Below, piece after piece: positions 1-64,000 of a stretch of DNA of 64,000 nt. The stretch is from the IMG/VR virus record IMGVR_UViG_3300009093_000035, positions 1-64,000 of that record; one strand, written 5' to 3'. The notes beneath the pieces were generated by a model. That model ran no database searches. It saw only the letters and a list, made by a program, of their open reading frames with translations, and was not told the DNA's origin. The number at the start of each line of letters is the position of its first letter. Within the stretch, counting starts at the first letter, position 1. Position numbers and translations under genes: made by a program.

Positions 1-399
1 CCGGACATCGACCGGTGGTACGTCGAGAAGGTCCTTCCGAGCGTCGTAGACGGGACCCGAAGTATCCTCACCGAGAGGACTCCAAAGGGAGAGATCCTCG
101 GCGTCGCGATCACGAAGAACGGAGCCCACTCGAAGCTCTGCCACTTCTCGGTCGCCGAGGAGGCTCGCGGTTCTGGGGTCGGGGAGACCCTCCTTCGAAG
201 AGCCGTGGAGGCGATGACCTCGGGAGGAGCCCGAGACATCCACCTCACGATCGGAGAAGAGGCCGCCTCTCAGTACAAGGGCTTCTTCACTCGGTATGGG
301 TTCGAGGAGAAGGGTCACGCGGGCTCTCGCTATCGTCGTGGGGTCGACGAGCTGGTCTGGAGAGTGAACCCGGAGACTCTTCTCCACCGCCTCGGCTAG
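1..399 (+). CDS. GNAT-family N-acetyltransferase (5' truncated by window)
   Basis: Frame 1 is open from base 1: ...KLCHFSVAEEARGSGVGETLLRRA...FFTRYGF. Contains the R-G-x-G-x-G acetyl-CoA motif A and the C-terminal F..x.GF motif. Confidence 0.75.
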   Translation, partial: PDIDRWYVEKVLPSVVDGTRSILTERTPKGEILGVAITKNGAHSKLCHFSVAEEARGSGVGETLLRRAVEAMTSGGARDIHLTIGEEAASQYKGFFTRYGFEEKGHAGSRYRRGVDELVWRVNPETLLHRLG

Positions 400-635
400 T
401 GTCTGGAGTTCTCTACGAACAATTCGTTCAAGAGGACCACATCCCCGTTCGCTCGAAGAAGCTGAACGGAACCTCCCTGGCTCACCTCGGAAGCCAACGT
501 ATGAGCCATGGAGAGGACGCGACCGAACATCTCCAAATCGGTCTTCACCTTCAAGCAGTCGCGAAGGTAAAGCATCTTCTTCCTGGCGGAAGCGGACAGC
601 CGGAAGTTCACTTCCAATTCTGATTCTTCGTCCAT
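396..635 (-). CDS. hypothetical protein
   Basis: 79-aa ORF with GGCGTAA motif 7 nt upstream; abuts the neighbouring gene. Confidence 0.5.
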   Translation of the reverse strand: MDEESELEVNFRLSASARKKMLYLRDCLKVKTDLEMFGRVLSMAHTLASEVSQGGSVQLLRANGDVVLLNELFVENSRH

Positions 636-648
636 AGGCTCGTTACGC

Positions 649-891
649 CTAGAGTTTCCGGACGCGGGCGTACTGAAGGTTCCGGGCCATCGCCGACCAA
701 TGACGGAGGAGATGCTCCTCGGCTTGACCCTTGAGGCTAGGATCGAACGAGACGATGTAGGCGCACTTCGCCTCGTTTCGAGTCGCGAAAACCCCGAAGT
801 CCGGGTGGAGGACCCAATCGAAGGTCGTAGCTCCGCCGTCGTAGGCGGTCGCTCGCTTCCTAGGGACGCGCTTTTCTACGATCCACATCAA
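649..891 (-). CDS. hypothetical protein
   Basis: 80 aa; 4-nt overlap with the upstream ORF 888-1307. Confidence 0.5.
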   Translation of the reverse strand: MMWIVEKRVPRKRATAYDGGATTFDWVLHPDFGVFATRNEAKCAYIVSFDPSLKGQAEEHLLRHWSAMARNLQYARVRKL

Positions 892-1307
892 TTGGACGCG
901 CTGGGCGGCAGTCCCCGAGGAAGGACTCCGCGAGCACGCCCCTCGTACTGGGGCATGATGTCGGGGAGCTTCTCGCAGAACCCGTCTTCACACCCGTGGG
1001 CGCAGCAGTCGTCGCACGCAGGACTCGTCTGGGCGTCGTTGTCATAGCACCCGATACAGACGGCCCTACGAGCTTCCGGACAGTGAGCGCAGTAGAGTGG
1101 CGTCGTCAGCGCCATCTCCTTGAAGGCTTCTTGTCGCCCCGAGTCCAAAGCCTCGGCGACCGCCTCCATCAAGTCCTCGGGGAACTGAGCCTCTTTCAAA
1201 AGAGCCTCGAAGTGCTTCTCGAACTTCTCCTGATTCGTGGACTCGCTGGTGTCCTCTCTCGTGAGTCGAAACGCTTCGCGACTGAGATCGATCAGGTCCG
1301 AGATCAT
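888..1307 (-). CDS. hypothetical protein with Cys-rich C-terminus
   Basis: CAHC, CIGC and CDDCCAHGC clusters; coupled to 649-891. Confidence 0.55.
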   Translation of the reverse strand: MISDLIDLSREAFRLTREDTSESTNQEKFEKHFEALLKEAQFPEDLMEAVAEALDSGRQEAFKEMALTTPLYCAHCPEARRAVCIGCYDNDAQTSPACDDCCAHGCEDGFCEKLPDIMPQYEGRARGVLPRGLPPSASN

Positions 1308-1345
1308 CTTCCGTTCTTACCCTTCCCCAGCGTAAGTAGCGAGGG

Positions 1346-2161
1346 ATGCCTTACCAGAAACCGGGTGTGACGCTCATTCCGATCGCTCGGAACCGAAAAC
1401 TCGCCCCGGTTCGAGAGACCCGAGCTTCGGCGGGATGGATGAGGTTCGAGGCTCTCGGACCTTACGTCTCCGCTACATACGTCAGCATCCAGAGCACATG
1501 TAGAGACACCTGTCGGTTCAAGAACGGGAACGGGTGCTTCGCCGAAGCCGGGTACATGGGCCCCCTCGTCCGTCAGCTGGACCGAGCCTCGGAAGATCTG
1601 GAGCCCTCGGAGGTCTCGGCGAACGAGGCCGCCCTCTTGGACGAGTTCGGCCCGGTCCCCCAGGACGGCGGGAAGTACGGGAAGTCCGGGCGGGACCTCC
1701 GCCTCCATATCAGCGGGGACGCCTTCGACGAAAAGAGCGCTTCCCTCCTCGCCGGAGCCGCTAGGAGGTGGCGGGAGCGCGGGGGCGGGGTCGTCTGGGC
1801 CTATACCCACTCCTGGGCTTCTATCCCGATCTCGGCCTGGGGAGACATCCAGGTCCTGGCCTCCTGCGAGACTCCCTCCGACGTCGCCCGGGCTCGGGGG
1901 CTCGGGTACGCCCCGGCCCTCGTCGTCCGGGACTTCAACGGGGCCCGTCGGGCGTATCCGGTCCCGGAGATCGAAGGGAGAGTAATCCCCTGTCCGGCGG
2001 AGACTCACGATACGACTTGCGTCCAATGCCGGCTCTGCTTCGATGTCGAGAACCTTCGGAAGCGGAAGTTCGTGATCGGCTTCTCCGCTCACGGTCGGGA
2101 TGACGAGAAAGCTCGACGGCGCCTCCCCATCTTGAACTCTCTCTTCGGGAACATCTCATGA
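1346..2161 (+). CDS. GP88-like Cys-rich phage protein (putative Fe-S/metal-binding)
   Basis: TCxxxCxFxxxxGCFA, LRLHISGD, WAYTH and CPAxxxxxxCxxCxxC motifs resemble the phage gp88-like family. Confidence 0.6.
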   Translation: MPYQKPGVTLIPIARNRKLAPVRETRASAGWMRFEALGPYVSATYVSIQSTCRDTCRFKNGNGCFAEAGYMGPLVRQLDRASEDLEPSEVSANEAALLDEFGPVPQDGGKYGKSGRDLRLHISGDAFDEKSASLLAGAARRWRERGGGVVWAYTHSWASIPISAWGDIQVLASCETPSDVARARGLGYAPALVVRDFNGARRAYPVPEIEGRVIPCPAETHDTTCVQCRLCFDVENLRKRKFVIGFSAHGRDDEKARRRLPILNSLFGNIS

Positions 2162-2379
2162 TCGCCAGAAAGAAGATCCCGTGTCTCTGCACCTCCTGCG
2201 GGAAGGAAGGACAGGGAGATCCAATCTTGGACATGAACGGGGACGTCATGGCGATCGGGTACCCTCCCTACTGGAAGATCCTCCGGAAGGGTTGGGATCC
2301 CCTCCCGTCGAACCTTCAGGAGAAAGAGGGGGAACGCTTCCCCGTCTGCCCCGACTGCGTTCCTCCGGGGACCGTATGA
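2158..2379 (+). CDS. small CxxC...CxxC zinc-ribbon protein
   Basis: CTSC and CPDC; ATGA overlaps on both sides. Confidence 0.55.
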   Translation: MIARKKIPCLCTSCGKEGQGDPILDMNGDVMAIGYPPYWKILRKGWDPLPSNLQEKEGERFPVCPDCVPPGTV

Positions 2380-2897
2380 CGGTCTGCGTCTATGCCGGGA
2401 CCTTCGACCCGTTCACCCGCGGCCACTTCAGCGTCGTCCTTCAGGGGTGCCGCCTCTTCTCTCACGTTCGGATCCTCGTCGCGAACAACCCCGCGAAGGT
2501 GACGACCTTCACCCACGTCGAGCGAGTGGAGCTGATCAAGAGCTACATCTCCAAGATGCCTCACGTCTCGGTAGACTCGACCTCGGACTACGTCGTCCGC
2601 TACGCCGAGGGGATCGGAGCTTCGGTCCTGATCCGCGGAATCCGGAACGAGACCGACGCGAAGGATGAGATGGCCCTCGCCGTCGAGAACTCGAAGCTCT
2701 GCCCTCGGGTCCAGACGGTCCTCCTCCCGGCTGATCTCGCCGTTTCGGACGTCAGCAGCACCGCAATCAAGAAGAAGATCGAGACCGCCGCGGACTACGC
2801 GGAGATGAAAGACCTCCTCACGGTCGAAACCTATCTCGCTCTGATCAACCATCGCGAGCGAGTCGCCGAGATGCGCAGCCGAGGTCACCTCAAATGA
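2376..2897 (+). CDS. coaD: phosphopantetheine adenylyltransferase
   Basis: MTVCVYAGTFDPFTRGH, NPAK..F...ERV, LIRGIR...D...E and VSST. Start at ATG 2376 overlaps the previous stop. Confidence 0.9.
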   Translation: MTVCVYAGTFDPFTRGHFSVVLQGCRLFSHVRILVANNPAKVTTFTHVERVELIKSYISKMPHVSVDSTSDYVVRYAEGIGASVLIRGIRNETDAKDEMALAVENSKLCPRVQTVLLPADLAVSDVSSTAIKKKIETAADYAEMKDLLTVETYLALINHRERVAEMRSRGHLK

Positions 2898-3175
2898 GTC
2901 TCTCTGAAAAACTGAAGCCACTCTACCACAAAGGATTCACGACTCGCTTCGAGGTCGACGAGAGGGAACTTCGACCTCGAATCCGAATTATCGTCTCCTT
3001 CCCGAACAACAAGGAGTGGTTCGACGAGTGGATCTGCTACCACCACGGGGAAAGCACGGAGCCCGAATACATCCTGAACGCCGTTAGGTTCCGGATCGAC
3101 GCGATGATCGACCAAGCCCGCCGTATCGTCGAAACGGCCGACGCTTCCGTCATCCCCGACCTATTCAATTTCTGA
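2894..3175 (+). CDS. hypothetical protein
   Basis: 93 aa; ATGA-coupled to coaD. Confidence 0.55.
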   Translation: MSLSEKLKPLYHKGFTTRFEVDERELRPRIRIIVSFPNNKEWFDEWICYHHGESTEPEYILNAVRFRIDAMIDQARRIVETADASVIPDLFNF

Positions 3176-3178
3176 ACC

Positions 3179-3472
3179 ATGAAGTACGTCCGAACCCGCG
3201 AGCACCACTACGGCACCTTCCACCCCAACTTCCCGAAGTTCACCGTCGGAGCGAGGGTGAAGGTCGTGCTGGGGAAGTACGATCGAGAGTTCGAGGCCGA
3301 AGTCTGCGGTCCGATCCGTCGGTCGGAGATCGGTTCGGGGAAGATGGTCTACGCGTGGAGCGTCTTGGTGAGGGTAGAGGGCGAGAAGGAACTCCGAGAG
3401 ATCGACCCCCAAAGGGTCACCTCAGTTCTTTTCACCCCGCCCATCCCGAAAAAGCGTAAAGTAGCTCCGTGA
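3179..3472 (+). CDS. hypothetical protein (possible SH3-like barrel)
   Basis: FTVGARVKV... pattern; operon context. Confidence 0.5.
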   Translation: MKYVRTREHHYGTFHPNFPKFTVGARVKVVLGKYDREFEAEVCGPIRRSEIGSGKMVYAWSVLVRVEGEKELREIDPQRVTSVLFTPPIPKKRKVAP

Positions 3473-3696
3473 TCGTTACGAGCCCGCGCTGGAAGGACGA
3501 GGAGCTGAAGCCGGAGGACGCCTTGCGTCAGGCGATCGGCTATTCTCTCATCACCAGCATCCATCGGAACGGGCCTCGTGGGATTCCCGGACAGATCATC
3601 GGTCGGATGCCGGAGAGAGTGCGTAAGGCGCTCTCCGAGCTTCGTTCTGAAGACATCCAGGACGTTCGCGCCTTCGACACCCAGAACTTCGGATGA
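3469..3696 (+). CDS. hypothetical protein
   Basis: GTG start overlapping the previous stop; GCGTAA upstream. Confidence 0.45.
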   Translation: MIVTSPRWKDEELKPEDALRQAIGYSLITSIHRNGPRGIPGQIIGRMPERVRKALSELRSEDIQDVRAFDTQNFG

Positions 3697-3770
3697 CGAA
3701 GCTCTAGCCGAGCTTCCGGTCTGATTTGTAGTGACGTTCGGTCGCTATGTCTTCTGGTTGAGGGACGAAC

Positions 3771-3992
3771 ATGGACAAGAACTGTTCCTGCGGGCGTGAG
3801 CTAGCCTTTGGTGAAGAGAAGATCGACGCAGAGGGTGGTCGTCGGATCGCGGCCAATTGCCCATGCGGGATTCTCTACGTCCGCGAGATGAGGCCAGCTC
3901 GTATCGAGTTCATCTCCATGACCTTCCACATCGATTCGAAGACGAAGGACGGGCTTACGGCCTTCGACATCTCAATGGAGCCTCGTAAATAA
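3771..3992 (+). CDS. small Cys-containing hypothetical protein
   Basis: CSCG and CPCG; GAGGG RBS. Confidence 0.5.
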   Translation: MDKNCSCGRELAFGEEKIDAEGGRRIAANCPCGILYVREMRPARIEFISMTFHIDSKTKDGLTAFDISMEPRK

Positions 3993-4065
3993 CCTGTAAT
4001 ACGAGCGCATCGACCCCATCATTTCGAGTGGGCATTTACGAATATTTCAGGATACGGAGGATGTC

Positions 4066-4753
4066 ATGGAAAGCGTGATCGTAGAGATTCGAGCTGGAGA
4101 AGGCGGAGATGACGCGAAGCTTCTGGTGAAGGAGCAGTTCGTTGTGTATGTGCGCCTGATCGAGCGGAGGGGTCTTTGACTGCTTCATCGTAGACGAGCG
4201 CCCCGGCTTCCTCTCGTTCCAAGTGAGCGGGAAGGTGGCACGCTCGACCTTCTCTCAGGAATCCGGAGGGCACCGCTGGCAGCGCGTACCTCCGAACGAG
4301 AAGAGGGGACGAGTCCAGACCTCGACCGTCACTGTAGCGGTCCTCGACGAACCGAAGGAGTCGGAGCTTCGGATCGAGGAGAGAGACATCGAGTGGCAGA
4401 CCTGTCGCGGTAGCGGAGCCGGTGGTCAGCACCGGAACGTCACCAACTCGGCCGTCCAGATGACCCACCTCCCTACCGGGATCCGAGTCCGCGTCGAGAA
4501 CGAGCGCTCCCAGCACCAGAACCGAGAGACAGCCCTCCGGGTCCTACGAGCCCGCGTACACGAAGCGCGGACGTCGGCGGCTACCTCGGCTCGGGAAGAC
4601 TCCCGACGGGCGCAGGTGGGCTCGGGGATGCGAGGGGACAAGGTCCGGACGATCCGCGCTCAGGACGGCCAAGTCACGGACCACCGACCGAACGGCGGTC
4701 AGATCCGGTACAAGGACTACATCCGCGGGAACTGGGAAGGCCTTCTGAGATAA
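4066..4753 (+). CDS. class I peptide chain release factor-like protein (RF1-like, no domain 1), expressed through a programmed +1 frameshift, 228 aa
   Basis: ORF1 4066-4179 (MESVIVEIRAGEGGDDAKLL...RRGL*) has a GGAGG RBS. The +1 frame from GAC 4178 continues DCFIVDERPG...ESGGHRWQRVPPNEKRGRVQTSTVTVAV...SGAGGQHRN...THLPTG...ERSQHQN to TAA 4751-4753. Confidence 0.92.
4166..4180 (+). promoter_or_regulatory. prfB-type +1 ribosomal frameshift cassette (internal SD, 3-nt spacer, CTT TGA C)
   Basis: GGAGG (4166-4170), GGT, CTT (4174-4176), TGA (4177-4179), C. Same geometry as the RF2 AGGGGG-UAU-CUU-UGA-C site. Confidence 0.9.
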
Positions 4754-4757
4754 GGAA

Positions 4758-5876
4758 TCAGGGCGTAGTCCCCACCCAGCCGCAGTACTGAGGGTAGATC
4801 GCGGCTGCCATGGCCGGCCCCTCGCTCGCGTTTGGGTGTAGACCGTCCGACTTCGCCAACGTCATCCCAGCGAACGTATGGTCTGCGATCACATTCTGAC
4901 CGCCGCTGACCGCCGTCGCGATCACGCCGGGGAGGTAATTTGCGTTCCAGTCAAGCACTTGAGCCGTAATCGGCGCACTCGCCGAGTACTGGAGCAGGTC
5001 CATCGCGATGACCTTGGCTTGCGGCATCTTGCTCTTGATGTCCGCCAACAAGGCTGCGTATCTCACGGCCAGCTGAGCGTTCGTCTGGCCGTCGCTCACT
5101 ATGTCATTGATGCCGATCAGAAGCGGAATGACGTCCGGGACGAAACGAGTACCGAACGCATACGTCGCCGAATCGAGATTCGCCTGTAGCGTGACGGTCG
5201 TTAGGCCACCACCGGCCAAACAACGATCTCTCGCGAAGGGTGTGAACGCTGGCTTCAGCGGTCCGACAGGACGAAACGGAGCGCCTCCGTCGGGCCGCGC
5301 GTCGATTGTGGCTTGAGTAAGACCGCGCCACTGAGCGATGTTGCCGGCTTGGGCGGTAATCGAATCGCCCATGAAGCAGACTTCTTTCGCCCCAGCGTAG
5401 CTGCTCGTCCCCCACTTCGTAGCGACGTACGCCTTAGCCTGAGATAGCTCCGTAGGAGAGGGCGCCGTCTTGCGCATGAAGATACAACCGAGCGCGACGT
5501 TAGCGCAAACCGTGCCGGTGTATCCTGCACCGACGAAACCCGTGTTGGTCAGCGCTGAGAGTACAGATGGCGTGCCAGTGTGTTCCTTATCGTTGTCGAC
5601 GCTGACGTAGGCTACGCCGCCGACGATACGGCAATGCACAGCGTACGATCGACCGTCTGCGTAGAGCGGGGCGAAGCCGGTAATGCCATAGGGCGTCGAG
5701 CCCGTACCGAGGTCGGCGCCAGACTGAGTCACCTGAACCATGTACGGTGCGGCGCTGCCGGCGCTAACGATGCCGGGGGAGCTGTAGTACGAGGTCGGGG
5801 TGGGGTCGGCGGGAAGCGCGACCGGCGTCACGACGACGATCCACCAACCCTCTGTAGTGGTTACGACAGAGGAGGC
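4758..5876 (-). CDS. 3' part of SGNH/GDSL esterase tail-associated protein B (5' end lies inside the inverted segment; 453 aa when reconstituted)
   Basis: FMGDSIT, LLIGIND and SDGLHP catalytic blocks. The frame reads ASSVVTTTEGWWIVVVTP from the junction at 5876. Confidence 0.8.
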   Translation of the reverse strand, partial: ASSVVTTTEGWWIVVVTPVALPADPTPTSYYSSPGIVSAGSAAPYMVQVTQSGADLGTGSTPYGITGFAPLYADGRSYAVHCRIVGGVAYVSVDNDKEHTGTPSVLSALTNTGFVGAGYTGTVCANVALGCIFMRKTAPSPTELSQAKAYVATKWGTSSYAGAKEVCFMGDSITAQAGNIAQWRGLTQATIDARPDGGAPFRPVGPLKPAFTPFARDRCLAGGGLTTVTLQANLDSATYAFGTRFVPDVIPLLIGINDIVSDGQTNAQLAVRYAALLADIKSKMPQAKVIAMDLLQYSASAPITAQVLDWNANYLPGVIATAVSGGQNVIADHTFAGMTLAKSDGLHPNASEGPAMAAAIYPQYCGWVGTTP

Positions 5877-6199
5877 AGCGGAGCCGACATCGCTATCGGA
5901 AACGCCCGCTTCGCCGATATCCCCTCTTGGGTTGCGGCGGCTTGAAGGACTGACCCATGGGTTTTCGAGCTTCTCAGGCGGGAGGGAGGTCCAGAGGACT
6001 AGCGTCTCTGGATATCCTCAATCCTCAGCGTCTTCAAGATGAGCGTGGTATCACTATCAGCTCATGGCCCAATAACGGTAGTGCGGGCGGATCTAGCGCT
6101 CAGGGAACTGCGGCCAACCAGCCCACCGTCACTACTATCGGCGGCAAGGCTGCGCTCCTTTTCGACGGCAGCAACGACGTACTGGCCGACTCGTTCGCT
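5877..6199. other. 323-bp inverted segment carrying the 3' end of gene A and the 5' end of gene B
   Basis: The + strand encodes GADIAIGNARFADIPSWVAAA* (to 5945) and MGFRASQAGGR...FDGSNDVLADSFA (5957-6199) between minus-strand genes. Ends are AGCG (5877-5880) and CGCT (6196-6199); flipping restores both frames. Confidence 0.85.
5957..6199 (+). CDS. N-terminal 81 aa of SGNH tail protein B, in inverted orientation
   Basis: AAGGA RBS. MGFRASQAGGRS parallels gene A MPFRAAISGGRA. SSWPNNG...QGTAANQPT...LLFDGSND is typical tail lectin-like sequence. Confidence 0.75.
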
Positions 6200-7987
6200 C
6201 GGCTGAGACGGGTGGATCTGATCGCCCAGGAAGGTGATGAACGGGGAGATGTCGGCGGGGGTCGTACTACGAACGGCCTTGAACCCGGCGTTGTGGAGAG
6301 CCGTAACGATAGCCGGGTGACCCGCGTTGACCGCCGCGAAAGTAGCCGCGTTGGGGGAACCCGGGCAGATGTACAGGTCGTCTACGACGAACAGGGCCGT
6401 CGGGAAGAGGGCCGCCAGAGCCAACATGAAGGTCTGTTTGTCGGCGAGAACCGTCGCTGCTGAGTGACCGCTGACGATGACGTCATTCGTACCGATGTTG
6501 ACGATGATCACCAGCTTGCGGCGACCAACGGACCAGTCTCCCGGAAGGGCGCCCCACGAAGACCCGCTGAGGTACGTCGTGAGAGAAGAGATCGCGTTGC
6601 CGTTGTGGGCGAAGCACAGGTCCTGAGGGAAAGCGATCGCCGCCTCCGAAAGGGGTCCCACGGCATTGTAGATACGACCCGACACGGGTCCAGCGTCGAA
6701 GAGACCCTGGAGGTACTTCCTCCACTGGGCGATGTTGGCGGTACCCGAGCCGCCCGACGTGATCGAGTCTCCCCACCACATGAAGTCCACGGCGGAGGGG
6801 GTCGATACCGTCACGGACGGGATACCGATGGGTCCGATCCCGCGAGGATCCACCCGGCAATCGGCCTCATTCCCCGAACTTCCGTAGACGCCTCCGAGAC
6901 CGATGTTCGTAGCGGTCCAGGTCCACGGAGTTCCGGCGCTACCCGCGACTCCATTGACGCTTACGATCGCCGTAGCGGGATTCCAAGCAACCACCCCTAG
7001 GAGAGCGTGGAACGTGAAGACGAGGTACCCGCTGGCCGCCTTCACGGTTCCGCCCTGAACGGCCTCGATTCGAACGCCCGTCCCGTCGTGTCGGAAACGG
7101 ATACCGTTGTTCGCGTCGTCGAACGTGACGAGCCAACGGATATCCCCGCTGAACATCTCAGTAGAGGCGAAGTTCGGAGAGACCTGGTAGAACTGAGCGG
7201 CCTTCGAGAGAATCAGGGGGTTGAAGGTAGAGACCGGCGCGACGTCTCGTCCTCGCGGATGACCCGCGGTCCCGTATTGGTTGGTGTTGCGGATCGCGCT
7301 CGTGGGATAGTTCCCCGGCTCGCTGCTCACGAAGTCGTAGACGCCGTCTCGAACGCCTGCGGTGAGACCACCGTGCCCACTCAGGTCATCGTTCTCCGAG
7401 AGCATCATCTGGGACTCGCCGCCGTTCGCGGCTACGCGAACCCGGTAACGACGCCACGTCTCGGTAAGGACGGTTTCACCCTGGCTGGTCTGATTCCCCG
7501 CGGGACCGCCGGTGTACAGATTGATACAGGCCGGACCCGTACCTCCGATACTAGCTCTCGCCCAGGCGCTTCCAGCCATTGGGGCGCTGAGAGCCGCCAC
7601 GTTTACGTTCTGGCGCCAACGGAGAGTCGCGTCCCCAGCAGTCTGAACGCGAGTAGCCTTTCGACCATCCGGGCCTTCCACGTAAGAGCCCGTGACCGTA
7701 ACGCCACCTTGGTTCGACCAAGGCGATAGAGTGATGTCACGGGAGTGACCCGTTTGACTGGTCGTACCGCGTTCGAGGAGTAGCATCTTCCCTGCCCCGT
7801 CGTTCCGGTCTTCATACCGGGGAACGTTGGACGCGGCGAAGTCCATGAACGAAGTGGACACGCCCGTAGAAGGCGAGGTCGTCAGGAACGTACCCTCAGT
7901 GGTACGTGTGAAGGGGATCTGAGAGAAATCCACGAACGGTGTCGGGGTCGACGCCCGTCCTCCACTAATGGCTGCTCTGAAAGGCAT
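6062..7987 (-). CDS. SGNH/GDSL esterase tail-associated protein A (last ~44 aa derive from the inverted segment; 618 aa when reconstituted)
   Basis: N-terminal phage spike-like region (FTRTTEGT...PRYED...LLLE), then WGDSIT, IVNIGTND and GDQIHP. Confidence 0.8.
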   Translation of the reverse strand: MPFRAAISGGRASTPTPFVDFSQIPFTRTTEGTFLTTSPSTGVSTSFMDFAASNVPRYEDRNDGAGKMLLLERGTTSQTGHSRDITLSPWSNQGGVTVTGSYVEGPDGRKATRVQTAGDATLRWRQNVNVAALSAPMAGSAWARASIGGTGPACINLYTGGPAGNQTSQGETVLTETWRRYRVRVAANGGESQMMLSENDDLSGHGGLTAGVRDGVYDFVSSEPGNYPTSAIRNTNQYGTAGHPRGRDVAPVSTFNPLILSKAAQFYQVSPNFASTEMFSGDIRWLVTFDDANNGIRFRHDGTGVRIEAVQGGTVKAASGYLVFTFHALLGVVAWNPATAIVSVNGVAGSAGTPWTWTATNIGLGGVYGSSGNEADCRVDPRGIGPIGIPSVTVSTPSAVDFMWWGDSITSGGSGTANIAQWRKYLQGLFDAGPVSGRIYNAVGPLSEAAIAFPQDLCFAHNGNAISSLTTYLSGSSWGALPGDWSVGRRKLVIIVNIGTNDVIVSGHSAATVLADKQTFMLALAALFPTALFVVDDLYICPGSPNAATFAAVNAGHPAIVTALHNAGFKAVRSTTPADISPFITFLGDQIHPSQPSERVGQYVVAAVEKERSLAADSSDGGLVGRSSLSARSARTTVIGP

Positions 7988-8032
7988 CTAGTCCCCTCTG
8001 ACAGCTTGAAAGAGTTTCCGGGGGGGTGCCAT
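7988..8032 (-). CDS. 14-aa mini-ORF MAPPRKLFQAVRGD, in frame with gene A and separated from it by a single TAG
   Basis: Truncated copy of the MA(P/S)PRKLFQA leader of 8068-8538 and 33102-34541. TAG (7990-7988) is directly followed by ATG (7987). Confidence 0.55.
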   Translation of the reverse strand: MAPPRKLFQAVRGD

Positions 8033-8067
8033 ACCCCATACGGGCCTCTATAAGGAAATCAGACGGA

Positions 8068-8538
8068 TCACAGTACCCAAATTGTCGCAGCGAATGTCCC
8101 GATCGTATCTTCTCCTGAGAAGACGGTCGTAAGCGTCACTTCCACACGAGGAGTTGAGAGACCTTCTCCGCTGAAGACCGTAGCGGCGACCGTTGTACCC
8201 GCTGAATCGAAGATGGGAGGGCTCGTAACCTGATATGGCTTCGAGGTGTCGTAGAGCATCCCGTTCGGGAGAGTGAAGACGAACTCCCCGACTCCACCTT
8301 TCCCTCCAGTCAAGGTGAGGGCAACAACGCCCGAGATCGTCAGATACTTGCCGACCTGGAGGTAGCTCCACAACTCGACCGGATCGAGCGCGGAAACGAC
8401 TCCGCTGGCGCCGGAGAGAACGGGCGTGTACGTACCGGCCGTAGCCCCGCCCTCGTCCACCCCGAGGGCGCCGATCGCAGCCCGAGCGCTCTGTTGAGTC
8501 GCACCGATAGCCTGAAAGAGTTTCCGAGGTGGCGCCAT
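8068..8538 (-). CDS. tail fibre-like protein with MAPPRKLFQAIGATQQSAR leader
   Basis: Leader shared with 33102. C-terminus GTYTPVL...YLQVGKYLTISG...FTLP resembles fibre tip domains. Confidence 0.65.
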   Translation of the reverse strand: MAPPRKLFQAIGATQQSARAAIGALGVDEGGATAGTYTPVLSGASGVVSALDPVELWSYLQVGKYLTISGVVALTLTGGKGGVGEFVFTLPNGMLYDTSKPYQVTSPPIFDSAGTTVAATVFSGEGLSTPRVEVTLTTVFSGEDTIGTFAATIWVL

Positions 8539-8567
8539 GGGTATGACCCCGGCGCCCCATAAACCCG

Positions 8568-8777
8568 CTAACGTCGCTCCCCCGACTCCTCGATCTGAGT
8601 CTCGGCCCAATCGAAGATCTGAGTCAGGAGGTCCCCGAACCCCATTCTCTCTGCCGCTCGGGCGAGAGCTTCCGCGTTCTTCTCGGACTGCTTTTCGTTC
8701 TCCTCAGGGGTACGAGCGTACAGAAGAGCGAGTCGGGTCAACAGGAACCGGTCTTCGGCCGAGAGATGATCCCTCAT
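8568..8777 (-). CDS. hypothetical protein
   Basis: 3' part of ORF 8568-9023; start placed at ATG 8777 with GAGGAG RBS (start uncertain). Confidence 0.45.
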   Translation of the reverse strand: MRDHLSAEDRFLLTRLALLYARTPEENEKQSEKNAEALARAAERMGFGDLLTQIFDWAETQIEESGERR

Positions 8778-8812
8778 TCTCCTCTCGAACTCTTCGGTGT
8801 CTCTGGCCACGA

Positions 8813-9049
8813 TCAGGACTCTCCCTCTGGAGGCTTCTTGAACCTCAGGCTCGCCTGGCGTTCGTTTTCGAGTCGGACCAGCTCCTCGTAGCGCTTCCCC
8901 CCGATCCACTCCTCCTTGATCTCGGTCACGTAGACCTCGGAAGGCGGCGGAGGAATCGAGCCGTTCCCGTCCCGACGATCCTCGTCGTCTCGTCGCGGAG
9001 GCGGTTCTCGAAGAGCGCCCCAAAGGGCCCGAAGAAACGACCGGATCAT
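8813..9049 (-). CDS. hypothetical protein
   Basis: ATGA overlap with 9046-9375. Confidence 0.45.
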   Translation of the reverse strand: MIRSFLRALWGALREPPPRRDDEDRRDGNGSIPPPPSEVYVTEIKEEWIGGKRYEELVRLENERQASLRFKKPPEGES

Positions 9050-9375
9050 GCCCTGGCCCGGGCCTCGGCGCGCATGTTATCCAGAAGGGCGCGTCCGAGC
9101 GGGTCTTTCACTTCCCCACTTCGAGCGTCGATCCGGCCGAGGGGTCCGGTGACTTCCACACGCGGCTTCCCGTCCCGACAGTCATGGCACAGGAAGCTCT
9201 TCTTCGGATGGCTCATCCCGCGAGCTACCTTCACGTGTCCGCACTCTCCCGTGATGGTGTGTACGTACGTACAGCTCCACGAGTAGCTCCGACCTCGAAT
9301 CGAAGAGCGCTCCTCGCAGGTGGAGACGATACGGACGATCTTGACGTAACCGGGTGGGATGGGTCGTTCGGCCAT
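9046..9375 (-). CDS. hypothetical protein (CGH...CHDC)
   Basis: 109 aa; Zn-ribbon-like Cys/His pattern. Confidence 0.5.
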   Translation of the reverse strand: MAERPIPPGYVKIVRIVSTCEERSSIRGRSYSWSCTYVHTITGECGHVKVARGMSHPKKSFLCHDCRDGKPRVEVTGPLGRIDARSGEVKDPLGRALLDNMRAEARARA

Positions 9376-9382
9376 GAGCGAC

Positions 9383-9565
9383 TTACTCCCTTGGGCTACC
9401 GTGAATTCGAACGAGATGGACCGCCAAAAAGAAGGCCATCGACGAGAACGAAAGGGCCGCCCCAGCGAGCCTTACCCAATCCGGGAGTCCGGGAGGAATC
9501 ATGGGGATCGACCCCAAGACCATCCCATACACCGCCGGAGTCAGATCTCGTTCACCCTTCATCAC
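9383..9565 (-). CDS. small membrane protein
   Basis: Two hydrophobic segments in 60 aa. Confidence 0.45.
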   Translation of the reverse strand: MMKGERDLTPAVYGMVLGSIPMIPPGLPDWVRLAGAALSFSSMAFFLAVHLVRIHGSPRE

Positions 9566-10121
9566 CGTTGTCCTCGGGGACTACCTCCGCGAAAGGCAGC
9601 GTGACTTGACGCGCCCGAGCTTCCTTCTTCTTCCGATCGATACTGTCCCGAACCGCTTCCCATCGACCCGACGCCTCGCTGTAGCGAGAGCCGAGGATCA
9701 GTCGGCGGATCGCGCTCGACAACATCAGCATCTCCTGCTCCTGGGTCGTAGGCTCTAGGAGACGTTCCGGAGCCTCGACGACCTCGCGGATGGCCGTTCC
9801 CTCGGCCCAGAGCAATCCCCAGCCTTCGGGAAGGTCCTCGGGGCGGATAAGCTCGGGCGGGGTGAGGTACCACCGCTTCCGTCCCATCGCGTACCCGGGA
9901 TGGATGAAGGAGAGCTTCGTCCGGTCCCGGAAGAAGTCCGAGCGAGAGACCTTCACCTCGACGAGTCTCGAAGCTCCGTAGAACCATCCGATGGCGTCTG
10001 GGGCGGAGCCTGCGGCTGTCGCCATCTCCGCGAAGATGGGTCTACACCTCTGCTTATACTTCAACCAACGAGCAGCCCGATCGACCAGCTTGTCGTGAAG
10101 GTTCTCAGGACGTTTTCTCAT
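9552..10121 (-). CDS. MmcB-like PD-(D/E)xK family protein
   Basis: APDAIGW...LVEVKVSRSDFFRD..K and ELIRPEDLPEGWGLL. Confidence 0.7.
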   Translation of the reverse strand: MRKRPENLHDKLVDRAARWLKYKQRCRPIFAEMATAAGSAPDAIGWFYGASRLVEVKVSRSDFFRDRTKLSFIHPGYAMGRKRWYLTPPELIRPEDLPEGWGLLWAEGTAIREVVEAPERLLEPTTQEQEMLMLSSAIRRLILGSRYSEASGRWEAVRDSIDRKKKEARARQVTLPFAEVVPEDNGDEG

Positions 10122-10725
10122 TGACTAGGTCCAAGGCCGAAGGAGTCTCGGGGTCCATCTGGTTCCCGAAGCGGTCCCAGAACCGTACCGGAGCCCCTCG
10201 GGCGAAGAGTTCGATCCTCCGATGATGGGGGCCGTAGAGGCGGTCGATTCGCCTCCGAACCTCTTCCGGTTTCTCGCTGTGCTTCCTCCTCGGAGCTAGG
10301 ACCGATTGAGCGACCTTCTCGTCCAGGACAGGCAGAGGGCGCCCCTTCCGCATCGGAGAGCCTACGAGGACCAGCTCCGCGGTCGGCTTCACGATCGAGG
10401 GTCGAGGTCCCTGGGCGCCGATAATCCCGCCGTCCCTTCGGGTCTTCGTCCAGATGAAGCTGACGCCTCGGAAGTAGAGATCCCACGCTCGAAAGAGATC
10501 GATCGCCGCGTCGAGTCGCGGGCAGGTCCCCCACATGAAGAGGACCGAGCGCTTCTTCATCTTCTTCCGTACCGGGAGCTTCGCGAGGGCCTCGTCATCC
10601 ATCTGGATGTAGTGCTTCCCGGCGGCGGCGTCCTTGTTCGGGTCGCCGTAGTAGAGCCAGGGAGGATCCGCGTAGACGATCTCGTAGGTGTCGTCTGGGA
10701 TCTCCTCGAAGCGCTCGAAGTCCAT
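10105..10725 (-). CDS. MT-A70 family N6-adenine methyltransferase
   Basis: IVYADPPW, LFMW, FIWTK, HSEKP and IELFAR. Confidence 0.9.
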   Translation of the reverse strand: MDFERFEEIPDDTYEIVYADPPWLYYGDPNKDAAAGKHYIQMDDEALAKLPVRKKMKKRSVLFMWGTCPRLDAAIDLFRAWDLYFRGVSFIWTKTRRDGGIIGAQGPRPSIVKPTAELVLVGSPMRKGRPLPVLDEKVAQSVLAPRRKHSEKPEEVRRRIDRLYGPHHRRIELFARGAPVRFWDRFGNQMDPETPSALDLVNEKTS

Positions 10726-10726
10726 C

Positions 10727-11176
10727 CTAGCGGTTTCGGAGGAGCCACTCCACGAACGCCTCGTTCGTGAGGGCGTCTCTTCGACGGGATTGGATAGTCG
10801 ACACGACCAGGGAGGGTTCGAGGCCTGTCTGGATGAGGTACTCCGCTACAGCGAGAGCCGAACGATTCCGGCCTTCGCGACAGGTCACGAGGATCGTCTT
10901 CCCGTGTTCCCGAGTGAAGGCGATCGCCTTCACGGCTCTTTGTAGTTCTTCGGCCTGGAAGTTCACCTGGTCGGTGTCGTAGAGGTCCACCCCATAGACG
11001 CGCTTCCCGTCCACGTACTGGACCTCTCGGTCGTCGCCGTGATCTACGTAGTTCAACTCTGCCGCGACGTTCATGAGGACGTCGAAAGGAGCGAGAGACT
11101 CCCCGTATGCGAGTAGACCGCCGATGGCTATCCCATCAGCGACGAAGTTGTACGGGGCCTTCTCCACCTCACTCAT
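10727..11176 (-). CDS. dual-specificity/Cx5R protein phosphatase
   Basis: ILVTCREGRNRS P-loop, N-terminal IAIGG, C-terminal R...LTNEAF; start MSEVEK at 11176. Confidence 0.85.
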   Translation of the reverse strand: MSEVEKAPYNFVADGIAIGGLLAYGESLAPFDVLMNVAAELNYVDHGDDREVQYVDGKRVYGVDLYDTDQVNFQAEELQRAVKAIAFTREHGKTILVTCREGRNRSALAVAEYLIQTGLEPSLVVSTIQSRRRDALTNEAFVEWLLRNR

Positions 11177-11454
11177 GGCGAGAAACGAGCCTTCGGGAAC
11201 TTCTTCCGCAAGCCCTTCGAGCGCGCCTTGAACTGGGTCTCCTCGGCCTTCCTCCCTTCCGGGGTCTGAAGGTACTCGTAGCGCTCTTCCCACTCGGGGT
11301 GCTTCCGCCACTTGCACGTATCGATCGGACAGAGGAGCACCTGTTCGTAGGTGAGCGTAGGCCCCAGCTCGACGAGATACCGATGGACGCGATCGAGGGC
11401 CGCGTGGGCGCGGAGAACCTCTTCCTCGGCCTTGGCCAGTTTGGACTGGACCAT
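11173..11454 (-). CDS. hypothetical protein
   Basis: Tightly packed operon ORF. Confidence 0.5.
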   Translation of the reverse strand: MVQSKLAKAEEEVLRAHAALDRVHRYLVELGPTLTYEQVLLCPIDTCKWRKHPEWEERYEYLQTPEGRKAEETQFKARSKGLRKKFPKARFSP

Positions 11455-11455
11455 G

Positions 11456-11674
11456 TCAGGCGAGAAGGGTCGAGCCGAACGGCTTCAGGACTTCCGCGAG
11501 GGCCTTCTCGCCCTCAGGGGTGACGCGGAAGACGGCCGGATCCTCGATGTCGGCGGCGAGGAACCCCTTCTTCACGAGACGGTGGGTGATCTTCTGATCC
11601 TCCCCGGTCCACTCGGTCGCGATCGTCCGTGGCGACAACGCCAAGATCCCGATCTCCACAGGCTTCAAGTTCAC
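11456..11674 (-). CDS. small winged-helix-like hypothetical protein
   Basis: RLVKKGFL...FRVTPEG pattern. Confidence 0.5.
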   Translation of the reverse strand: MNLKPVEIGILALSPRTIATEWTGEDQKITHRLVKKGFLAADIEDPAVFRVTPEGEKALAEVLKPFGSTLLA

Positions 11675-11732
11675 TAGTGACCCCTCTCCTCAGGTTCTCT
11701 TTCGGCGGGCGCACCACGCGCCTACCGAGGCT

Positions 11733-12005
11733 TCAGGTCCCGTATCGGTCGCGACGGGGGCGCGGGTTGATGCTGACGGAAACTCGCTTCTTCGATCCGG
11801 GGATCTTCCGGAACTGAACAGCCTTCATCGGCACCCACACCGGGGTGTCGTGGTTGTTGAGGATGAAGCCGGGCTCGCCCTTCGACCCGAGCGCGTATTC
11901 GTGGCCGGTGTTGACCCCGTCCTTCCACCTCACGTCGACCCGATCGCCGACGGCACAGTGCTCCCCGGCGTGCTTCCCATCGATCCAAGGCCTCAGTACG
12001 GTCAT
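11733..12005 (-). CDS. hypothetical protein
   Basis: AGGAAG RBS; coupled to the upstream ORF. Confidence 0.5.
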   Translation of the reverse strand: MTVLRPWIDGKHAGEHCAVGDRVDVRWKDGVNTGHEYALGSKGEPGFILNNHDTPVWVPMKAVQFRKIPGSKKRVSVSINPRPRRDRYGT

Positions 12006-12379
12006 GGTACTTCCTTACCCTCCTGAGGCTTCGAGACGGGTTCGTACGAGTAGGAGGTCTTCGTGACGGTGACCCGTTCGGAGTGGTACTTGCTGGAGAG
12101 CCTTCTCGCAGCGCGGTCCTCGCAATCGGAGGAAGCGTACACGTCCGGGGTCTCGATCTTGCTTTCGCGGTCCGTGACGTAGAGCGTCACCCACCCTGTA
12201 GGAAGGATAGCTCGCCCGAGAGGTCCGATGACCTGACGCGTCTGATCCCCGCACCCGAAGCACTCGACCCAGAGGACGGGATGGGGCTTCGGTTCGAACT
12301 GAGGTGGCCTCGGCACCAGTTTTCGCGCCCGGGCTCGCGGGCGCGGCTTCTTCTCTTTCGGCTCTTTCGGCTCGCTCAT
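12002..12379 (-). CDS. hypothetical protein
   Basis: Start MSEPKEPK overlaps the M23 stop. Confidence 0.5.
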   Translation of the reverse strand: MSEPKEPKEKKPRPRARARKLVPRPPQFEPKPHPVLWVECFGCGDQTRQVIGPLGRAILPTGWVTLYVTDRESKIETPDVYASSDCEDRAARRLSSKYHSERVTVTKTSYSYEPVSKPQEGKEVP

Positions 12380-12867
12380 CTCCGCGCCTCGTTCAGGAAG
12401 GTGGTTGGATCCAAGAGTCCTTTCGGACGAGGCATTCCGAGCCTCCACCAGACGGGGTCCATCGGCTTTTCATAGAGCTCAAGATGAAGCATCGAGGGAA
12501 GGTGTCCAGGTATCTCGGACCGAGCCTCGGTCGGAAGAACCCGTTGAACCGTACCGATAACCTCTCCGGCTTCGACCTGCTCTCCGGGTCGAACCTTCGC
12601 TCTCACTTCCCCGTACAGGACAACCCCCGACCGCCCGTTCACTAGAACTGCGCTCGTAGGAAGCCACCAGGGAGACTCCGCCTCGGGGCCGGTAAAGGCG
12701 AGGACGGCTATGGTCACCCCGTCCTCGACCGCTCGAACCGGAGCCTTCTCCGGGGCGTATAGGTCGACGCCGCTGTGGACGTCATGCTTCCGAACGGCCC
12801 CGAAGGCTCCTGGGTGGGGGGCGATCGGAACCTCCGGGTAGTGGAACAGGAGGGGCCAGAGCCACAT
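12376..12867 (-). CDS. M23 family metallopeptidase (candidate endolysin)
   Basis: FGAVR...HSGVDLYAP...VRAVEDG, VRPGEQVEAGEVIG, LHLE and LLDP. Confidence 0.85.
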   Translation of the reverse strand: MWLWPLLFHYPEVPIAPHPGAFGAVRKHDVHSGVDLYAPEKAPVRAVEDGVTIAVLAFTGPEAESPWWLPTSAVLVNGRSGVVLYGEVRAKVRPGEQVEAGEVIGTVQRVLPTEARSEIPGHLPSMLHLELYEKPMDPVWWRLGMPRPKGLLDPTTFLNEARR

Positions 12868-12870
12868 GAC

Positions 12871-13671
12871 TCAGAGTCCGAGCTTCCGAAGCTCGCGCGA
12901 GTTCATCTGCTTCGCCTTCGTCGCGTAGACGTTCCCGTCTCCGTAGAGAGCGCGATTCTCGGCGCTCCCTCCGAGCTGGGTCCCGAAGTAGGTCCGGTAC
13001 TCGTTCATCATCCTGACGTAGGTTCCGCGAAACACGTCCAGAACCGCCGGGTACTCCCAGACCTTCTTCTTCAAGACCGGGTCGAGACGTTCGACCTTCT
13101 GGTTCGGGATCGGAGCCAAGACGACTTCGTACCAGGCTTCCCCAACCTCTTTTCCCGTGATGCGATCTTCGAGCTTCTTCAGGACCGCCATCCGCTTCGA
13201 GTCGATTCGGATCCGCGTCACCTTCGGCTTCGTCTTCGCCCGACGACGAGCCCGGACCTTCTTCAAGATCCCACTCTTCGGACAGACGTACATCTCCCCC
13301 GGACTCATCTCGAACTTCGAATCGAACCGGCTCGTGGTGGACTCGAAGACCTTCCCGTCTTCCTCGATCCGGACGTTCTTCTTCACGTACTGGAAGAGGT
13401 GCTCGGTGATGTGGCGTTGGACGACGTTGTCCATCGAGATGTTCTTCCGGATCTCGGAGTACACCTTGTCCCACGGTCGCCCGACCTGAGACAGGAGGTA
13501 CTTCTTCAACGGAGAGAGATTCTCGTTCAGGTTCTTCCGATCGGTCCGCGTCTTCGGGTTGATCCCTTCCCGCAACGGAGCGGTCTCGATCGACCCTCGT
13601 CGACCGACCCTGTCCCTCTTCCCCCCGAGGCGGGGCCGTTCCACAAGAACCTTGTCCATGTCCGAGCGCAT
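12871..13671 (-). CDS. basic hypothetical protein
   Basis: 266 aa with strong codon bias; MRSDMDKVLVERPR...LNENLSPL..YL..QVGRPWDKVYSEI. Confidence 0.65.
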   Translation of the reverse strand: MRSDMDKVLVERPRLGGKRDRVGRRGSIETAPLREGINPKTRTDRKNLNENLSPLKKYLLSQVGRPWDKVYSEIRKNISMDNVVQRHITEHLFQYVKKNVRIEEDGKVFESTTSRFDSKFEMSPGEMYVCPKSGILKKVRARRRAKTKPKVTRIRIDSKRMAVLKKLEDRITGKEVGEAWYEVVLAPIPNQKVERLDPVLKKKVWEYPAVLDVFRGTYVRMMNEYRTYFGTQLGGSAENRALYGDGNVYATKAKQMNSRELRKLGL

Positions 13672-13734
13672 CTGTCTTCCCTTGGCCTGGACCTTACGCT
13701 TCTTGGACCAAGAACGAAAGAGGCTACGCTCGGG

Positions 13735-13923
13735 TCACTTCCCCGGGGTCGCCAGCGCAGTTTCGAAGAGGGCGATCACGACCTTCAGATCGTCCGTGTT
13801 GAGGGCGTAGGTCTCGGACTTCTTCCCGTCCGGCTGGGTGACCGACACCCCCACCCCGGTGTCTCCGGCGCGCTCGACCATGACACGGCAACCGGCGTTC
13901 GTCTTCATCTCTCCGACCTTCAT
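13735..13923 (-). CDS. hypothetical protein
   Basis: ATGA-coupled; GGAGG RBS. Confidence 0.45.
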   Translation of the reverse strand: MKVGEMKTNAGCRVMVERAGDTGVGVSVTQPDGKKSETYALNTDDLKVVIALFETALATPGK

Positions 13924-14252
13924 CGTTCCTCCTCGTTTTCTTCTGTCAGTTCGCGGATGAAGCGTTCGTGCTCATCCCGCTCCCGAAGGACCTCACGGGG
14001 ATGGTCGGCTCGCCAACGGCGAACTCCCTCTTCCCGAACCCAGTTGGAATCCGGGGAGCACCCCCCGAATCTCTCTCGACACTCGTGCATGTACATCACG
14101 AGATCGAAGATCAGCTCTTCTCGGCGCTGGTAGTCCTCCAGAAGCGCGTCGTTGCACACTTCCGGAGCCGGCCAGGGAGGCGAGGTCTGGGCATGAAGGT
14201 CCGAACAGAACGTCCAGACCAACACGACCCCGAGAAGAAAGCGCCCGCTCAC
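13920..14252 (-). CDS. hypothetical secreted protein
   Basis: Hydrophobic N-terminus ending LHA-Q. Confidence 0.45.
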   Translation of the reverse strand: MSGRFLLGVVLVWTFCSDLHAQTSPPWPAPEVCNDALLEDYQRREELIFDLVMYMHECRERFGGCSPDSNWVREEGVRRWRADHPREVLRERDEHERFIRELTEENEEER

Positions 14253-14827
14253 TCAGAGACCTCGGCCTCGCGGACGAGCTTCCGATAGGTGAGCGAGATT
14301 CGCCCGTCGCACTTACGATCGTGCTTCGGGATCCGGTGCTGGTGATCGTTCTGGTACCCGCCGGGCATGATGAAGAGCGAACCCTTCGTCATGAGGTACT
14401 TGTCGGAGTCCGGGGTATCCCCCTTGTACCCCTTCTCCTTCACCCAGATGTACCGCTCGGCCCCGAAGGCGAGAACGGCGATCGGGTGATCGAGGTCCTG
14501 CTCCGGGGAGTCGTCCGCGTGCCAGCCGAGGTGCTGACGCTCGTCCTTGTAGTAGTTGAGGACGACGACGTTGTACGAGGTCTTGAACTCCTCGTTCAAC
14601 CTCCCCATCAGGGCGAGAAGCGGCGGGGTCATGTCCACGGCGTGGTAGGTGTGCTGCTTGAGGCGCCGCTCGTTGTTGTTGCCGTACGAGTACGTTCGCG
14701 GCGCTCCGGGGGCCGACATGAAGCACTCATCCCGCGGGGAATTGCGATTCACCCAGGGCACCTCGTCTCGAAGGACCGGGAAGAGGTCTTCGGAGACGTA
14801 CTTGGAGATGAAGATCGGGGAACTCAT
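14249..14827 (-). CDS. AlkB-family 2OG-Fe(II) dioxygenase
   Basis: YSYG, LNYY, WHADD (HxD), HRIPK and RISLTYR. Confidence 0.9.
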   Translation of the reverse strand: MSSPIFISKYVSEDLFPVLRDEVPWVNRNSPRDECFMSAPGAPRTYSYGNNNERRLKQHTYHAVDMTPPLLALMGRLNEEFKTSYNVVVLNYYKDERQHLGWHADDSPEQDLDHPIAVLAFGAERYIWVKEKGYKGDTPDSDKYLMTKGSLFIMPGGYQNDHQHRIPKHDRKCDGRISLTYRKLVREAEVSE

Positions 14828-15261
14828 TTCGTCAGACTTCCGTCAGGAGGGATCAGGATCAACGGGTTCGGGCTCTTTCGAGATCGTCGGACCGTCGCCC
14901 AAGTTCCCGATCGAAGCTCCTCTACATACTCTTTCGGCGTGGCCATCATGACCAATGTGACCTCTACAATCCAACCGTTCCGTACGAGCGGCCGAGCCGG
15001 CTCCCTCATCTGCTTCGCGCCTCGAAGCTCGCAGTGAGCCCTCATGTACTCGATATCGCAGGGGTAAATGTGACGTTCGAGACCGAGACCCGCGGCGATT
15101 CCGTCGAATTGTTCGTCCGCTCCCTTACAATCCCCGTGGACGACCAGGTTCCCGTAGCGCGTTCCGATCCGTTCAAGAACACGGCGAACGGAGACCTTCT
15201 GGGCCTCCGTCATTCCGGCTCTCGTTCCGGTGAACCCGATCCCGGCCGGCGTCCCGGTCAT
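14824..15261 (-). CDS. SLOG-superfamily nucleotide-binding protein
   Basis: IGFTGTR, HGDCKGAD, RN..IV and SGTWATV. Confidence 0.75.
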   Translation of the reverse strand: MTGTPAGIGFTGTRAGMTEAQKVSVRRVLERIGTRYGNLVVHGDCKGADEQFDGIAAGLGLERHIYPCDIEYMRAHCELRGAKQMREPARPLVRNGWIVEVTLVMMATPKEYVEELRSGTWATVRRSRKSPNPLILIPPDGSLTK

Positions 15262-15476
15262 CCCCTCCGCTCGACGCCCTTCCCCTTCCGGGTACGAGAC
15301 GCCTCCCCGAGCTTCTTCATCGCCGAGAGCGCGACCTTCTGATCCACCATCTTGGGGTGGACCTTCCGGAAGATCGCGATGTCCGAGAGGACGTGGGTCG
15401 CGGATCGAAGAAGAGCGCGCATCTCCGCCGGAGTGAGATCATCAGTCACCAAACGCTCGGCCTTCTGAAACAACAT
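15258..15476 (-). CDS. hypothetical protein
   Basis: Operon-packed; AGGAGG RBS. Confidence 0.45.
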   Translation of the reverse strand: MLFQKAERLVTDDLTPAEMRALLRSATHVLSDIAIFRKVHPKMVDQKVALSAMKKLGEASRTRKGKGVERRG

Positions 15477-16151
15477 TCAACTTCCTCCTGGGAAAAGGTC
15501 TTCAAGGTAGTCGTCGACACGAGAGGCACCCTCCCTCAGTCGACAGGCCGCCTCATCTTCGCATCGAACAGTGACCTGGCCGTTCGTCCGGATAAGGTAC
15601 CCGCGAAGAGCCTCCACGTGGATGCCGCAGATCGAACACGGCCCCGCGACCTTGTTTCGGGCCGGGCTCTCAGGAATGGGCCGAGGTAGAGGCGGACGTC
15701 CCCTCAACACCAAGTCCCGAGCCTCGTCCGATTTCTCCCGAGGGATCCACCAACGACTTCCGTCGTACCGGGCTCCGAGCTTTCGAAGATCTCCCCGAAC
15801 CGGAAACGTGTTCCCGTAGACCTCGACGTCGTCAGAAGGGATGGGAACCATTCTCGGAGGGTTCTGGATCAGGAAGTCGACCTCAGCGCCCAAGATCTTC
15901 TGCCACTCTTGGGAGGAAAGGAAGATGGCTGTTCCGGTGACCTCGATCTCCCCGCCCCTCATCGACATGAATCGGGTCGCCCTGGGGTTGTAGTCCCCCG
16001 GCGTTCGGAAGAAGAAAACCTCGCCTTCGAGGCCCATCCATTCTTCCCGAGAGGTTCCCGGCTTCTTCTCGATCAGGAGGTCCAGATCCTTCTTCAGGGC
16101 CGGAGCCTCTACGAGAATCACCTCACCCTCTACAGGGATCACAGTCGCCAT
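15477..16151 (-). CDS. hypothetical protein
   Basis: GNTFPVRGDLRKLGARYD..RWW module and CSIC; GGCGTAA upstream. Confidence 0.6.
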   Translation of the reverse strand: MATVIPVEGEVILVEAPALKKDLDLLIEKKPGTSREEWMGLEGEVFFFRTPGDYNPRATRFMSMRGGEIEVTGTAIFLSSQEWQKILGAEVDFLIQNPPRMVPIPSDDVEVYGNTFPVRGDLRKLGARYDGSRWWIPREKSDEARDLVLRGRPPLPRPIPESPARNKVAGPCSICGIHVEALRGYLIRTNGQVTVRCEDEAACRLREGASRVDDYLEDLFPGGS

Positions 16152-16183
16152 TCGAGGCCTTTACGCCTACAGGCGAAAGGACC

Positions 16184-17731
16184 TCAGAGGCTCTTCTTCG
16201 TCTCCATGAAGCGGGAAGCGACGCGGATCGAGGCCGTTCGATCGCGGAACGCGTTCAAGACCGAGATCAGTTCGTAGACGTCATCGTACTCTCGGAGCCC
16301 GACGATCATCTCAGGCTCGTAGAGGCCGAGAATCTTTTCGCGCTCCTCGTCGGAGCACCCCACGAGGAACTTCGTCTCGTCGGGGACGAGGGTCTCTCCG
16401 TCCTCCGACGGCTTCATCTTCAAGAAGCTCTCGATCTTCCCCTCGGGGTCTTCCCCTACGAAGGCGTCGAGCCCCTCCTCGTCCTCCCCAGTGTGACCCA
16501 CGAAGTAGCCGTAGTCGACCGGGTAGGTGTACTTCTTCACCGAGCCGTCGTCCTGGGGCCACTCCTTCTTGTAGCCCTTCGGACGGTCGATCTCGAAGGT
16601 GAACGGTCCCCAGCGCTTCGTATCGAGAGCGACCTTCAGCGCGTGGATCTTTGCGACCCGAACCGAGGCCGCTACTCGGATCGAAGAAGCCATTCTCGAA
16701 GCGGAAGCCGACTTCTGACCGGCGTAGAACCAGTCGATGTGGCGTTCGCCCTCCTTCGGAAGCGGGCGTTCCTTCCAGTGGGTACGAAGGCGCTCGAAGG
16801 CGTCTCTCTCGGCCTCTTCCGCTTGGAGGCTACCCTCGACCTCATCGATCTCGTTCTGGAGGTAGGTCCCCCACTTGGGGTCGTCAGGGGTGACGATCTT
16901 CGGAGAGGCTCGACCGATGTTGAGCGTCTTCATGTCCCCCGATTTCAGACTGGCGAGACGACGCTTCAGCCCTTCGACGATTGGGATCAACTGCTGAGCG
17001 AGGTAGTCCGAGACCCCCTTCGGAGAGACCTCGAAGGGCTCGTAGCCGACGCCGAAGCACTTGCCGTGAACCGTCCCCGAACCGGGACGCTTGTACCCGT
17101 GGAGGACGAGCTTCCCTCCCGCCAGCTTCACGTTCTGGAAGCACACGGGACAAGACCCAGTCTGATCCCTCGTTCGAGCAGCCGCCGGAATGTGGTCTTC
17201 CATCCCCAGGAACTTGATAGCCCGGTCTACCCAATCCGTGTTCTTCGTCAACCACTCGATCGCGATGTGGGTCGGGAAGGGCTTCTTCTGAGGCCCTTCC
17301 CTGTCGTAGTGGCGCAACTCCGGAAGGTTGTACTGGCTGGGGAAGAGATCGATCTTCTGACTCCCCAGCTCGATCCGAACGCCGTTCGCCCCGATGGAAG
17401 ACTCGGTGTCGATGTAGAAGACACCGTTCTTTGGATCGGGAGGAGAAATCTTCGTGACGTAGATCACCCCTACCTTCGGCTTCGAGGGGGGACTCGAAAC
17501 GTAGAGCGACTTCAGGAACTTCGTGATCGTTTCGGCTTCCTCAGGCGTCTCCGCCATGAGGTGAGACTTCCGGCCTGGGGTGTCTTGAGAGACGAGACCC
17601 ACGATCGGAGTGATGGAGCCCCCGAACGTCTCCAGGATGGCCGCGATCTGAGGGAGGGAGAAGCTGGCGGTCGCGCCCTTGCGCAACTTCAACATCAGCT
17701 CGTTCAGCTTCTCGGGAGTGATCGCAGCCAT
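16184..17731 (-). CDS. multidomain protein with C-terminal inorganic pyrophosphatase-like domain
   Basis: IDRPKG...YPVDYGYF..HTGEDEEGLDAFVG...DETK; central CPVC...HGY..P...C.G module. Confidence 0.7.
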   Translation of the reverse strand: MAAITPEKLNELMLKLRKGATASFSLPQIAAILETFGGSITPIVGLVSQDTPGRKSHLMAETPEEAETITKFLKSLYVSSPPSKPKVGVIYVTKISPPDPKNGVFYIDTESSIGANGVRIELGSQKIDLFPSQYNLPELRHYDREGPQKKPFPTHIAIEWLTKNTDWVDRAIKFLGMEDHIPAAARTRDQTGSCPVCFQNVKLAGGKLVLHGYKRPGSGTVHGKCFGVGYEPFEVSPKGVSDYLAQQLIPIVEGLKRRLASLKSGDMKTLNIGRASPKIVTPDDPKWGTYLQNEIDEVEGSLQAEEAERDAFERLRTHWKERPLPKEGERHIDWFYAGQKSASASRMASSIRVAASVRVAKIHALKVALDTKRWGPFTFEIDRPKGYKKEWPQDDGSVKKYTYPVDYGYFVGHTGEDEEGLDAFVGEDPEGKIESFLKMKPSEDGETLVPDETKFLVGCSDEEREKILGLYEPEMIVGLREYDDVYELISVLNAFRDRTASIRVASRFMETKKSL

Positions 17732-17769
17732 ATCACCAACCCGCTCTCAATAGACGGGAGAACGGTTGG

Positions 17770-18111
17770 TCAGGCGGGGTGGCGAGTGATGACGCCTCGG
17801 GGGATGTCGATCGCCGTGAGAGCGAACCTCCCGCCCTCCTCGTACTTCGCCTTGATCTGACCGAGGACCCCTTCGAGTTCCCTCTGGCGATTCTGGAGGT
17901 GAAGTTGGGCGTTCAAGATCCGCTCCTGTGCCAGCTGAGCCGAGACGGAGTCCTCTCGGGCGAGGACGACCTCTACCGAGCCCGGAGGGGGCGTAGGAGC
18001 GGTCCCGGGCGCGGGGGCCGGCGCCGCCGTGGCGGCCTGGGGCGTAGGAGCCGCGGGGACGTTCGCCACGACGGTCGCCTTCTCGGGGTTTCCGGTCTTC
18101 TTCATGGTCAT
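17770..18111 (-). CDS. hypothetical coiled-coil protein
   Basis: AP-rich linker followed by a Q/L-rich helix. Confidence 0.55.
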   Translation of the reverse strand: MTMKKTGNPEKATVVANVPAAPTPQAATAAPAPAPGTAPTPPPGSVEVVLAREDSVSAQLAQERILNAQLHLQNRQRELEGVLGQIKAKYEEGGRFALTAIDIPRGVITRHPA

Positions 18112-18116
18112 CTTCC

Positions 18117-18776
18117 TTACTTCGCAGCCTTCATCTTCGCCGACCAATCGAGGACCGTGTTCCAGTTCTCGTTGAAGCGACGCGTCTGAGCCTCGGGGGA
18201 GAGGGCAGCCAACTCGATCGGGATGATTGGGTTAACGTTGATCTCGAAGTTGCACTTCGTCCGGTAGTGGTCGAGACCGTTCGCCTGACGCCATCCGGAC
18301 GAGAAGTACCCGAAGGTGTGCTCGACGAAGAAACGGCGGTGAGTGGGATCCTGGAATCCACGATTGCTTCGAGCGTTCGGGACGTAGATGTCCATCAACG
18401 CCCCCGGCTTCAGAATCCGCCAACACTCGTCGATGAAGGCGAAAAGGAAGTCCTTCCCGAGGAGTTCTTGGCGTAGCTCGCCGACCGCCTCCGGATAGAG
18501 ATCTCTCTCCTCCACCTCACGCATCGGAAGGTGTTCGAGGAAGTGAGAGCTGTAGATCTCATCTACCGAATTGTCAGCCCAAGGGAGTGGGAACTTCCAG
18601 AGGTCGACCTTGTGCTGAGCGTTCGGAGCGTAGAGGTCCACCCCCTCGTACCCCTCCTTCGGGTGCTGACCGCATCCGAAGTCGAGCTTCACGGCCTTCG
18701 GCTCCTTGTAGAGGGAAGGCTTCCGGGCGAGCGTCTTCAGAGAGGACTTCTTGGCGGCTTTCTTCTTCACGTTCAT
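18117..18776 (-). CDS. class I SAM-dependent methyltransferase
   Basis: KLDFGCG, SVDEIYSSHFLEH, ECWRILKPG and DPTH. Confidence 0.9.
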   Translation of the reverse strand: MNVKKKAAKKSSLKTLARKPSLYKEPKAVKLDFGCGQHPKEGYEGVDLYAPNAQHKVDLWKFPLPWADNSVDEIYSSHFLEHLPMREVEERDLYPEAVGELRQELLGKDFLFAFIDECWRILKPGALMDIYVPNARSNRGFQDPTHRRFFVEHTFGYFSSGWRQANGLDHYRTKCNFEINVNPIIPIELAALSPEAQTRRFNENWNTVLDWSAKMKAAK

Positions 18777-18782
18777 ACCCCG

Positions 18783-19604
18783 TCAGTAGACGATTCCAGT
18801 GTTGATATCCATGTGTCCGACGCGGACCCTCATGTCCACGGCGAACCGCTTCCCCTTCCGCCGAGCCCGCTCGCAGAAGTACAGATCTTGGGTCATGATC
18901 ATCGGCCCCTTCTCAGGGACGACGTCACCTACCGTGACGAACCATGGACCTGGAATCTCTCTCAAGAGATCGATCCGATAGAGGCTACAGCCCATGGCGA
19001 TCCCGTTGACCTCCATGATAGAGCCGGTCGCGAGCGCGCCGCGAATGTCCCTCGGGCGGAAGTCCAGAACGCTTGTGTTCTTGTAGACCTCCGGGTCTCC
19101 GTAGGCCATGGGCATGTTGAGGTCGCCCTTCGTCCAGTACAGCCCCCCTACTGCGTCGAAGGGGCCCGTCTCGATCGACTCCAAAAGTCGAATGTGGGCG
19201 TCTGGAGGAGGAAGGTTGTCGTCTTCGAGGGTGAGGACGTACTTCCACTTCGATAGCTCGGGATGAGCGAGGATCTGGGAGATCATCTGGTTGTAGGCCT
19301 GGCCTACCTCGTCCCCAGTGATGAACATCCAGGCCCGCTTCTGGTTCATCGGACCGATGAGGTTCATCCAGGCTGAGATCACTCGATGATTCACCATCCC
19401 CCTCGTCGGGACGAGAATCACGGTGGAGGAATCCTTGTAGGTAGCCCCATGCTGAAGGCTGACCCTTTTGTACCCTAGCCCCTCCTCCTGATCCTGGATC
19501 AACTGAACGGCGTTCTCGATCGGTCTCATCTCCGAGAGAGGATCGAAAGGCTTGCCGAAGGATACGGTAGCGAGAGCTTTGCTCTTTCGCTTCTTAGGAG
19601 GCAT
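18783..19604 (-). CDS. GT-A (family 2-like) glycosyltransferase
   Basis: ILVPTRG, YVLTLEDD (DxD-like), GIAMGCSL, QDLYFC and VGH. Confidence 0.8.
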   Translation of the reverse strand: MPPKKRKSKALATVSFGKPFDPLSEMRPIENAVQLIQDQEEGLGYKRVSLQHGATYKDSSTVILVPTRGMVNHRVISAWMNLIGPMNQKRAWMFITGDEVGQAYNQMISQILAHPELSKWKYVLTLEDDNLPPPDAHIRLLESIETGPFDAVGGLYWTKGDLNMPMAYGDPEVYKNTSVLDFRPRDIRGALATGSIMEVNGIAMGCSLYRIDLLREIPGPWFVTVGDVVPEKGPMIMTQDLYFCERARRKGKRFAVDMRVRVGHMDINTGIVY

Positions 19605-19638
19605 CTCGGCTACCGTACCTACGACCTGGGTCGCCCTA

Positions 19639-22600
19639 TCAGACTCTGGTAGCGAATTTGAGATACGGAACGACCGACTGGTTAGCCGAGACGTTGCTCA
19701 AGGTGATGATCTGGCTGACACCAGTGCTAGCAGCGGTGTAGATACCGGCCCCGAGATGCCAGTTACCTCCCAAATCCAGTAGAGCGTTCGTACCACTGGT
19801 GAAGGCGGTGGCTGCTGAGCCCATGGGCGCTAGGGCAGTAAGGCTCTGGTTCGCTCCCAACAGAGATACGAGAATTCCTCTCCCAGCCACCGACGAGGAA
19901 GAAGCGCGGTAATGGAGTCCGAGCCAGTAGTGTCCCGGGGTCAGTACGGTATTGAGACCCAGGTTGAACTGCTTCAGACCTGTGTAGTTTGTGGAGATAT
20001 TACCCGCTGCAGAGGTAGATACACTTCCTGTACTGTATACACCGCTGGCGTTCGTCGCGGTGACCTGGTTGATCGTGATCGACGAGTTCTGGTAGGAAAC
20101 GCCGAACGACAGAGAGGACGTCGCGAATCCGAAGATCTGAGTGCTGTTGGCCCCGGTCGCGCGAGTGTAGAGGCCCCACTGGAAAGATCCGCTCTGGGAC
20201 CAAGACTCGACCACGCCGGAGGTCGAGAGGTTCATGCTGACGATGACTGCGGCGTACTCGGCCGAAACAGCCTGAGGGAGGTCGAAGGGAACGAACGTCA
20301 TTGCAGCCGAGGTCGAGTTCGACATGGCGATCGTCGCCGTACCCGTCTGGACACCCAGCGGGTAGGGCTCGTACGAGGCCAAGGTCGGAGCCCCGTACGA
20401 CGCCGTGATCGTCCCTGAACTCAGACCGAAGCTGATGTTGCCCGATCCGGAGCTAGAGAGAACCATCAAGCTGAGAGAGTTCGCGGTTCCTGGAACCGAG
20501 ACTCGGAAGAACGGAATCGGAGCGATCGAACCTCCTGCGGTCTGCCAAGAGACCTGGCCCGTGTCGGGGAAAATCGCCGTCCCGTTGGTGTACACGGTAT
20601 TGGCTGCGGCACCGGGGAACGAGATGGCTCCGAAGTTTCCGGTTGCGGAAGCTCCGGCCGGGACGCTGATCCCGAGCTTGTTCCCGCTCGGGTTGACCCA
20701 AGAAGCGTTCGGATTGTCTTGGAGGTCGATCCCAGGACCTGTAAGAGTACTGCCAACTCCAGTGGCATTCAGGGCCGTAATAGCCTGGAAAGTAGCGCTC
20801 GCCCCGAGCTTCGCCCCGTCCCAGTTCCAGGTGACGTTGTTCGAGTTGGCGAACGACATCTGAGAAACGTCGCTCTGAGTCGTGCCTGCGATCACGCGGA
20901 AGGCGAAACTTCCGGTCATCTGACTCGACCCGCTCATGCCGAACGAGACGTTGTTCGAGTTCGCGAAGACCATCGTACCGGTCGACACGGACTGGGTACC
21001 AGCCGAAAGAGCTATGCCACCGCCACCTCCCGGGGAGACGCTGGCGGTAACCGTTCCGGCGTTCAACCCGAACGTCACTCCGTTTCCGTTAGCAAAAGCA
21101 AGGGAGTTCAGGTTGTTCGAAGTCGTCCCAGCGGAAACGTTGAAGACGTAAGAGCCAGTGATTTGAGAAGACCCGCTCATCCCGAACGACATGTTGTTCG
21201 AGTTCGAGAGAACGACGGTCCCGCTCGTACCGGTCTGGGTACCCGCGGCCAAGGCTCCGAAGTTTCCGGTCGCGGTCGCGCCAGCCCCAACCGAGGCCGT
21301 CATCGTCCCCGCGTTCAGACCGAAGGAAAGCCCGTTGCCGTTCGCGAACGAAACCGAGTTCAGGTTGTTCGAGGTTGTGCCGGCGGAGAAGTTGAAGTTA
21401 TAAGAGGCGGTAAGCTGGGTGCTGTTCGAGATCCCGAACGAGATGTTGTTCGAGTTGGCGATGACAAGTGTACCGGACGAGGCGGTCCCGGTAACACCTG
21501 CGACGATCGCCCCGAAGTTACCAGTAGCGGTCGCCCCTGCCGCAACGGCGGCTGTGACCGTGCCGGCGTTGAGACCGAAGCTTACGGCTCCAGCTCCAAC
21601 TCCGTCCTTGAGGAAGACGGCGTTCAGGTTGTTCGAGGTCGTGCCGGCGGAGAAATTGAAGTTGTAGCTTCCGGTAACCTGGGTAGAACCAGACATCCCG
21701 AACGTGAGGTTGTTCGAGTTCGCGAGGACTACGGTCCCGCTCGTACCAGTCTGGGTTCCTGCCGCGAGGGCTCCGAAGTTTCCGGTCGCGGTAACACCGG
21801 GTCCGATAGTGGCTGTGATTGTCCCCGCGTTCAGACCGAAGCTGATTCCGTTGCCGTCTCCGAACGTAACGGCGTTCACGTTCCCCGAAGTCGTTCCTGC
21901 GGAGACGTTGAAGTTGTAGGAACCGGTGATCTGGGTCGAGCCCGACATGCCGAACGACATGTTGTTCGAGTTCGAGAGAACCACCGTACCGCTGGTGCCA
22001 GTCTGAGTTCCGGCTCCGAGCGCGCCGAAGTTTCCGGTGGCGGTAGCCCCAGCTCCGACGCTCGCCGTCATCGCCGAGGCGTTCAAACCGAAGCTGACTC
22101 CGTTCCCGTTCGCGAAAGTGATCGCGTTCAGATTGTTCGAAGTCGTACCTGCAGAGAAGTTGAAGGCGTATGAGGCGGTGACCTGGGAGGAACCGCTCAT
22201 CCCGAACGACAGGTTGTTCGAGTTCGCGTAGATGACGGTGCCCGTCGAAACGGACTGAGTTCCGGCCGAGATCCCGACGCCCGCTCCGCTCGGGGCTACA
22301 CTCGCCGTGATCGTTCCGGCGTTCAGTCCGAAGCTGACACCATTCCCGTTCGCGAAGGTAACAGCGTTGATGTTGCCGGAAGTCGTACCTGCAGAGACGT
22401 TGAAGTTGTAGGAGCCGGTAACCTGCGTCGATCCGCTCATCCCGAACGTGAGGTTGTTCGAATTCGAGAAGACGACGGTTCCCGAAGTCCCGGTCTGAGT
22501 CCCTGCGGCCAGGGCTCCGAAGTTCCCCGTAGCCGTGGCTCCTGCGCCTACGGAAGCCGTCAACGTAGAAGCGTTGAGACCGAAAGAGACCCCTCCCCCG

Positions 22601-23355
22601 TTCGCGAACGTCACCGCGTTCAGGTTGTTCGAAGTCGCGCCAGCCGAGATATTGAAGTTGTAGGACCCAGTGATCTGGGTAGACCCGCTCATCCCGAAGG
22701 AGAGGTTGTTCGAGTTGGAGAACGCGACCGTTCCCGACGTCGCTGTCTGAGTTCCCGCTCCGAGGGCTCCGAAGTTCCCCGTTGCGGTCGCTCCGGCCCC
22801 TACCGAGGCGGTTACCGTTCCGGCGTTCAGCCCGAAGGAAACGCCTCCTCCGTTGGCCAGGGTGACGGCGTTCAGGTTGTTCGAGGTCGTACCCGCCGAG
22901 ACGTTGAAGACGTAGGTCGCGGTGACGACCGATCCGTTCAACCCGAAGGAAAGCCCGTTCCCGTTCGCGAACGTAACAGCGTTCAGGTTGTTGGACGTCG
23001 TACCGGCGGAGAAGTTGAAGTTGTACGACCCCGTGATGATCGAACTGTTCGAGAGCCCGAACGACAGGTTGTTCGAGTTCGAAAGGAGGATCGTGCCCGA
23101 CGTTCCTGTCTGAGTCCCGGCGGCGAACCCACCCAGGTTGCCGGTTGCGGTAGCTCCCGCCCCAACGCTCGCGGTGATGACGGAGGAGTTGGACATCCCG
23201 AACGAAACGCCGTTCGAGTTCGAAAGGACCATCGTCCCGGTGACCGCAAGCTGTGTTCCGGCCGACAGAACGACGGCATTGGACAGCACATCCGCAGCTT
23301 GTAGCTGCTGGGGAAGTCCATCGGAACCTACTACTAGCGGCTTTCGAGCAGTCAA
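19639..23355 (-). CDS. long Ser/Thr/Asn/Gly-rich repeat tail fibre-like protein (1238 aa, TTG start)
   Basis: Internal ~80-aa repeats and a unique C-terminal domain; N-terminal PL...G.PQQL...D shared with 23419-25338. Confidence 0.75.
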   Translation of the reverse strand: MTARKPLVVGSDGLPQQLQAADVLSNAVVLSAGTQLAVTGTMVLSNSNGVSFGMSNSSVITASVGAGATATGNLGGFAAGTQTGTSGTILLSNSNNLSFGLSNSSIITGSYNFNFSAGTTSNNLNAVTFANGNGLSFGLNGSVVTATYVFNVSAGTTSNNLNAVTLANGGGVSFGLNAGTVTASVGAGATATGNFGALGAGTQTATSGTVAFSNSNNLSFGMSGSTQITGSYNFNISAGATSNNLNAVTFANGGGVSFGLNASTLTASVGAGATATGNFGALAAGTQTGTSGTVVFSNSNNLTFGMSGSTQVTGSYNFNVSAGTTSGNINAVTFANGNGVSFGLNAGTITASVAPSGAGVGISAGTQSVSTGTVIYANSNNLSFGMSGSSQVTASYAFNFSAGTTSNNLNAITFANGNGVSFGLNASAMTASVGAGATATGNFGALGAGTQTGTSGTVVLSNSNNMSFGMSGSTQITGSYNFNVSAGTTSGNVNAVTFGDGNGISFGLNAGTITATIGPGVTATGNFGALAAGTQTGTSGTVVLANSNNLTFGMSGSTQVTGSYNFNFSAGTTSNNLNAVFLKDGVGAGAVSFGLNAGTVTAAVAAGATATGNFGAIVAGVTGTASSGTLVIANSNNISFGISNSTQLTASYNFNFSAGTTSNNLNSVSFANGNGLSFGLNAGTMTASVGAGATATGNFGALAAGTQTGTSGTVVLSNSNNMSFGMSGSSQITGSYVFNVSAGTTSNNLNSLAFANGNGVTFGLNAGTVTASVSPGGGGGIALSAGTQSVSTGTMVFANSNNVSFGMSGSSQMTGSFAFRVIAGTTQSDVSQMSFANSNNVTWNWDGAKLGASATFQAITALNATGVGSTLTGPGIDLQDNPNASWVNPSGNKLGISVPAGASATGNFGAISFPGAAANTVYTNGTAIFPDTGQVSWQTAGGSIAPIPFFRVSVPGTANSLSLMVLSSSGSGNISFGLSSGTITASYGAPTLASYEPYPLGVQTGTATIAMSNSTSAAMTFVPFDLPQAVSAEYAAVIVSMNLSTSGVVESWSQSGSFQWGLYTRATGANSTQIFGFATSSLSFGVSYQNSSITINQVTATNASGVYSTGSVSTSAAGNISTNYTGLKQFNLGLNTVLTPGHYWLGLHYRASSSSVAGRGILVSLLGANQSLTALAPMGSAATAFTSGTNALLDLGGNWHLGAGIYTAASTGVSQIITLSNVSANQSVVPYLKFATRV
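20630..23270 (-). repeat. coding tandem repeats of the fibre protein
   Basis: Eight copies of G(A/V)(T/S)ATGN(F/L)G plus recurring SNSNNxxFGMSGSxQxTxS and SAGTTSxNxNAVTFxNGxG blocks. Confidence 0.85.
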
Positions 23356-23369
23356 GACTTCTCCGAGGG

Positions 23370-23401
23370 GTACGCGAAGCCGAACTAACGGCCTCGCATA
23401 C
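23370..23401 (-). promoter_or_regulatory. 13-bp stem hairpin upstream of the fibre gene RBS
   Basis: Minus strand GTATGCGAGGCCG-TTAGTT-CGGCTTCGCGTAC (two G-U pairs). Confidence 0.5.
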
Positions 23402-23418
23402 GGGGCCCGAAAGAAGGA

Positions 23419-25338
23419 TCAGAGAAGGATCGGGGTTCCGATCTGAAGAATCATCGGAACGTCCACGCCCGCCCCGCCGTTTCCAGTCCGGGCAATTCCC
23501 ACCGGGGCAACCACCTGTCCAACCGTCACCGGAGCAACGTTCGTCACCTTTCCGGCCTCGGCTGCGGAGACATAGAGCCGGTCCCCGGCCGCAACGGTGA
23601 TGGTGGACTCGACGTTCTGATTCTCGATCGTGCCCTGGATCGTCATCGATCCTGCAACACCCTCGTTCGCTCCGAACACGATCGACGCCGCGAGAGAAGT
23701 GGCGATCGCCTTCTGAACGCGGTTCGCAGTCGTCGTGAGGTAACCGAGGTCGCCGTCTCCCAGGGTGTTCGTGGTCGTATCGAACCCCGTCAGAACGAGC
23801 TGAGAGCCCGTAACGGTAGTGTGAGTGTGAAGAGCGTCGGCGTTCGAGGTCGAACCAGCGGTCAGCGTCCCGAGGTTCGCCGAAGTGACGTTCGCCGAGA
23901 CAGCGACCGTTTCGATCTGGAACCGAGCCGAACCGTTGTTCGGAAGGTTGATGTTGCCGGTCGAGGTCGTCGTGAGCGTCGCGCCGGCCTGAACCGTCAC
24001 CGCCGTACCCGCAGCGCTCACTACAACCGCTGTCGTACCGTTGCCTTGGAGGTTGATACCTCCGACGCCGTTCACCGTCAGAGCGCCCGCGAGAGTGCTC
24101 CAAGTCGCCGCGACGGCCGAGGTGAGGGTCAGGGCGCCCGTAGAGGTTGCGAAGCTCGAAGCCGCCGCCGAGGTCAGGGAGATACCGCCCGCGCCCGCCG
24201 TAGTGACGGAGAAGGCCTGACCGCTGGTCGGGGTCGAGGTCATCGCTCCGGCCGCCGAGATCACGAGAACGTCAGTACCGTTGTCCTGGACCTGGAGGGC
24301 GCTTCCGGTTCCGACGTTGTTGACGAAAGCCGCCGTTCCGGTGACGCTCGCGCCCGTCGTGACAACAAGACTCCGACCACCGCCCGCGAACGTACGGGTG
24401 ACCGTCAGAGTGTCGGTCGTGTCGGTCGTGTTCGTGAAGCTGATCGTTCCGCTACCGGTGACGACCGAGATCGAGTTACCGGCGGTGTAGGCCTGCTGGA
24501 GGGTCGGAGTCCCACCCGTAGCGAGCTGGGTCCAGGCCGTAGCGCTAGCTCCGGTCTTCAGCCACAGCTGACCGGCCGCAGCGGTCGTACGGTGGTAGAT
24601 CGAGCCTTCCGAGGGAGTCGCGCCACCGTCGAGAGGACCGACCGAGGACGGGTCGGAGGTTCCGACGAAGTGGACTGCCGTACCGGCGGCCTGGGTCATC
24701 TTCAAGATCGGACGATCGGTTCCGGAGGTTCCGCTCGCGGTCGCCGTTGTCGTCACGATCACGTTTCCGGGAACGCCCGACGTCACCGTTCCGCCGGTGA
24801 GAGTGATCTGACCACCGTTACCGGAGGTAGAACCACCCGCGCCCGCCGTGACAGCGACGCCACCGCCTACGCCTGTCGTACCGCCCGAGCCCGCGGAGAA
24901 CGTAGCGAGACCACCGTTACCGGAGGTCGCACCGGTTCCGGAAGTGATCGTCAGGGCTCCGCCGGCTGCAGTCGCCGTTGTCGAGGTCTGGACGAGAACC
25001 GAGTGAGCCGCTTCCTTCCGGAAGGTGAGGTTGTTCAGGATCCCGGCCGTCACGGTCAGGGAGTCGGTGATGGCGTCGCCGATCACCGTATCACCGTTGA
25101 ACGTCGCCGTCGTCGTCACGGTCATCGTACCCGGGACGTTCACCTGCGTCGTCGAGTTACCGATGTTGATCGTTGTGACGCTCACACCGTTCATGTTGAT
25201 GACGGTGGTGGCGGCATCCGAGCCGATCCCTAGTGTCGTACCGGAGCGCGGCGCGATACCGTCAGCTTGGACGATGTCGGTGGACGCCAGCTGTTGCGGC
25301 GTTCCGGTTACGATCTTCAACGGGATAGCATTCGCCAT
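23419..25338 (-). CDS. Thr/Gly/Ala-rich virion fibre/structural protein
   Basis: GGx(L/V)xxxxG repeats; C-terminal AGDRLYVSAAEAGKVTNVAP..G...PVGIA module. Confidence 0.7.
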   Translation of the reverse strand: MANAIPLKIVTGTPQQLASTDIVQADGIAPRSGTTLGIGSDAATTVINMNGVSVTTINIGNSTTQVNVPGTMTVTTTATFNGDTVIGDAITDSLTVTAGILNNLTFRKEAAHSVLVQTSTTATAAGGALTITSGTGATSGNGGLATFSAGSGGTTGVGGGVAVTAGAGGSTSGNGGQITLTGGTVTSGVPGNVIVTTTATASGTSGTDRPILKMTQAAGTAVHFVGTSDPSSVGPLDGGATPSEGSIYHRTTAAAGQLWLKTGASATAWTQLATGGTPTLQQAYTAGNSISVVTGSGTISFTNTTDTTDTLTVTRTFAGGGRSLVVTTGASVTGTAAFVNNVGTGSALQVQDNGTDVLVISAAGAMTSTPTSGQAFSVTTAGAGGISLTSAAASSFATSTGALTLTSAVAATWSTLAGALTVNGVGGINLQGNGTTAVVVSAAGTAVTVQAGATLTTTSTGNINLPNNGSARFQIETVAVSANVTSANLGTLTAGSTSNADALHTHTTVTGSQLVLTGFDTTTNTLGDGDLGYLTTTANRVQKAIATSLAASIVFGANEGVAGSMTIQGTIENQNVESTITVAAGDRLYVSAAEAGKVTNVAPVTVGQVVAPVGIARTGNGGAGVDVPMILQIGTPILL

Positions 25339-25405
25339 TTGAGCCTTCTTTTCGCGGTGAGGCGAAGGAAACGGGTGGAAAGCTCAAAGGGAAGGAAAGA
25401 ACCGA

Positions 25406-25729
25406 CTACCGAAAGAACTGATCGAGGTCGACGTTCGCGATCGGACGCGTATCCGTGACATCCACCCAGACCTGGCCTCTCGGGGGTTTCACACCGTCAC
25501 GAGAGACACCTTGGGGGATATGAAAGTGGATGAGATAGGTCATCGCCGTCGCGTTCGTCGTCTGACAAACGTCGGTGTCGTTGATCGTGATGGTGGGACA
25601 GAGCCCCGGACCGTTGATGGTCTTCCCCTCGTTCGTGTCGAAGCCGACTCGGAACGAGAACTTCCCGTCTTCCGTGTACCAGGAATCAATCACTTCCTGG
25701 GTCAGCATGTATCGTCGAGGGTCGGCCAT
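25406..25729 (-). CDS. hypothetical protein in the structural cluster
   Basis: 107 aa; CTAT motif upstream. Confidence 0.55.
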   Translation of the reverse strand: MADPRRYMLTQEVIDSWYTEDGKFSFRVGFDTNEGKTINGPGLCPTITINDTDVCQTTNATAMTYLIHFHIPQGVSRDGVKPPRGQVWVDVTDTRPIANVDLDQFFR

Positions 25730-25765
25730 GTTCTCACTACTCGAAATGTATAGAAACTTCGGGGC

Positions 25766-26854
25766 TTAGAGCCCGAAGCCTTCTTTGGGGGCTAGGATCA
25801 AAGTGGTTGAGTTCTTCGCGTATCCGACTCGAAGAGAGACGCTGCCCGGGGCGGACGGAGGGGTGGTGGTGAGATCCCCCGCAGTCCCCAAGTAGTATTT
25901 CGCTCCCGGAGTAAGAGGCGCTCCTGGCCATGGGAACTCCCCGTAGTAAGCGATCGTGGCGGTTCCGGGAGAGGGGATCGCGTAGATCAGTCCTCCAAAG
26001 GGGGTCGAAGTAGATTGATCTACATTCGAAGCCATCACCACCGTGTTCGGAGTGGAGCTGGGTATGACTGCAGTCCCTACAGTGAGCCCCGAGTGGAGCC
26101 AAGCTCCGGGAGGGGAGAGAAGGAGGGTGTTCGTACCTCCCGCAACGGTCGTAGGTGTGTAAGCCGATCCGTCCCACACCAGCGCCTGTCCGGCAGTAGG
26201 AGCTACGGCCGAAACGGCGTGAGACTGAATCGCTACCACGGTAGCGGCTTGCGAACCGGTTCCCGGTCCGGCGGTGACGTCGGCGGTGAGCTGGATGATC
26301 CCGCTTCCGGCTCCGGCTGGTAGCGCCAACCACTTCGTACCATTCCAGGTCAGAACGTAGTTCGTCGTAGGTGGGGTCGAGAGGTCTAGAGCGTACCCTT
26401 GAAGCTTCGAGATCGTCGGGCCTGGATAGGCCCCGCCGAGGTCCCCCGTAGCAGAACCAATAGGGGGTCGAGAATCGGAGAGTCGAGGATCGTTTCCGGC
26501 TGCGGCCTGATGAGATCCGACTCCGAGGGTTCGAAGTCCAGGACTGACCGCTACAGGATCCGATAGAGTGGGATCGAGGTTGGCGAGAGTAACCGTCCCG
26601 CCCGCGATCTTCGCTCCCGTAACCGACCCGGCAGCCAGCTGACTCGCCGAGATAGCCCCTACGGCGATCCCTGGATTCGGATACGTCCCCGTGAGGGAAC
26701 CTCCGGCGATTCCTCCGATCCCTACCCCCAGGGGTCCGGTGATCGAACCATCCTCCAAGACAACGTAAACCCCATCGCTTTTCGTGTACAGCGTTGTAGC
26801 CAACGCCGACATCGGCGGATCGGAGACGCCGTTTTGGATGACGATAGTGGGCAT
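25766..26854 (-). CDS. tail fibre-like protein
   Basis: GGSLTGTYPNP, AAAGNDPRLSDSR, VLTWNGTKW and C-terminal LTPGAKYYLG..G.LTTTPP. Confidence 0.7.
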   Translation of the reverse strand: MPTIVIQNGVSDPPMSALATTLYTKSDGVYVVLEDGSITGPLGVGIGGIAGGSLTGTYPNPGIAVGAISASQLAAGSVTGAKIAGGTVTLANLDPTLSDPVAVSPGLRTLGVGSHQAAAGNDPRLSDSRPPIGSATGDLGGAYPGPTISKLQGYALDLSTPPTTNYVLTWNGTKWLALPAGAGSGIIQLTADVTAGPGTGSQAATVVAIQSHAVSAVAPTAGQALVWDGSAYTPTTVAGGTNTLLLSPPGAWLHSGLTVGTAVIPSSTPNTVVMASNVDQSTSTPFGGLIYAIPSPGTATIAYYGEFPWPGAPLTPGAKYYLGTAGDLTTTPPSAPGSVSLRVGYAKNSTTLILAPKEGFGL

Positions 26855-26924
26855 GAGCCTGAGAGCTTACTTCACCCTCGGAGGGCGATAGGATGTCGAC
26901 CGGGGCGTTTTACCCCGATCAAAA

Positions 26925-29624
26925 TCACCAATCCATCGGGTGTTTGATTACTTCAAGCGAGTCGAACTCGAAATAGTAGTTGGCGGTGGTGCCGGTATTG
27001 CCGAGGAACGCGAGCCCGCACGAGTCGAGGGTCGCGCCGTTCCAACCCGCTCCGAACGCACCTACCGATGCTGCGAACGTCTTATCGCTCATCATGTCCG
27101 CATTTCGAGAAGTGGTCGCCGCCGGAACATCGAGCTTGAAATTGCCGCGGAACTTCGGCGGAGACCCGGCGGTCTTCCGCGCCGTCGTCTCGTACTCGAA
27201 GAGCGCTGACAGCGAACGGTCGTCCCCGATACCAAGGTTGAGATCGAAGGTCGGCCAAGAGGGCGTCCCTCCAGACAACGACGTCGTACCGCCAGCGATG
27301 TAGGCGAATCGCGTGAATCCGCCGATCTGAGTCATCGACGAAAGCGAGTAGTGGGAAGCGCCGGTGAGCTTGTTTCCGAGGAACGAAGCGCCTGCCGAGT
27401 ACCACTCAGTGTAGTGAGTGAAGTCGGCGATACCCACTAGTCGGAACCTCAGGATGTACCGCTTCGCATCCGTGTCGTAGATGGGCAACGTGAGGTCGTT
27501 GATCATGATCGACGTCATGAGGAGCCCCGTCGCCTTCGTGGGGAAGGCGACTCGAAGACGCGGGCCCTCTAGACCGGTCACCTTCGAGACCACACATCCG
27601 CCCGAGGCGATATCATCCTTACAGATGGTGAACTGAGAAGCGTCGGTCTCGTTCCATCTCCAGATCACCGGGCTCGAATTCGGTTGGATCGGGAAGGGAC
27701 TCCCGCTCCCCGGCTGGACGTAGAACTGCTTGACTCCGCCGAAGTCCTTCGCGTAGAGGATCGGACGTCCCGTAGCCGCCGGATCCGTTCCGTTGTCGTA
27801 GACTTCGAGGCGCCCGGGCGTGTTGATCTCACCGAGAACTTCTCGACCTTCAGTAGCTCCAGTGACGACCATCTTCCCACGATGGGTCCACGTCGGAAGA
27901 TTCGGAATCCCTCCCGAGAAGATCGCCTTCGAGGTAAGGGTTCCCACCAAGACATTTCCCGCGTCGGAAACGTTGCCAGGGAACGAAGGCCCGGACCCTC
28001 CGTCGATAGAAGCGTCTCCCCCGGTCTGACCCGCACCGGCCGCCCGACCAGCCGATAGGATCAGCGCGCCGCCGGTCCCTGATGTACCGGGCGTGTCAGT
28101 ATCCCCGCCCGCAACTACCAGCATGCCGCCGTTCGCGTTGTTGTTCCCTTGTCCCGCCTGAATGACCATCTGGGAACCGTCCGAGTCCACCGAAGTGGGA
28201 CGACCCGCCGAGATAGTGATCGAGGTGGTGTTAACCGTCCCCCACGTCAAACCGGTCTTCGGGTCGACGTTCAAAGACGTGTCCCCAGAGTCCTTCGAGA
28301 GGTAGAGGAGCGAGTCCTTCATCTTCGCTCCCCTCATGACCACGGCGTGGCCGAAAGAGAGAGCGCTAGGCGAGAAGTCGAACGTAGCGAGACCCTGAGT
28401 CCCGCTAAGGGGCGAAACGGCTGGGTTTGCGAGTTGGACCAAGAGCGCGGTGTTCTCGGTGTTCGCCGTTGTTCCCTGGAAGATCTTCACGGCGTTCCCG
28501 CCGTCGACTCCTGTAGTGGTGATCGTACTTCCGCCGTCGTAGGCCCCCTGAAGGGTCAAGATACCCAGGGTCACCTGGGTCCAGGAGGTGTTCGAGGCGC
28601 CCGTCTTCACATAGAGGGTTCCGCCGCTGACCCCGCCCTTGAAGAAGAGGGAACCGCGATTCGCGACAACGCCGCCTCCTGCCGAGGGAACCACCGTACC
28701 AGAGAAGAGACCTACCGCGGTTCCGGACTGATTCAGAGTGACGGCCTCGCCCTGAGTCACGGATCGGAAACTGGAGAGGTTGATTCTTCCGGGCGTAGTC
28801 CCGTCTCCGGAGGCGAGAGTGAGATCGCCCCCGTTGAGGTTCCCGTCTCCTCCGGAGATGTTGAGGCCGCCTCCGTCTGCGTTGTCGCTACTTCCGCCTG
28901 AGATGAGGATCGCGCCCCCATTCCCATCTACCGAGTCTCCGCCCCGAAGGCTCAGCCCTCCGCCGTTGGCCGAGTCGCCCGGACCTCCGGTGATACGGAT
29001 GTCCGAACCGAGACTCCCATCCGTCCACCCGTTGATGGATACCGCTCCAAGGGAATCGATCGTGAGAACGTCGTTCCCTTGGGCCTGGAACTGAATGACG
29101 CCGCCAGATCCGGTGGCGTTGACGAAGACTCCGGGTCCCGTCGTAGACGGACCCATGCTCACGTTGAGGCCGCTTCCCGACCCGCTTACCGTTCGAACGA
29201 GGGAGAAGAGATCGACACCGGAGCCCGAACCGCCGTCTCGGAAGATCACCGGAGCCGCCGCGGGGACGTTCACGTCATTCGCAGGAGTCCCGGTCGAGAT
29301 CACTTGGGCGAGCGTCTGAGACCCTCCGCCCCCACCGCCCGGAGCGGCCTTCCACTTCGTACCGTCCCAGGTCAGGACCTGGCCGGCAGCCGGGGCCATC
29401 GTCAGGTCGACTGCGTACCCCTGGAGCTTCGCGATCGTCGGACTCGGGTAAGCTCCGGTGAGATCTCCCGAAGCCGGGGCTCCGGTAATGCCTTGGCCCA
29501 GCGGGCCGATCTCGGTCGAGTCTTCCAGAACGACGTAGATGCCATCGTCTTTCGAAAAGATGGTCGTGGCCGAGGCGATCGGTAGGGGAGTCCCAGTGTC
29601 GTTTCGGATTACGATGGAGGGCAT
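26925..29624 (-). CDS. large tail fibre-like protein
   Basis: Start MPSIVIRND at 29624; N-terminus paralogous to 25766-26854; GG-rich repeats. Confidence 0.7.
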   Translation of the reverse strand: MPSIVIRNDTGTPLPIASATTIFSKDDGIYVVLEDSTEIGPLGQGITGAPASGDLTGAYPSPTIAKLQGYAVDLTMAPAAGQVLTWDGTKWKAAPGGGGGGSQTLAQVISTGTPANDVNVPAAAPVIFRDGGSGSGVDLFSLVRTVSGSGSGLNVSMGPSTTGPGVFVNATGSGGVIQFQAQGNDVLTIDSLGAVSINGWTDGSLGSDIRITGGPGDSANGGGLSLRGGDSVDGNGGAILISGGSSDNADGGGLNISGGDGNLNGGDLTLASGDGTTPGRINLSSFRSVTQGEAVTLNQSGTAVGLFSGTVVPSAGGGVVANRGSLFFKGGVSGGTLYVKTGASNTSWTQVTLGILTLQGAYDGGSTITTTGVDGGNAVKIFQGTTANTENTALLVQLANPAVSPLSGTQGLATFDFSPSALSFGHAVVMRGAKMKDSLLYLSKDSGDTSLNVDPKTGLTWGTVNTTSITISAGRPTSVDSDGSQMVIQAGQGNNNANGGMLVVAGGDTDTPGTSGTGGALILSAGRAAGAGQTGGDASIDGGSGPSFPGNVSDAGNVLVGTLTSKAIFSGGIPNLPTWTHRGKMVVTGATEGREVLGEINTPGRLEVYDNGTDPAATGRPILYAKDFGGVKQFYVQPGSGSPFPIQPNSSPVIWRWNETDASQFTICKDDIASGGCVVSKVTGLEGPRLRVAFPTKATGLLMTSIMINDLTLPIYDTDAKRYILRFRLVGIADFTHYTEWYSAGASFLGNKLTGASHYSLSSMTQIGGFTRFAYIAGGTTSLSGGTPSWPTFDLNLGIGDDRSLSALFEYETTARKTAGSPPKFRGNFKLDVPAATTSRNADMMSDKTFAASVGAFGAGWNGATLDSCGLAFLGNTGTTANYYFEFDSLEVIKHPMDW

Positions 29625-29735
29625 GAAGCGCGAATTCCGTAACACTACTACATGATAGGAAAGGGACCGCCGTTCGGGAAAAGATGGGGGAAGGGCGTTT
29701 CGCCTCGATAAGATCGCTATGATCTCTCGACGTGT

Positions 29736-30356
29736 ATGAACCAGGTCGGTAGCGGAGAGCGCGTTCTCATCCTGAGCGATCGGGTGAGCACCAGTAGCAC
29801 CATCGGTGCGGACCAGGAAACTCCGGAAGCTGGTCGGATCATCGTCTTCCTCGATTCGCTACCCTCCCAGGGTATCTGGTCGAAGGACGAGTTCGGAGTC
29901 GTGAAGGCGCTGAACGGAGGCGTCTTCTCCGACGCCGCGTGGCTTCCCTTCGTCCCGGCCCCCTCCCCAACTCCGACCGGAGACATCACCCACCCGGGTC
30001 GAGCAGCTGTGGGCGTCCTCGCTTCAAGCGCGATGCTCGTGGGGATCCAGTTCCAGGTCGAAGGCGACTCTGCCCTGGACGGTTCAGTCTTCGTTCAGGA
30101 GAAGGCTTCGCCCGCAGCGGATCAGACCGGTCGGAACCAGGTCCTCGCCCACACGGTAGACAGCGGTCTTTACACGAAGCCCGAAGGCCTCCCCGAGCGT
30201 CGTATTGACGCCCCTGGCCTGATTCGGAAGTCCATCCCGGACAACGAGACGGTGATCGCCCCAGACGGTGGTCAGTACCTCGTCTTCGGAAGTTTCGTCT
30301 TGGGGACCGGAGCTTCACTTATCCTGGAGGGGGACGCGGATCTCGTGATCCTCTGA
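29736..30356 (+). CDS. virion-associated hypothetical protein
   Basis: TPEAGRIIVF...GIWSKDEFG module resembles the fibre N-termini. Confidence 0.55.
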   Translation: MNQVGSGERVLILSDRVSTSSTIGADQETPEAGRIIVFLDSLPSQGIWSKDEFGVVKALNGGVFSDAAWLPFVPAPSPTPTGDITHPGRAAVGVLASSAMLVGIQFQVEGDSALDGSVFVQEKASPAADQTGRNQVLAHTVDSGLYTKPEGLPERRIDAPGLIRKSIPDNETVIAPDGGQYLVFGSFVLGTGASLILEGDADLVIL

Positions 30357-30391
30357 ACCCTCTATCGTCTCGAAGCTTCTAGGAGAACATC

Positions 30392-30616
30392 ATGATCAAT
30401 CGATCCGCCCTCGGACCCTCCAACATCTTCCCCGGAGCCGGCATCTCGGACGCCGACATCGCGGGAGAGACCCCCGTCGAGACACCCCCCTCGAAGCCTG
30501 CCCATCCTCGGAAGTCGCCCTCGAAGCCGTCTGCCCCGAAGGCGAAGAAGGCTGAGCCCGCCGCGAAGCCGAAGAAGGCCGAACCGGCGAAGAAGCCCTC
30601 GAAGTCGAAGAAGTAG
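30392..30616 (+). CDS. small Lys/Pro/Ala-rich (histone H1-like) protein
   Basis: KAKKAEPAAKPKKAEPAKKPSKSKK; AGGAG RBS. Confidence 0.55.
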   Translation: MINRSALGPSNIFPGAGISDADIAGETPVETPPSKPAHPRKSPSKPSAPKAKKAEPAAKPKKAEPAKKPSKSKK

Positions 30617-30629
30617 TCCGAGCCCACTC

Positions 30630-31061
30630 GTGCTTTTCAACGTCTCCAAGTACATCCCGGAAGGCCTGTACGGATTCTTGGTAGGGGAAGACGGCGCTCG
30701 CGCCTTCTTCCACCTCTCCGAGTTCCATCCCGGGGTAGGGGGACCGCCTCCGATCACAGGAGAGCCGGTAGAGGTCGCGAGACTCGAAGAGAACGGGGAC
30801 AAGGCTCCGCGTGCTCGCGAAGTGACGCGTCTCCGAATCCCCGAGTTCTTCACCGGAACCGTTACTCGATTCGATCCCAACGTGGGGTACGGATTCGTGA
30901 CGGTAGAAGGTCGCCAGTTCTTCCTCCATCGGAGCGAACTGGCGAACGGAGATCTTCCTCGTATCGGGATGATCGTGTCCTTCTTCGCTGGAGATCCTAC
31001 CGTGGCTGGAAAGCCCCCTAGGGCGTGTTACGCCTCTATCATCGATCGAGGGACCGCATGA
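30630..31061 (+). CDS. tandem cold-shock domain protein
   Basis: Two CSDs: YGFL...AFFHLSE and GTVTRFDPNVGYGFV...FFLHRSEL. Confidence 0.85.
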   Translation: MLFNVSKYIPEGLYGFLVGEDGARAFFHLSEFHPGVGGPPPITGEPVEVARLEENGDKAPRAREVTRLRIPEFFTGTVTRFDPNVGYGFVTVEGRQFFLHRSELANGDLPRIGMIVSFFAGDPTVAGKPPRACYASIIDRGTA

Positions 31062-31085
31062 GCGTAAGGGCCCGGAGGCCTGCTC

Positions 31086-31394
31086 ATGACCGACCTGACC
31101 GAAGAAGAGAAGGCGTTGATTGCGGACGAGATCCAAGATCTCTGTAGGCGAGTAGCGAACGGGGAACGCTACAACATCGTAAGGTACCACGAGACCCGCG
31201 GCTCCTTCCTTCCTCACGATGAGAAAACCCAAGTCGTAGCCTGGGGCGTCTGTAGAGAGGCCTTGGAGAAAGCGCTTTCGAGACGTCCGGCTCCGCCTCC
31301 ATGCGAGGTCCTTCTCGAAGGAATCGGGGTGAAGTGTACGCTCCCGAAAGGCCATCTGTTTCCTTACCACGCTCACGTCCCCGTTCGACGGTAA
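31086..31394 (+). CDS. hypothetical protein
   Basis: GGAGG RBS; C-terminal C..C.LPKGH..H. Confidence 0.5.
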   Translation: MTDLTEEEKALIADEIQDLCRRVANGERYNIVRYHETRGSFLPHDEKTQVVAWGVCREALEKALSRRPAPPPCEVLLEGIGVKCTLPKGHLFPYHAHVPVRR

Positions 31395-31413
31395 CGTTTC
31401 CCCGAGGTACCAC

Positions 31414-31977
31414 GTGAACGATCGGAACGCCTTCGGAGGGAAAAACCCCAAGTCTGTCTACGTCCCGATGTCGGAGACGGAACAGGAAGCGATCTCCCGT
31501 CTCGTAGAGGCTCAACTCCTCGAAGTCGCGATCCACGGCTGGGGCCTGATCGCAGAACCGAAGATCCAATTCGGCGACAAACAGATCATGATTCCGATCT
31601 CGGTCACGTTCGACCGAATCCCGAATCCAGTGCCGGTCTACTTCTTCGATCTGGAACTCCGGACGAAGACCGGGATTTGCCTCTTCCGAGAGAAGCAATC
31701 GGCCGTCTACGACAACAAGCCGGTGATCCTCCAGACCGGGACCGAGCTGAACATGATCTGGCACATCGGGATCAAGGCCATGGATCCCGCGCTCGTGAAG
31801 TCGATCGTCCCCGGAGCGATCGGTCTCACCTCGCGAGTGATCGACAAGGAGACGGGCGCGGCCACCGCCCTCGGGAACTACAAGGGCCTCTCCCGCGATC
31901 AGGTCGGTACCCTCGGCGCGATCCAACGCGGTGAGGACCGTATCAAGCGTGAGAAGAAGAAGCCCGGGAACTCCTGA
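31414..31977 (+). CDS. hypothetical protein
   Basis: 187 aa, strong codon bias. Confidence 0.6.
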   Translation: MNDRNAFGGKNPKSVYVPMSETEQEAISRLVEAQLLEVAIHGWGLIAEPKIQFGDKQIMIPISVTFDRIPNPVPVYFFDLELRTKTGICLFREKQSAVYDNKPVILQTGTELNMIWHIGIKAMDPALVKSIVPGAIGLTSRVIDKETGAATALGNYKGLSRDQVGTLGAIQRGEDRIKREKKKPGNS

Positions 31978-32303
31978 TGAGCAAGCACGCGAACTGGTGG
32001 TTCGACGAACTGGGGGTGAACAACCTCGCGGGAGTCCCGGGGGATGACTCCAACCGAGTGATTCTCCCCGACGCGACCATCGTCCAGTTCCTTCTCGGGA
32101 ACCCCCAAGCTCGGATCGACTTCCAGGCGCTCGTCCCAACGATGCTCCCGGAAGAGCAAGACCGCCTGAACGGCATCGTGGCTCGAAACCCGCGAGTCCT
32201 TCAGAAGGATCCCGACCCGGATCCTCAGGTCGTGGACGACCAATTCCAAAACACCCTGAATCGTCAGGGTGTGTTCTACGACCCCAACCGGAGAAGACGA
32301 TGA
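31977..32303 (+). CDS. hypothetical protein
   Basis: TGATG coupling. Confidence 0.55.
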   Translation: MSKHANWWFDELGVNNLAGVPGDDSNRVILPDATIVQFLLGNPQARIDFQALVPTMLPEEQDRLNGIVARNPRVLQKDPDPDPQVVDDQFQNTLNRQGVFYDPNRRRR

Positions 32304-32674
32304 TTCGTATCCTACTCGTGGTCCTGGCGTTCTCGTTCGTCGGCTGCGGGACTCTCCGAGACCCGGCCGTCTACTCGACGGAGATCCAGTTCACGGATCT
32401 CTTCGTTCAGAGGGGCGCTCCGAGCGTACATCGCTTCCTGACGGGCTCGTGCTCGTGCGCTCCCGAAGCGGTGGCCTGGACGGCGACTTCGGACGGAGTC
32501 TCGAACGCGGAGTGCGAAGCTGCTGCCGACTGGTACCGGACGTACGGAGCCCGGTGGGGCTGGCACGTATCGATGATGCGCTACAACGGCAACCTCGACG
32601 GGGCGACGGATCCCGGGGCGGTCCCTACGATCCCCCACTCGTGTGACCTTCCGGCCCCTGGAGGCTCCCAGTGA
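32300..32674 (+). CDS. lipoprotein
   Basis: MIRILLVVLAFSFVG-C lipobox. Confidence 0.65.
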   Translation: MIRILLVVLAFSFVGCGTLRDPAVYSTEIQFTDLFVQRGAPSVHRFLTGSCSCAPEAVAWTATSDGVSNAECEAAADWYRTYGARWGWHVSMMRYNGNLDGATDPGAVPTIPHSCDLPAPGGSQ

Positions 32675-33066
32675 CCGACATCTTCGAGAAGGGCGGGGAA
32701 GCCGTCCTCGAACTCCTGAAGACGCAGGGAATCCCGGCGGTGACCTCCGCCCTCGGGGACCTCTCGAAGAGCGCGACCGAGGAGTGGCAGAAGAGCCTCC
32801 TGAAGCTCGGAGTCGCCCTCGTCTCCGACCATGGCCCGGACGGGCTCAACCTCCTCGAAGACATGGTCTCCCGGCTCCAGAGCGGGAAGACGGTCGACCT
32901 ATCGAAGCTGACCCTGGAGGAAGCCAGCTCCCTCCTCGCGGTCATGCAGAGGAAAGAAGCGGACACGAAGAACCAGGTCGCCCTCTACACCCAGATCGTG
33001 ATCGAGACGATCGGGAAGGGACTCTCGATCTTGATCTCGGTTCTCTTCCAGTCGATCAAGCTCTGA
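32671..33066 (+). CDS. helical hypothetical protein with hydrophobic C-terminus
   Basis: GTGA overlap with the lipoprotein gene. Confidence 0.55.
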   Translation: MTDIFEKGGEAVLELLKTQGIPAVTSALGDLSKSATEEWQKSLLKLGVALVSDHGPDGLNLLEDMVSRLQSGKTVDLSKLTLEEASSLLAVMQRKEADTKNQVALYTQIVIETIGKGLSILISVLFQSIKL

Positions 33067-33101
33067 TCGCCTCGCTTGAGTGGTTATAGTTTCGATGGGG
33101 T

Positions 33102-34541
33102 ATGGCGTCCCCTCGAAAACTCTTTCAAGCTATCGGTGCGACGCAACAAAGCGCTCGGGACGCGATCGGAGCGATCTCGTCCGCTGATGTAGGCGCTAGC
33201 TCCCCAGGCCCTTGGGCGAGCGTCCTCTACGTCGATCAGGTTCGAGGAAGCGACTCGACTGCAGCGCGAGGGAACGAGAATTTCCCGTTCGCAACGATCC
33301 AAGCCGCGTTGAACGCCGCCCAAACCGGAGACACGGTCTGGCTAGCACCTCAGCACTTCACAATCACCTCGACGTTGACGATTCCGAACACGGTGACGTA
33401 CCTCACGATCCGAGGTACGTCAACGAACCCGTCGAACACAAGCGTCTCCGGGACCCAACCCTGCTCGATCATCATCGGTGTAGGGATCAACGCCCTGGAC
33501 TTGTCGACGAATACCGCTGGGCTTCGCCTGAGTCTCTTCTACGTTCAGTTCGTGAACGCTTCGGCGGGCTTCTACTCGATCGTGGCGGACGGGTCGTTGG
33601 CCGACCTGCACCTTATGAGGCTGCATCTCAATTACTGTCAAGGAGTCTCGGTCTACGTTCGTCGGATACTCGAAGTCGAGTTCTACAGCTGCCAGAGTTC
33701 CTCGGCGAACGTCTTCAACGGTATGGGCTCCGTTACCGTGACCAATTCGGTTCTTTCCGGTGCGTCCACGCTCGCGTACGATGTTAGCGTCGATCCGGGA
33801 ATCCCGTCTCAGATGACGGTGCGTCAATCGATTCTCGGTCTCAGCACGACGTCCAACAAGCTGACTCTTACCGGCCAGGCATCACTCATCGTTGACGACA
33901 TGTCTTTCGTGAATGGGATCGTCGGTTCAGGTCTGCTGGCCCCTTCGGGTGGAGCAGCCCCCAGCGTCTCGTGTAGTGGTTACATCGGTTTCGGAAACGT
34001 CGATTTCGCCTCGGCAGGCTCGGAACTTCCCGACACGGCCACCGCGCTGACTTTCTCGTTCGTTGGGACGCGTTTCATCGGTCCTGGCTCAGGAGTCGCC
34101 GGACAGCCCGTACGTCCCGCAACGGTGATCAAGTTCAAAGTAGCAGGATCGGCGGTGAACTCCCAGACCATCGACATGTCTTGTACCCTCACCGGACCGA
34201 CTTGCGCGATCACCGCCGACGCCGGGATCAGTCTTCTCGGCCGAGGTTCTTCATGGCCTCAAGCGGTTTTGGCCACCCCAGGAACGACCGGATCTATCAC
34301 CCCTCCGCCCCTAAACGGAGTGGTCGACGTTTCGGCCGGAGGAGTTCAAGCGAAGACTTGGGCTCAACTCGGAGCCGGGGCCGGGCTCATCCGTACGAGC
34401 GTACCGACAACGGTTCTTCTGACGGATGCGGTCCAAGCGGCAAACTCGGTCGCCCCGACGGCTGGCAAGCTAGCTACTGGTTTCACGATCACGAATACCG
34501 GGCAGGGCGGTAACATCGTAAACTGGGAAGCTCGTTTCTAG
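33102..34541 (+). CDS. beta-helix tailspike-like protein with MASPRKLFQA leader
   Basis: VLYVDQVRGSD...PFATIQAALNAA..GDTV start of a pectin-lyase-like fold. Confidence 0.75.
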   Translation: MASPRKLFQAIGATQQSARDAIGAISSADVGASSPGPWASVLYVDQVRGSDSTAARGNENFPFATIQAALNAAQTGDTVWLAPQHFTITSTLTIPNTVTYLTIRGTSTNPSNTSVSGTQPCSIIIGVGINALDLSTNTAGLRLSLFYVQFVNASAGFYSIVADGSLADLHLMRLHLNYCQGVSVYVRRILEVEFYSCQSSSANVFNGMGSVTVTNSVLSGASTLAYDVSVDPGIPSQMTVRQSILGLSTTSNKLTLTGQASLIVDDMSFVNGIVGSGLLAPSGGAAPSVSCSGYIGFGNVDFASAGSELPDTATALTFSFVGTRFIGPGSGVAGQPVRPATVIKFKVAGSAVNSQTIDMSCTLTGPTCAITADAGISLLGRGSSWPQAVLATPGTTGSITPPPLNGVVDVSAGGVQAKTWAQLGAGAGLIRTSVPTTVLLTDAVQAANSVAPTAGKLATGFTITNTGQGGNIVNWEARF

Positions 34542-34613
34542 ACCCGACCCGAGCGGGAAGAGTGTAAAGACTCTCCTCCCGCTCGTTATACAGGCAGAAG
34601 CGAGACTTTTGCC

Positions 34614-35165
34614 ATGAACACCACCCATTTCGCGTTGATTTTCCTCGCCTTTTCGGCGACCGGCTGCGCCTTCGACTTCGCCCCGCTCCACGGGACGGGT
34701 CTGAACATGGCGGATTCCGGGCCGAATCTCGGCGACGGTGGTCCGACGCTACCCGACGCGTACATGGACCTCCCGGACTCGGGGGTGGACGCCTACGTCG
34801 TCGCGGTTCCGGATGGTGGGGCGGATGCGGGTCTCGGCCCGACGGGTCTCGACGCGCGGTACGCGGTTCCCCCGGAGTCGAACCCGTCCTGCGGTATCCC
34901 GAGCATAAGCTGCACGATCAGCGCTACGAACGACGGCGTCTGCCGTCCGTACTCCCCGACCGAGCGCCGGTGCGAGTTGTGGACGACTCCACCCTCCGAC
35001 TGCGATACGACGAACTCCTGCCCGTGTTCCACCGGAGCCGACTGCTCTGACCTAGAGATGTGCGTCTCCGGTCAATGCCGAGCCTTCTGTATCATCGGAA
35101 CGGAGTGCAACGGGATGCCCTGTACGAGCATCGGCGATTCGCGATTGGGCTACTGCGAGCGTTGA
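34614..35165 (+). CDS. Cys-rich lipoprotein with DAG/DGG linker
   Basis: ATG-C lipobox, DSG/DGG/DAG motifs and many Cys. Confidence 0.7.
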   Translation: MNTTHFALIFLAFSATGCAFDFAPLHGTGLNMADSGPNLGDGGPTLPDAYMDLPDSGVDAYVVAVPDGGADAGLGPTGLDARYAVPPESNPSCGIPSISCTISATNDGVCRPYSPTERRCELWTTPPSDCDTTNSCPCSTGADCSDLEMCVSGQCRAFCIIGTECNGMPCTSIGDSRLGYCER

Positions 35166-35167
35166 AC

Positions 35168-36142
35168 TCAGCTCGGGATCGTCGCCGACAGAAGCCAACC
35201 CCGGTTCCCCGTGAGGTTGTAGTAGGCGGTGAACTTTCGACCCGTCCCAGGAGTGATCGTCTGAGCTCCCGTACCGAGAGGAGCCGTGATGCTCGTGAAG
35301 GGAGGGATCGTCCCGTTGACCGGGATCGTGATGTTCGCGGACGCGGCGCTGTCGAGGTAGAACGTGATCTCGGCTCCGGGCGGGTACTTCCGCGAATCCG
35401 GGAGCGTGATCGTAGCCGGAGCCACGATGTCCTCTCGGCCTCGGATGAAGGTCGGCGGGGTATCCGCGAGAAGAACGAGGTCTTCCGACGCCTTCACGTC
35501 GTGAGACAGGAATCGGGCCACGTACCCGAGGGCCGCATCAGCCGCCGCATGGTTCAGAATCCGCGGGTTCAAGGGATCGACCGAAGTCCCGAGGTCCCCG
35601 AGGACCGAGATCCGAGCCACATACGGACCCGCGGGATCCGTACCGAAGTGGACGCGGGGAGGATAGCCGAACGCCCACGTCGAGCCCGTGTCAGCGTAGA
35701 TGAACTTATCGATCCCGAGCGGGTTCCCGATCTTCGCCGCAGAGACCGCATTGTTCGCGATCTTCGGGTTCGTCACCGAGTTGTTCGCGATCTGAGCCGT
35801 CTGGACCGCGTCGGTCTGGATCTTCGCGTTCGTGATCGAGTTGTCGGCCATCGCCGCCGTACCGACCGCCTGAGCCGCGATCTTCGGCGTCGTGACGGCG
35901 CTCCCGCCCAGCTCGTTCGTCCCTACCGCCCCGGCCGCGATCCCCGGGTTCGGATAGGTTCCTGAGAGAGAACCTCCCGCGGCGCCTGACGGGGGCCCGC
36001 CTCCGCCTGTGAACGGGCCGCTCACCACTCCGAACTCGTCCATGCAGAAGAGCCCAGCGGCCTTCGTGTAGATGATTCGCGTACCGGTCGGGGGCGGGGT
36101 CGGCGGATCGACAGAGAGGTTCGAGGTGCGCAGCTGGCTCAT
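35168..36142 (-). CDS. fibre-like protein with 10-aa (A/S)VTxxKIA repeats
   Basis: AVTTPKIA, SITNAKIQ, SVTNPKIA, AVSAAKIG; GGSLSGTYPNP. Confidence 0.7.
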   Translation of the reverse strand: MSQLRTSNLSVDPPTPPPTGTRIIYTKAAGLFCMDEFGVVSGPFTGGGGPPSGAAGGSLSGTYPNPGIAAGAVGTNELGGSAVTTPKIAAQAVGTAAMADNSITNAKIQTDAVQTAQIANNSVTNPKIANNAVSAAKIGNPLGIDKFIYADTGSTWAFGYPPRVHFGTDPAGPYVARISVLGDLGTSVDPLNPRILNHAAADAALGYVARFLSHDVKASEDLVLLADTPPTFIRGREDIVAPATITLPDSRKYPPGAEITFYLDSAASANITIPVNGTIPPFTSITAPLGTGAQTITPGTGRKFTAYYNLTGNRGWLLSATIPS

Positions 36143-36181
36143 GTCCAGCCGTGTCTCATAGACACCGTAGCGCGCCCAACC

Positions 36182-36904
36182 TCATCCGCCCATCTTGATC
36201 TTCGCCCCGACGGGGACCCTCCGGGGGGCCGGAGAGGTCGGAGCAGCCCACGGATCGACCGGAGGAGGCCCGCCCGCCGAAGGGGGCGGAGGAGCCGGCG
36301 GTGGTGGGCTCCCGTCGAGCATGAGCCCCTCGGCCGGGAACTCCGTATTGGAGTCCCGGGTCTCCGTATTCCGGAAGTGAGCCGGATTGGGTCTCGGAGC
36401 CGCCTCGGGCTTCGGAGAAGCGTTCGGAGACGCGGGGGAGGGATTCGGACGGGGCTCCGCCTCGGGGGTTCCTAGGAGAACCTCGGGGGAGACGGGTTCC
36501 GACGCTACGACCGCCCTAGGGGGAGCTTTCCCCCTAGTTTCGGCTAGAGCGGAAATCGCTCGCTCGACCTCAGCATGCTGAGAGGTCGACTTCTCCGGGT
36601 CCGCGAAGTGGACAGAGGGGCCCGCCCACGGATCGCCTCCGATCACGTAGATCGGGGCCGCTACCTCCTTGAAGGGGAGTGCGCGGATGTCCTTGTAGTT
36701 CGGGTCGTTCGGATCCGCGAAAAGGACGTTGGTCAGGAGCCTGTCGACCTGAGTGCTGATTCGATCCTGCCATCGAGACTCCGACCATCCCGAGTTGACG
36801 CAGGTCGAATTTCTGCAGCGCTTGCAGAAGATCCCCATGAACTCCTTCGGGGGAATCCTCTGGTCGTTACAGTCTTCGAGGAGATCGAGCTTCCTACCAC
36901 TCAT
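36182..36904 (-). CDS. hypothetical protein with N-terminal Cys domain and Pro-rich tail
   Basis: Start MSGRKLDLL at 36904; CND...FCKRCRNSTC. Confidence 0.65.
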   Translation of the reverse strand: MSGRKLDLLEDCNDQRIPPKEFMGIFCKRCRNSTCVNSGWSESRWQDRISTQVDRLLTNVLFADPNDPNYKDIRALPFKEVAAPIYVIGGDPWAGPSVHFADPEKSTSQHAEVERAISALAETRGKAPPRAVVASEPVSPEVLLGTPEAEPRPNPSPASPNASPKPEAAPRPNPAHFRNTETRDSNTEFPAEGLMLDGSPPPPAPPPPSAGGPPPVDPWAAPTSPAPRRVPVGAKIKMGG

Positions 36905-37056
36905 TGAATCTCCGAGATCTCCCCCGGCCGCCCTGCGTTGACGCACTTCGCGTTAGAGCACGAACGACAGAAGGTCCCCTTGAAGACCGTCGTCGGTAGA
37001 TCCCGGTCGTTACAGGCCTTCAGAAGATCGAGCTTTCTAACCGGCTGCTTGCTCAT
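36901..37056 (-). CDS. 51-aa paralog of the N-terminal Cys domain of the downstream gene (not in ORF track)
   Basis: MSKQPVRKLDLLKACNDRDLPTTVFKGTFCRSCSNAKCVNAGRPGEISEIQ; ATGA overlap with 36904. Confidence 0.7.
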   Translation of the reverse strand: MSKQPVRKLDLLKACNDRDLPTTVFKGTFCRSCSNAKCVNAGRPGEISEIQ

Positions 37057-37399
37057 CGGCCACCTTTCGGAAGTTCTCTCGTAGAGACTCTATCCGCTTT
37101 TCCAACTCGATGATAACCGCGTCGACAGGAATGCCGGACTTCGGAGGTGTCCCGTTCTTCTTGTCCAGTTGGACGTGAGCGAGGTCCACAAGAGCCGTCC
37201 CGAGGTTCCAGGGTAGCTCGGGGAGATACCCACCGCTCTCCAGCTCCTGGAGTACGAAGCAGACGCGCAGAGAATCGTCGGAGGTAGCCGAAACCACCTC
37301 AGCCACGACCCTCACATCGTCTTCGAGCTTCTTCAGCCTCGTCTCTACGAGCTTTTCGAGGGCCGAGAGTCTTTCTTCAACCGTCTGCTTCGTCGTCAT
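37037..37399 (-). CDS. hypothetical coiled-coil protein
   Basis: ATGA-coupled to the polymerase gene. Confidence 0.55.
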   Translation of the reverse strand: MTTKQTVEERLSALEKLVETRLKKLEDDVRVVAEVVSATSDDSLRVCFVLQELESGGYLPELPWNLGTALVDLAHVQLDKKNGTPPKSGIPVDAVIIELEKRIESLRENFRKVADEQAAG

Positions 37400-40065
37400 G
37401 CTTCCACTTCAGGGAGGATACCGCCCCAAGCAGTCATGAGCGTCGGGGTAAGATCTTCCCCGTTCGGTCCTTCGACCTTCAGGAGCGCCGGAGTGGAGGG
37501 CTTCTCGCTGAGAAGACGGGCCAGAGGTCCGATCTCCTCGGTGGAGAAAGACTTCAGACGATACACTCGAATCGTCGTGGTCTTCTTCGGCTTCGCCACC
37601 TCCTTCGTCTCGGAGGGAGCGGTAGGCGCGTTCAGAGAATCGGGGAAGAGCCCCTTCAACTCCTCGGGCCACTTCCCGGACTTCCTCATCTTCTTCAAGT
37701 CCCACGGCACGCTCCAGTCGAGGCCGATCTCGACGTCAGAGGTGAGAGGGATCGGCCACTTCAGCTTCAAGAGCGCCGAGTTTCTCGTCATGATGCCCAC
37801 GAAGCAGTCGATCGCCTCCGCGAGGATGTCGTCCTCGATCTCGAAGACCAACTCGTCGTGCATCGTGAGGATCATGTAGACCTTCTCCAACCATCCGCGC
37901 TTCTTGCACTCCTTGTAGATCAGGCCCATCGCGAGCTTCGTGATGTCAGCGCTGGTTCCCTGGATCGGACCGTTCGTCGCGTTCCGCTCGGCCTTCGAAC
38001 GGAACCCGCCCATCTCATGATCGATGTCCGGGAGCGGGTAGCGGCGACCGAAGGCGGTCGGGACGTACTTGTACTTTCGCGCGAACGCGTGCTGTTGGTT
38101 CCACCACCCCTTCAAGCCCTTGTAGGACTTGTCGAACTGGTCCTTGATGCGCCATCCTTCTTGCTTACCGCAGCCGATCGCCGCGTCCACGGCGTTCCCG
38201 CCTCCGCCGTACACGAGGGCGAAGTTCGTTGTCTTCCCGTTCTGACGAAGACTCTTCCAGTCGGGACGCTTCTGAGCGTCCTCTCCGTACACAGTGAGAG
38301 CGGTGAGAGTGTGGAGGTCTCCGATCTTGTCCGAGCCGCAGACCGGGCAGTAGGGCGGAGGAGCCTCCGGAGTCGACTCCCCGTCGCTCCCCTGGAACAT
38401 GTGGTCGCAACCGGAGCAGTGGAAGAACTCTCGGACCCACTTCGGTTCGCGGGAGAGGTTCGTGACGATTCGAAGCTCGACGCCGCTGAAGTCGATCGCG
38501 ACGATCTTCCTTCCAGGTCGCGAGGTGATACACTCGCGGATCCTCGAAAGACACTCCGGTCGATTCGGGTCGTAGGTGGCCGGGGTTCCGTGGAAGGGGA
38601 ACCGTGTACCGCCGTCCTTCTTCGGATTCTTCGAGCCCTCCGCCGAGAAACGACCGGTGTCGACCTTGTGGCCGTTGAACTCGGCTCGGAGCGTGTGATC
38701 CGGAGCGCAGTCCTCGATCAAGGGAACAAGGTACTGAGAGAGAGCCTTCGCGATCTCGCGGAAGCGCTTGATCTTCCCGGCGAAGGGGAACTTCGCCCCC
38801 TGCTCTTCGAGCACTCGGTCCAGTTCGTCCTTGTTCGTGGCGACCTGACCCGACTTTTCCGTAGCGGTCAGCCCAGGTACCTTGCACTCGCGGAGGAGAG
38901 CCCCGAGCTGAGGGGCCGAGAGGATGTCGTAGACGACGGGGAAGTCCACGTCCTCGTTCGCCCCCTTTACCGTGAGGGAGGGAACGTTTCGGGTGATGGT
39001 CGTCACCGAAACTTTCTTCCCCTTCTTCTCCGTCGGATCGAGTTCCAGTCGGTCCGACTCTCGACGATAGGAGTCAACACGGTCCATGTACGAAGGCTGG
39101 ACCTCCTCGACGTCGAACTTCCCGAGAAGCGCGTCAGGGACCTCCCCCATCATGAGCTTGTAGTAGCCGGGGCGGACGTCCCGGCCGACGATCTCGGAAG
39201 CCGACCGATAGACCTCGTCGAGCGCGGAGATCCAGTCCTTCTGGCCGAGACGAGTCAGCTCCTTCGCCCGGTCGTGGTTGGTGTGTATCCGAGCCCGCTC
39301 CATCCATCGCGTCCCGGCGACGCAGAGCTTCTCGATCATGTAGATCAGACTCTGGCCGCTGTTCCCGTCCGTAGGGGCGAGAACGGCCGGAGAGACCTTC
39401 GGGAAGAGCTTCCAGGTACAGATCGCGTCGGACGCCCCGTACCAGATCACGTAGTCGAGACCCGGATCCAGGAGGGAGAAATCAAGGTTGTCCCGCTCGT
39501 CTGGCGGGAACAACTCCTCCAGCTCGATCATCTCCATCCCGAGGTCGGCGAGAGCGACGAACTTCAGGCCCACTCGCTTCTGACGCGGGTCTCGAAGGTA
39601 GGCGAGGATCAGAGTGTCCTCCCACTTCTTCGGGTCGTCCCACTCTCCGATCGGCTCCCCACCGCAAAACTGAAGGAACTCCTGGTCGAACTTTCCCTTA
39701 TGGAAGATGGCGACGGCTGGGGAAGCGATCAGCCTCATCATCTCCGACTTCCACAACGACCAGGAGACGTTGTGTTCGACTCCCTTCTTGTGGCGAAGGG
39801 GGATGTAGTAGCCAGTGATACCGTCGGCCGAAAGACAGCAGCCTACGATCTTCTCGACCGTCTCTCCGTTGAAGACTCGGTTGTCGAGACCCGTGGTCTC
39901 CAAGTCGAGGGAGTAGAGGCCGGACTTGATACACTCGTCGATCACCCCCGGAAGCATCTCAGCCGTACACCGGAGAAGCCGGTGAGATCCGTCAATCATC
40001 CAAGGCTTGGGGGCGACTTTATGGGTCGTAGCCTCGGTGAGGAAATCGAACATGTCACCAGACAT
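37396..40065 (-). CDS. polA: family A DNA polymerase with 3'-5' exonuclease
   Basis: Exonuclease DLETTG, KFD and YGASDA; TGRFS; motif A DFSGVELR; motif B RQNGKTTNFALVYG; motif C HDEL. Confidence 0.95.
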   Translation of the reverse strand: MSGDMFDFLTEATTHKVAPKPWMIDGSHRLLRCTAEMLPGVIDECIKSGLYSLDLETTGLDNRVFNGETVEKIVGCCLSADGITGYYIPLRHKKGVEHNVSWSLWKSEMMRLIASPAVAIFHKGKFDQEFLQFCGGEPIGEWDDPKKWEDTLILAYLRDPRQKRVGLKFVALADLGMEMIELEELFPPDERDNLDFSLLDPGLDYVIWYGASDAICTWKLFPKVSPAVLAPTDGNSGQSLIYMIEKLCVAGTRWMERARIHTNHDRAKELTRLGQKDWISALDEVYRSASEIVGRDVRPGYYKLMMGEVPDALLGKFDVEEVQPSYMDRVDSYRRESDRLELDPTEKKGKKVSVTTITRNVPSLTVKGANEDVDFPVVYDILSAPQLGALLRECKVPGLTATEKSGQVATNKDELDRVLEEQGAKFPFAGKIKRFREIAKALSQYLVPLIEDCAPDHTLRAEFNGHKVDTGRFSAEGSKNPKKDGGTRFPFHGTPATYDPNRPECLSRIRECITSRPGRKIVAIDFSGVELRIVTNLSREPKWVREFFHCSGCDHMFQGSDGESTPEAPPPYCPVCGSDKIGDLHTLTALTVYGEDAQKRPDWKSLRQNGKTTNFALVYGGGGNAVDAAIGCGKQEGWRIKDQFDKSYKGLKGWWNQQHAFARKYKYVPTAFGRRYPLPDIDHEMGGFRSKAERNATNGPIQGTSADITKLAMGLIYKECKKRGWLEKVYMILTMHDELVFEIEDDILAEAIDCFVGIMTRNSALLKLKWPIPLTSDVEIGLDWSVPWDLKKMRKSGKWPEELKGLFPDSLNAPTAPSETKEVAKPKKTTTIRVYRLKSFSTEEIGPLARLLSEKPSTPALLKVEGPNGEDLTPTLMTAWGGILPEVEA

Positions 40066-40074
40066 AGATGCTTC

Positions 40075-40503
40075 TTACTCCTCGGGAACTACGATGATCA
40101 CGATGACTTTTTCTTTCCAGAACCTAGCCACCTTTGAGGCGACCTCGACAGCGTTCGACTCTACGCCTCCGGCCTCCCAGCAATCCGGCATCTTCGGTCC
40201 CGGGATACAAGTCAGAGCCGCGTTGATACAACCCTTCCGAACCCTACAGAGCTTGTGCTCGGGAGGAAGGCGCTTCATCAGCGCTTCGGTCGCCGGTCCG
40301 AGGATCCTCATCATCGGAGTGGAATGGCCCCGGAGCGCCTGGTCGAAGATCTGGAAGGGTATCAAAGGGAAGAGCCCTTCCCATGGAGTCTCCTTCAACA
40401 CGGAGAGGATCCCCCAGGGATCTCCCCCTCTCGGAATCGCCCGCGCGATTCGAGGGGAACCCCAGTGAGGATCAGGGATCCGCGTCACCACGAAGTCGGT
40501 CAA
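40075..40503 (-). CDS. hypothetical protein
   Basis: 3' part of ORF 40075-40800; probable TTG start at 40503 after GGAAGG (uncertain). Confidence 0.5.
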   Translation of the reverse strand: MTDFVVTRIPDPHWGSPRIARAIPRGGDPWGILSVLKETPWEGLFPLIPFQIFDQALRGHSTPMMRILGPATEALMKRLPPEHKLCRVRKGCINAALTCIPGPKMPDCWEAGGVESNAVEVASKVARFWKEKVIVIIVVPEE

Positions 40504-40682
40504 GGGAGGTACCTTCCAAAAGGTTCGAACGAGGTGCTGGAACTCGGCGTGTCCGATCGCCGAAACTAGTTCGGGGACCTCTTGACGTACCCCCCAAGCC
40601 CACACGTACGGATCGAGGTTACAGATCCGAGAAGCGAACCGAGCCTTCGACGAAAGGAGCCGTCGCGCCAGGATTCGAGACG

Positions 40683-41276
40683 CTACATCATCTGAGCCTT
40701 CTGGAGGCGGACCACTACCTTCGCCTTCAGGTCTAGGAACTCGTCGAGAAGGTCCGGATCCTTTTCCAGAAGGAGGACCAGGCGATCGTACTCTTCCCAT
40801 AGGCGTAGGGTCGCGTTCAGGGTGAGGGCTTTCTCCGAGGTAGCTCCCTTCAGGAGAGCCGCGACCCGAGCCCGTCCGTCTTCAGCGGTCGCGATAGGAG
40901 CTTCGAGGGCTTCTTCCCATCCCTTCGAAGGCGCGGAAGGAGTCCCTTCTTCGTCCCCCTCAACCCAAGGCAAGGGAGGTAGGTGGTAACGCTTCTCCAG
41001 GACGTCGCAGGCAGTCCGGAAGTCGAGACCTTCCTTGTCGCGAACGGTTTGGATCGCGTCCCGACTTGTACCGCAGGCGAAGCAGAACCACTGCTGAGTC
41101 TCGGGGTAGACGCGTGCTGAGGGCTTCGAGTCGGTCCCGTCTCCGTGTAGGTCGCAGGAGAACTGCTGTTGTCTTCCACCCGAGTCGCTGTGGACCATGT
41201 ACCCGTACGAGGAGAGAACCGATGTGATCGAGATCTCAGTACGGATACGGTCGGCCCTGGCGGAAGCTCGGCTCAT
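40683..41276 (-). CDS. stand-alone primase CHC2 zinc-binding domain protein
   Basis: CDLHGD..D..PSA.VY....WFCFAC; no TOPRIM domain follows. Confidence 0.85.
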   Translation of the reverse strand: MSRASARADRIRTEISITSVLSSYGYMVHSDSGGRQQQFSCDLHGDGTDSKPSARVYPETQQWFCFACGTSRDAIQTVRDKEGLDFRTACDVLEKRYHLPPLPWVEGDEEGTPSAPSKGWEEALEAPIATAEDGRARVAALLKGATSEKALTLNATLRLWEEYDRLVLLLEKDPDLLDEFLDLKAKVVVRLQKAQMM

Positions 41277-41279
41277 CCC

Positions 41280-41867
41280 TCAGGAACTTACCTTCGCAGG
41301 AGGAAAGATCTGCTCGTCGAAAGCCAGAAACTCCGCGGGCGTTCGAAGGAAGTTCTCTTCCTTGTACGCTGGAAAGTTCTCCTCTTTGTGGACCGGGAAG
41401 TTCTCCTCGACCTGAGTCGGAAAGTTCGGCGGTTCGGGAGGTTGAAGCAACGTCGCGGGCAGATTCGGAGGCGGGGGAATCAGCGATGGGATCACCCTCT
41501 CCCCGCTCGGCGGAGGGGCGGACTTCGCTCGGTGCTTCCGGGCGATCGAGCGAGCGGAGGCGTTCTTGTTCGAGCACTTCCGAGAACAGTACTTGGACTT
41601 CGGAGACGCCGTCTTCCCGCACCCGGGCCACCCACAGATAGCCACCGAGGCTGCCAGAACCGTCTGGGCCTTCGCGATCTTCACCGCTGCTGCCGTCGGC
41701 TTCGTTGCCCCCGGAAGCAGAATCGGCTTGAACGGCTTCTTCATCCTCTGATCGTCCGGACGAGGACTGCCACAGTAGTAGCAGGTCTTCTGTACCGAGG
41801 GGAGCCGAGGAGCCGGAACGTGGTTGGTACAGATCCAGTGGTCGTCAGAGATCCATTTCGATTTCAA
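41280..41867 (-). CDS. Zn-finger hypothetical protein with 8-aa repeats
   Basis: CYYC and CGWPGC...YCSRKC; xxxNFPxx/KEENF repeats with 24-bp period near 41345-41430. Confidence 0.55.
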   Translation of the reverse strand: MKSKWISDDHWICTNHVPAPRLPSVQKTCYYCGSPRPDDQRMKKPFKPILLPGATKPTAAAVKIAKAQTVLAASVAICGWPGCGKTASPKSKYCSRKCSNKNASARSIARKHRAKSAPPPSGERVIPSLIPPPPNLPATLLQPPEPPNFPTQVEENFPVHKEENFPAYKEENFLRTPAEFLAFDEQIFPPAKVSS

Positions 41868-41879
41868 GGGTCTTTGCTT

Positions 41880-43400
41880 TCAGATCGTGTTGATGATGTC
41901 GTCCAAGACTTCGCTCTTCGCGTTCGACTTCTCTCGACTCTGGACGAGAGGAACCTCGTGAGAAGTGAGGAGGCGACGGCAATCCCACTTCACCGAAGAG
42001 AAGAAGTTCGCGAAGGGGGCGTGGTCGCGAGACTTCAGGCACTGGAACAGAACCTTGTTCTGGGTCCGAAGCTCGTCGTTCACGTACGACGAGGTGACGA
42101 TGTCGGAGGAGCGCTCGCACTCGTTCGCGTACGAGAGGTGGGTGAGGTTGTAGGGACCGTGACCCCATGCCCCGTCCGCCTTCTCCGAGATCTTCTCGGC
42201 CGCCTTGAAGCCTTCGCGGCTGATCTGGAAGAGCTCAACGACGGCCATCCCCTTACCGCGGTTGAAGTTCATCGAGAGCTTCTTCAGGTCGCGGATCACC
42301 TCGTTCAGTCGCTCCGTAGTCGAGGGGATCCACTTCCGAGGAGCCATGAGACCCGCGTGATCGACGAAGAGGAGCGAGAAGGGCGAGCGGGAGTAGATCA
42401 GCTCGGCCTTCGACTTCAGGTCCAGGACCGTGAAATCGTTCTTGTCCGGGTCGGAGACCTCGATGTGGATCTTCCCGTACTCCCCCTTGTCGAAGTCGGG
42501 GATCACGTAGTTCATCAGGAACAGCTCTTCGTTCGGAGTGAGTTCCCCGTCACGAAGGCGGTCGTAGACGATCCCGACTTGAGGGAGACCCAGCTCCATC
42601 CGGATCGACTTGAACTTGCCGTGCATACCGTGCATCGCGTACAGGATGCGGCGGCACTGCTTGTAGGGCATCTCCAGCGAGAAGATACAGACGTCGTAGC
42701 CGAAGTAGACGGCCTGGTTGTAGGCCCAGTTCAGCATGAGCGTCGACTTCAAACCGCCGGTGAAGGCCGCGTGAGTCCAAAGCTCCCCCGGCCGAGCGCC
42801 CTTCATGCTCTCGTCGAACTGCTGGATCCCGGTGAACTGACCGATACCGGCTCGCGGGTCGTTCTTCACCCGCTCGTAGTCGTCCTTGAAGTCCTTCGTG
42901 TCCCCGAGCACTTCTCCCGAAAGCCGAGCGCTGCTTGTGGGGGTGACGATGTCGTGGGACTTCGCGATGATGTAGCGGATCGCGTCGATCGGGCCGCGGA
43001 GGATCTTCGACTCTCGCCCCTCTTTGAACTCGACGCCGACCTGGACGATCTGACCCGCCTCCCGAAGGACGTTGATCACCCGAAGCTGACGACGATCCTC
43101 GGCGCGCTCCTCCAGCCGCTTGATGAAGTCGCCTCGGACGAGCGGCTTCAGAGGGGAGATGATCTCCAACCGGTCGACGGGCTCGGGCTTCTTCAGTGCC
43201 TCGAAGTGAGATCGGAGGGTTCGAAGCTCGGGGGAATGGTTGTGGGTCCGAGTGAAGTCTCGGATGAACTCCCAGAGGACTACATCTTCCGGAACGTCGA
43301 ACTCCAACCCCGAGTCGTCGAGGAGGAGGAAATTCCGGTGGATCTGTTCCTTGTCATCGGCCGGACCCCCGACGAAAGTTGAGCGGAGAAGGAACTTCAC
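41880..43400 (-). CDS. DnaB-like replicative helicase
   Basis: FTGI..FD, AFTGGLKST (Walker A variant), FSLEM, LFVDH, QISR and LKSR. Confidence 0.88.
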   Translation of the reverse strand: MKFLLRSTFVGGPADDKEQIHRNFLLLDDSGLEFDVPEDVVLWEFIRDFTRTHNHSPELRTLRSHFEALKKPEPVDRLEIISPLKPLVRGDFIKRLEERAEDRRQLRVINVLREAGQIVQVGVEFKEGRESKILRGPIDAIRYIIAKSHDIVTPTSSARLSGEVLGDTKDFKDDYERVKNDPRAGIGQFTGIQQFDESMKGARPGELWTHAAFTGGLKSTLMLNWAYNQAVYFGYDVCIFSLEMPYKQCRRILYAMHGMHGKFKSIRMELGLPQVGIVYDRLRDGELTPNEELFLMNYVIPDFDKGEYGKIHIEVSDPDKNDFTVLDLKSKAELIYSRSPFSLLFVDHAGLMAPRKWIPSTTERLNEVIRDLKKLSMNFNRGKGMAVVELFQISREGFKAAEKISEKADGAWGHGPYNLTHLSYANECERSSDIVTSSYVNDELRTQNKVLFQCLKSRDHAPFANFFSSVKWDCRRLLTSHEVPLVQSREKSNAKSEVLDDIINTI

Positions 43401-44311
43401 TTCCGACTCCTGTACTTGTTCTTGTTCGCCTTGGTCGGAGTGTCCGACCCGGGAACGGAGAACGACCTCGACTTACTCAACTGACCGCCTCCGAAGTACC
43501 CCGACAGAGAAGGGACCGTCTCTTCCCCGAGATCTAGAGCGGGAGGTGAGGTCTTTTCTACGACCTCGCCATCCTCGGTGATCTCTTCTTCCGGGGGGCT
43601 CTGGCCTAGGATCTGAACCCCGAGCAACGAATCGATCGAGTCATCGAGAGGGATGTACTTCCAACCGTCGATATACTCCATCACAGCGTCCGAGTAGGAA
43701 CGGTGCGGGTTCCCGAGCGCGTCCGGAGCATTCAATCGGTGACCGGGCTGATCCACTACCCAAGTCGGCATGTTCTCATGGTCTCTACGAGTGAGGGCTT
43801 CGTGGAAGACCTCGTGCATCGCGGAGTTCCTCGCGATCTTCACCCCGAGACGGATGATCAGGAGCCCGGGCGGGTCGACCAGATCCTCCAACGTCCTCTT
43901 CGAAGCAGAAGCTGAAGCCTGGCTGAGAGAGACCGCCATCTCCTGGTCGTAGATCTCCTGACCCTTCTCCTTCGCGTTGAAGAGCCACGCCTTCATGAGA
44001 TCGGCGTCGGTAGTGACGAGGAAGCTCCAGTTCCGACCCTGCCGAACCCCCACGTACTTCAGGTGGGAGCGAAGGGTGGAGTCATTCGCAGTGATGTAGA
44101 GGTCTTGGTTGACGTAGTCCAGAAGGGGGGACTCTTTGATCTTGTCGGCGTACGCGACACCCTTCCAGCCCCTCTCCAGATTGCGTATCGCGTCGCGCGC
44201 GAGAACGCACTTGCACGGTTGAGTGATCGGGATCCCGTGATGGGTCTCCTCCTTCTCAATCACCCCTGCGCCCATACATAGGCGACAGGACTTCGTCAGA
44301 TCTACGGTCAA
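43397..44311 (-). CDS. DnaC-like helicase loader, degenerate ATPase
   Basis: CRLC.G.G...PCKC N-terminus, LLIIRLG, ..R....PTW pattern; no GKT; adjacent to DnaB. Confidence 0.55.
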   Translation of the reverse strand: MTVDLTKSCRLCMGAGVIEKEETHHGIPITQPCKCVLARDAIRNLERGWKGVAYADKIKESPLLDYVNQDLYITANDSTLRSHLKYVGVRQGRNWSFLVTTDADLMKAWLFNAKEKGQEIYDQEMAVSLSQASASASKRTLEDLVDPPGLLIIRLGVKIARNSAMHEVFHEALTRRDHENMPTWVVDQPGHRLNAPDALGNPHRSYSDAVMEYIDGWKYIPLDDSIDSLLGVQILGQSPPEEEITEDGEVVEKTSPPALDLGEETVPSLSGYFGGGQLSKSRSFSVPGSDTPTKANKNKYRSRK

Positions 44312-45918
44312 GCCGCCCGCCTCGCGTCGTCGCGAAGAGCGTTGAAGAGATCGCTCAAGTCGTTGTCCACCGAGACCACCACATCGTCTTTCTCGCCCTT
44401 GATACGCTTCCCGAGAACCTTTTCAACCAGGGCCATCTTCTTCGTCATGATCTGCATGACGTGAGTGTCGACCGTCTTCTTCACCAAGAGATGGATCGCG
44501 TAGACGCGGTCGTGGAGGCTTCCGATTCGGATCATCCGACCCAAGATCTGAAGGTAGTCGCCGGCCGAGAAAGGCGTGTCGTAGAAGATGATCGCCTTCG
44601 CAGCTTGAAGGTTGATCGCTTCGCTCGCGGCTGTCGTGATACAGATCACGTTCGTGTTGGATGTCCCGTCCTGGAAGAGGTCCTGAGCGATCTTCCGCTG
44701 CTTCTCGTCCTCGGCTCCGGTAATCCGAGTTGAGGCGATCCCTTCCTTCTTCAGAGCCGGGACGATGATGTCAATCATCTTCCGGAACCGCGAGTAGACG
44801 ATCACCTTGTCTCCGGCGAACTCACCGGTGAGGAGATCAATCAGCTCGTCCAGTTTCTCCGACTCGCCCTCGACCCCGATCAGTTCGGGGTGGTTGACGA
44901 TCTGCTGGCAGTAGGTGACGGCGGTCAGCTTCGTGACCTCGACCTCGCCCTTCTCGTCCCCCTTCCCGATCTCTAGAAGCCCCGAGAGCGCCTCCGCGTA
45001 CTTCGCCGAGGCGACCGAACTCATGCCGCACTCGACGTGCTTTACGATGAGCGGGGGCAGCTCGCTGGCCACCTCGTGCTTCGGTCGACCGAGGAAGTAA
45101 GGGTCAATCAGCTCGCGGAACGCCTTCACGTCTCGGTCGCGGTACCCGACGATCACGGGGACCTGACGACGAGATCCGGGAAGCTGCTGCATCCGAGTGA
45201 TACAGTACTCGTTCAAGAACTTCGACCGATTCCCGAAGAGGCCTGGAACGATGACCTGGTAGATCCCCCAACCCTCGATCAGGGAGTTCTTGATCAAGGT
45301 CGCCGTCAACCCCCAGGAACGAGTCGCCCGACCGGATAGGTAGCGACAGACTTGTCCGACCTGAGTCGATGGGTTCTTGAATGCCGTCGCCTCGTCCGTC
45401 ACGAAGACGAAGCCCTCCCACTCCTGAATCTTCGCGAAGTCCTGGATCATGGACCGATAGCCGGAGATCAGAACTGTAGGGCCGGTAGAGGCCTCGTAGG
45501 CGTCTCGGATCTTCTGGCGCTGAGCGGCGGAACCCCTACAGACGAAGACCCGAATCCCCTTCGTGAACTTCTCGAACTCGGAGCCCCACTGAGCCGTAGC
45601 CGACTTCGTAGTGAGAACGATCACCTTCTGGTCGGGGGTCTTCTCCCAAAGGTAGCAGAGAGCCGAGATCGTCTGAAGCGTCTTCCCGAGCCCGGTGTCG
45701 TCCCCCAATAGGAACCGCTTCATCGCCAGAAGGTGGAGTACCCCCTGAATCTGGTAGTAGCGGAGCTTCACCGGACGTTCGGTTCCGTCCAGAGCCACGA
45801 AGGTATCTCGGAGGTACTTGGCCTGGCGAGCGGTGAGGTCCGTTCGAGTGCGGATACCCTTCAGCTTCGCGTAAACGGCTTCCAACTCAGAGGGGCTACT
45901 AACAGTCTCATCGCTCAT
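44308..45918 (-). CDS. SNF2-family helicase
   Basis: LRYYQ, LGDDTGLGKT, DEAT, LTAT, EAINL and QILGRMIRIG. Confidence 0.92.
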   Translation of the reverse strand: MSDETVSSPSELEAVYAKLKGIRTRTDLTARQAKYLRDTFVALDGTERPVKLRYYQIQGVLHLLAMKRFLLGDDTGLGKTLQTISALCYLWEKTPDQKVIVLTTKSATAQWGSEFEKFTKGIRVFVCRGSAAQRQKIRDAYEASTGPTVLISGYRSMIQDFAKIQEWEGFVFVTDEATAFKNPSTQVGQVCRYLSGRATRSWGLTATLIKNSLIEGWGIYQVIVPGLFGNRSKFLNEYCITRMQQLPGSRRQVPVIVGYRDRDVKAFRELIDPYFLGRPKHEVASELPPLIVKHVECGMSSVASAKYAEALSGLLEIGKGDEKGEVEVTKLTAVTYCQQIVNHPELIGVEGESEKLDELIDLLTGEFAGDKVIVYSRFRKMIDIIVPALKKEGIASTRITGAEDEKQRKIAQDLFQDGTSNTNVICITTAASEAINLQAAKAIIFYDTPFSAGDYLQILGRMIRIGSLHDRVYAIHLLVKKTVDTHVMQIMTKKMALVEKVLGKRIKGEKDDVVVSVDNDLSDLFNALRDDARRAA

Positions 45919-45937
45919 GAGTCCGCTACGTTACGCC

Positions 45938-47161
45938 CTAGACCATCCCCTTCGGAGGACTGTTGTCAACCAACTCCACGCTTGGCGGAGTCCCGTCCTC
46001 CAGAGTCTGGAAGATCATCCCCAGATTGGACCAATCCAGCAGACCTTCCTTCAAGATCTCTCGAAGGGTTCTCACCTCTACGTAGGTGATCTCGGTGTCC
46101 TGGGTATTCCCAAACTGGGCGTCCCCGAGCCACTTCATCGAAAGCATCTCCGCCGCAGTCAGCTCCACCGCGTAGACGTGAGACTGGTGTCCGCAAAGCG
46201 TAGCCGCGACCTGACGGGCTCCCACGTACCGGAACCGATCTGCCGGAAGGTCGAGCCCCGATTCCTCGATCAGCTCGGTTCGAGCGGTCTCGATTCCAGC
46301 CCCCTCCTTCCACGAAGATCCCCCGGGAACCTCGTGGACCATCCCGTCCTCGGTCGCCGCGGGGGAGCGGAACTCACGAACGAGCATGATCTCGGAATCG
46401 AGAGTCCAATCGTTCTGGTCGCTGAGCGGAGGACGACTGAAGACCACGACCGAAGTCGTGGGGGGCCGGAAGACGACCACCTCGTTCGTCTTCGCCCGCT
46501 TCTCCGCTTCGACCCAGACGTTCACCTTCAGAGACCACAGGACCGTGAGAGTCTTGTTCCTCCCGGCTCGGAAGGCCCAGACCAACTCCGCCCCGTCGAG
46601 TCGATTCCCGGCTTCCTTCTGAGCCTCTAGCCAGGTCTCGAACTCCGGTTTCTTCCAGAGATGGAGCGGAACCTCGCGCTCACCTCCCGTTCGAAGCACT
46701 CCGGATTCGAGCTTGTTGAGAGTCCCGGTGAGGATCCCCATCAAGGTGGCGTGGACCGGGACCCCTTCCTGAACCGCCCACCAGTTCAAGTAGTCCATCT
46801 TCGGAGCCCCCTCCGGGCTTCCCAGGAGGATCTTCCCCGACTTCACCCACAGACCGAACTCCACGTTCGTCGTGAACCCGGGGAGCTTCTCCAGATCTCG
46901 CGGGACCCAGAAGACGATCTGGTCCGACATGTTGAGGTACTTCTTCTCCCACGACACCTGCTTCGAGTAGTCAAAGGGGTCGGGAGGGGTATCCCTCCAC
47001 ACCGGAGAGAAGACCACGCCGTCGTACCCGAGTTCCTCCAACATCTCGATCGCCTCGGTCCTCCAGTTAGGATCCGTAGCCTTTCGAGGCGACGGCCCAG
47101 CGAGGAACAGAGACTTGGAGAACGAGTCGGGAGGTGTCTCTCCGGTGTAGACAACAATCAT
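45938..47161 (-). CDS. nucleoside 2-deoxyribosyltransferase-like + NUDIX hydrolase fusion
   Basis: LFLAGP...WR...QVSWE...FWVPR...TTNVEFG, then VREFR...EVPGG...ARTELIEESGL; start MIVVY at 47161. Confidence 0.85.
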   Translation of the reverse strand: MIVVYTGETPPDSFSKSLFLAGPSPRKATDPNWRTEAIEMLEELGYDGVVFSPVWRDTPPDPFDYSKQVSWEKKYLNMSDQIVFWVPRDLEKLPGFTTNVEFGLWVKSGKILLGSPEGAPKMDYLNWWAVQEGVPVHATLMGILTGTLNKLESGVLRTGGEREVPLHLWKKPEFETWLEAQKEAGNRLDGAELVWAFRAGRNKTLTVLWSLKVNVWVEAEKRAKTNEVVVFRPPTTSVVVFSRPPLSDQNDWTLDSEIMLVREFRSPAATEDGMVHEVPGGSSWKEGAGIETARTELIEESGLDLPADRFRYVGARQVAATLCGHQSHVYAVELTAAEMLSMKWLGDAQFGNTQDTEITYVEVRTLREILKEGLLDWSNLGMIFQTLEDGTPPSVELVDNSPPKGMV

Positions 47162-47175
47162 GCTCACTCTACCCC

Positions 47176-47790
47176 TTACTCGTAGAACGCCTGATACAGG
47201 TTCTGGGCCAGTCGGAAGCTGTCGTATGAAGCGGTGTCTCCCTGCACGACGCCTCGGAAGTAGATCGTCTTCATGACGTCCAAAGAGTCCTCGGGTCGGA
47301 ATCGCGAGAGAAGGACCTTGTCCAGACGGTTCACGCCCGAGGCGAAAGCCGAGTTCATGAGAGAGCGAATCGCTGACTCGTTTGACACCCAACGGACGGC
47401 AGACTCCTTCTCCCAAGCCGTCATCGTAGGTCCGTCAGCAGTAGCCTCATCGAAGAGCTTCGTCCGGACGATCATCAGCTCTTCCATCCGGGCAACTTCG
47501 ATCAGGACGGAGATCAGGTGTTTGGATTCCCCGGAGACCCGAAGGAAGACACCCTTCCCGAGGGCCGCCTGGCCGAGGTCTTGGAGGATGGGGTGGTAGT
47601 CCTTCGGGTACTTGATCTGCGTCTCCCGGTACCAAGCCAAGACGAGCTTGGTCAGCCCGGACACGATCGCGGTGTCGACGGCCTGGAGAGCCCTCAATTC
47701 CAGGTACGAGTTGGGCTCGTTCCAGAAATCTAGGTCGATCCTCCTCGCGGAGGGCTTGGATTGGGGTTCCGGGGTTCGGTACGGCGCCAC
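47176..47790 (-). CDS. hypothetical protein
   Basis: 204 aa, strong codon bias. Confidence 0.6.
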   Translation of the reverse strand: MAPYRTPEPQSKPSARRIDLDFWNEPNSYLELRALQAVDTAIVSGLTKLVLAWYRETQIKYPKDYHPILQDLGQAALGKGVFLRVSGESKHLISVLIEVARMEELMIVRTKLFDEATADGPTMTAWEKESAVRWVSNESAIRSLMNSAFASGVNRLDKVLLSRFRPEDSLDVMKTIYFRGVVQGDTASYDSFRLAQNLYQAFYE

Positions 47791-47849
47791 AGCAGTACCC
47801 TTGCTATTCGATAGCCAGGGTAAGTAGTCCGGCCCCTTTCGGAGCGTCC

Positions 47850-50800
47850 ATGAGCAGAGATCAAGTCCTAGCCCCCGAGTTCCTGGACATGGTAGCGTTC
47901 TACCTGGCGCTGTCGTCCGTGGACCAGGCTCTGGTCAACTTGGAGGGCGGCGACACGGGCGGGATCGACCGCGAACGTCTCCAGAAGCACCGAATGGAAG
48001 CGGCCCCGATGCTTCGTCGAGTCGCGGGCTCGGTCGACGCCGGGATCGATTCGATCCTCCGCGACGCCTCCGAGAAGGCGAAGCTCCGGGTGAAGGGACG
48101 CCTGGATACGGCCGTCCGCGGGAACCCCATCGCCTCCTACGCGTCCCGAGTGGATTTCCTGGAGTTCTTCCTCCCGCGCCTGAAGGCCCACAACAACGTC
48201 CTCCGCGACGTGTTCGGAGACGCCTCGTCTCAGGCGATCCGGATCGTCCAGGCCGCCGAAGTCGAGGCCCCCTACTCGCGCCTCTTCAAGCTCGCCGGCA
48301 CGCGTATGGCCGCGGGCGGAAAGTTCTCGCTCCTGAAGCGCTGGACCCAGGAAGCGACCGCGATCTGCGGAAACCCCGTCTCTGAGATCGAAGAGGTCTC
48401 GGTCGACGTCGCTTCTACGGACGCCATCCTCGATCGCGTCGAGAACAACAACCGGAAGCTCGACGTCCTCGACCCCACTGACCCGGAAGCTGCCGCGACG
48501 ACGGCCGAGAACGCCGAGCTTCTCAACAAGGTGAGCCGAGTCGCCGAGAAGTCGAAGGACCCGGCCTCGGTGAAGGCCCACGCCGCCGCCCGTATCGCGA
48601 ACACGGGTCCGAACGACTCGAAGGGCGGATCTTCGGCGATCGCCGCTCACCTCAAGATGACCCCCGAGCAGGAAGAGTCTCTCCTCGTTCGCGGAAAGGC
48701 CGTGATCGCGGCCGGAGCTGGATCGGGAAAGACCCGCGTCCTCGCCGGCAAGGTCATCCACCACATGCAAGACCTCGGCCTGTCGATGTCGAACATCATG
48801 GCCGTGAGCTTCACGATCAAGAGTTCCGGCGAGCTGAAGGAGCGCATCCTGAAGTACGGGAAGGAGATCGGCTACGATCTTCCGAACCCCGACTCCAACT
48901 GGGACGCCTACGCCGGGATCGGTACGACCCACTCCATCGGTCGCGGCATCCTGAAGAAGAGCGGCAGTGGTTGGAAGACCAACCCGAAGACCGACACGAT
49001 CAAGGGCGGAGACATCTCGAAGCTCCTGAAGGTCGCGATCGCTCAGGTGAAGATGCGTTCGGCTGGAGGGGCTCCTCCCGCGCCTCCTCCCTCAGCCATG
49101 AGCTTCTTCCCGAGCGTCGCTCCGAGCGCGGGGATGAGCGCGGAACCGGACCAGGATCCGGCGGATCAGAAGGACCCGGCGCTGGAGTCGAAGTCCCCCG
49201 TCCAGAACCCGGTGAAAGACACCTCGCCCCTCACGTTCTTCCTCACCGACGAGGGTCGCTTCAAGACGCTCGTCAACGCCTCGATCGATACGATCCGAGA
49301 CTTCCTCGGCGCCTTCCCGAACGTGAAGCTTCAACCGAAGTCGGGGAACGGGTGGTACGTCCTCGAAGTCTATGGGCCTGGGATCACCCGCTTCGGAGAC
49401 GACCTCGCGAGCATGCGCATCAACGGCATCTCGCTCTCCTACAAAGAGGCGGATCCTCGCTTCCGATCGCCCAACCGCTTCGTCGCCTTCTCGAAGCGCG
49501 AGTTCAACTACGACGACGTGGTGAGTCAGATCCGAGAGAATCTCGGCTTCGACCAGGCCGAGAACGCCGTGAAGGCGCTCGAAGGCTTCTCGGCGAAGGA
49601 TCCGAAGGACCTCACGGGCGAGGATCTGGAGATCCTCGAAACGATCGTCATGAACCCGCTCGTCGCGGCTGGTCTCACCTCTCGGAACGTCCTGCTGAAG
49701 CAGGCGTCGACCCCGAAGAAGGCTGCGGACGAGCCTGGCGAAGGGTTCGAGCCCTCGGGAGAAGCCGATCCGGAGGTCTCCGACAAGGGGATCGACACGG
49801 CCAGTCGTCGGAAGCTTCAACGCCTGGACTACGAGGGTTCCCCCTTCTACACCTACCTCCACACCGCTGCGAACCAGTGGTTCAACATCGGCGCGACCGA
49901 TGACGACTTCAAGATGGAGGACAACAAGGGGAACAAGAAGGACATCCCCATCGGCGAGTTCGCTCGCTTCGTCAGCTTCAACAAGAACGGTCTGAAGGCC
50001 CCCGGCTCCCTCTTCCAGGAGGGCTCGGAGATCGAAGACACGGGCTTCGGAGAAGACGAGGACGAGGGCTTCCAGAAGCCCGGCGATCTCGCTCCCGGGA
50101 TGTCGAAGAAGATCTTCGCAGCCGTGTACGGAGCGTACGAGTGGTTGAAGGGGAACATCGTCCAGTTCAAGGGACGCCTCGACTACGACGACCAGTTGGT
50201 GATCCCCTCGCGTGAGCTGATCGAGAACCCGGCGCTCCTCGCGAAGTACCAGAAGCAGTACAAGTGCGTCCTCGTGGACGAAGCCCAGGACCTCAACGCC
50301 GCCCAGCACCTCATGTTCGGGCTGATCTCCGGGTACATCGACCCGAAGACGCTCGCGCCGAGGAAGGACGGGAAGATGTCTGCGGACACCTTCGCCCTGA
50401 TCGGCGACGACAAGCAGGCGATCTACGAGTTCCGAGCGGCCGACCCATCGAAGTTCATCGAGAAGTCGGATCTCGTCCCTGGAGGAGAGGGCTTCACCAC
50501 GAAGCTCCTCGACACGAACTTCCGCAGCGGCAACGTGATCGTCGAGGCGGCGAACAAGCTGATCGCCTACAACTCGAAGCAGATCCCGATGGTCTGTAAG
50601 ACGGACCCGGCGCGCGGCGAGGGCTCGATCTCTCGCGTCGAGACGAAGGACCTCGCAGCGGCCTCGGAGATGATGAGCGACGCGATCCTCTCCGAGTACG
50701 AGGAAGCGAAGCACGACGGTTCGGCCGATCGCTTCTTCCAGCGCTACGGGCTCGCCGTCCGCACGAACAAGGAAGTCTACCAGTTCGCGATGAAGATGAT

Positions 50801-51869
50801 CGAGAAGGGGATCCCCTTCCGGTCCAAGAAGAACTTCCTCGGCGGGCCCGCGGTCGGTCCCGTGATCGGGATCTTCTCTGTACTCCGGACCGACAACCTC
50901 GACGCGAGGAACGACGGCGTGATCGCGGGCATCCAGGCCCCCGACTTCGGTCTGAACGGGATGACCGTTCGGAAGAAGCTCGAAGAGCTGGGCGTGAAGG
51001 ACTACTACGACTTCCTCGTGAACGAGCGTGGCGCGAAACGCGTCTACTCGTACCGGAAGATGGCGGACAACCTTCAGGAGTACGCGGACTACCTCGAAGA
51101 GATCGTTCGCGTCGGCGAGAAGGGAAGCGCCTCGGACGTGATCGACCTGATCCTCAACACGAAGGGTCCGGACGGCGATACCTTCGCGGACTCCCTCGCG
51201 GCCAGCCTCATGGAGGACGGCGAAGCGATGGAGGAGATCCAGATGAAGGCGGACGCCGAGACCGAGGGAAAGATCACCCCCGAGATGCTCGCGAACTACG
51301 CCCTCGCTCCCGTCGAGCCCTTGCGGAAAGCCGCCGCTCGATTCCCGACGGCCACCGAGTTCGTCAACTACATCAAGGGCCTCGTCGAGTCGAACAAGAA
51401 GAACGTGGACGACGGAGACGCGAAGGCGGACGCCGTTCAGATCGACACGGTCCACGGGTGGAAGGGTCTGGAGGTCGCGAATCTCTACGTCCCGATGTGG
51501 GATGGAGGTTTCCCCCACGCTCGCTCGAAGGCGAGCCCTGCGCTCATGGAGTCGGAACGTCGACTCGCCTACGTCGCGCTCACCCGTGGTCAGAACAAGG
51601 TGACGATCCTCGAACCGAAGACCGTCAACGAGAAGCCCGTCGGCCCGAGCCAGTTCACCTACGAGGCCTGTATCCCGCTCGTAGGGACCGCCGTACCGCC
51701 CTCCGGAGCCGGAGAAGAGGGAACGGAGGCCCCCGCGAAGAAGGCCTCCCTAGAGAGCTTCCTGCTCCCCGTACGGGAGGAGCCGACTTTCGGGCCGATC
51801 GAGGACCTCTCGTCCGAGGTAGACCTCGAACGGAACTGGGACTTGAACTCGAACGGAGAGGTGAGCTGA
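47850..51869 (+). CDS. UvrD/PcrA-like SF1 helicase with long N-terminal extension and internal insertion
   Basis: AGAGSGKT, VSFT, TTHS, VDEAQD, GDDKQAIYEFR, TNFRS, TVHGWKGLE and ERRLAYVALTRG. Confidence 0.93.
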   Translation: MSRDQVLAPEFLDMVAFYLALSSVDQALVNLEGGDTGGIDRERLQKHRMEAAPMLRRVAGSVDAGIDSILRDASEKAKLRVKGRLDTAVRGNPIASYASRVDFLEFFLPRLKAHNNVLRDVFGDASSQAIRIVQAAEVEAPYSRLFKLAGTRMAAGGKFSLLKRWTQEATAICGNPVSEIEEVSVDVASTDAILDRVENNNRKLDVLDPTDPEAAATTAENAELLNKVSRVAEKSKDPASVKAHAAARIANTGPNDSKGGSSAIAAHLKMTPEQEESLLVRGKAVIAAGAGSGKTRVLAGKVIHHMQDLGLSMSNIMAVSFTIKSSGELKERILKYGKEIGYDLPNPDSNWDAYAGIGTTHSIGRGILKKSGSGWKTNPKTDTIKGGDISKLLKVAIAQVKMRSAGGAPPAPPPSAMSFFPSVAPSAGMSAEPDQDPADQKDPALESKSPVQNPVKDTSPLTFFLTDEGRFKTLVNASIDTIRDFLGAFPNVKLQPKSGNGWYVLEVYGPGITRFGDDLASMRINGISLSYKEADPRFRSPNRFVAFSKREFNYDDVVSQIRENLGFDQAENAVKALEGFSAKDPKDLTGEDLEILETIVMNPLVAAGLTSRNVLLKQASTPKKAADEPGEGFEPSGEADPEVSDKGIDTASRRKLQRLDYEGSPFYTYLHTAANQWFNIGATDDDFKMEDNKGNKKDIPIGEFARFVSFNKNGLKAPGSLFQEGSEIEDTGFGEDEDEGFQKPGDLAPGMSKKIFAAVYGAYEWLKGNIVQFKGRLDYDDQLVIPSRELIENPALLAKYQKQYKCVLVDEAQDLNAAQHLMFGLISGYIDPKTLAPRKDGKMSADTFALIGDDKQAIYEFRAADPSKFIEKSDLVPGGEGFTTKLLDTNFRSGNVIVEAANKLIAYNSKQIPMVCKTDPARGEGSISRVETKDLAAASEMMSDAILSEYEEAKHDGSADRFFQRYGLAVRTNKEVYQFAMKMIEKGIPFRSKKNFLGGPAVGPVIGIFSVLRTDNLDARNDGVIAGIQAPDFGLNGMTVRKKLEELGVKDYYDFLVNERGAKRVYSYRKMADNLQEYADYLEEIVRVGEKGSASDVIDLILNTKGPDGDTFADSLAASLMEDGEAMEEIQMKADAETEGKITPEMLANYALAPVEPLRKAAARFPTATEFVNYIKGLVESNKKNVDDGDAKADAVQIDTVHGWKGLEVANLYVPMWDGGFPHARSKASPALMESERRLAYVALTRGQNKVTILEPKTVNEKPVGPSQFTYEACIPLVGTAVPPSGAGEEGTEAPAKKASLESFLLPVREEPTFGPIEDLSSEVDLERNWDLNSNGEVS

Positions 51870-51870
51870 C

Positions 51871-52716
51871 ATGACCACCGTAACCGCCGCAGGCGGAACC
51901 TTCGTCATGATCAGTCGGGAAGAGCTGGAGGAGTGGCTCAACTCGATTGGCTTCGCCGGGAACTGGGACCGGGACACCCGCTACCAGGGCATCTACCTCC
52001 TGAAGCTCTCCCCGACGGTCGCCGTGAAGCTTTCCTCGACGATCGGCTCGAAGGATGACGTGATGGGAAAGGGGCGAGCCGCTATGCAGCTGTCCCTCGT
52101 CTCAACCGTCACCGGCCGAACCCTCAACAAGAAGGCCCAGGGCCAGGACCACTTCAAGAGGACCTCGGGCTGGAAGAAGACCTGGGCCGCTGGCATCGAC
52201 ACGATGAAGAAGGCCTACCTCTCCTCGGCCGACTTCTATGATGCGATCTCCGTGATCCCGGATCGCGACGCCTATCGCACGGACCTCCTCCAGAGGATCG
52301 AGGCGATCCCGGGATGGGACAACGATGGGGAGCTGATCTCGATCAGCCGGAAGGTCGACCGTGGGGGCGTCCTCATGAAGGGCGAACTCCAGGCGATCGA
52401 AGACGCCGAGAAGCGTCCGAAGCCGAAGGCTCCCGACCCTCAGCGCATCGAACCCGGAAACGCTCCTGGGGAAGGCGTCACCTACCGAAGCCCGGAGGTG
52501 ATGAAGGATCTTCGACTCGACGCGCTCCGGAAGCTCTGGGTGATGGCGAAGCGAAGCAACGACGAGTGGACGATGAACTTCGCTCAGGACATGGCCACCA
52601 AGTGGATCGACCCGGGTCGACGCCTCTCGGGCCCTCAGCTCCGCGTCATCGGTGACAAGTTGCACCAGTACCGAATCCCCGACAAGAACGGGGAGCCGGC
52701 GTTCAACCTGTTCTAG
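51871..52716 (+). CDS. hypothetical protein
   Basis: 281 aa, directly downstream of UvrD. Confidence 0.65.
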   Translation: MTTVTAAGGTFVMISREELEEWLNSIGFAGNWDRDTRYQGIYLLKLSPTVAVKLSSTIGSKDDVMGKGRAAMQLSLVSTVTGRTLNKKAQGQDHFKRTSGWKKTWAAGIDTMKKAYLSSADFYDAISVIPDRDAYRTDLLQRIEAIPGWDNDGELISISRKVDRGGVLMKGELQAIEDAEKRPKPKAPDPQRIEPGNAPGEGVTYRSPEVMKDLRLDALRKLWVMAKRSNDEWTMNFAQDMATKWIDPGRRLSGPQLRVIGDKLHQYRIPDKNGEPAFNLF

Positions 52717-53000
52717 TCCATGATGTAGACGACGCGGGCTCCGAGATCCTGAAGCTCCTTCGCGGCAGCTTCGCAGAATGCGGTGCGCTTTCCGGCTTGA
52801 CCCGCGCCACCCGAGAACTCCCACCCCTTCGATCGAAGGAAGAAGGCGGACGCCAACCCTAGCCCGGACGCAACGGTCGGGCGCGCGACGCTTCTCGGAA
52901 GCCACACGAAGTCCATGCAGCAGGTCCCCGTGTCGGGGACCGCTTCAGCTGCGCGTGTTCCAGCCTCTCTGGCTTTCTTGAGGCGCTCGGAAAGGTCCAT
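52713..53000 (-). CDS. hypothetical protein
   Basis: GGCGTAA 9 nt upstream of ATG. Confidence 0.55.
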   Translation of the reverse strand: MDLSERLKKAREAGTRAAEAVPDTGTCCMDFVWLPRSVARPTVASGLGLASAFFLRSKGWEFSGGAGQAGKRTAFCEAAAKELQDLGARVVYIMD

Positions 53001-53024
53001 CGAGAACCCTTACGCCGCCTCGAA

Positions 53025-53360
53025 CTACGGGCTCTGGGGCGTAGGAGGCGTCGGGGACGGGGGGAGGGCCGGAAGAAGGTTCTTCAGGATCATCTCCCAA
53101 AGACCCACGGCCGAGGCTCCCGCAGTGAAGCCCTTCCCGAGAGCCTCTTCCCACGGGATCCCCGTAGCGAGCTGAACGCCGATCGAGGAGAGGATTCCGA
53201 GCCCCGCGGCGACCCACGGCACGTACTTCGCCCCGACCTTGTTCTGGAGGCCGAAACGGTTCGCGATGTAGACCGCGAGACTGATCCCGAGACCCACGGC
53301 GAGAGGCCACTGGTGGTCAGCGAGAGCCGAGATGAAGGCTACCAGCGAATCGGTGTTCAT
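53025..53360 (-). CDS. holin-like membrane protein
   Basis: Three hydrophobic segments; follows the large structural gene. Confidence 0.55.
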   Translation of the reverse strand: MNTDSLVAFISALADHQWPLAVGLGISLAVYIANRFGLQNKVGAKYVPWVAAGLGILSSIGVQLATGIPWEEALGKGFTAGASAVGLWEMILKNLLPALPPSPTPPTPQSP

Positions 53361-53364
53361 GGGG

Positions 53365-56300
53365 TCACTCCTTGAAGAACGGAGCCGGCTGAAGAGCCGG
53401 ATCCGGAGTCGTCCGGGTACGCCCGCGATCCATCGGACGACCTTCGAGAAGGTATCGATCCGCCGCCGCGTAGCCCTCGCCGTAGCCGGTCGGAGAGATC
53501 TGACCCGCCGCCGTGACGCCCGTCGCCTGAGTGTTCCCGTTGCCGTAGACGGCGAAGGTCATGATGACCATCTGAAGCTCGTCGCCTTCGGAACGGATTC
53601 GGTTCGGGGCCGCTCCGGAGAACGCCTCCTCGTGGAAGTTACGAACGAGGAGCGCCTTCCCAGCGAGGACCGCCCCCTTCAGGACGGGCCGGAGGCTAGA
53701 CGGGAAGGAGTCGCTCACCCAATCCACCGGGCCGCCCGGGGCCGAACCCGAGAGAACGAACGCCGCGCCGCCGCCTCGGTAGAGACGGAACTTCTTCGTG
53801 CCCGCGGGGGTGAGGGTCGTGAACGGGGTGTACAGAAGGATCCCGCCGTCCGACATCGAGAGGAGCGATCCCGGGTCGTTCAAGAACCGGGTGTACTCCA
53901 AGCCTCCCGTCGTGAGGGGAAGGTCCGAGTAGATCGGACGAACGCCTCCCGGATAGGTCCGCATCGCCGACGCGTTGTCGTCAAGCGGGTTCTCCGAGAA
54001 GAAGTCCGAGTCGCTCGCGAGGATACCCAGCGGAAGGCGCTCGGTCATGCCTCCGAGCGAGATCGCCGAGTTCCCCGGGCCGCCGTTCACCGGAAGGTTG
54101 ACGCCGCCTGCGAAGGGACCTTCGGTGACGACGGCTCCGACCGGGTGGTTGTTGCTCGACGGGTAGAGGCCGAGCCCCGTTCCATCGAGGAGTTGAGCCG
54201 CCTGGTTCAGCGGGACGAACGGCACCGGAGCCGTCCCGTACGACATCGTGATACGGGTCGAGTTGCCGTCTTCTCCGACCTCTCGCGAGACGAAGATCAC
54301 GCGGTCGGCCAAGGCGAACGCTTCGACGAAGAGGCTGGTCGTGGGATCCGAGTTGACGGCCTCGGCCAACGACGCGGCCAGGTCGAGGGTGTTGGCGCCG
54401 ATGAAGTCGGCGCCTCCGACGAACGTCACCGAGATCACGGTCTGGATCTCGATCGAGAGAGCCCCGGTGACTCCGTTGATCAGGTTGGCGTTCGTGAGCT
54501 GGATCGAGATCCCGGCTCGCGACGTGTTCTTTCCCTGACCTTCGGTGAAGGCTCGCGGAAGGACGCGCCACGGGAGGGCCGAGGGAGAAGCCGGGATACG
54601 GTCCGCGGCTCCGGCCGTGGACGAGTCGATGTACCCGGCGTCCAGCTCGGTTCCGAGGAACATCCGGCCACCGATCTTCCCGGTCCCGAGCGTCGTGTAG
54701 AAGTCCATCGACGCGACGACCTGGAGAGCGCGCGGGTTCGGACGCTGGACGTTCATCACACCCGTCGTCGGATCGAACTGCTCGATCGGAGTCGCGAGCT
54801 GGAACGCGTCGTTCTGACTGATCTGGCCGTAGCGCGACTCGTAGTCCGCGATCTGGATCGTCGATCCGTCTCGCGTCATGTACGGGTCGCCCTGATAGAC
54901 CGTCCGCTCGTACGCCTGGTACAGGGCATCCCCTCGCGGAGCCGCGCACGGAAGAACCATGCTGACGTCCGTGATCTCGGGGTTGCTCCCGTCCACGATG
55001 TCCGCTCCGGTTCCCGTGTTGCGACGGGCGAGGACGAGGTTGTTCTGGTTGATCCAGCCCTCGGAGAACCCGAAGACCACGCACTCCACGACGTAGTTGA
55101 AGCTCGTGAAGGTGTTGCCCGAGACGAAGCCCGGGACGCGAGTGATGTCGATCGCGGACTCAGGGACGAGGTACGTGTGAGCGTTCGCCGTTCCCGTGAC
55201 GTCGTTTCCTCCGCCCTGACGGACGAAGAGCGTCTGCTGATCGGCTCCCGTACGAAGAAGGTTCGTCGGTGGGTTCACGATCGGAGTGAGACGGTCACCT
55301 TGGAACCCGCCGATGTACGTGGGATCGAGGTGGGCCAGGAAGTCCTGGAGTTCGTAGACGCCGTAGAGGCGCGCGATCCCGAGGTACGGGGGAAGCTCGA
55401 CGCCGTTCAGACCATTCCCGAGGTCCGACGAGATCACGTCTGAGTAGAACTGTTTCCGCCCGCCGTACGCCGGATGCGGCGGACCGCCAACTGTGCCCCG
55501 GTGTCCGTAGGGGATACCAGCGCCCGTCGCAAAGAGGATAGGGTTGACCCGGTTGGCCGCGGGGGACCCGCCGTTGTCTTCACCGCCGATGATGTAGAAG
55601 ACTTCCGACGTGTCATCAGTCTCGTCGCAAAAGAGGTGGTTGATTCCGGGCATGAACGGATCCGTCGGAGCCGTTCGAACGTGGTAGGGGATGTCCTGAC
55701 GACCGAAGCGGGGCATGTACTCCGGCGGAACCGGGTAGCCCATCTTGAGGCCCGTCGTGAAGATCGCCGCCCCGTCCTTCAAGGTGGCGTCGAGGTAGGC
55801 GACCGGGCCGAGGAGCGACGGGTTCGCCGTCGTCGTCAGCGCCTTCTCCGTCATGTTCTTCTTGATGAAGGGACGGAAGAGAGCCGTCTTCGAGCCCGGA
55901 TCCACGAACAGTTCGTGCTCCCGGTCCTGTTCCGAACGCCCGACGACGAAACCGCCGTAGGCCGGAGCCAGCGGAGCGTCCTCGCCCTTCGACGAAAGAC
56001 GGTTCCAGAGCTGGATGTGGGTGGGGTCGTACTCGCGCTCTCCCGCCGGGAAGGGGGCGAGCGTCGAGAACTCCGGATCGAGAACCGAGGGGACGTTGCG
56101 GAGGAACGTCGCCGCGCTCGCCACGGCCGAGAATCGGACGATCTCGTCCGCCACACGGGTACTCGAACCCCGGTTCGGGTGCCACATCAGCGTCGAGGTG
56201 ATGACGGCCTTCGAGTTGACCGGAACGACCTTCGCCGGAGAGCCCGTCTGCTGAACCGCCAGCGTCCCGGTGTTCGCAGCGTTCCACGGGTTCGCCGCGC

Positions 56301-58869
56301 CGCCGGAGATGTTCGCGAGGTCGGTGAAGACGAGCGCCGCGCCGGCCGGTCCAGGGATACGACCCTTGTCGTCCTCGGCGTTCATGAACATGGAGCGGAA
56401 CTCCACGATCACGGTCTGACCCGCGTTGCTGGTGAACGCGTTGAAGTCGGCCGAGAGCGGGACGACAACCATCTGGTCCGCCGTATCCGCGATCTGATCC
56501 GTGTACGCCCCGCCCGTAGCGGCTGCCGTACCGGCCCCTACGACCTTGAAGGCGCCGTTGTTGTCCTTGGACAAGGCGTTCCCGTACACGATGACGTAGA
56601 TGAGCGAGGAGGCTCCGGTGTGGTCCCGGCCCCCGTCCGTCAGCATGTCACGAAGCGTCCGCTCCCCGCGGAGAAGCGGAAGCGTGAACGTATCGAAGTT
56701 CAGCCCGAGAACCTTGATCTGGTGACGGGTATCCGGGCCGGTCGGGTTGATGAAGTTCGCGCTCGTGGAAGGCACCGCCGTGAAGACGAGCGCCGGGTTG
56801 AGAACCCCTCCGAGAACGATGAAGGGACGCTCGAAGTTGAGCGAGTGGAGCGGGTACATCGCTCCCGGGTGCTGGGCGGGGGTCTCCCCGATCGCCGCCG
56901 CCGTCGTGATACGACCGGCTCGGAAGGCGTTGTCCAGGGGCGAGCCCGGGACCGGAAGCGGGAAGGTCGGGGCGTAGGTCGGACCGCCCTCGAAGCGGAG
57001 CTTCCAGGGGTGCTGGTCTCCGGGATTCGAGGTATCCGACAGCCACATCTCCACCGGCGAGACGTGACGGACGGCCTGGGGGTTCGGGCTCTGGGGGAAG
57101 CCCGCGCGCGCCCCGCCCACCCCATCAGCTCCGCCGAGGTGGATGAGGATCACGGACCCGTTCGTCCAACCGTCGCCGGTCGGGTTGTTCAGGAAGCCGT
57201 TCGGCTGGAAGTCCGCCCCGACGCCCCAGCTCGCCGCCACGCTCGAATCGAACGTGGTGTCGGCGAAACCGTTCGTGGTAGGAGCGTTCGGGTCGATCAT
57301 GACCGTCACGCCCGGCTGAAGGGCCGCGCTGTCCGACCAGATCGTCCGGATACCGTCTGGACCGTCGATCTGATCGACCTGATTCGGAGGCGGGCTCGTG
57401 TTGACACCCCAGAGGTACGAGACCTCCGTGGTGGTGACGCCGAACGTATCGCCGCCCGTCCCGGCCTTCTTGAAGGTCGTCTTCAGGTCGCCGCGAACGA
57501 GCGAGGCGACGCCGTGCTGGAGGATACGGGTGTAGTCCCAATCCCCAAAGTTCACCGATCGACGAAGGTCGACGATGTCGTCTCGGGTGATCTGGTCGGC
57601 GAAGACTCCGTCCGGACGCGAGTCGTAGAGGGAGACGACGGTTCCTGCGACGTGAACCCGGGCCATCGTCCCGTTGCGGCCGCGCCCCCCGGTGACTCCG
57701 GGACCGGGCGTCGGAACGAAGATCGTGTTGACCGAATCCGTCCCGTTGAAGGCGATGATCTCTTGGTTGATACCGGTGTCGAGGACGAGGAACCTCGTCG
57801 TGACACCGACCGGGAAGAGGGCCGGATCCGAAAGGGCCGAACCAACGAGGTTCGTGAGGACGATCGGACCCGTCTGGGTTGCGGTGATGTCGCTCGTGAG
57901 CGTCGCTTGGAGAAGCGGGCGAGCCCCCGAACGCGGATCGGGAAGCGTATGGGAACTCGGAGTCCGCTCCGAGGCGCCGTTCTGATTCGGGTTGCCGCTG
58001 GAGGTGACCGCCACGAAGGGGCTCGTGTTCCGGCGGAAGACGCCCGCGATCGGAATCGCATAGACGTAGCCGTCGATCGTTCCGAGGCCGTTCGCCGGAT
58101 CACCGTCGCCTGCGCGCCAGAGCGAAGGATCGCCCAGCTCTTCTCTCATGTTCCCGAACGTGAAGGCGGAGGACACCGTGGCCGTCCCCTGAGCCTTCAC
58201 CTGCGGGTCGTCGAGACCGTCCGGGTAGTTGGCGAGATCGACGCTCGTTCCGAGCGAGTCGCCCGAGCCCACGACGCGGATACGGTATTGAAGCTGGACG
58301 CGCTTCGTCGTCTCGAAGCCGATCGCCGGATCTTCGAGATCGTCGGTGACGTTCGTCCCGCCGAACTCCACGTTGCCGTACTTCCAGATCGTGGAAGCCG
58401 AGGGCTTGTTCACCGTGGAAGGGTTGGGAGAGACGAGGGTCCGCCAGACTTCCAGGAAGACGAAGTCCGTACGGGAATCCGTCGTCGGAGGCGGGAAGAG
58501 AGCGACGCGGTTGAGGACGCTGTCGGAGATCCTTGTCCCGGCCACCGGGAAGACCCAGCCGTTCACCGCCGCGATCAGAACAGGGGAAAGCTCCTCGACC
58601 GAATCCACGACTCCGGGAACGCCGATTCCGAACTGGTTCGCCCAGAGCGGGTCGACCTGGTAGTCTTCCCTAGCGCGCGTCGGATCGACGAAGAAGCCCG
58701 AATGGACCTGGGCTCGAACGACCTGAGAGAGATTCTCCCAGTCGATCTGAGACATCAGGTTCAGCTCAGAGTCGAGGGGTGGCTTGTCCTTCTGCCACAC
58801 GACGGCCGTGAACTGACGTGCGAAGTCAGACAACGTTCGGGAAACTCCGGGACCCCAGTACTCAGCCAT
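53365..58869 (-). CDS. very large virion structural protein (baseplate/tail-associated), 1834 aa
   Basis: VVWQKDKPPLDSELN, RTDFVFLEVW, ETTKRVQLQYRIRV, IDGYVYAIP...FRRN and RPDG...D.I...DI.DLR, as in jumbo-phage baseplate-type proteins. Confidence 0.7.
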   Translation of the reverse strand: MAEYWGPGVSRTLSDFARQFTAVVWQKDKPPLDSELNLMSQIDWENLSQVVRAQVHSGFFVDPTRAREDYQVDPLWANQFGIGVPGVVDSVEELSPVLIAAVNGWVFPVAGTRISDSVLNRVALFPPPTTDSRTDFVFLEVWRTLVSPNPSTVNKPSASTIWKYGNVEFGGTNVTDDLEDPAIGFETTKRVQLQYRIRVVGSGDSLGTSVDLANYPDGLDDPQVKAQGTATVSSAFTFGNMREELGDPSLWRAGDGDPANGLGTIDGYVYAIPIAGVFRRNTSPFVAVTSSGNPNQNGASERTPSSHTLPDPRSGARPLLQATLTSDITATQTGPIVLTNLVGSALSDPALFPVGVTTRFLVLDTGINQEIIAFNGTDSVNTIFVPTPGPGVTGGRGRNGTMARVHVAGTVVSLYDSRPDGVFADQITRDDIVDLRRSVNFGDWDYTRILQHGVASLVRGDLKTTFKKAGTGGDTFGVTTTEVSYLWGVNTSPPPNQVDQIDGPDGIRTIWSDSAALQPGVTVMIDPNAPTTNGFADTTFDSSVAASWGVGADFQPNGFLNNPTGDGWTNGSVILIHLGGADGVGGARAGFPQSPNPQAVRHVSPVEMWLSDTSNPGDQHPWKLRFEGGPTYAPTFPLPVPGSPLDNAFRAGRITTAAAIGETPAQHPGAMYPLHSLNFERPFIVLGGVLNPALVFTAVPSTSANFINPTGPDTRHQIKVLGLNFDTFTLPLLRGERTLRDMLTDGGRDHTGASSLIYVIVYGNALSKDNNGAFKVVGAGTAAATGGAYTDQIADTADQMVVVPLSADFNAFTSNAGQTVIVEFRSMFMNAEDDKGRIPGPAGAALVFTDLANISGGAANPWNAANTGTLAVQQTGSPAKVVPVNSKAVITSTLMWHPNRGSSTRVADEIVRFSAVASAATFLRNVPSVLDPEFSTLAPFPAGEREYDPTHIQLWNRLSSKGEDAPLAPAYGGFVVGRSEQDREHELFVDPGSKTALFRPFIKKNMTEKALTTTANPSLLGPVAYLDATLKDGAAIFTTGLKMGYPVPPEYMPRFGRQDIPYHVRTAPTDPFMPGINHLFCDETDDTSEVFYIIGGEDNGGSPAANRVNPILFATGAGIPYGHRGTVGGPPHPAYGGRKQFYSDVISSDLGNGLNGVELPPYLGIARLYGVYELQDFLAHLDPTYIGGFQGDRLTPIVNPPTNLLRTGADQQTLFVRQGGGNDVTGTANAHTYLVPESAIDITRVPGFVSGNTFTSFNYVVECVVFGFSEGWINQNNLVLARRNTGTGADIVDGSNPEITDVSMVLPCAAPRGDALYQAYERTVYQGDPYMTRDGSTIQIADYESRYGQISQNDAFQLATPIEQFDPTTGVMNVQRPNPRALQVVASMDFYTTLGTGKIGGRMFLGTELDAGYIDSSTAGAADRIPASPSALPWRVLPRAFTEGQGKNTSRAGISIQLTNANLINGVTGALSIEIQTVISVTFVGGADFIGANTLDLAASLAEAVNSDPTTSLFVEAFALADRVIFVSREVGEDGNSTRITMSYGTAPVPFVPLNQAAQLLDGTGLGLYPSSNNHPVGAVVTEGPFAGGVNLPVNGGPGNSAISLGGMTERLPLGILASDSDFFSENPLDDNASAMRTYPGGVRPIYSDLPLTTGGLEYTRFLNDPGSLLSMSDGGILLYTPFTTLTPAGTKKFRLYRGGGAAFVLSGSAPGGPVDWVSDSFPSSLRPVLKGAVLAGKALLVRNFHEEAFSGAAPNRIRSEGDELQMVIMTFAVYGNGNTQATGVTAAGQISPTGYGEGYAAADRYLLEGRPMDRGRTRTTPDPALQPAPFFKE

Positions 58870-58875
58870 GAGTTC

Positions 58876-59679
58876 TCACTTGTACAGAACCGCGTAAGAG
58901 GCGAGGTAACGCTTCTCGACGGTCGATTTGTTGATGAAGGCCAAACGGAGCTTCGTTCCTGGGTCGCAGACAGTCATCGGAGTCAAAAGGCTCACCCGAG
59001 AGTACCCGCCCCCGTCGTTGGCCGAGAGGTAGACTTCCCAATCGGTTGGAGATTGATCCACTTCGACGAGCCCCTTCGAAGCAGCGTCGTTCGCTCCGGC
59101 GCTCGGCCCGTCGTATGCCATGACGTCCGGAGTGACCACGTACTCGTGGATCTTCCAGTACACCATGAAGCTATCCGAACCGGCAGGGACGTCGGTTGAG
59201 ATGTCGATCGTATCCGTGATGAGGCACCCAGGGCGAACCGGGCTGAGCGTGGAGTTCTGAGGAAGAACCGCCACCGAGTTCGGAGCCAGGCCCTGGTTCA
59301 AGACTCCGCCCCGCCCGACCTGGGCCCGAGTCGTGTACCTCACTGGCGGAGGTCCCGGGCTCGCCGGGAAGGCCGCCGTCAGGTCCAAAGCATCCACATC
59401 CGCCGACGTCAGAAGAGCGTTGTAACGGATGAAGTTGTAGGACGGGAACGACTTCAGCACTGAAGCGAAGACGGCGTCTACAAGGTTGGACGGACCCAAG
59501 AGCTTCGAGCTGATGGTGATCGGAGGAGGAAACACCCCCTCCGGAACTTCCACATAGAACTTGCCGTTCGATGGGATCGGAGGCGACCCCGGAAGAGGCG
59601 TCGGAGAAACCTGTACGATCACCGATGTGGACTCGGGTCCAACGTTCGGGAGTCGATTCAGGTCGGCGAAGATCCTCAT
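58876..59679 (-). CDS. virion structural protein (putative)
   Basis: Co-transcribed with 53365; C-terminal WEVYLSANDG...LRLAF. Confidence 0.55.
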   Translation of the reverse strand: MRIFADLNRLPNVGPESTSVIVQVSPTPLPGSPPIPSNGKFYVEVPEGVFPPPITISSKLLGPSNLVDAVFASVLKSFPSYNFIRYNALLTSADVDALDLTAAFPASPGPPPVRYTTRAQVGRGGVLNQGLAPNSVAVLPQNSTLSPVRPGCLITDTIDISTDVPAGSDSFMVYWKIHEYVVTPDVMAYDGPSAGANDAASKGLVEVDQSPTDWEVYLSANDGGGYSRVSLLTPMTVCDPGTKLRLAFINKSTVEKRYLASYAVLYK

Positions 59680-59768
59680 CAGTTAGCTCTACCGTCGCTC
59701 CCTCATAGGGACACGACCGAGTCCAGTGTTTTTCACCGTTAGGTCGCTCACCTACATGGGGGTTGGGT

Positions 59769-60404
59769 TCAGGCGGCCGGAGGCGGATCGGTCGGTTCGA
59801 TCACCGTCGAATCCTGGGAAGGGTTCGGATCGGTGGCCGGAGCCGGAGGAGGCGTCGGCGCGGAGGCAGGAGCCGGGACGACGACTTCGGTCGTAGCCGT
59901 CGTCACATTCACCGCTCCCGGAGCCGCCTCGACCGAAGCGCTGCTGTCCAGAGTGTGAAGGACCTGGTTCGCCTTCGTGTTGACGAAGCGACGAATGGTG
60001 GTGATGAGGACGTCGTAGGCGACCTTGCACAGGATACCGGCGGAGCCGTAGGTCATGAGGTGACCCGCGAACTCGTAGCCTTCCTTGGTCAAGGAGGGTT
60101 CGGCCGGGAGCCAGGGAATCAGGCCCAACAGGAGACCCACCAGAACAGGCTGAGCCGGTAGCGTCGCATCGAAGATTCGAATCCACAGCGGATCCGGCGG
60201 AGGAACCGCCTTACCAGCGGAGTCCCGGTACGTGACGGCCCGACCGTTCACGGTCAGAGTCGAGAGAATGTGACCATTCTCGTCGTACATGGGCGGAGTC
60301 TTGAATGCCTCGACGGCCTTCTTCGCCGCTTCCCCGAACGCGCCGATCACGATCGCGGAGATCAGGATTGTCGGGGAAGAGAGAATGTCGATCAAGGATT
60401 GCAT
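59769..60404 (-). CDS. membrane protein (holin-like)
   Basis: Three hydrophobic segments and a Pro-rich tail; GAGGAGG RBS. Confidence 0.55.
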   Translation of the reverse strand: MQSLIDILSSPTILISAIVIGAFGEAAKKAVEAFKTPPMYDENGHILSTLTVNGRAVTYRDSAGKAVPPPDPLWIRIFDATLPAQPVLVGLLLGLIPWLPAEPSLTKEGYEFAGHLMTYGSAGILCKVAYDVLITTIRRFVNTKANQVLHTLDSSASVEAAPGAVNVTTATTEVVVPAPASAPTPPPAPATDPNPSQDSTVIEPTDPPPAA

Positions 60405-60497
60405 GACGCCTCCTCAGATCTCAAACGATAGGTAGAAGAACGCCTCGGGGCTTTCGACCCCGAGGCGTTCTTCGTTCGCTTGGCCGCTGCTTCTACC

Positions 60498-60992
60498 CTA
60501 ACGGTATCTGACGATGTCCAACCGCTTTCCTTCGAAAGCACCTCGAACGAAAGTCGCGAAACGATCAGAGATCTCATCGAGCGGATTGTGACCCTCAGAG
60601 GTCACAAGGGTCTGAGAAGAACGATCGAAGTGTAGAGACACCTTCTCCCGGCTGCGACTGGGTTCGAAGAAGGTCACCGTAGCCGCATGAACGCTATTCT
60701 CCCCCACCGGAGTACGTTCGAAGATGATCTCCAAGGTAGTAGCTGAGCGATCCCCTTCCGCTGGAAGTCGGAGTTCCAGACGCGAAGTCTCCTCGTTGAG
60801 GAAGAGACTCACGTCGCTTCTCTTCTGTCCTGAAACGGGACTGAGCGTGAGTGGCTCAACGAACCTCTTCTCCCACAGCTGGTAGAAATCCTTCGCGAGT
60901 TTCTTACACGCCTCCTGATGAGCCTTGGGGTTTGGATCAAGGAATTCCACCAGGCTGTCGATCTGACAGACGGCGGTTCTGATTTGGGTCAT
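60498..60992 (-). CDS. hypothetical protein
   Basis: Probable start MTQIR at 60992; lower-GC codon usage. Confidence 0.5.
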   Translation of the reverse strand: MTQIRTAVCQIDSLVEFLDPNPKAHQEACKKLAKDFYQLWEKRFVEPLTLSPVSGQKRSDVSLFLNEETSRLELRLPAEGDRSATTLEIIFERTPVGENSVHAATVTFFEPSRSREKVSLHFDRSSQTLVTSEGHNPLDEISDRFATFVRGAFEGKRLDIVRYR

Positions 60993-61159
60993 AAGTGATC
61001 TTTCGAGTGTGGGGGTTGTTCGCCGAGCTTCGGCGATGATGCTTCGAGTCCACAGGGTGTCCCCTGTTTCGGACCAGAAGTACACATTCTAACTCTGTAT
61101 ACGGAAACTAATACAAAAATCGTACTCCTGTCAGTAGCCCGTACTACGGTATGGTGTGT

Positions 61160-61357
61160 ATGCCCGACTCAAAGAAGATCTCCACCCGCATCACCTTCGA
61201 CCCCGATCTCCTCGACTGGCTCAAGGCCGAATCGAAACGTCGTCGGATGTCGATGTCTCACATCATCCGCGAACTCGTCCTGAGAGAGATGACGGGGGAA
61301 GGATCGGCTCTCGCCGTATCTAGATTCCTGGAACAGAGGTCGACGGAGAAGAAGTGA
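61160..61357 (+). CDS. ribbon-helix-helix (CopG-like) regulator
   Basis: STRITFDPDLLDWLKAESKRRRMSMSHIIRELV. Confidence 0.75.
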   Translation: MPDSKKISTRITFDPDLLDWLKAESKRRRMSMSHIIRELVLREMTGEGSALAVSRFLEQRSTEKK

Positions 61358-61377
61358 CGTGTTCCTCGAAAACATGG

Positions 61378-61430
61378 AATCGGCGGGATGGTCTCCTAAG
61401 AGAATCCACCCCGCCGAATTGAATTTTTAC
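61378..61430. terminator. hairpin between convergent genes
   Basis: CGGCGGGATGG...CCACCCCGCCG (1 mismatch), followed by AATTGAATTTTT. Confidence 0.5.
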
Positions 61431-61458
61431 CTAGAATCAGGTTGGACGAGAGGTCGTG

Positions 61459-62238
61459 TTACTCGACAGTACGGATCGTCCAGAGGTCGTCCGCCAGATT
61501 CGAGTTCAGGAGGTAGGCGTAGGGCATGGTGAAGTACCCGCTCTGACCCCAGCTCGCGCCCCAGCTGTTGCGGACGATGAAGCGCTGGGAAGCGTCGTCA
61601 AAGCCCACGCAGAGAACCGCGTGGCCGCCGAGGCACTGCTCGGAAGCCGTCGGGAGGTTGAGCACCCCCGACTTCGCCACCTCGGCGCTCTCGAACGCCT
61701 CGTAGACCGAGAAGCCGAACACGACCGGGAATCCCGAGGCAAGACACGTCTTCATCGCTTCGAGCGTCTGGGGAACGCGGGCGTAGGAGACCGCCTGGTT
61801 CAGAAGACCTTCCTTGAAGGCCGCCGCAGACGGCTTCTTCTTGAAGGCCGTGATGACGTACGGCCAGGTCTTCTCCGTGCAGACGCCCGACTTCACGACG
61901 GTCTTGATGCCGTCGCGGATCTGGGCTCCGGCGTCCTGCTTGATGGTGTGCTCCATCGCGCGCTCGTTGTAGTAGATGAACAGGCGCGACGGCGTCATGA
62001 AGGTCGTCCCGCCGGTCTCCTTCGCCTTCGCGAAGGCGTAGGCACCCGCGATCGCGTTGCCAGTGCAGCTACCGAGCTGGCCCTGGTCGTAGACCGGGGG
62101 GCAGGTCCCGCGAAGGTCGATCTTCGTGGGGAGGAGATCCTTCCGAATCGGGGCCGCCGCGAAGATGTGGTCGCGGTGATCCGGGAGATCCGGGTGCCAT
62201 CCGTAGTTCTTCTTCGACACTGAACTCTTCTTCACCAT
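61459..62238 (-). CDS. papain-like C1A cysteine peptidase
   Basis: YDQGQLGSCTGNA, SRLFIYYNER, GGHAV and RNSWG; start MVKK at 62238 with GGAGG RBS. Confidence 0.93.
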   Translation of the reverse strand: MVKKSSVSKKNYGWHPDLPDHRDHIFAAAPIRKDLLPTKIDLRGTCPPVYDQGQLGSCTGNAIAGAYAFAKAKETGGTTFMTPSRLFIYYNERAMEHTIKQDAGAQIRDGIKTVVKSGVCTEKTWPYVITAFKKKPSAAAFKEGLLNQAVSYARVPQTLEAMKTCLASGFPVVFGFSVYEAFESAEVAKSGVLNLPTASEQCLGGHAVLCVGFDDASQRFIVRNSWGASWGQSGYFTMPYAYLLNSNLADDLWTIRTVE

Positions 62239-62341
62239 GGTGTATCCTCCAAAGCCCCAACGACCTATACAGGCCATAGGTGAGCTAAAGGGAATCCATG
62301 ATTTGAGAGTCGATTAGGGCGTAAAGGCCCTCGACATTCTC

Positions 62342-62476
62342 ATGATACGCATACTCCTATTCCTACTCGCTGCGTCCATGGTCTCAGGGTGTTACTTCAA
62401 CCTAGACGCGCTTCGCGGGACGGGACGTTTGGACGTCGGAGCGTCCGCAGACGCCGGAACCGACTCGGCTGATTAG
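62342..62476 (+). CDS. 44-aa lipoprotein (not in ORF track)
   Basis: MIRILLFLLAASMVSG-CYFNLDALRGTGRLDVGASADAGTDSAD; GGCGTAA upstream; similar to the N-terminus of 34614. Confidence 0.65.
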   Translation: MIRILLFLLAASMVSGCYFNLDALRGTGRLDVGASADAGTDSAD

Positions 62477-64000
62477 CTCGGACCCGCCGAGCTGTAGTTC
62501 AGAGTGGCGCTGTAGATCGAATCGTCGGCCGGAACCGACCCGTTCGAGGCCAGCACAACCAGCCAGTACGTGTGAGTGGTGAAGTCGAGGGTCTCGGGAG
62601 AACCTGGAGTGACCGACACGTTCTGTTCGGTCGTAGTACCGTTGTCGGTCGTGTTGGCCAGAGAAGTCGGAGCTGTACTGGTTCCGTCTCCCTTGTACAA
62701 GACGAACAACATCCGATCTCCAGCCGTGGGCCTCACAGCTCCAGGCTTCACTCTCACGGTGATGGAACTGAGCACATCCCCGTTCGAGAGGAACTGAGAG
62801 AGGTCCAGTTTCGCCAGCTGGTTGGAGCGAGTCGGAGAGTTCTTCGAGGTGATACCCGCTCCGATACCCGGGTAGTACCAAGGAGCCGAAGGGACCGCCA
62901 CGAGATCCGAAGTGATTCCTTCTGCCTGGAATCCTTGGGCCGAGATCTTCTTCGTTCGGACCGCCGGAGTCGTGTAGAGGAAGTTCCCTCCCACGACGTT
63001 GGCCGACGCCGACACGTTCACGCCCGCGGAGATATTCCCGGTCGGAGCCGAGATGTCGCCCAGCGTGATGACTCCGCCGAGGAGATCGACGCGGAAGACC
63101 TCGAAGGCCTTTCCGCTGAAAGGGGCTCCGATGCTGATCGTGTTCGAGGTGACTCGGATCGCAGCGGCGTTCGCTACGGAGGTCGGGTCCGGGGCCGAGA
63201 TGTGGAGACCGACCGAGGTGTCGATGTTCTGGACGCCCGCCACAATCGAAGGACGATGGCTGCTCAGGATGCCCAGGTAGTTGTAGTAGTCGTCCGCCCC
63301 GAAACCCACGTACGAGGCCGAGTAGAAGCGACACGTACCAGTGGTGGGCGCTACGAACACAGGCGCCGAACCATCCAGCCTAATCAGCTGGAAGTCGCCC
63401 TGGTTGGCTACCGCCCCGGGGTTGCTACAACCTACCAGACGATAGAGACCTCTGACGTCGGAGACCGGAACAGCGTTGTAGCTGAGGACCTCGACGAGCG
63501 TTCCACCGCTGAGGTCGACCTTACGGTGGGTGAACCCGGCTCCAGCGGCGATATGAAGGGTGTCGGTAGCCGACGCGGTGAAGTTGAAAGTGGCTGTCCC
63601 CGCCGTCCCCATCCCGTTCGAAACGAGAGAACTGTAGTCGTAGCTACGGGAAGGGGCACCGACTCCGATGTTCGTCGTCTCTATCAGGTGACCCATGCCG
63701 AACGCAGCGCCCCCGAGCGAGGGGCTCCGAACGACACGAGTGAGGAAGGGTCCTCGGAACAACTGGTCAGAAACCGGAGGCGTGAGATTCACCGAGGTGA
63801 GGCGACCGAAGGTATCGAAGGAGTTCGCCGAGACGGGGGTCTTCTCCGCCGACCGGTACCAGAACTCCAAACTCTCGGTAGATCCGCCCGCGTCGGGGCC
63901 ATCCTGTACGATCGCAGATCCAGCGAAGAGACGAAGCGTAGGCGGGGGACCTTCGCTCGTGATCCAAGTCCCACCTTGGGTGGCGAGGATGGGGGCGAAA
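62473..64000 (-). CDS. tail-associated protein (5' truncated by window)
   Basis: Frame open to the window end; S/T/G-rich beta-type sequence. Confidence 0.65.
   Translation of the reverse strand, partial: FAPILATQGGTWITSEGPPPTLRLFAGSAIVQDGPDAGGSTESLEFWYRSAEKTPVSANSFDTFGRLTSVNLTPPVSDQLFRGPFLTRVVRSPSLGGAAFGMGHLIETTNIGVGAPSRSYDYSSLVSNGMGTAGTATFNFTASATDTLHIAAGAGFTHRKVDLSGGTLVEVLSYNAVPVSDVRGLYRLVGCSNPGAVANQGDFQLIRLDGSAPVFVAPTTGTCRFYSASYVGFGADDYYNYLGILSSHRPSIVAGVQNIDTSVGLHISAPDPTSVANAAAIRVTSNTISIGAPFSGKAFEVFRVDLLGGVITLGDISAPTGNISAGVNVSASANVVGGNFLYTTPAVRTKKISAQGFQAEGITSDLVAVPSAPWYYPGIGAGITSKNSPTRSNQLAKLDLSQFLSNGDVLSSITVRVKPGAVRPTAGDRMLFVLYKGDGTSTAPTSLANTTDNGTTTEQNVSVTPGSPETLDFTTHTYWLVVLASNGSVPADDSIYSATLNYSSAGPS

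Follow-up and report, generated by a model that had tools for sequence, protein, structure and literature searches.

A short RF1-derived release factor of phages and Myxococcota encoded across a prfB-like +1 frameshift cassette, a candidate sensor of failed termination

The window, by which we mean the whole stretch of DNA analysed (64,000 nucleotides), is the start of the 248.6-kb IMG/VR contig UViG_3300009093_000035. Between positions 4056 and 4753 it carries a release-factor gene that is divided between two reading frames, with the following features:

4056..4060, plus strand: Shine-Dalgarno (SD) sequence GGAGG of the zero-frame ORF, 5 nt upstream of ATG 4066
4066..4179, plus strand: zero-frame ORF, 37 codons and TGA; first strand and helix alpha5 of release-factor domain 2
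4081..4116, plus strand: VEIRAGEGGDDA motif, strand and tip of helix alpha5; conserved family-wide
4166..4170, plus strand: internal SD-like GGAGG, its 3' end 6 nt from the stop; the spacer GGT comes next
4174..4180, plus strand: shift site CTT_TGA_C, comprising the slippery CUU_U, the candidate sensor stop and a weak +4 C
4178..4753, plus strand: +1-frame ORF, 191 codons and TAA; rest of domain 2, domain 3 (GGQ) and domain 4
4289..4297, plus strand: decoding tripeptide P-P-N, in the place of PxT in RF1 and SPF in RF2
4421..4429, plus strand: GGQ peptidyl-tRNA hydrolysis motif, intact in all family members examined

The zero-frame peptide, M-E-S-V-I-V-E-I-R-A-G-E-G-G-D-D-A ... R-R-G-L, includes VEIRAGEGGDDA and stops at TGA 4177-4179, and the +1 frame, which is open from GAC 4178 to the TAA at 4751-4753, contains HRWQRVPPNE and GGQ. 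Both pieces were read at base level and fused they come to 37 + 191 = 228 aa. An earlier note on this DNA had described an ATG at 4066 with its own GGAGG, a 37-codon ORF ending in GGAGG-GGT-CTT-TGA-C and a stop-free +1 frame giving 228 aa in total, and all of this can be read directly from the bases. Within the cassette the order is GGAGG at 4166-4170, GGT, CTT at 4174-4176, TGA at 4177-4179 and C at 4180, and the 3' end of the SD-like element therefore lies exactly 6 nt before the TGA. The SD-like element of prfB likewise ends 6 nt upstream of the stop (PMC10732093), and every element of the prfB cassette anatomy that had been recognized here (SD, 6-nt distance, CUU_UGA_C) is present at 4166-4180. 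The pattern GGAGGNNNCTTTGAC, which spans 15 nt with 12 specified bases, was found in the 64-kb window at this site and nowhere else, shuffled sequence giving an expectation of 0.00 copies; the presence of the same cassette at the same codon in 118 related loci, described below, is far stronger evidence than this chance count. No Rfam element was matched in 3600-5200, and a promoter and terminator scan of the locus yielded nothing useful. Gene callers report only the C-terminal part of the gene, as had been anticipated.

The product was identified by Pfam and NCBIfam profile searches in which the two pieces were searched separately and natural uninterrupted relatives were used in place of the fused product. 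Piece 1 matched RF1 profile positions 104-138 (Pfam PCRF positions 100-134, E 4.6e-6), and piece 2 matched RF1 profile positions 158-330 of 347 with 194 bits (Pfam PCRF 154-194; RF-1 domain, E 2.8e-30). By both libraries the two pieces are collinear on RF1 and neither has a counterpart of domain 1, the protein starting at about residue 105 of Thermus thermophilus RF1. RF1 was the best model (194 bits), followed by RF2 (131), PrfH (82) and ArfB (39), all of them below the full-length cutoff; for the RF1 (prfA) equivalog the cutoff is 400 and the coverage extends only over profile positions 104-330. PrfH (RF-H) was rejected as an identity (TIGR03072, 82.4 bits against a cutoff of 166.65; no RtcB among the flanking ORFs), as was ArfB (39 bits, with a cutoff of 100; the protein has domains 2 and 4).

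The uninterrupted relative L057 aligned with T. thermophilus RF1 residues 108-332 (E 9e-42), the counterpart of the VEIRAGEGGDDA motif in the continuous relative corresponding to residues 108-120, and the AlphaFold model of L057 (pLDDT 87.3) matched ribosome-bound RF1 with a TM score of 0.87. In this model the recoding site lies in the loop that connects a long helix (residues 15-34) to the strand that follows, which places it in domain 2 near residue 140 of T. thermophilus RF1 (about 138-158 on the RF1 profile), within a conserved E-x-R-G-(W/F/L) motif. The protein had been proposed to be RF1-like and devoid of domain 1, and to carry its cassette at a position unlike that of prfB; the best model, the collinearity of the pieces, the lack of any match to domain 1 and the location of the site after helix alpha5 of domain 2 agree with this. 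We consider it likely that the short factor is an auxiliary class-I release factor derived from RF1 and without domain 1. The part of PMC1586002 that cites Mora et al. (2003) describes domain 1 as dispensable for release in vitro and truncated RF1 as working in vivo, and domain 1 is the portion of RF1 that contacts RF3 (PMC1586002). The product of the window gene is expected to be active in peptide release and to have no need of RF3.

We collected 161 related loci, 81 of them viral and 80 from bacterial genomes, and 118 of the 161 need the same +1 shift. The viral loci comprise 46 that need the shift, to which L048 can be added since its cassette is visible and was missed by the classifier, 24 with a single in-frame stop, eight that are uninterrupted (seven distinct sequences) and two that are odd or incomplete. 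Among the bacterial loci 72 of 80 need the +1 shift, three have an in-frame TGA and none is uninterrupted. Two loci, L034 and L138, show an extra frame disruption (an apparent +2) and are probably decayed copies or assembly errors. At least 7,464 matches at E <= 1e-20 were obtained among the candidates scored, and the database names of the fragments are 'peptide chain release factor 1' or 'release factor-like protein', with lengths of about 140-234 aa. Bacterial isolates that carry the family include Archangium gephyra, Pyxidicoccus fallax, Minicystis rosea, several Nannocystis and Thiobacillus denitrificans; the other bacterial loci are mostly from MAGs of Kofleriaceae, Polyangia and related Myxococcota, and viral and bacterial members are intermixed on the tree. 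The idea that this is a phage-specific factor could not be maintained, as the cassette-bearing bacterial loci are mostly on Myxococcota chromosomes and in Myxococcota MAGs.

The best match among GenBank phages was a gene 50% identical in a 485-kb uncultured phage, in which a 37-codon ORF ends in the identical CGGAGGGGTCTTTGAC at the same codon and the +1 frame goes on; a megablast search of GenBank phages with the locus, and with 20 kb of the window, gave no close DNA relative. Conservation at the protein level is seen on both sides of the site (41-79% identity). The uninterrupted relative P0009, of 228 aa and 73% identical, reads directly across the junction, with ERRVF-DVALIDERPG where the window has ERRGL before the shift and DCFIVDERPG after it. 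Two sets of candidate relatives were set aside: mycobacteriophage genes annotated 'RF-1' match in the GGQ domain only and belong to a different family, and plasmid matches are almost all ordinary prfA, with the exception of a Bosea megaplasmid copy that has an in-frame TGA. The anatomy of the locus, the collinearity of its product with RF1 and the conservation of the cassette are matters of direct observation.

A single-base break of frame looks like an indel, and the Bosea copy seems to have been passed over as a CDS by PGAP, both of which would be expected if the gene were a sequencing or assembly artefact or a pseudogene. The same CTT-stop break is, however, conserved in 118 loci from independent samples and isolate genomes, with both pieces conserved as protein, and the chance that the break is an artefact or decay, including the sequencing insertion that the earlier note had recognized as a danger to its reading, is negligible. 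It is also true that the arrangement of a GGAGG and then a new frame is reminiscent of translationally coupled genes, in which case a separate C-terminal protein would be made by re-initiation after the TGA or with the internal GGAGG as its ribosome-binding site. But the first ATG, GTG or TTG of the +1 frame after the junction is GTG 4223, and a protein started there would lose 15 conserved residues; RF1 and the uninterrupted relatives align collinearly with the conserved residues just past the junction, and domain 2 would be incomplete in the C-terminal piece alone, lacking its first strand and helix alpha5. Two products are for these reasons very improbable. The conserved CTT-stop and flanking peptides, the relatives that read straight through and the lack of an early +1 start thus lead us to reject the indel, pseudogene and two-protein readings, and we are confident that a +1 shift is needed to express the gene.

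Cassette statistics were pooled over 115 non-identical frameshift sites. The codon before the stop is CTT in 115 of 115, which is noteworthy because leucine has six codons and most of the loci are G+C-rich. The stop is TGA at 84 sites, TAG at 26 and TAA at five, and the base at +4 is C at 94, G at 20, A at one and T at none. A GGAGG at the prfB spacing is found at 55 of the 115 sites and a 4-base SD core at 96, about one sixth of the cassettes having no SD element. Of the pattern SD-NNN-CTT-TGA-C derived from the window, the CTT is therefore invariant at the frameshift sites, while the TGA and the exactly spaced GGAGG are conserved in part. On the tree of frameshift members the cassette stop has changed at least 19 times. 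L112 and L116, which are 96.3% identical at the DNA level, have TGA and TAG, respectively, and so differ at both variable stop bases, with one further difference within 30 nt of the cassette stop; this pair suggests rapid, and possibly selected, switching of the sensor codon. 'UGA-sensing', the term used in the earlier note, is apt for the window, where the stop is UGA, and fails for the family, with its TAG and TAA cassettes and its swaps between near-identical genes. The cassette codons CGG AGG GGT CTT encode R-R-G-L and double as SD element and slip codon, which offers a simple path by which the cassette could have arisen here independently; its location on codons of the conserved R-G-(W/F/L) motif points to an origin independent of that in prfB.

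Other members of the family have an in-frame stop at or near the same place. In one clade (L067 and L069-L081) a TGA replaces the aromatic or leucine residue of the R-G-(W/F/L) motif, a form shared by the megaplasmid copy of Bosea sp. RAC05, and in L023 and L043 (TGA) and L027 (TAG) the in-frame stop is one codon later. Another clade (L054, L058 and others) has a TGA about ten codons downstream, at the aromatic residue that follows G-G in RF1, and this second site is used as a CTT-TGA-C frameshift in L059, L146, L150 and L157. Nearly all of the in-frame stops are TGA, and the residue otherwise found there is usually Trp, Phe, Tyr or Leu. Readthrough of UGA is usually due to tRNA-Trp, and the occurrence of UGA at Trp-tolerant positions would be consistent with readthrough by this tRNA. 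Genes for tRNA-Trp(CCA) were seen less than 2 kb from the in-frame-UGA members at L064:4813-4886 and L066:1511-1587. Counts of single-stop junctions gave no excess of in-frame TGA in the neighbours of in-frame-TGA members, although the 6.5-kb loci limit the power of this comparison, so the recoding is taken to be specific to the gene and not the result of an altered genetic code. Genome-wide recoding was rejected on the same grounds: around the in-frame-TGA genes, neither alternative-code coverage nor single-stop junctions gave evidence of recoding specific to TGA. That the gene has been recoded independently at two sites, through either a frameshift or an in-frame stop, may be counted in favour of a termination sensor; gating can be dispensed with, as the few uninterrupted members show. 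The Bosea copy (L164:2390-3070; Bosea sp. RAC05 plasmid pBSY19_1, NZ_CP016463.1) puts the in-frame-TGA form on a 709-kb plasmid of a cultured alphaproteobacterium, where type I-E CRISPR-associated genes lie on one side of it and a HipA toxin gene on the other, and the gene table lists over it an antisense 'hypothetical protein' alone.

Standard-code ORFs cover 98% of the window, and a comparison of ORF coverage under alternative codes gave no sign of stop reassignment; there are no tRNA genes in the window and no suppressor tRNA in any family locus. An all-against-all comparison of flanking ORFs from 157 loci found no neighbour conserved beyond small clades, and a PrfH-like operon is therefore rejected. 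The neighbours of the window gene (1346-2897 and 4758-7987) are unrelated to translation, being a DUF7227 protein, a cytidylyltransferase-like protein and two convergent GDSL-lipase-like ORFs on the minus strand, and the region at 37-52 kb contains phage-type replication genes, for a DNA polymerase and helicases. Genes next to the Nannocystis and Archangium copies have non-phage Pfam matches (FemAB-like, DUF1569) or none. Phage loci of the family are often within tRNA arrays, 22 of the 81 having at least five tRNAs, and up to 29. At L012 the release-factor gene is among 24 tRNA genes and adjacent to a tmRNA gene (L012:3557-3908), and another tmRNA gene lies approximately 1 kb upstream of the short release-factor gene at L048 (L048:1555-1914). 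ARAGORN called a tRNA with a four-base anticodon (gatg) at L055:1512-1584, in a 29-tRNA array that includes a CTT-TAG family member.

The true terminator of the gene also sets it apart from its surroundings. Among 101 high-GC loci the gene ends in TAA in 44 (44%), as against 50 of 685 long background ORFs from the same loci (7%), and the window gene does so too, although TGA ends 41 of the 60 long ORFs of the window. RF2 reads UGA, and TAA is read by both RF1 and RF2. This bias of the real terminator towards TAA provides support for a termination sensor.

The decoding tripeptide is P-P-T in most members, P-P-N in the window and its clade and S-P-T in a few, and the RF2-type SPF occurs in no family member; the counterparts of Gln181 and Thr194 of RF1 are retained. 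The P-P-N loop of the window is not the P-x-T of RF1, and a His is replaced by Gln in RVQTST. There was no association across the family between the cassette stop and the decoding tripeptide: TGA cassettes go with P-P-T in 47 members and P-P-N in 27, and TAG cassettes with P-P-T in 13 and P-P-N in seven, which are the same proportions. The gating stop is therefore usually not one that the product is expected to read, and in most members the factor probably cannot read the UGA that gates it, so that a prfB-style self-limiting loop would not be closed.

One explanation for the cassette is nevertheless a true autoregulation of the prfB kind, in which a short factor that is omnipotent or altered in specificity reads its own cassette stop and limits its own synthesis. 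P-P-N instead of P-x-T and the change of His to Gln in RVQTST would allow the specificity of this candidate to differ, S-P-T in a few members would favour it, and an omnipotent factor would account for the use of all three stops in the cassette. Against this, the majority of members have P-P-T together with the RF1-type Gln and Thr, P-P-T and P-P-N are equally divided over TGA and TAG cassettes, and SPF is never found. The P-P-N loop, the lack of SPF and the failure of stop and loop to co-vary mean that the sequence argues against self-reading; that the factor senses itself, which the earlier note had entertained, is doubtful, and we think autoregulation unlikely. Another possibility is a fixed-ratio attenuator, where a +1 shift of roughly constant efficiency would keep the factor scarce, the identity of the stop would be irrelevant and nothing would be sensed. 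The repeated switching of the cassette stop among TGA, TAG and TAA, unrelated to the decoding loop, would fit such a device, as would the existence of uninterrupted members, and drift of the stop among three codons could indeed mean that its identity is irrelevant. However, every variant of the gene, whether frameshift or in-frame, has a stop in the A site and none has a hungry sense codon; T at +4, the strongest termination context, is avoided at all 115 sites; the in-frame stops at two sites create the same dependence on failed termination; and the same cassette in prfB responds to release-factor levels (PMC5009743). An attenuator that senses nothing is accordingly improbable, and a genuine sensor role is the reading that we favour, with some reserve.

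The relationship of this gene to known systems can be set out as follows. Like prfB, it has a short zero-frame ORF, an SD 6 nt before the stop, a CUU_U slip site and a UGA followed by C, and its product is a class-I release factor that would be made only after the shift. Whereas the prfB site is at about codon 26 in domain 1, the site here falls on codon 38, past helix alpha5 of domain 2, and the protein is RF1-derived and without domain 1; moreover, the cassette stop of the family may be UGA, UAG or UAA and is probably not the one that the product reads. PrfH is similarly a bacterial class-I release-factor paralogue without domain 1, with an altered decoding region and a sporadic, horizontally spread distribution, but the PrfH model gives 82 bits against a cutoff of 167, there is no RtcB or other conserved neighbour, and no recoding requirement is known for PrfH genes (PMC1586002). 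The release factors of stop-recoded phages (Lak, crAss-like, Jade) are also phage-borne members of the RF1/RF2 group and often lie near tRNA genes. In those phages the RF1/RF2 genes are reported to be in standard code and it is the genomes that reassign a stop (bioRxiv 10.1101/2021.08.26.457843), whereas here the release-factor gene itself is recoded and the window is without signs of reassignment or tRNA genes. A brief mention in PMC5009743 concerns a giant virus of amoebae whose release factor gene needs readthrough and frameshifting, and this is again a viral release-factor gene the expression of which requires recoding. In the review of Atkins et al. (2016) there is no RF2 gene with an early in-frame UGA that is read in the same frame, and an RF1/UAG counterpart is given as unknown (PMC5009743); RF1 genes are described as being without recoding (PMC1586002, PMC5009743), and all CUU-stop +1 cases in RECODE are prfB according to the PRFect paper (PMC10885494). 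The short RF1-type family is absent from large prfB surveys, and no description of recoding in it was found in the open-access literature. It appears, then, that recoding of a known type occurs in a large family for which it has apparently not been described in that literature.

We propose that the gene would be expressed as follows. Ribosomes would start at ATG 4066 and translate 37 codons, after which the P site would be occupied by peptidyl-tRNA(Leu) on CUU and the A site by UGA-C, and during the pause the internal GGAGG would pair with 16S rRNA at the prfB distance. Prompt reading of the UGA, normally by RF2, would release a useless 37-aa peptide; if termination is slow, the tRNA would re-pair on UUU in the +1 frame and translation would continue to the TAA ending at 4753, giving the 228-aa factor. 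Output of the factor would in this way rise as the efficiency of termination at the sensor stop falls, and in the window, where the sensor is UGA, RF2 activity should set it. Relatives may achieve the same dependence through UAG or UAA cassettes or through an in-frame stop, which is nearly always UGA. Both the slip and its dependence on release-factor levels are inferred from the biochemistry of prfB. Overall, an auxiliary RF1-derived factor whose synthesis is conditional on failed termination at a sensor stop is the probable function of the locus. From the sequences, expression of this gene would seem to have been made conditional on failed termination repeatedly, at two sites, by two mechanisms and with three stops. 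The earlier note was right on the mechanism and on the new position of the cassette, and too narrow on host range, on the identity of the stop and on feedback.

The benefit to be had from an RF1-like factor, probably one that reads UAA and UAG, when UGA termination is poor is not obvious. Tentatively, and with less confidence than in the conditional synthesis itself, it is possible that the family is an unrecognized backup terminator, a short RF1-type, RF3-independent factor whose synthesis in cells and large phages would be reserved for failures of normal termination, such as those due to depletion or trapping of RF1 or RF2 in a conflict. Its own stop would be the sensor, and lineages may have retuned it, with UGA, UAG or UAA and by slip or readthrough, to the release factor at risk.

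The family is abundant: we count at least 118 loci, and metagenomes contain thousands of truncated genes labelled 'release factor 1'. Annotation is affected by it, as the genes are at present entered as fragments or passed over, with antisense ORFs annotated instead. CUU-stop +1 frameshifting, which has been regarded as specific to prfB, has a second and apparently independent use in another release-factor lineage. Members with three different stops, two sites, slip or readthrough, and uninterrupted forms amount to a ready-made comparative experiment on the sensing of termination efficiency, and they raise the question of what role a short RF1-like factor without the RF3-contacting domain has in huge phages and Myxococcota. 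If the backup-terminator reading is true, this would be the first recoding-controlled gene on the RF1 side, and the in-frame-stop members would be natural examples of a release-factor circuit that, according to Atkins et al. (2016), was unknown for bacterial RF1 and RF2.

What the first reader, a model, noticed from the sequence alone, without database searches (positions are those of the whole stretch)
4178..4753. Non-canonical stop-recognition loop (PPN) in a domain-1-less class I release factor
Seen: HRWQRVPPNEKRGRVQTS aligns without gaps to RF1 HRVQRVPATESQGRIHTS and RF2 HRLVRKSPFDSGGRRHTS. The tripeptide is PPN (neither PxT nor SPF) and the conserved His of HTS is Gln; GGQ is intact. Established: domain 1 mediates RF3 interaction, and PrfH-type rescue factors also lack it. 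Inference: altered or relaxed specificity. A UGA-gated gene would be autoregulatory only if this RF1-like protein reads UGA; otherwise it cross-senses RF2 or acts in ribosome rescue.
Basis: partly seen in the sequence, partly recalled or inferred. Interest (0 to 1): 0.75.

Follow-up and report, generated by a model that had tools for sequence, protein, structure and literature searches.

The report
Frameshift-gated, domain-1-less RF1-like release factor
A huge phage carries a shortened relative of bacterial release factor 1 that can only be made if the ribosome slips +1 at a stop codon, as in the classic RF2 gene; the same gated gene is found in many other huge phages and in myxobacterial chromosomes, and I found no paper describing it.

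Summary
The +1-frame ORF at 4178-4753 aligns without gaps to solved RF1s and carries PPN (Thr186 to Asn), Gln for His193 and an intact GGQ. No domain 1 is encoded.

PPN is not a singular oddity. In 149 distinct relatives (72 phage, 77 from cellular assemblies) the tripeptide ends in Thr in 94 and Asn in 40, with about 20 switches on the tree. The other stop-codon contacts (Gly116/117, Gln181, Thr194) are kept.

The larger feature lies just upstream. A 37-codon ORF (4066-4176) encodes the missing start of RF1 domain 2. It ends in GGAGG-GGT-CTT-TGA-C, the prfB +1 frameshift cassette. The gate is conserved, but its stop codon varies: TGA 106, TAG 28, TAA 6. Some relatives have an in-frame stop instead, in standard-code genomes, and one clade has the gate at a second site.

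Gate codon and decoding loop do not co-vary. One protein pair is 96.8% identical yet has UGA versus UAG.

Best reading: a third, RF3-independent, RF1-derived release factor. Its synthesis is switched on by slow termination. Its codon specificity is untested.

The family occurs in huge phages and patchily in Myxococcota, which also keep prfA and prfB.

The parts
4056..4060 (+). Shine-Dalgarno GGAGG for the 0-frame start, 5 nt before ATG 4066
   Evidence: Read directly from the sequence.
4066..4176 (+). 0-frame ORF, codons 1-37 (piece 1): start of RF1 domain 2 with the helix alpha-5 tip (Gly13-Gly14-Asp15-Asp16)
   Evidence: Translation. PCRF positions 100-134 at 4.6e-06 and RF1 models positions 104-138. 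Aligns to T. thermophilus RF1 107-139. tblastn finds it directly upstream of piece 2 in 76 related loci.
4111..4113 (+). Asp16 codon at the position of RF1 Glu119, which contacts U1 of the stop codon
   Evidence: Alignment to T. thermophilus RF1. Role of Glu119 from PMC3974865. Asp is the usual state across the family's piece-1 sequences.
4166..4170 (+). Internal Shine-Dalgarno-like GGAGG, 3 nt upstream of the slippery CTT
   Evidence: In 45 distinct phage sites, positions -9..-4 read CGGAGG in 30-40 of 45. This is the same element and spacing as in prfB (PMC12421855).
4174..4180 (+). +1 frameshift site CTT TGA C (slippery CTT_T, 0-frame stop TGA 4177-4179, weak-context C)
   Evidence: CTT and the following T are present in 45 of 45 sites and C follows the stop in 36 of 45. 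The same site occurs in cellular homologues.
4178..4753 (+). +1-frame ORF (piece 2, 191 codons plus TAA stop 4751-4753): rest of domain 2, domain 3 (GGQ) and domain 4
   Evidence: The AlphaFold2 model has pLDDT 88.4 and matches ribosome-bound RF1 best, with TM 0.86-0.89.
4289..4297 (+). Tripeptide Pro-Pro-Asn (RF1 Pro184-x-Thr186)
   Evidence: Family states: Thr 94, Asn 40, Ser 6, loop deleted 4.
4316..4318 (+). Gln47 at the position of RF1 His193, which stacks on the second stop-codon base
   Evidence: Family states: His 107, Gln 39.
4421..4429 (+). GGQ catalytic motif
   Evidence: Invariant in the 41-sequence alignment.

Best explanation
The locus encodes a 228-residue class I release factor derived from RF1. 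It has lost domain 1, the RF3-interacting domain, and keeps domains 2-4.

It is translated from two frames. Ribosomes start at ATG 4066, read 37 codons and reach CTT TGA C. If a release factor acts on the UGA, only a 37-residue peptide is made. If termination is slow, the internal GGAGG three bases upstream and the slippery CUU_U let peptidyl-tRNA-Leu slip +1. GAC (4178) is then read and the full factor is made. This is the mechanism established for prfB.

Output therefore rises when termination at the gate codon is inefficient. The product is most likely an active, stop-codon-dependent peptidyl-tRNA hydrolase that works without RF3. It would be a back-up or supplementary terminator for the phage and, in Myxococcota, for the cell. 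Asn186 and Gln193 are tolerated family variants.

Shown here: homology, the two-frame architecture, conservation of the gate, and the lack of co-variation between gate codon and decoding loop.

Inferred: that frameshifting occurs, that it responds to release-factor availability, that the protein is catalytically active, and its codon range.
For: RF1 identity. NCBIfam RF1 models score 193-194 bits, against RF2 131, PrfH 82 and ArfB 39. The alignment to solved RF1s is gapless. The AF2 model matches ribosome-bound RF1 at TM 0.86-0.89, RF2 at 0.77-0.84 and PrfH at 0.59.

Two-frame gene. Pieces 1 and 2 are collinear on the RF1 model, at positions 104-138 and 158-330. They are offset by exactly one base in 76 loci. 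The +1 frame is closed 6 codons upstream of the site.

Cassette. GGAGG-N3-CTT-TGA-C occurs once in the window with 0 expected. The logo over 45 distinct phage sites reproduces the prfB motif (PMC12421855). The same cassette is present in 74 of 77 cellular homologues.

Selection for 'a stop here'. Of 149 family members 140 are gated, 7 are ungated and 2 are unresolved. There are 24 changes of stop identity on the tree. Sister sequences carry an in-frame TGA versus an in-frame TAG at the same codon (L022/L026). A second gate site in another clade shows a +1 frameshift at TGA, an in-frame TGA or an in-frame TAG. The genomes with in-frame TGA use the standard code.

Functional decoding head. Gly30, Gly31, His32, Arg33, Gln35 (Gln181) and GGQ are invariant. 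Pro38, Pro39 and Thr48 (Thr194) are at least 90% conserved.

Third paralogue. The five myxobacterial genomes tested hold full-length prfA and prfB as well.
Against: There is no experimental evidence of any kind.

Three of the six residues that contact the stop codon in RF1 are changed in this protein: Glu119 to Asp, Thr186 to Asn and His193 to Gln. Canonical UAA/UAG reading is therefore an assumption.

An RF1-type factor should not read the UGA that gates it, so for most members the loop cannot be simple autoregulation as in prfB.

Loss of domain 1 may weaken function in vivo.

No conserved neighbour gene points to a pathway.

Four relatives have lost the tripeptide loop altogether, which shows that the family can drift away from codon reading.
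Confidence: 0.6

Rival explanations
1. The factor reads all three stop codons, or at least both UGA and UAG. Any stop codon in the gate would then give true prfB-style autoregulation. Asn186, the central Pro and Asp119 would contribute to relaxed second-base reading.
For: The gate codon flips freely between TGA, TAG and TAA, with 24 changes on the tree. It also flips between proteins that are 96.8% identical with no difference in the decoding loop (L126 versus L130). In prfB, where autoregulation is codon-specific, TAG was never seen in 8,164 genomes (PMC12421855). Thr186 to Asn accompanies the re-use of UGA as a stop in algal mtRF1a (PMC6821328). Among phage loci the Asn type sits in higher-GC DNA (0.575 versus 0.493, p 0.0025, not corrected for phylogeny). 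This phage ends 64% of its genes in TGA.
Against: Gln181 and Thr194 are conserved, and in RF1 they accept G at the third base. Relaxed second-base reading would therefore also hit UGG (Trp). Asn versus Thr shows no link with the gate codon. Most members carry the canonical PxT. The independent-pairs test was too weak to reach significance.
Confidence: 0.2
2. The gate is only a fixed attenuator or timing device that keeps a potentially toxic release factor at low level. It would have no meaningful sensing of release-factor availability.
For: The identity of the stop is not conserved, and frameshift and read-through versions are interchangeable. Over-expression of release factors reduces fitness in B. 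subtilis (PMC12421855).
Against: A rare sense codon or a weak start would attenuate equally well, yet the gated members all use a stop codon. Any stop codon in the A site necessarily competes with release factors, so some dependence on their activity is unavoidable.
Confidence: 0.12
3. It is a codon-independent ribosome rescue factor of the PrfH or ArfB kind, acting on damaged or non-stop ribosomes.
For: It lacks domain 1, like PrfH. Many phage relatives sit in tRNA arrays and one lies next to a tmRNA gene. A subclade has deleted the tripeptide loop.
Against: The PrfH model scores 82 bits against a cut-off of 166.65, and ArfB scores 39 against 100. The fold match to PrfH is TM 0.59, against 0.86-0.89 for RF1. 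No RtcB was found in the 248-kb record. The residues that read the stop codon are conserved across the family.
Confidence: 0.06
4. It is a broken gene or an assembly error, or it encodes two separate small products.
For: A single base separates the frames. One assembly (Nannocystis pusilla, L152) shows extra indels.
Against: The same one-base offset with the same cassette occurs in well over 100 independent assemblies. These share 45-79% protein identity, and both pieces are conserved. There is no Shine-Dalgarno sequence before the first +1-frame start (GTG 4223), and a product from there would lack part of domain 2.
Confidence: 0.02

Closest known systems
prfB (RF2) programmed +1 frameshift
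   Same: It has the same cassette: a purine-rich SD-like element 3 nt upstream of CUU, a stop codon and a following C. It sits in a release-factor gene, and the downstream frame encodes the functional protein.
   Different: The host gene is RF1-type, not RF2. The site lies inside domain 2 (codon 37/38 of a domain-1-less protein), not at codon 26 of domain 1. The stop is TGA, TAG or TAA (106/28/6), whereas TAG is never found in prfB. Relatives replace the frameshift with an in-frame stop. The product is not expected to read the commonest gate codon.
Bacterial RF1 (PrfA)
   Same: Domains 2-4 are about 40-47% identical. GGQ, Gln181, Thr194 and Gly116/117 are kept, and the family consensus PPT fits PxT. 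The model superposes on ribosome-bound RF1.
   Different: There is no domain 1. The score is far below NCBI's equivalog cut-offs (194 versus 400 and 423). Family-wide changes are Glu119 to Asp and Val180 to Trp. This member has Asn186 and Gln193. The carrier genomes that were tested already have a normal prfA.
PrfH (RFH), the RtcB-linked rescue factor
   Same: It is a class I release-factor homologue without domain 1 and with an intact GGQ.
   Different: It fails the PrfH model (82 versus 166.65 bits). No RtcB partner was found. The decoding-loop residues are kept. The fold match is weaker (TM 0.59).
Giant-virus (Mimivirus/Megavirus) release-factor gene needing read-through and frameshifting
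   Same: It is a virus-encoded termination factor whose own synthesis requires recoding at stop codons. This is stated in PMC5009743; the paper itself, PMC3521657, was listed.
   Different: That factor is of the eukaryotic or archaeal eRF1 type in an amoeba virus. This one is a bacterial-type RF1 derivative in phages and bacteria.
Scenedesmaceae mitochondrial mtRF1a with Thr186 to Asn
   Same: It has the same substitution at the residue that discriminates A from G at the second stop-codon base.
   Different: There it comes with loss of Gln181 and a Ser at position 206. Here Gln181 is kept and position 206 is Lys. The link to UGA is a hypothesis in that paper too.
RF1/RF2 genes of stop-codon-recoded phages (Lak, Agate, Jade)
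   Same: They are release-factor genes carried by large phages.
   Different: Those are discussed as tools for switching the genetic code. This phage uses the standard code with TGA as its main stop and carries no suppressor tRNA.

Membership tests
Bacterial RF1 (PrfA) | RF-1 catalytic domain with GGQ | tested here: met
   PF00472 scores 105 bits against a cut-off of 35. GGQ is at residues 82-84 of piece 2.
Bacterial RF1 (PrfA) | PxT tripeptide in the domain 2 recognition loop | tested here: not met
   This protein has PPN. The family majority has PPT: Thr 94 of 149, Asn 40.
Bacterial RF1 (PrfA) | Third-base readers Gln181 and Thr194, and the Gly116/Gly117 helix tip | tested here: met
   Gapless mapping to T. 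thermophilus RF1. Gln35 is invariant and Thr48 is at least 90% conserved. Roles are taken from PMC3974865.
Bacterial RF1 (PrfA) | N-terminal domain 1 (RF3-interacting helical domain) | tested here: not met
   The matches begin at RF1 model position 104. The ATG lies 3 codons before the domain 2 motif, and no upstream coding room exists.
Bacterial RF1 (PrfA) | Score above NCBIfam equivalog cut-off | tested here: not met
   Scores are 194 and 193 bits against cut-offs of 400 and 423. The pieces were scored apart.
RF2 (PrfB) | SPF tripeptide and best match to the RF2 model | tested here: not met
   The tripeptide is PPN. RF2 scores 131 bits against 194 for RF1, with a cut-off of 370.
prfB-type +1 programmed frameshift cassette | SD-like element 3 nt upstream of CUU, 0-frame stop, following C, protein continuing in the +1 frame | tested here: met
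   GGAGG at 4166-4170, GGT, CTT at 4174-4176, TGA at 4177-4179, C at 4180. The pieces are collinear on RF1. The logo was built over 45 sites.
prfB-type +1 programmed frameshift cassette | Autoregulation: the gate stop codon is one that the product itself reads | not testable with these tools
   The gate codon varies (TGA/TAG/TAA) and does not co-vary with the decoding loop. This differs from prfB, but the product's specificity is unknown.
PrfH (RFH) | Score above the TIGR03072 cut-off | tested here: not met
   82.4 bits against a cut-off of 166.65.
PrfH (RFH) | Operon partner RtcB | tested here: not met
   No PF01139 match was found in the 248-kb record, which is 56% complete, so absence is not proven. 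No RtcB was seen among flanking genes of three myxobacterial loci.
ArfB | GGQ domain plus C-terminal tail, no codon-recognition domain | tested here: not met
   39 bits against a cut-off of 100. PCRF domain 2/4 is present.

The most novel reading that the evidence does not exclude
The family is a natural bacterial-type 'omnipotent' class I release factor. It would read UAA, UAG and UGA, or act on any ribosome paused at a stop. Whatever stop codon sits in its gate would then close a true autoregulatory loop. The gene would be a termination-stress circuit that Myxococcota and huge phages share and exchange.
Probability: 0.2. Interest if true: 0.9.

Novelty: new variant of a known kind. Interest (0 to 1): 0.78.

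Why it matters
Programmed frameshifting in prfB is the textbook case of a gene that senses its own product. A 2016 review of recoding and a 2025 survey of 12,753 genomes both state that no counterpart is known for RF1 genes or with UAG (PMC5009743, PMC12421855).

This locus belongs to a large family that fills that gap in an unexpected way. The family is an RF1-derived factor without domain 1. It uses the prfB cassette or an in-frame stop, with any of the three stop codons, in two kinds of carrier: huge phages and myxobacteria.

Two questions become testable. What does a cell or a phage gain from a third release factor that is made only when termination falters? Can an RF1-type decoding head with Asn186, Gln193 and Asp119 read UGA?

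Cultured carriers exist for such tests: Nannocystis exedens DSM 71, Archangium gephyra, Minicystis rosea DSM 24000 and Pyxidicoccus fallax DSM 14698.

The gene is also routinely mis-called as a truncated protein of about 190 residues. Such truncated calls are common among the library representatives.

Tried and rejected
- **DNA similarity to GenBank phages.** There was no meaningful match. A protein search found only uncultured huge phages among the closer relatives; one of them, LR745208.1, carries the cassette.
- **Conserved neighbours.** None were found. Even the 79%-identical relative shares no flanking gene. The window neighbours are DUF7227, a cytidylyltransferase-like gene and two GDSL hydrolases. 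The myxobacterial flanks are unrelated cellular genes.
- **Partner genes in the phage record.** No RtcB, SmpB or PrmC was found, but the record is incomplete.
- **Defence-system models.** No hit.
- **Downstream RNA structure as frameshift stimulator.** z = -0.47, so nothing.
- **Code 4 as the explanation of in-frame TGA in relatives.** Rejected. ORF coverage under the standard code is 0.77-0.95 and is not specifically improved by reading TGA as sense. No suppressor tRNA lies nearby.
- **Second cassette-like string at genome position 226,866.** No frame logic around it, so it is a chance match.
- **Link between Asn186 and the gate codon.** None.
- **Link between Asn186 and GC.** The raw p-value is 0.0025, but there are too few independent contrasts.
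- **Strict DNA pattern for GGHRWQR(V/I)PP.** It hit only the query genome itself among the 151 searched across that genome's phylum, but 18 of 61 genomes of the Nannocystis family. The gene is therefore patchy and not a phylum-wide core gene.
- **Literature.** Seven full-text searches found no description of this family. Only open-access papers and preprints were searchable.

Full report
**Setting**

The window is the first 64 kb of a 248.6-kb IMG/VR virus record with 61% GC, estimated 56% complete. The record carries 45 tRNA genes and a tmRNA at 188-200 kb and no suppressor tRNA.

It uses the standard code. ORFs of at least 150 codons cover 0.92-0.97 of two 20-kb samples. Of 235 GC3-filtered genes, 150 end in TGA, 61 in TAG and 24 in TAA.

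**The observation**

Translating 4178-4750 gives the reported sequence. It aligns without gaps to solved RF1 chains: T. maritima at E 1.9e-43, E. coli at about 1e-40, and T. thermophilus residues 158-317. RF2 and PrfH score much lower.

In T. thermophilus numbering:
- Kept: Gln181, Thr194 and GGQ230.
- Changed: Thr186 is Asn and His193 is Gln.

The roles of these residues are stated in PMC3974865. Gly116, Glu119 and Thr186 bind U1. Thr186 and His193 contact the second base. Gln181 and Thr194 contact the third base.

Family models rank RF1 (194 bits) above RF2 (131), PrfH (82, cut-off 167) and ArfB (39).

An AlphaFold2 model of piece 2 has pLDDT 88.4. It superposes best on ribosome-bound RF1 (TM 0.86-0.89), less well on RF2 (0.77-0.84) and poorly on PrfH (0.59).

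**What lies upstream**

The coordinate 4178 is not a start codon. A 37-codon ORF runs from ATG 4066, with GGAGG five bases before it, to TGA 4177-4179. It encodes the beginning of RF1 domain 2 and aligns to T. thermophilus RF1 107-139, with Gly116 and Gly117 kept and Glu119 replaced by Asp.

The two pieces are collinear on the RF1 models, at positions 104-138 and 158-330. The junction reads GGAGG GGT CTT TGA C (4166-4180). These are the elements and the spacing of the prfB +1 frameshift site as described in PMC12421855. The string occurs once in the window, with 0.00 expected by chance.

No domain 1 can be encoded. Only 22 start-less codons are open upstream of the ATG.

The gene is therefore join(4066..4176, 4178..4753), giving 228 residues.

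**Relatives in phages**

A scan of IMG/VR gave 244 confirmed relatives, of which the best 80 were kept. Many come from contigs of 100-467 kb. All of those read upstream start just before the domain 2 motif, so the whole family lacks domain 1.

Forty-five distinct phage sites carry the cassette:
- CGGAGG at positions -9 to -4 in 30-40 of 45.
- CTT and the following T in 45 of 45.
- C after the stop in 36 of 45.

The stop is TGA in 33, TAG in 8 and TAA in 4. A huge phage from the 2020 survey set, LR745208.1, also carries the cassette.

Other relatives have an in-frame stop at the same place, where RF1 has a conserved Trp:
- A clade of 14 has TGA (L066-L081 and kin).
- The sister pair L022/L026 has TGA in one and TAG in the other.
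- The phages with in-frame TGA use the standard code and show no suppressor tRNA nearby.

One further clade has its gate 11-12 codons downstream. There it appears as a frameshift site, an in-frame TGA or an in-frame TAG.

Seven members have no gate.

In many relatives the gene sits inside the phage tRNA array, and in one it lies next to a tmRNA gene. In the window it does not. No flanking gene is shared even with the 79%-identical relative.

**Relatives in cells**

A scan of one genome per prokaryotic species found the same domain-1-less gene, with the same cassette, mostly in Myxococcota. Carriers include Archangium gephyra, Pyxidicoccus fallax, Minicystis rosea, eight Nannocystis genomes, and many Kofleriaceae, Polyangiaceae, Haliangiales and Sandaracinaceae assemblies. 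A few Proteobacteria also carry it, among them Thiobacillus denitrificans.

In these genomes the gene looks resident:
- It has host-like GC3 (0.94-0.98 in Archangium and Nannocystis).
- Its flanks are ordinary cellular genes.
- Its downstream neighbours are shared between two Nannocystis species.
- The five genomes tested also have full-length prfA and prfB, so this is a third paralogue.

A strict DNA pattern for the family's loop found it in 18 of 61 genomes of the Nannocystis family. Among the 151 genomes searched across the phylum it hit only the query genome itself, so the gene is patchy.

In a tree of 72 phage, 77 cellular and 20 full-length RF1 sequences, the family lies on one side of a branch (SH-aLRT 93). 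Phage and cellular members are interleaved, with at least 15 label changes, of which at least 3 are forced by strongly supported branches. Myxobacterial families form their own clades. The window sits in a well-supported clade of seven phage sequences.

**What the PPN loop means**

| Feature (149 members) | States | Changes on tree |
|---|---|---|
| Third tripeptide residue | Thr 94, Asn 40, Ser 6, Leu 1, Gly 1, loop deleted 4, undetermined 3 | about 20 for Thr/Asn |
| His193 position | His 107, Gln 39, undetermined 3 | about 21 |

In the window's own clade, four members have PPN, one has PQN and two have PPT. Four of 29 full-length RF1-type proteins in the representative library also carry Gln at the His193 position, and all 29 have PxT.

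So PPN and Gln193 are recurrent, tolerated states of a family whose consensus is canonical. The rest of the loop is invariant or nearly so.

Asn186 does not follow the gate codon: Asn 30 TGA / 9 TAG, Thr 67 / 18 / 3.

A published precedent ties Thr186 to Asn with renewed use of UGA as a stop in algal mitochondria (PMC6821328). Among phage loci the Asn type lies in higher-GC DNA (p 0.0025, uncorrected). A broadened specificity therefore stays possible but is unsupported here.

**What the gate means**

In prfB the stop is TGA in 98.6% and TAA in 1.4% of 8,164 genomes, and never TAG. That paper takes this as proof of RF2 autoregulation and states that no such frameshift is known in prfA. The 2016 recoding review says the counterpart with UAG and RF1 genes is unknown.

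Here the stop is TGA in 106, TAG in 28 and TAA in 6, with 24 switches on the tree. Proteins that are 96.8% identical, with identical decoding loops, use TGA in one and TAG in the other (L126/L130). Two further pairs show the same.

Selection thus keeps a stop at this place, by frameshift or read-through and at two sites, but not a particular stop.

Any stop codon in the A site competes with release factors, so output must rise when termination at that codon is slow. This follows from the established prfB mechanism.

Two readings remain:
- The factor is not the main reader of its own gate, and the gate senses general termination capacity.
- The factor reads all three stops.

I favour the first because the decoding head is RF1-like and Gln181/Thr194 are conserved. 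The free switching of the gate codon is what the second reading would predict.

**Rejected alternatives and limits**

A pseudogene or an assembly error is excluded by the same one-base offset and cassette in well over 100 independent assemblies. A PrfH-like role fails three tests: the model score, the RtcB partner and the fold match. No downstream RNA structure, defence-system model or conserved neighbour was found.

I found no paper that describes the family, but only open-access literature could be searched.

All functional statements are inferences. Nothing here measures frameshifting, release activity or codon specificity.

Noticed in passing
own genome 188442-199553 and 224337-224412 (outside the window): There is an array of 45 tRNA genes and a tmRNA (tag ANDSSYDQLAQAA), all on the minus strand. 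It includes tRNA-Leu(GAG) and tRNA-Leu(AAG), which decode the slippery CUU. No SmpB was found in the record.
   Followed up: partly
L011:3557-3908, and tRNA arrays in L011, L022, L026, L052, L054, L066-L081, L120, L170: In many relatives the release-factor gene lies inside a tRNA array on the same strand. In L011 a tmRNA gene follows it directly. In the window the gene is about 184 kb away from the tRNA array.
   Followed up: partly
L022, L026, L042, L066-L081 (site A); L058, L059, L062, L063, L065, L067, L173 (site B): The relatives listed for site A replace the frameshift with an in-frame TGA or TAG, although the genomes checked use the standard code. At site A the TGA falls on RF1's conserved Trp codon. 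The second list is a clade whose gate lies 11-12 codons downstream (site B), as a +1 frameshift in L058 and an in-frame stop in the others. These in-frame stops look like programmed read-through gates.
   Followed up: partly
L034, L042, L050, L082 (LR745208.1): These members have a 4-residue deletion that removes the PxT tripeptide from the recognition loop while keeping the gate and GGQ. They may have moved towards codon-independent action.
   Followed up: no
L054:1512-1584: ARAGORN reports a tRNA with a four-base anticodon (gatg) in the tRNA array that surrounds a frameshift-gated release-factor gene. It could be a quadruplet-decoding or frameshift-suppressor tRNA.
   Followed up: no
L038, L043, L045, upstream of the release-factor gene: A second, degenerate copy of the N-terminal piece (M-S-I/L-I-V/F-E-I...) ending in TGA lies a few hundred bases upstream of an ungated release-factor gene. 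It may be the remnant of a duplication.
   Followed up: no
window 4758-5831 (-) and 6062-7987 (-): Two adjacent genes with GDSL/SGNH hydrolase domains converge on the release-factor gene. They may be tail-associated esterases. Upstream lie a DUF7227 protein (1346-2161) and a cytidylyltransferase-like protein (about 2373-2897).
   Followed up: partly
L152 (Nannocystis pusilla Na p29): The copy in this assembly lacks one T of the CTTT run and has a further frame change upstream, unlike five other Nannocystis genomes. This is either an assembly error or decay of the gene.
   Followed up: no
own genome 226866-226880 (+), outside the window: A second GGAGG-N3-CTT-TGA string occurs here. The surrounding frames give no sign of a two-frame gene, so it was taken as a chance match (about 0.3 expected in the genome).
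   Followed up: yes
L096:648-1682 (Archangium gephyra, upstream of its release-factor copy): A neighbouring protein gives weak TIR-domain hits in Pfam (CAP12/Pycsar TIR, 7.7e-4) and PADLOC (4.7e-4). Both are below the cut-offs.
   Followed up: partly

What the first reader, a model, noticed from the sequence alone, without database searches (positions are those of the whole stretch)
5877..6199. 323-bp inversion across two tandem SGNH tail genes; flipping it restores both frames exactly
Seen: between minus-strand genes the + strand carries a gene end, RBS and gene start. Inverting at the 4-bp AGCG (5877-80)/CGCT (6196-99) overlap gives gene A ...GDQIHPSQPS-GADIAIGNARFADIPSWVAAA* (618 aa; tail parallels gene B HPN...WV). 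It also gives gene B MGFRASQAGGR...FDGSNDVLADSFA-ASSVVTTTEGWW... (453 aa), with no base lost or gained. As assembled, B loses its RBS and first 81 aa, while A stays open with an alternative ~44-aa C-terminus right after the catalytic His. No long inverted repeats and no invertase are visible. Inference: a possible phase switch for receptor-modifying esterases (host range) using a very short crossover core, unlike Gin/Cin systems. Alternatives are a one-off rearrangement or an amplification/assembly artefact.
Basis: partly seen in the sequence, partly recalled or inferred. Interest (0 to 1): 0.85.

Follow-up and report, generated by a model that had tools for sequence, protein, structure and literature searches.

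The report
One-off inversion breaking two phage esterase genes
A 323-base stretch between two neighbouring sugar-esterase genes of an uncultivated giant phage really is flipped, and a sister contig carries it unflipped, but the evidence points to one accidental rearrangement that broke a gene, not a reusable switch.

Summary
Inverting 5877-6199 gives gene A of 618 aa and gene B of 453 aa. Both restored proteins line up with their families across the junctions.

A natural 4,011-bp contig, L004, carries exactly this restored arrangement with the same breakpoints. Three assemblies of the ~249-kb phage carry the inverted form. It is therefore real, not an assembly artefact.

Nothing supports a programmed switch:
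- The inverted repeat is 4 bp, and only 3 of 4 in L004 and by inference the ancestor.
- No longer repeat sits at the ends.
- None of 72 window ORFs is a recombinase.
- The flipped state removes B's ribosome-binding site, start codon and 81 conserved residues.
- Orientation follows lineage. L004 keeps the imperfect core, so it never flipped.
- No minority-orientation fragments exist in the databases.

Best reading (about 0.8): one conservative illegitimate inversion at a 4-bp microhomology. It knocked out B and replaced A's terminal helix in one lineage of a soil-type jumbo phage. A reversible switch remains at about 0.1. Read mapping would settle it.

The parts
5877..6199 (.). The inverted 323-bp segment. 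Relative to the ancestral order it is reverse-complemented.
   Evidence: L004 aligns 6199->5878 at 100%; plus-strand coding island 5861-6206.
5877..5880 (+). Left crossover core, AGCG.
6196..6199 (+). Right crossover core, CGCT. The unflipped relative L004 has CGCC here (Gly597 instead of Ser597), as does the 81% relative P0009 at protein level.
6200..7987 (-). Body of gene A (residues 1-596). It has N-terminal beta-sandwich (ConA/CBM-like) domains plus an SGNH esterase domain with GDS, GxND and DxxH blocks.
6062..6199 (-). Present 3' end of A as assembled: Ser597 plus 44 residues read from the antisense of B's 5' end, then a stop.
   Evidence: AF2 gives a helix at 597-619 at pLDDT about 54-64, then disorder.
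5877..5945 (+). Ancestral last 22 codons and stop of A (the terminal helix GADIAIGNARFADIPSWVAAA), now on the wrong strand.
   Evidence: Helix 406-424 in the model of P0008.
5946..5956 (+). Ancestral 11-nt A-B spacer with a purine-rich Shine-Dalgarno-like AGGA, now on the wrong strand.
   Evidence: In L004, A's stop and B's start are 11 nt apart.
5957..6199 (+). Ancestral first 81 codons of B (start of the LamG/ConA-like domain), now on the wrong strand. It holds 15 family-invariant positions.
4758..5876 (-). Remainder of gene B (residues 82-453): the rest of the LamG-like domain plus the SGNH esterase domain. It is left without a ribosome-binding site or start codon. The first in-frame start is GTG at 5831.
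6199..7568 (.). Tract in which the window differs from L004 at 25 sites (1.8%, 23 synonymous). It starts at the right breakpoint. Flanks 4280-6198 and 7569-8290 have 1 and 0 differences.

Best explanation
The ancestral locus was two co-directional genes on the minus strand, A (618 aa) then B (453 aa), 11 nt apart. Each combines carbohydrate-binding-type beta-sandwich domain(s) with a C-terminal SGNH/GDSL esterase domain. They are probably surface-glycan deacetylases used at the virion-host interface.

In the lineage sampled by this window, one non-programmed reciprocal exchange at a 4-bp inverted microhomology (AGCG/CGCY) flipped the 323 bp spanning the A-B boundary.

Shown consequences:
- B lost its ribosome-binding site, start codon and first 81 residues.
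- A lost its conserved terminal helix and now ends in 44 antisense-derived residues.

Inferred consequences:
- B is off.
- A is impaired or at best altered.
- The lineage is nevertheless viable and abundant, since it assembles as ~249-kb contigs.

Mechanism (inferred). I favour a conservative break-and-rejoin across a 4-nt stagger, the geometry of type-IIA topoisomerase cleavage (gyrase-type illegitimate recombination), at roughly 0.45 of the total. Starting from the unflipped CGCC allele, it reproduces the window base for base, including Ser597. The divergent tract would then be a later homologous import that stopped where collinearity ends.

The main sub-alternative, at roughly 0.3, is a replicative double template switch during co-infection with a 1.8%-divergent relative. 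That explains the inversion, the tract and T6199 in one event.
For: - Restored order in natural contig L004 with identical breakpoints.
- Restored proteins are collinear with their families across the junctions.
- The inverted order is present in the window/L003, in L002 and in ENA contig L005. L002 and L005 are identical over the ~13 kb fetched and differ from the window by only 2 SNPs over the shared 11.8 kb.
- Only 4 bp of inverted homology at the ends. The other short repeats nearby are no more than chance would give.
- Microhomology of 4 bp or more occurs at 2.2% of random breakpoint pairs in this window. It is therefore enriched, but far below any recombinase site.
- No recombinase, resolvase, integrase or transposase Pfam hit in 72 ORFs of the window.
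- L004 and P0009 carry Gly597, which is CGCC in L004's DNA. A simulated 4-nt staggered exchange on that ancestor gives a daughter identical to the window. A 3-bp join leaves one mismatch at 6199.
- L004 keeps the imperfect core, so it is not a revertant.
- SNP density jumps at the right breakpoint: 1 in 1,919 bp against 25 in 2,092 bp, binomial p about 1e-6. P(no SNP in the segment at tract density) is 0.003.
- No other antisense-coding island embedded in genes in 64 kb.
- No junction fragments or further contigs in the databases.
- Gyrase subunit exchange is an accepted route to illegitimate recombination (PMC11164529).
Against: - Reversibility cannot be excluded without reads.
- The exchange was perfectly conservative and hit putative host-range genes, the classic targets of phage invertible segments.
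- A stays open after the flip, and AF2 still draws a helix there, at lower confidence.
- Only 26% of the genome was screened for recombinases or topoisomerases.
- T6199 could simply be the first SNP of the divergent tract, so the staggered-cut footprint is not unique evidence.
- Only one unflipped contig exists, so 'orientation follows lineage' rests on n = 1 against 3. The three inverted assemblies may share samples or reads.
Confidence: 0.8

Rival explanations
1. Programmed, reversible phase variation. An unidentified phage or host recombinase repeatedly flips the 323-bp segment at a 4-bp core. This toggles esterase B on and off and swaps A's terminal helix, to vary host range.
For: - Both orientations exist in nearly identical backgrounds. 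Gene B and the segment are 100% identical between L004 and L002.
- The exchange is base-perfect.
- The location is in putative receptor-modifying genes.
- The size is similar to known small switches.
- A's alternative tail is open and modelled as a helix.
Against: - The inverted repeat is 4 bp (3 of 4 in the unflipped lineage). There is no extended or palindromic site.
- No recombinase in 64 kb.
- The flipped state offers no alternative B, only a decapitated one.
- L004's imperfect core shows it never flipped.
- All large assemblies share one orientation, and no minority-junction fragments are on record.
- The divergent tract ends at the breakpoint, as expected if the orientation difference was stable while strains recombined.
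- No second such island in the window.
- Known intragenic invertons rely on longer repeats, for example 11 bp in thiC.
Confidence: 0.1
2. Assembly or amplification artefact. The segment is not inverted in the real phage DNA.
For: Chimeric amplification products often join inverted sequence at short microhomologies (general knowledge). The three inverted assemblies might derive from overlapping read sets. L002 and L005 are identical over 13 kb.
Against: - Both junctions of a clean reciprocal inversion are present.
- Different assembly pipelines agree: two JGI assemblies with different contig start points and lengths, and an ENA record named k141_4393677.
- The window differs from the others by 2 SNPs, so at least two consensus populations carry it.
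- A 4-bp repeat cannot mislead a de Bruijn assembler.
- The flipped lineage carries its own linked SNPs, starting at the breakpoint.
Confidence: 0.02
3. Same one-off event, different chemistry. A replication fork or recombination-dependent replication intermediate switched templates twice at the microhomology (MMBIR-like) while copying a co-infecting relative. This produced the inversion and the adjacent 1.37-kb divergent tract together.
For: - The divergent tract (25 SNPs, 23 synonymous) begins at the right breakpoint base 6199 and ends at 7568, with identical sequence on both outer sides.
- T6199 would simply be the donor's allele.
- Both non-synonymous differences are derived in the window lineage relative to P0009.
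Against: - It needs three template switches.
- Outgroup polarisation of the synonymous sites is uninformative: 14 of 25 match neither.
- The staggered-cut model explains T6199 without a donor.
- Tract-end coincidence is also expected if a later homologous import was stopped by the heterology.
Confidence: 0.3

Closest known systems
Spontaneous illegitimate inversion at short inverted microhomology (topoisomerase-II/gyrase subunit-exchange or template-switch rearrangements)
   Same: - There are only a few base pairs of homology at the ends, and no dedicated sites or enzyme.
- It is a single event fixed in one lineage, and it causes gene disruption.
- The 4-nt overlap equals the stagger of type-IIA topoisomerase cleavage (established knowledge).
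- Gyrase-mediated illegitimate recombination is reviewed in PMC11164529.
   Different: - The enzyme is not identified here.
- No topoisomerase gene was seen in the 64-kb window.
- The exchange is unusually clean (no loss or gain), and it coincides with the end of a recombination tract.
Phage host-range invertible segments: Mu G/Gin, P1 C/Cin, e14 P/Pin (serine invertases)
   Same: DNA inversion inside genes for virion proteins that meet the host surface. The junction lies within a coding sequence, so the C-terminus of a protein changes.
   Different: - Those have about 26-bp recombination sites, an adjacent invertase gene and an enhancer.
- Their segments are kb-sized, and both orientations encode complete alternative C-termini.
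- Here there are 4 bp, no invertase in 64 kb, and one orientation simply breaks gene B.
Intragenic and partially intergenic invertons of bacteria (Chanin et al., bioRxiv 10.1101/2023.03.11.532203; Milman et al., PMC9881135)
   Same: Small inversions with ends inside coding sequence that recode a protein end or truncate a gene. This is the same formal outcome as here: recoding of A and loss of B.
   Different: - Those are defined by flanking inverted repeats (for example 11 bp in thiC) and by both orientations coexisting in one population's reads.
- Neither condition is met or testable here.
fimS-type ON/OFF switch (314 bp, 9-bp repeats, FimB/FimE)
   Same: Similar size. The net effect on B would be ON/OFF.
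   Different: - fimS carries a promoter and lies outside coding sequence, with dedicated tyrosine recombinases next to it (general knowledge).
- Here there is no promoter-like or terminator-like signal above background, and the segment is made of two gene ends.
SGNH esterase receptor-binding / tail spike proteins of phages (Acinetobacter phage Aristophanes PMC8471582; Pectobacterium phage Possum PMC9569702; Klebsiella prophage SGNH enzymes PMC13123978)
   Same: An SGNH esterase domain fused to beta-sandwich or fibre-like N-terminal parts. Foldseek matches phage SGNH tail fibre and minor tail proteins and CE2/CE3 carbohydrate esterases.
   Different: - No detectable sequence similarity to any cultured phage or PHROG family.
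- Virion location is untested.
- The family is rare: 130 representatives at E<=1e-3 among 1.84 billion.

Membership tests
Programmed invertible element (inverton / phase-variable switch) | Flanking inverted repeats long enough to be recombinase sites (about 9-30 bp) | tested here: not met
   Only AGCG/CGCT (4 bp), and AGCG/CGCC in unflipped L004. No longer repeat is positioned at the ends.
Programmed invertible element (inverton / phase-variable switch) | A site-specific recombinase encoded nearby or in the genome | tested here: inconclusive
   No resolvase, integrase or transposase Pfam hit in 72 ORFs of the 64-kb window. The other ~185 kb of the genome was not available.
Programmed invertible element (inverton / phase-variable switch) | Both orientations coexist within one population or clone | not testable with these tools
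   No reads were available. The proxies are negative: no minority-junction contigs or protein fragments.
Programmed invertible element (inverton / phase-variable switch) | Evidence of reversal (revertants) or recurrent flipping in relatives | tested here: not met
   The only unflipped genome keeps an imperfect core that a flip would have homogenised. Orientation co-varies with 25 linked SNPs.
Programmed invertible element (inverton / phase-variable switch) | Each orientation yields a meaningful product | tested here: not met
   The flipped state removes B's RBS, start codon and 81 residues holding 15 invariant positions. A's new tail lacks the conserved IGxA...W.
SGNH/GDSL hydrolases | Blocks I (GDS), III (GxND) and V (DxxH) in order; family profile match | tested here: met
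   - A has WWGDSIT, IGTND and GDQIH. B has FMGDSIT, IGIND and SDGLH.
- PF13472 scores 40.7 bits for B (cut-off 32.9). A is sub-threshold at 23.6-25.9 bits.
- A's fold matches CE3/CE2 esterases at E about 1e-6.
Phage tail fibre / receptor-binding proteins | Virion association or position in a tail module | tested here: inconclusive
   - Fold matches to SGNH tail fibre and minor tail proteins.
- Relative P0003 lies between large genes and an Amidase_2 lysin.
- The window neighbours are methyltransferase, phosphatase, release factor and similar genes.
- No PHROG hit.

The most novel reading that the evidence does not exclude
The segment is a genuine reversible switch. An unrecognised enzyme (a phage- or host-encoded recombinase, or a topoisomerase-like activity) would operate it, needing only a 4-bp overlap. 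It would turn esterase B off and on and swap the last helix of esterase A, giving a soil jumbo phage heritable but reversible host-range states without classical recombination sites.
Probability: 0.08. Interest if true: 0.8.

Novelty: new member of a known kind. Interest (0 to 1): 0.3.

Why it matters
- It is a clean, fully reconstructed natural example of a small inversion remodelling two putative receptor-modifying enzymes in an uncultivated ~249-kb phage. Both the ancestral and derived alleles are preserved in public metagenomes.
- It shows that a 'restores both frames exactly' pattern is what any simple inversion gives. Such a pattern is not evidence for a switch.
- It gives a sharp test for revertants: a restored orientation that carries the homogenised core.
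- If B and A act on host surface glycans, the flipped lineage is a natural double mutant. Its persistence says these enzymes are dispensable in at least some hosts.

Tried and rejected
- DNA and protein searches of cultured phages found nothing.
- The metagenome scan with restored B returned only the two large inverted contigs.
- The IMG/VR scan returned only the window's own contig.
- The scan of species-representative genomes found no relative.
- A search for short protein fragments carrying B's N-terminus, as a sign of minority junction contigs, found none.
- Look-ups through neighbouring genes found no further contigs. One look-up (the release factor) was not on record.
- Sample identifiers are not mentioned in any searchable paper, so sample independence is unresolved.
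- Relatives P0002, P0003 and P0009 have single genes in other contexts, so they say nothing about inversion elsewhere.
- Outgroup polarisation of the 25 SNPs was uninformative at synonymous sites.
- The AF2 comparison of the two A tails is only suggestive. The models are mediocre, with mean pLDDT 63-65.
- Rfam gave nothing at gathering threshold, and the promoter/terminator scan gave only background-level consensus matches.
- I did not walk the remaining 185 kb. Each look-up would yield about 10 kb of new sequence.
- I did not run a brute-force search of all 4-bp-bounded inversions, because ORF length does not discriminate even the true case. I used a coding-strand model instead.

Full report
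**Source.** The window is the first 64 kb of IMGVR_UViG_3300009093_000035, which is JGI contig Ga0105240_10000045 (248,579 bp). It has 59-66% G+C and no tRNA genes in the window. It has no nucleotide or protein match for this locus among 50,697 cultured phage records. The window encodes PolA, DnaB-like helicase, primase, UvrD, an SNF2 helicase, an M23 peptidase, MT-A70 and other genes typical of a large phage.

**Observation.** On the minus strand, gene A is 6062-7987 (641 aa). The next long ORF is 4758-5831 (357 aa, GTG start). Between them the plus strand carries a gene end, a purine-rich spacer and a gene start.

Reverse-complementing 5877-6199 changes nothing in length. The ends are AGCG and CGCT.

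A 3-periodic Markov model trained on other genes of the window independently calls 5861-6206 plus-strand coding inside a minus-strand block. Its score is as high as for real genes. It finds no other such island embedded in genes in the 64 kb.

**The restored order is the ancestral, functional one.**
- Both genes have SGNH/GDSL esterase domains.
- B also has a LamG/ConA-like N-terminal domain.
- B's closest solved relatives are CE3 acetyl esterases.
- Five full-length relatives of B (35-39% identity) align from the N-terminus to the end of the restored protein. Invariant residues lie on both sides of residue 81/82, for example D70 and G71 before it and S83 and T87 after it.
- The A family conserves a terminal helix with IGxA...W after the DxxH histidine. 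The restored tail fits this and the present tail does not.
- An 81%-identical A homologue ends with the restored-type tail.

**Both orientations exist in nature.** The 90% clusters of the two window proteins each contain a member of the predicted restored length, on one 4,011-bp JGI contig. That contig, L004 (Ga0105238_10054601), has A's stop and B's start 11 nt apart. It aligns to the window as 4280-5880 forward, 6199-5878 inverted at 100% identity, and 6196-8290 forward.

The inverted order is present in the window, in Ga0207695_10000111 (249,771 bp, different start point) and in ENA k141_4393677. Those two contigs are identical over the ~13 kb fetched. They differ from the window by 2 SNPs over the shared 11.8 kb. 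This rules out an assembly artefact for practical purposes.

**Tests for a programmed switch.**
- No inverted repeat longer than the 4-bp core sits at the ends. The 8-9-nt repeats nearby are offset and are no more than a 700-nt region gives by chance.
- Neither site is internally palindromic, by direct reading.
- None of 72 ORFs of the window hits a recombinase, transposase or topoisomerase family.
- There is no promoter- or terminator-like signal above background.
- The flipped state does not offer an alternative B. It removes the ribosome-binding site, start codon and 81 residues.
- No further contigs or fragments with either junction are on record.
- Known intragenic invertons are defined by longer repeats and by mixed orientations in reads.

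**Fine structure.** Against the restored window, L004 has 1 difference in 4280-6198, 25 in 6199-7568 and none in 7569-8290. Of the 25, 23 are synonymous. The asymmetry is highly significant. At the tract's density the 322-bp segment should have carried about 6 differences (P of none = 0.003).

The first difference is in the core itself. L004 reads CGCC (Gly597), as does P0009 at protein level, while the window reads CGCT (Ser597). So the ancestor very likely had an imperfect 3-of-4 repeat.

I simulated a conservative exchange with a 4-nt stagger on that ancestor. After strand segregation one daughter is identical to the window over 5700-6400. A join confined to the 3-bp GCG leaves a mismatch at 6199.

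Two things follow:
1. L004 has never flipped, because a flip homogenises the core. It is therefore not a revertant, and there is no evidence of reversal.
2. The data fit a staggered break-and-rejoin of the type-IIA topoisomerase geometry, with gyrase-mediated illegitimate recombination as the precedent (PMC11164529). The divergent tract would then be a later homologous import that stopped at the heterology.

Equally, T6199 may just be the first base of a tract copied from a co-infecting relative during a double template switch. I cannot separate these two. Both are one-off, non-programmed events.

**Consequences.** AlphaFold2 with shallow alignments gives mediocre models (mean pLDDT 63-65). 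The canonical terminal helix begins just after the junction (P0008 residues 406-424, pLDDT about 65-77). The as-is tail is also drawn as a helix (597-619, pLDDT about 54-64), followed by disorder. A may therefore retain some fold, but this is weak evidence.

Foldseek links A to CE2/CE3 carbohydrate esterases and CBM-type sandwiches. Among viral models it matches SGNH tail fibre and minor tail proteins. This supports, but does not prove, a virion-associated glycan deacetylase like the SGNH tailspikes of Acinetobacter, Pectobacterium and Klebsiella phages.

**Verdict.** The feature is real and was correctly described. The interpretation as a switch is not supported. The best reading is a single illegitimate inversion fixed in one lineage (0.8), with a reversible switch at about 0.1 and an artefact at about 0.02. 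Read mapping phased with the SNPs at 6199 and 6242 would decide.

Noticed in passing
window 4066-4753 (+): A phage-encoded class-I release factor lies in two frames. ORF1 (37 aa, PCRF-like) ends in ..CGGAGGGGTCTTTGAC. This resembles, from memory, the prfB +1 frameshift site: a Shine-Dalgarno-like run, then CUU UGA C. The +1 frame continues for 192 aa with GGQ.

The protein is RF1-like (E 2e-43 to RF1, 2e-24 to RF2). It lacks domain 1, and PPN stands where RF1 has the PxT codon-recognition motif. Frameshift use is inferred, not shown.
   Followed up: partly
window 6199-7568 versus L004: A mosaic tract: 25 SNPs (1.8%, 23 synonymous) confined to the body of gene A, flanked by identical sequence and starting at the inversion breakpoint. 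It indicates recent homologous exchange among co-occurring strains of this phage.
   Followed up: yes
L005 (ENA ERZ27252312 k141_4393677): This contig is 472,929 bp, about 1.9 times the ~249-kb JGI contigs of the same phage. It may be a concatenated or two-strain assembly, or the JGI contigs may be incomplete.
   Followed up: no
window 5364: The only difference between the window and the other inverted assemblies inside gene B is a synonymous GAT/GAC change in the Asp codon of the catalytic GDS motif. It gives no power to judge whether the decapitated B is decaying.
   Followed up: yes
L002 11887-12141 (-), just beyond the window start: A Tad2-like (PF11195) gene, a family annotated as anti-Thoeris. 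Nearby are a GNAT acetyltransferase, a DUF7227 protein, a cytidylyltransferase-like protein, MT-A70 and a dual-specificity phosphatase.
   Followed up: no
P0013, P0015 (389 aa), P0014 (704 aa); L010 208-543: Some relatives of A end right after the beta-sandwich part and lack the SGNH domain, so the esterase is a swappable module. The 81% relative of A on L010 has no tandem B, and a SASA (sialate O-acetylesterase) domain gene lies upstream.
   Followed up: partly
window 7952-7987 (-) and 5957-5992 (+): A and B share a similar N-terminus (MPFRAAISGGRA and MGFRASQAGGRS). Relatives P0010 and P0019 begin similarly. This may be a common anchoring or attachment motif.
   Followed up: no
window 53332-59199: A 1,834-aa minus-strand ORF (53365-58869) overlaps two long plus-strand ORFs (703 and 1,241 aa). 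Codon-position G+C favours the minus-strand one. I did not check which is real by homology.
   Followed up: no
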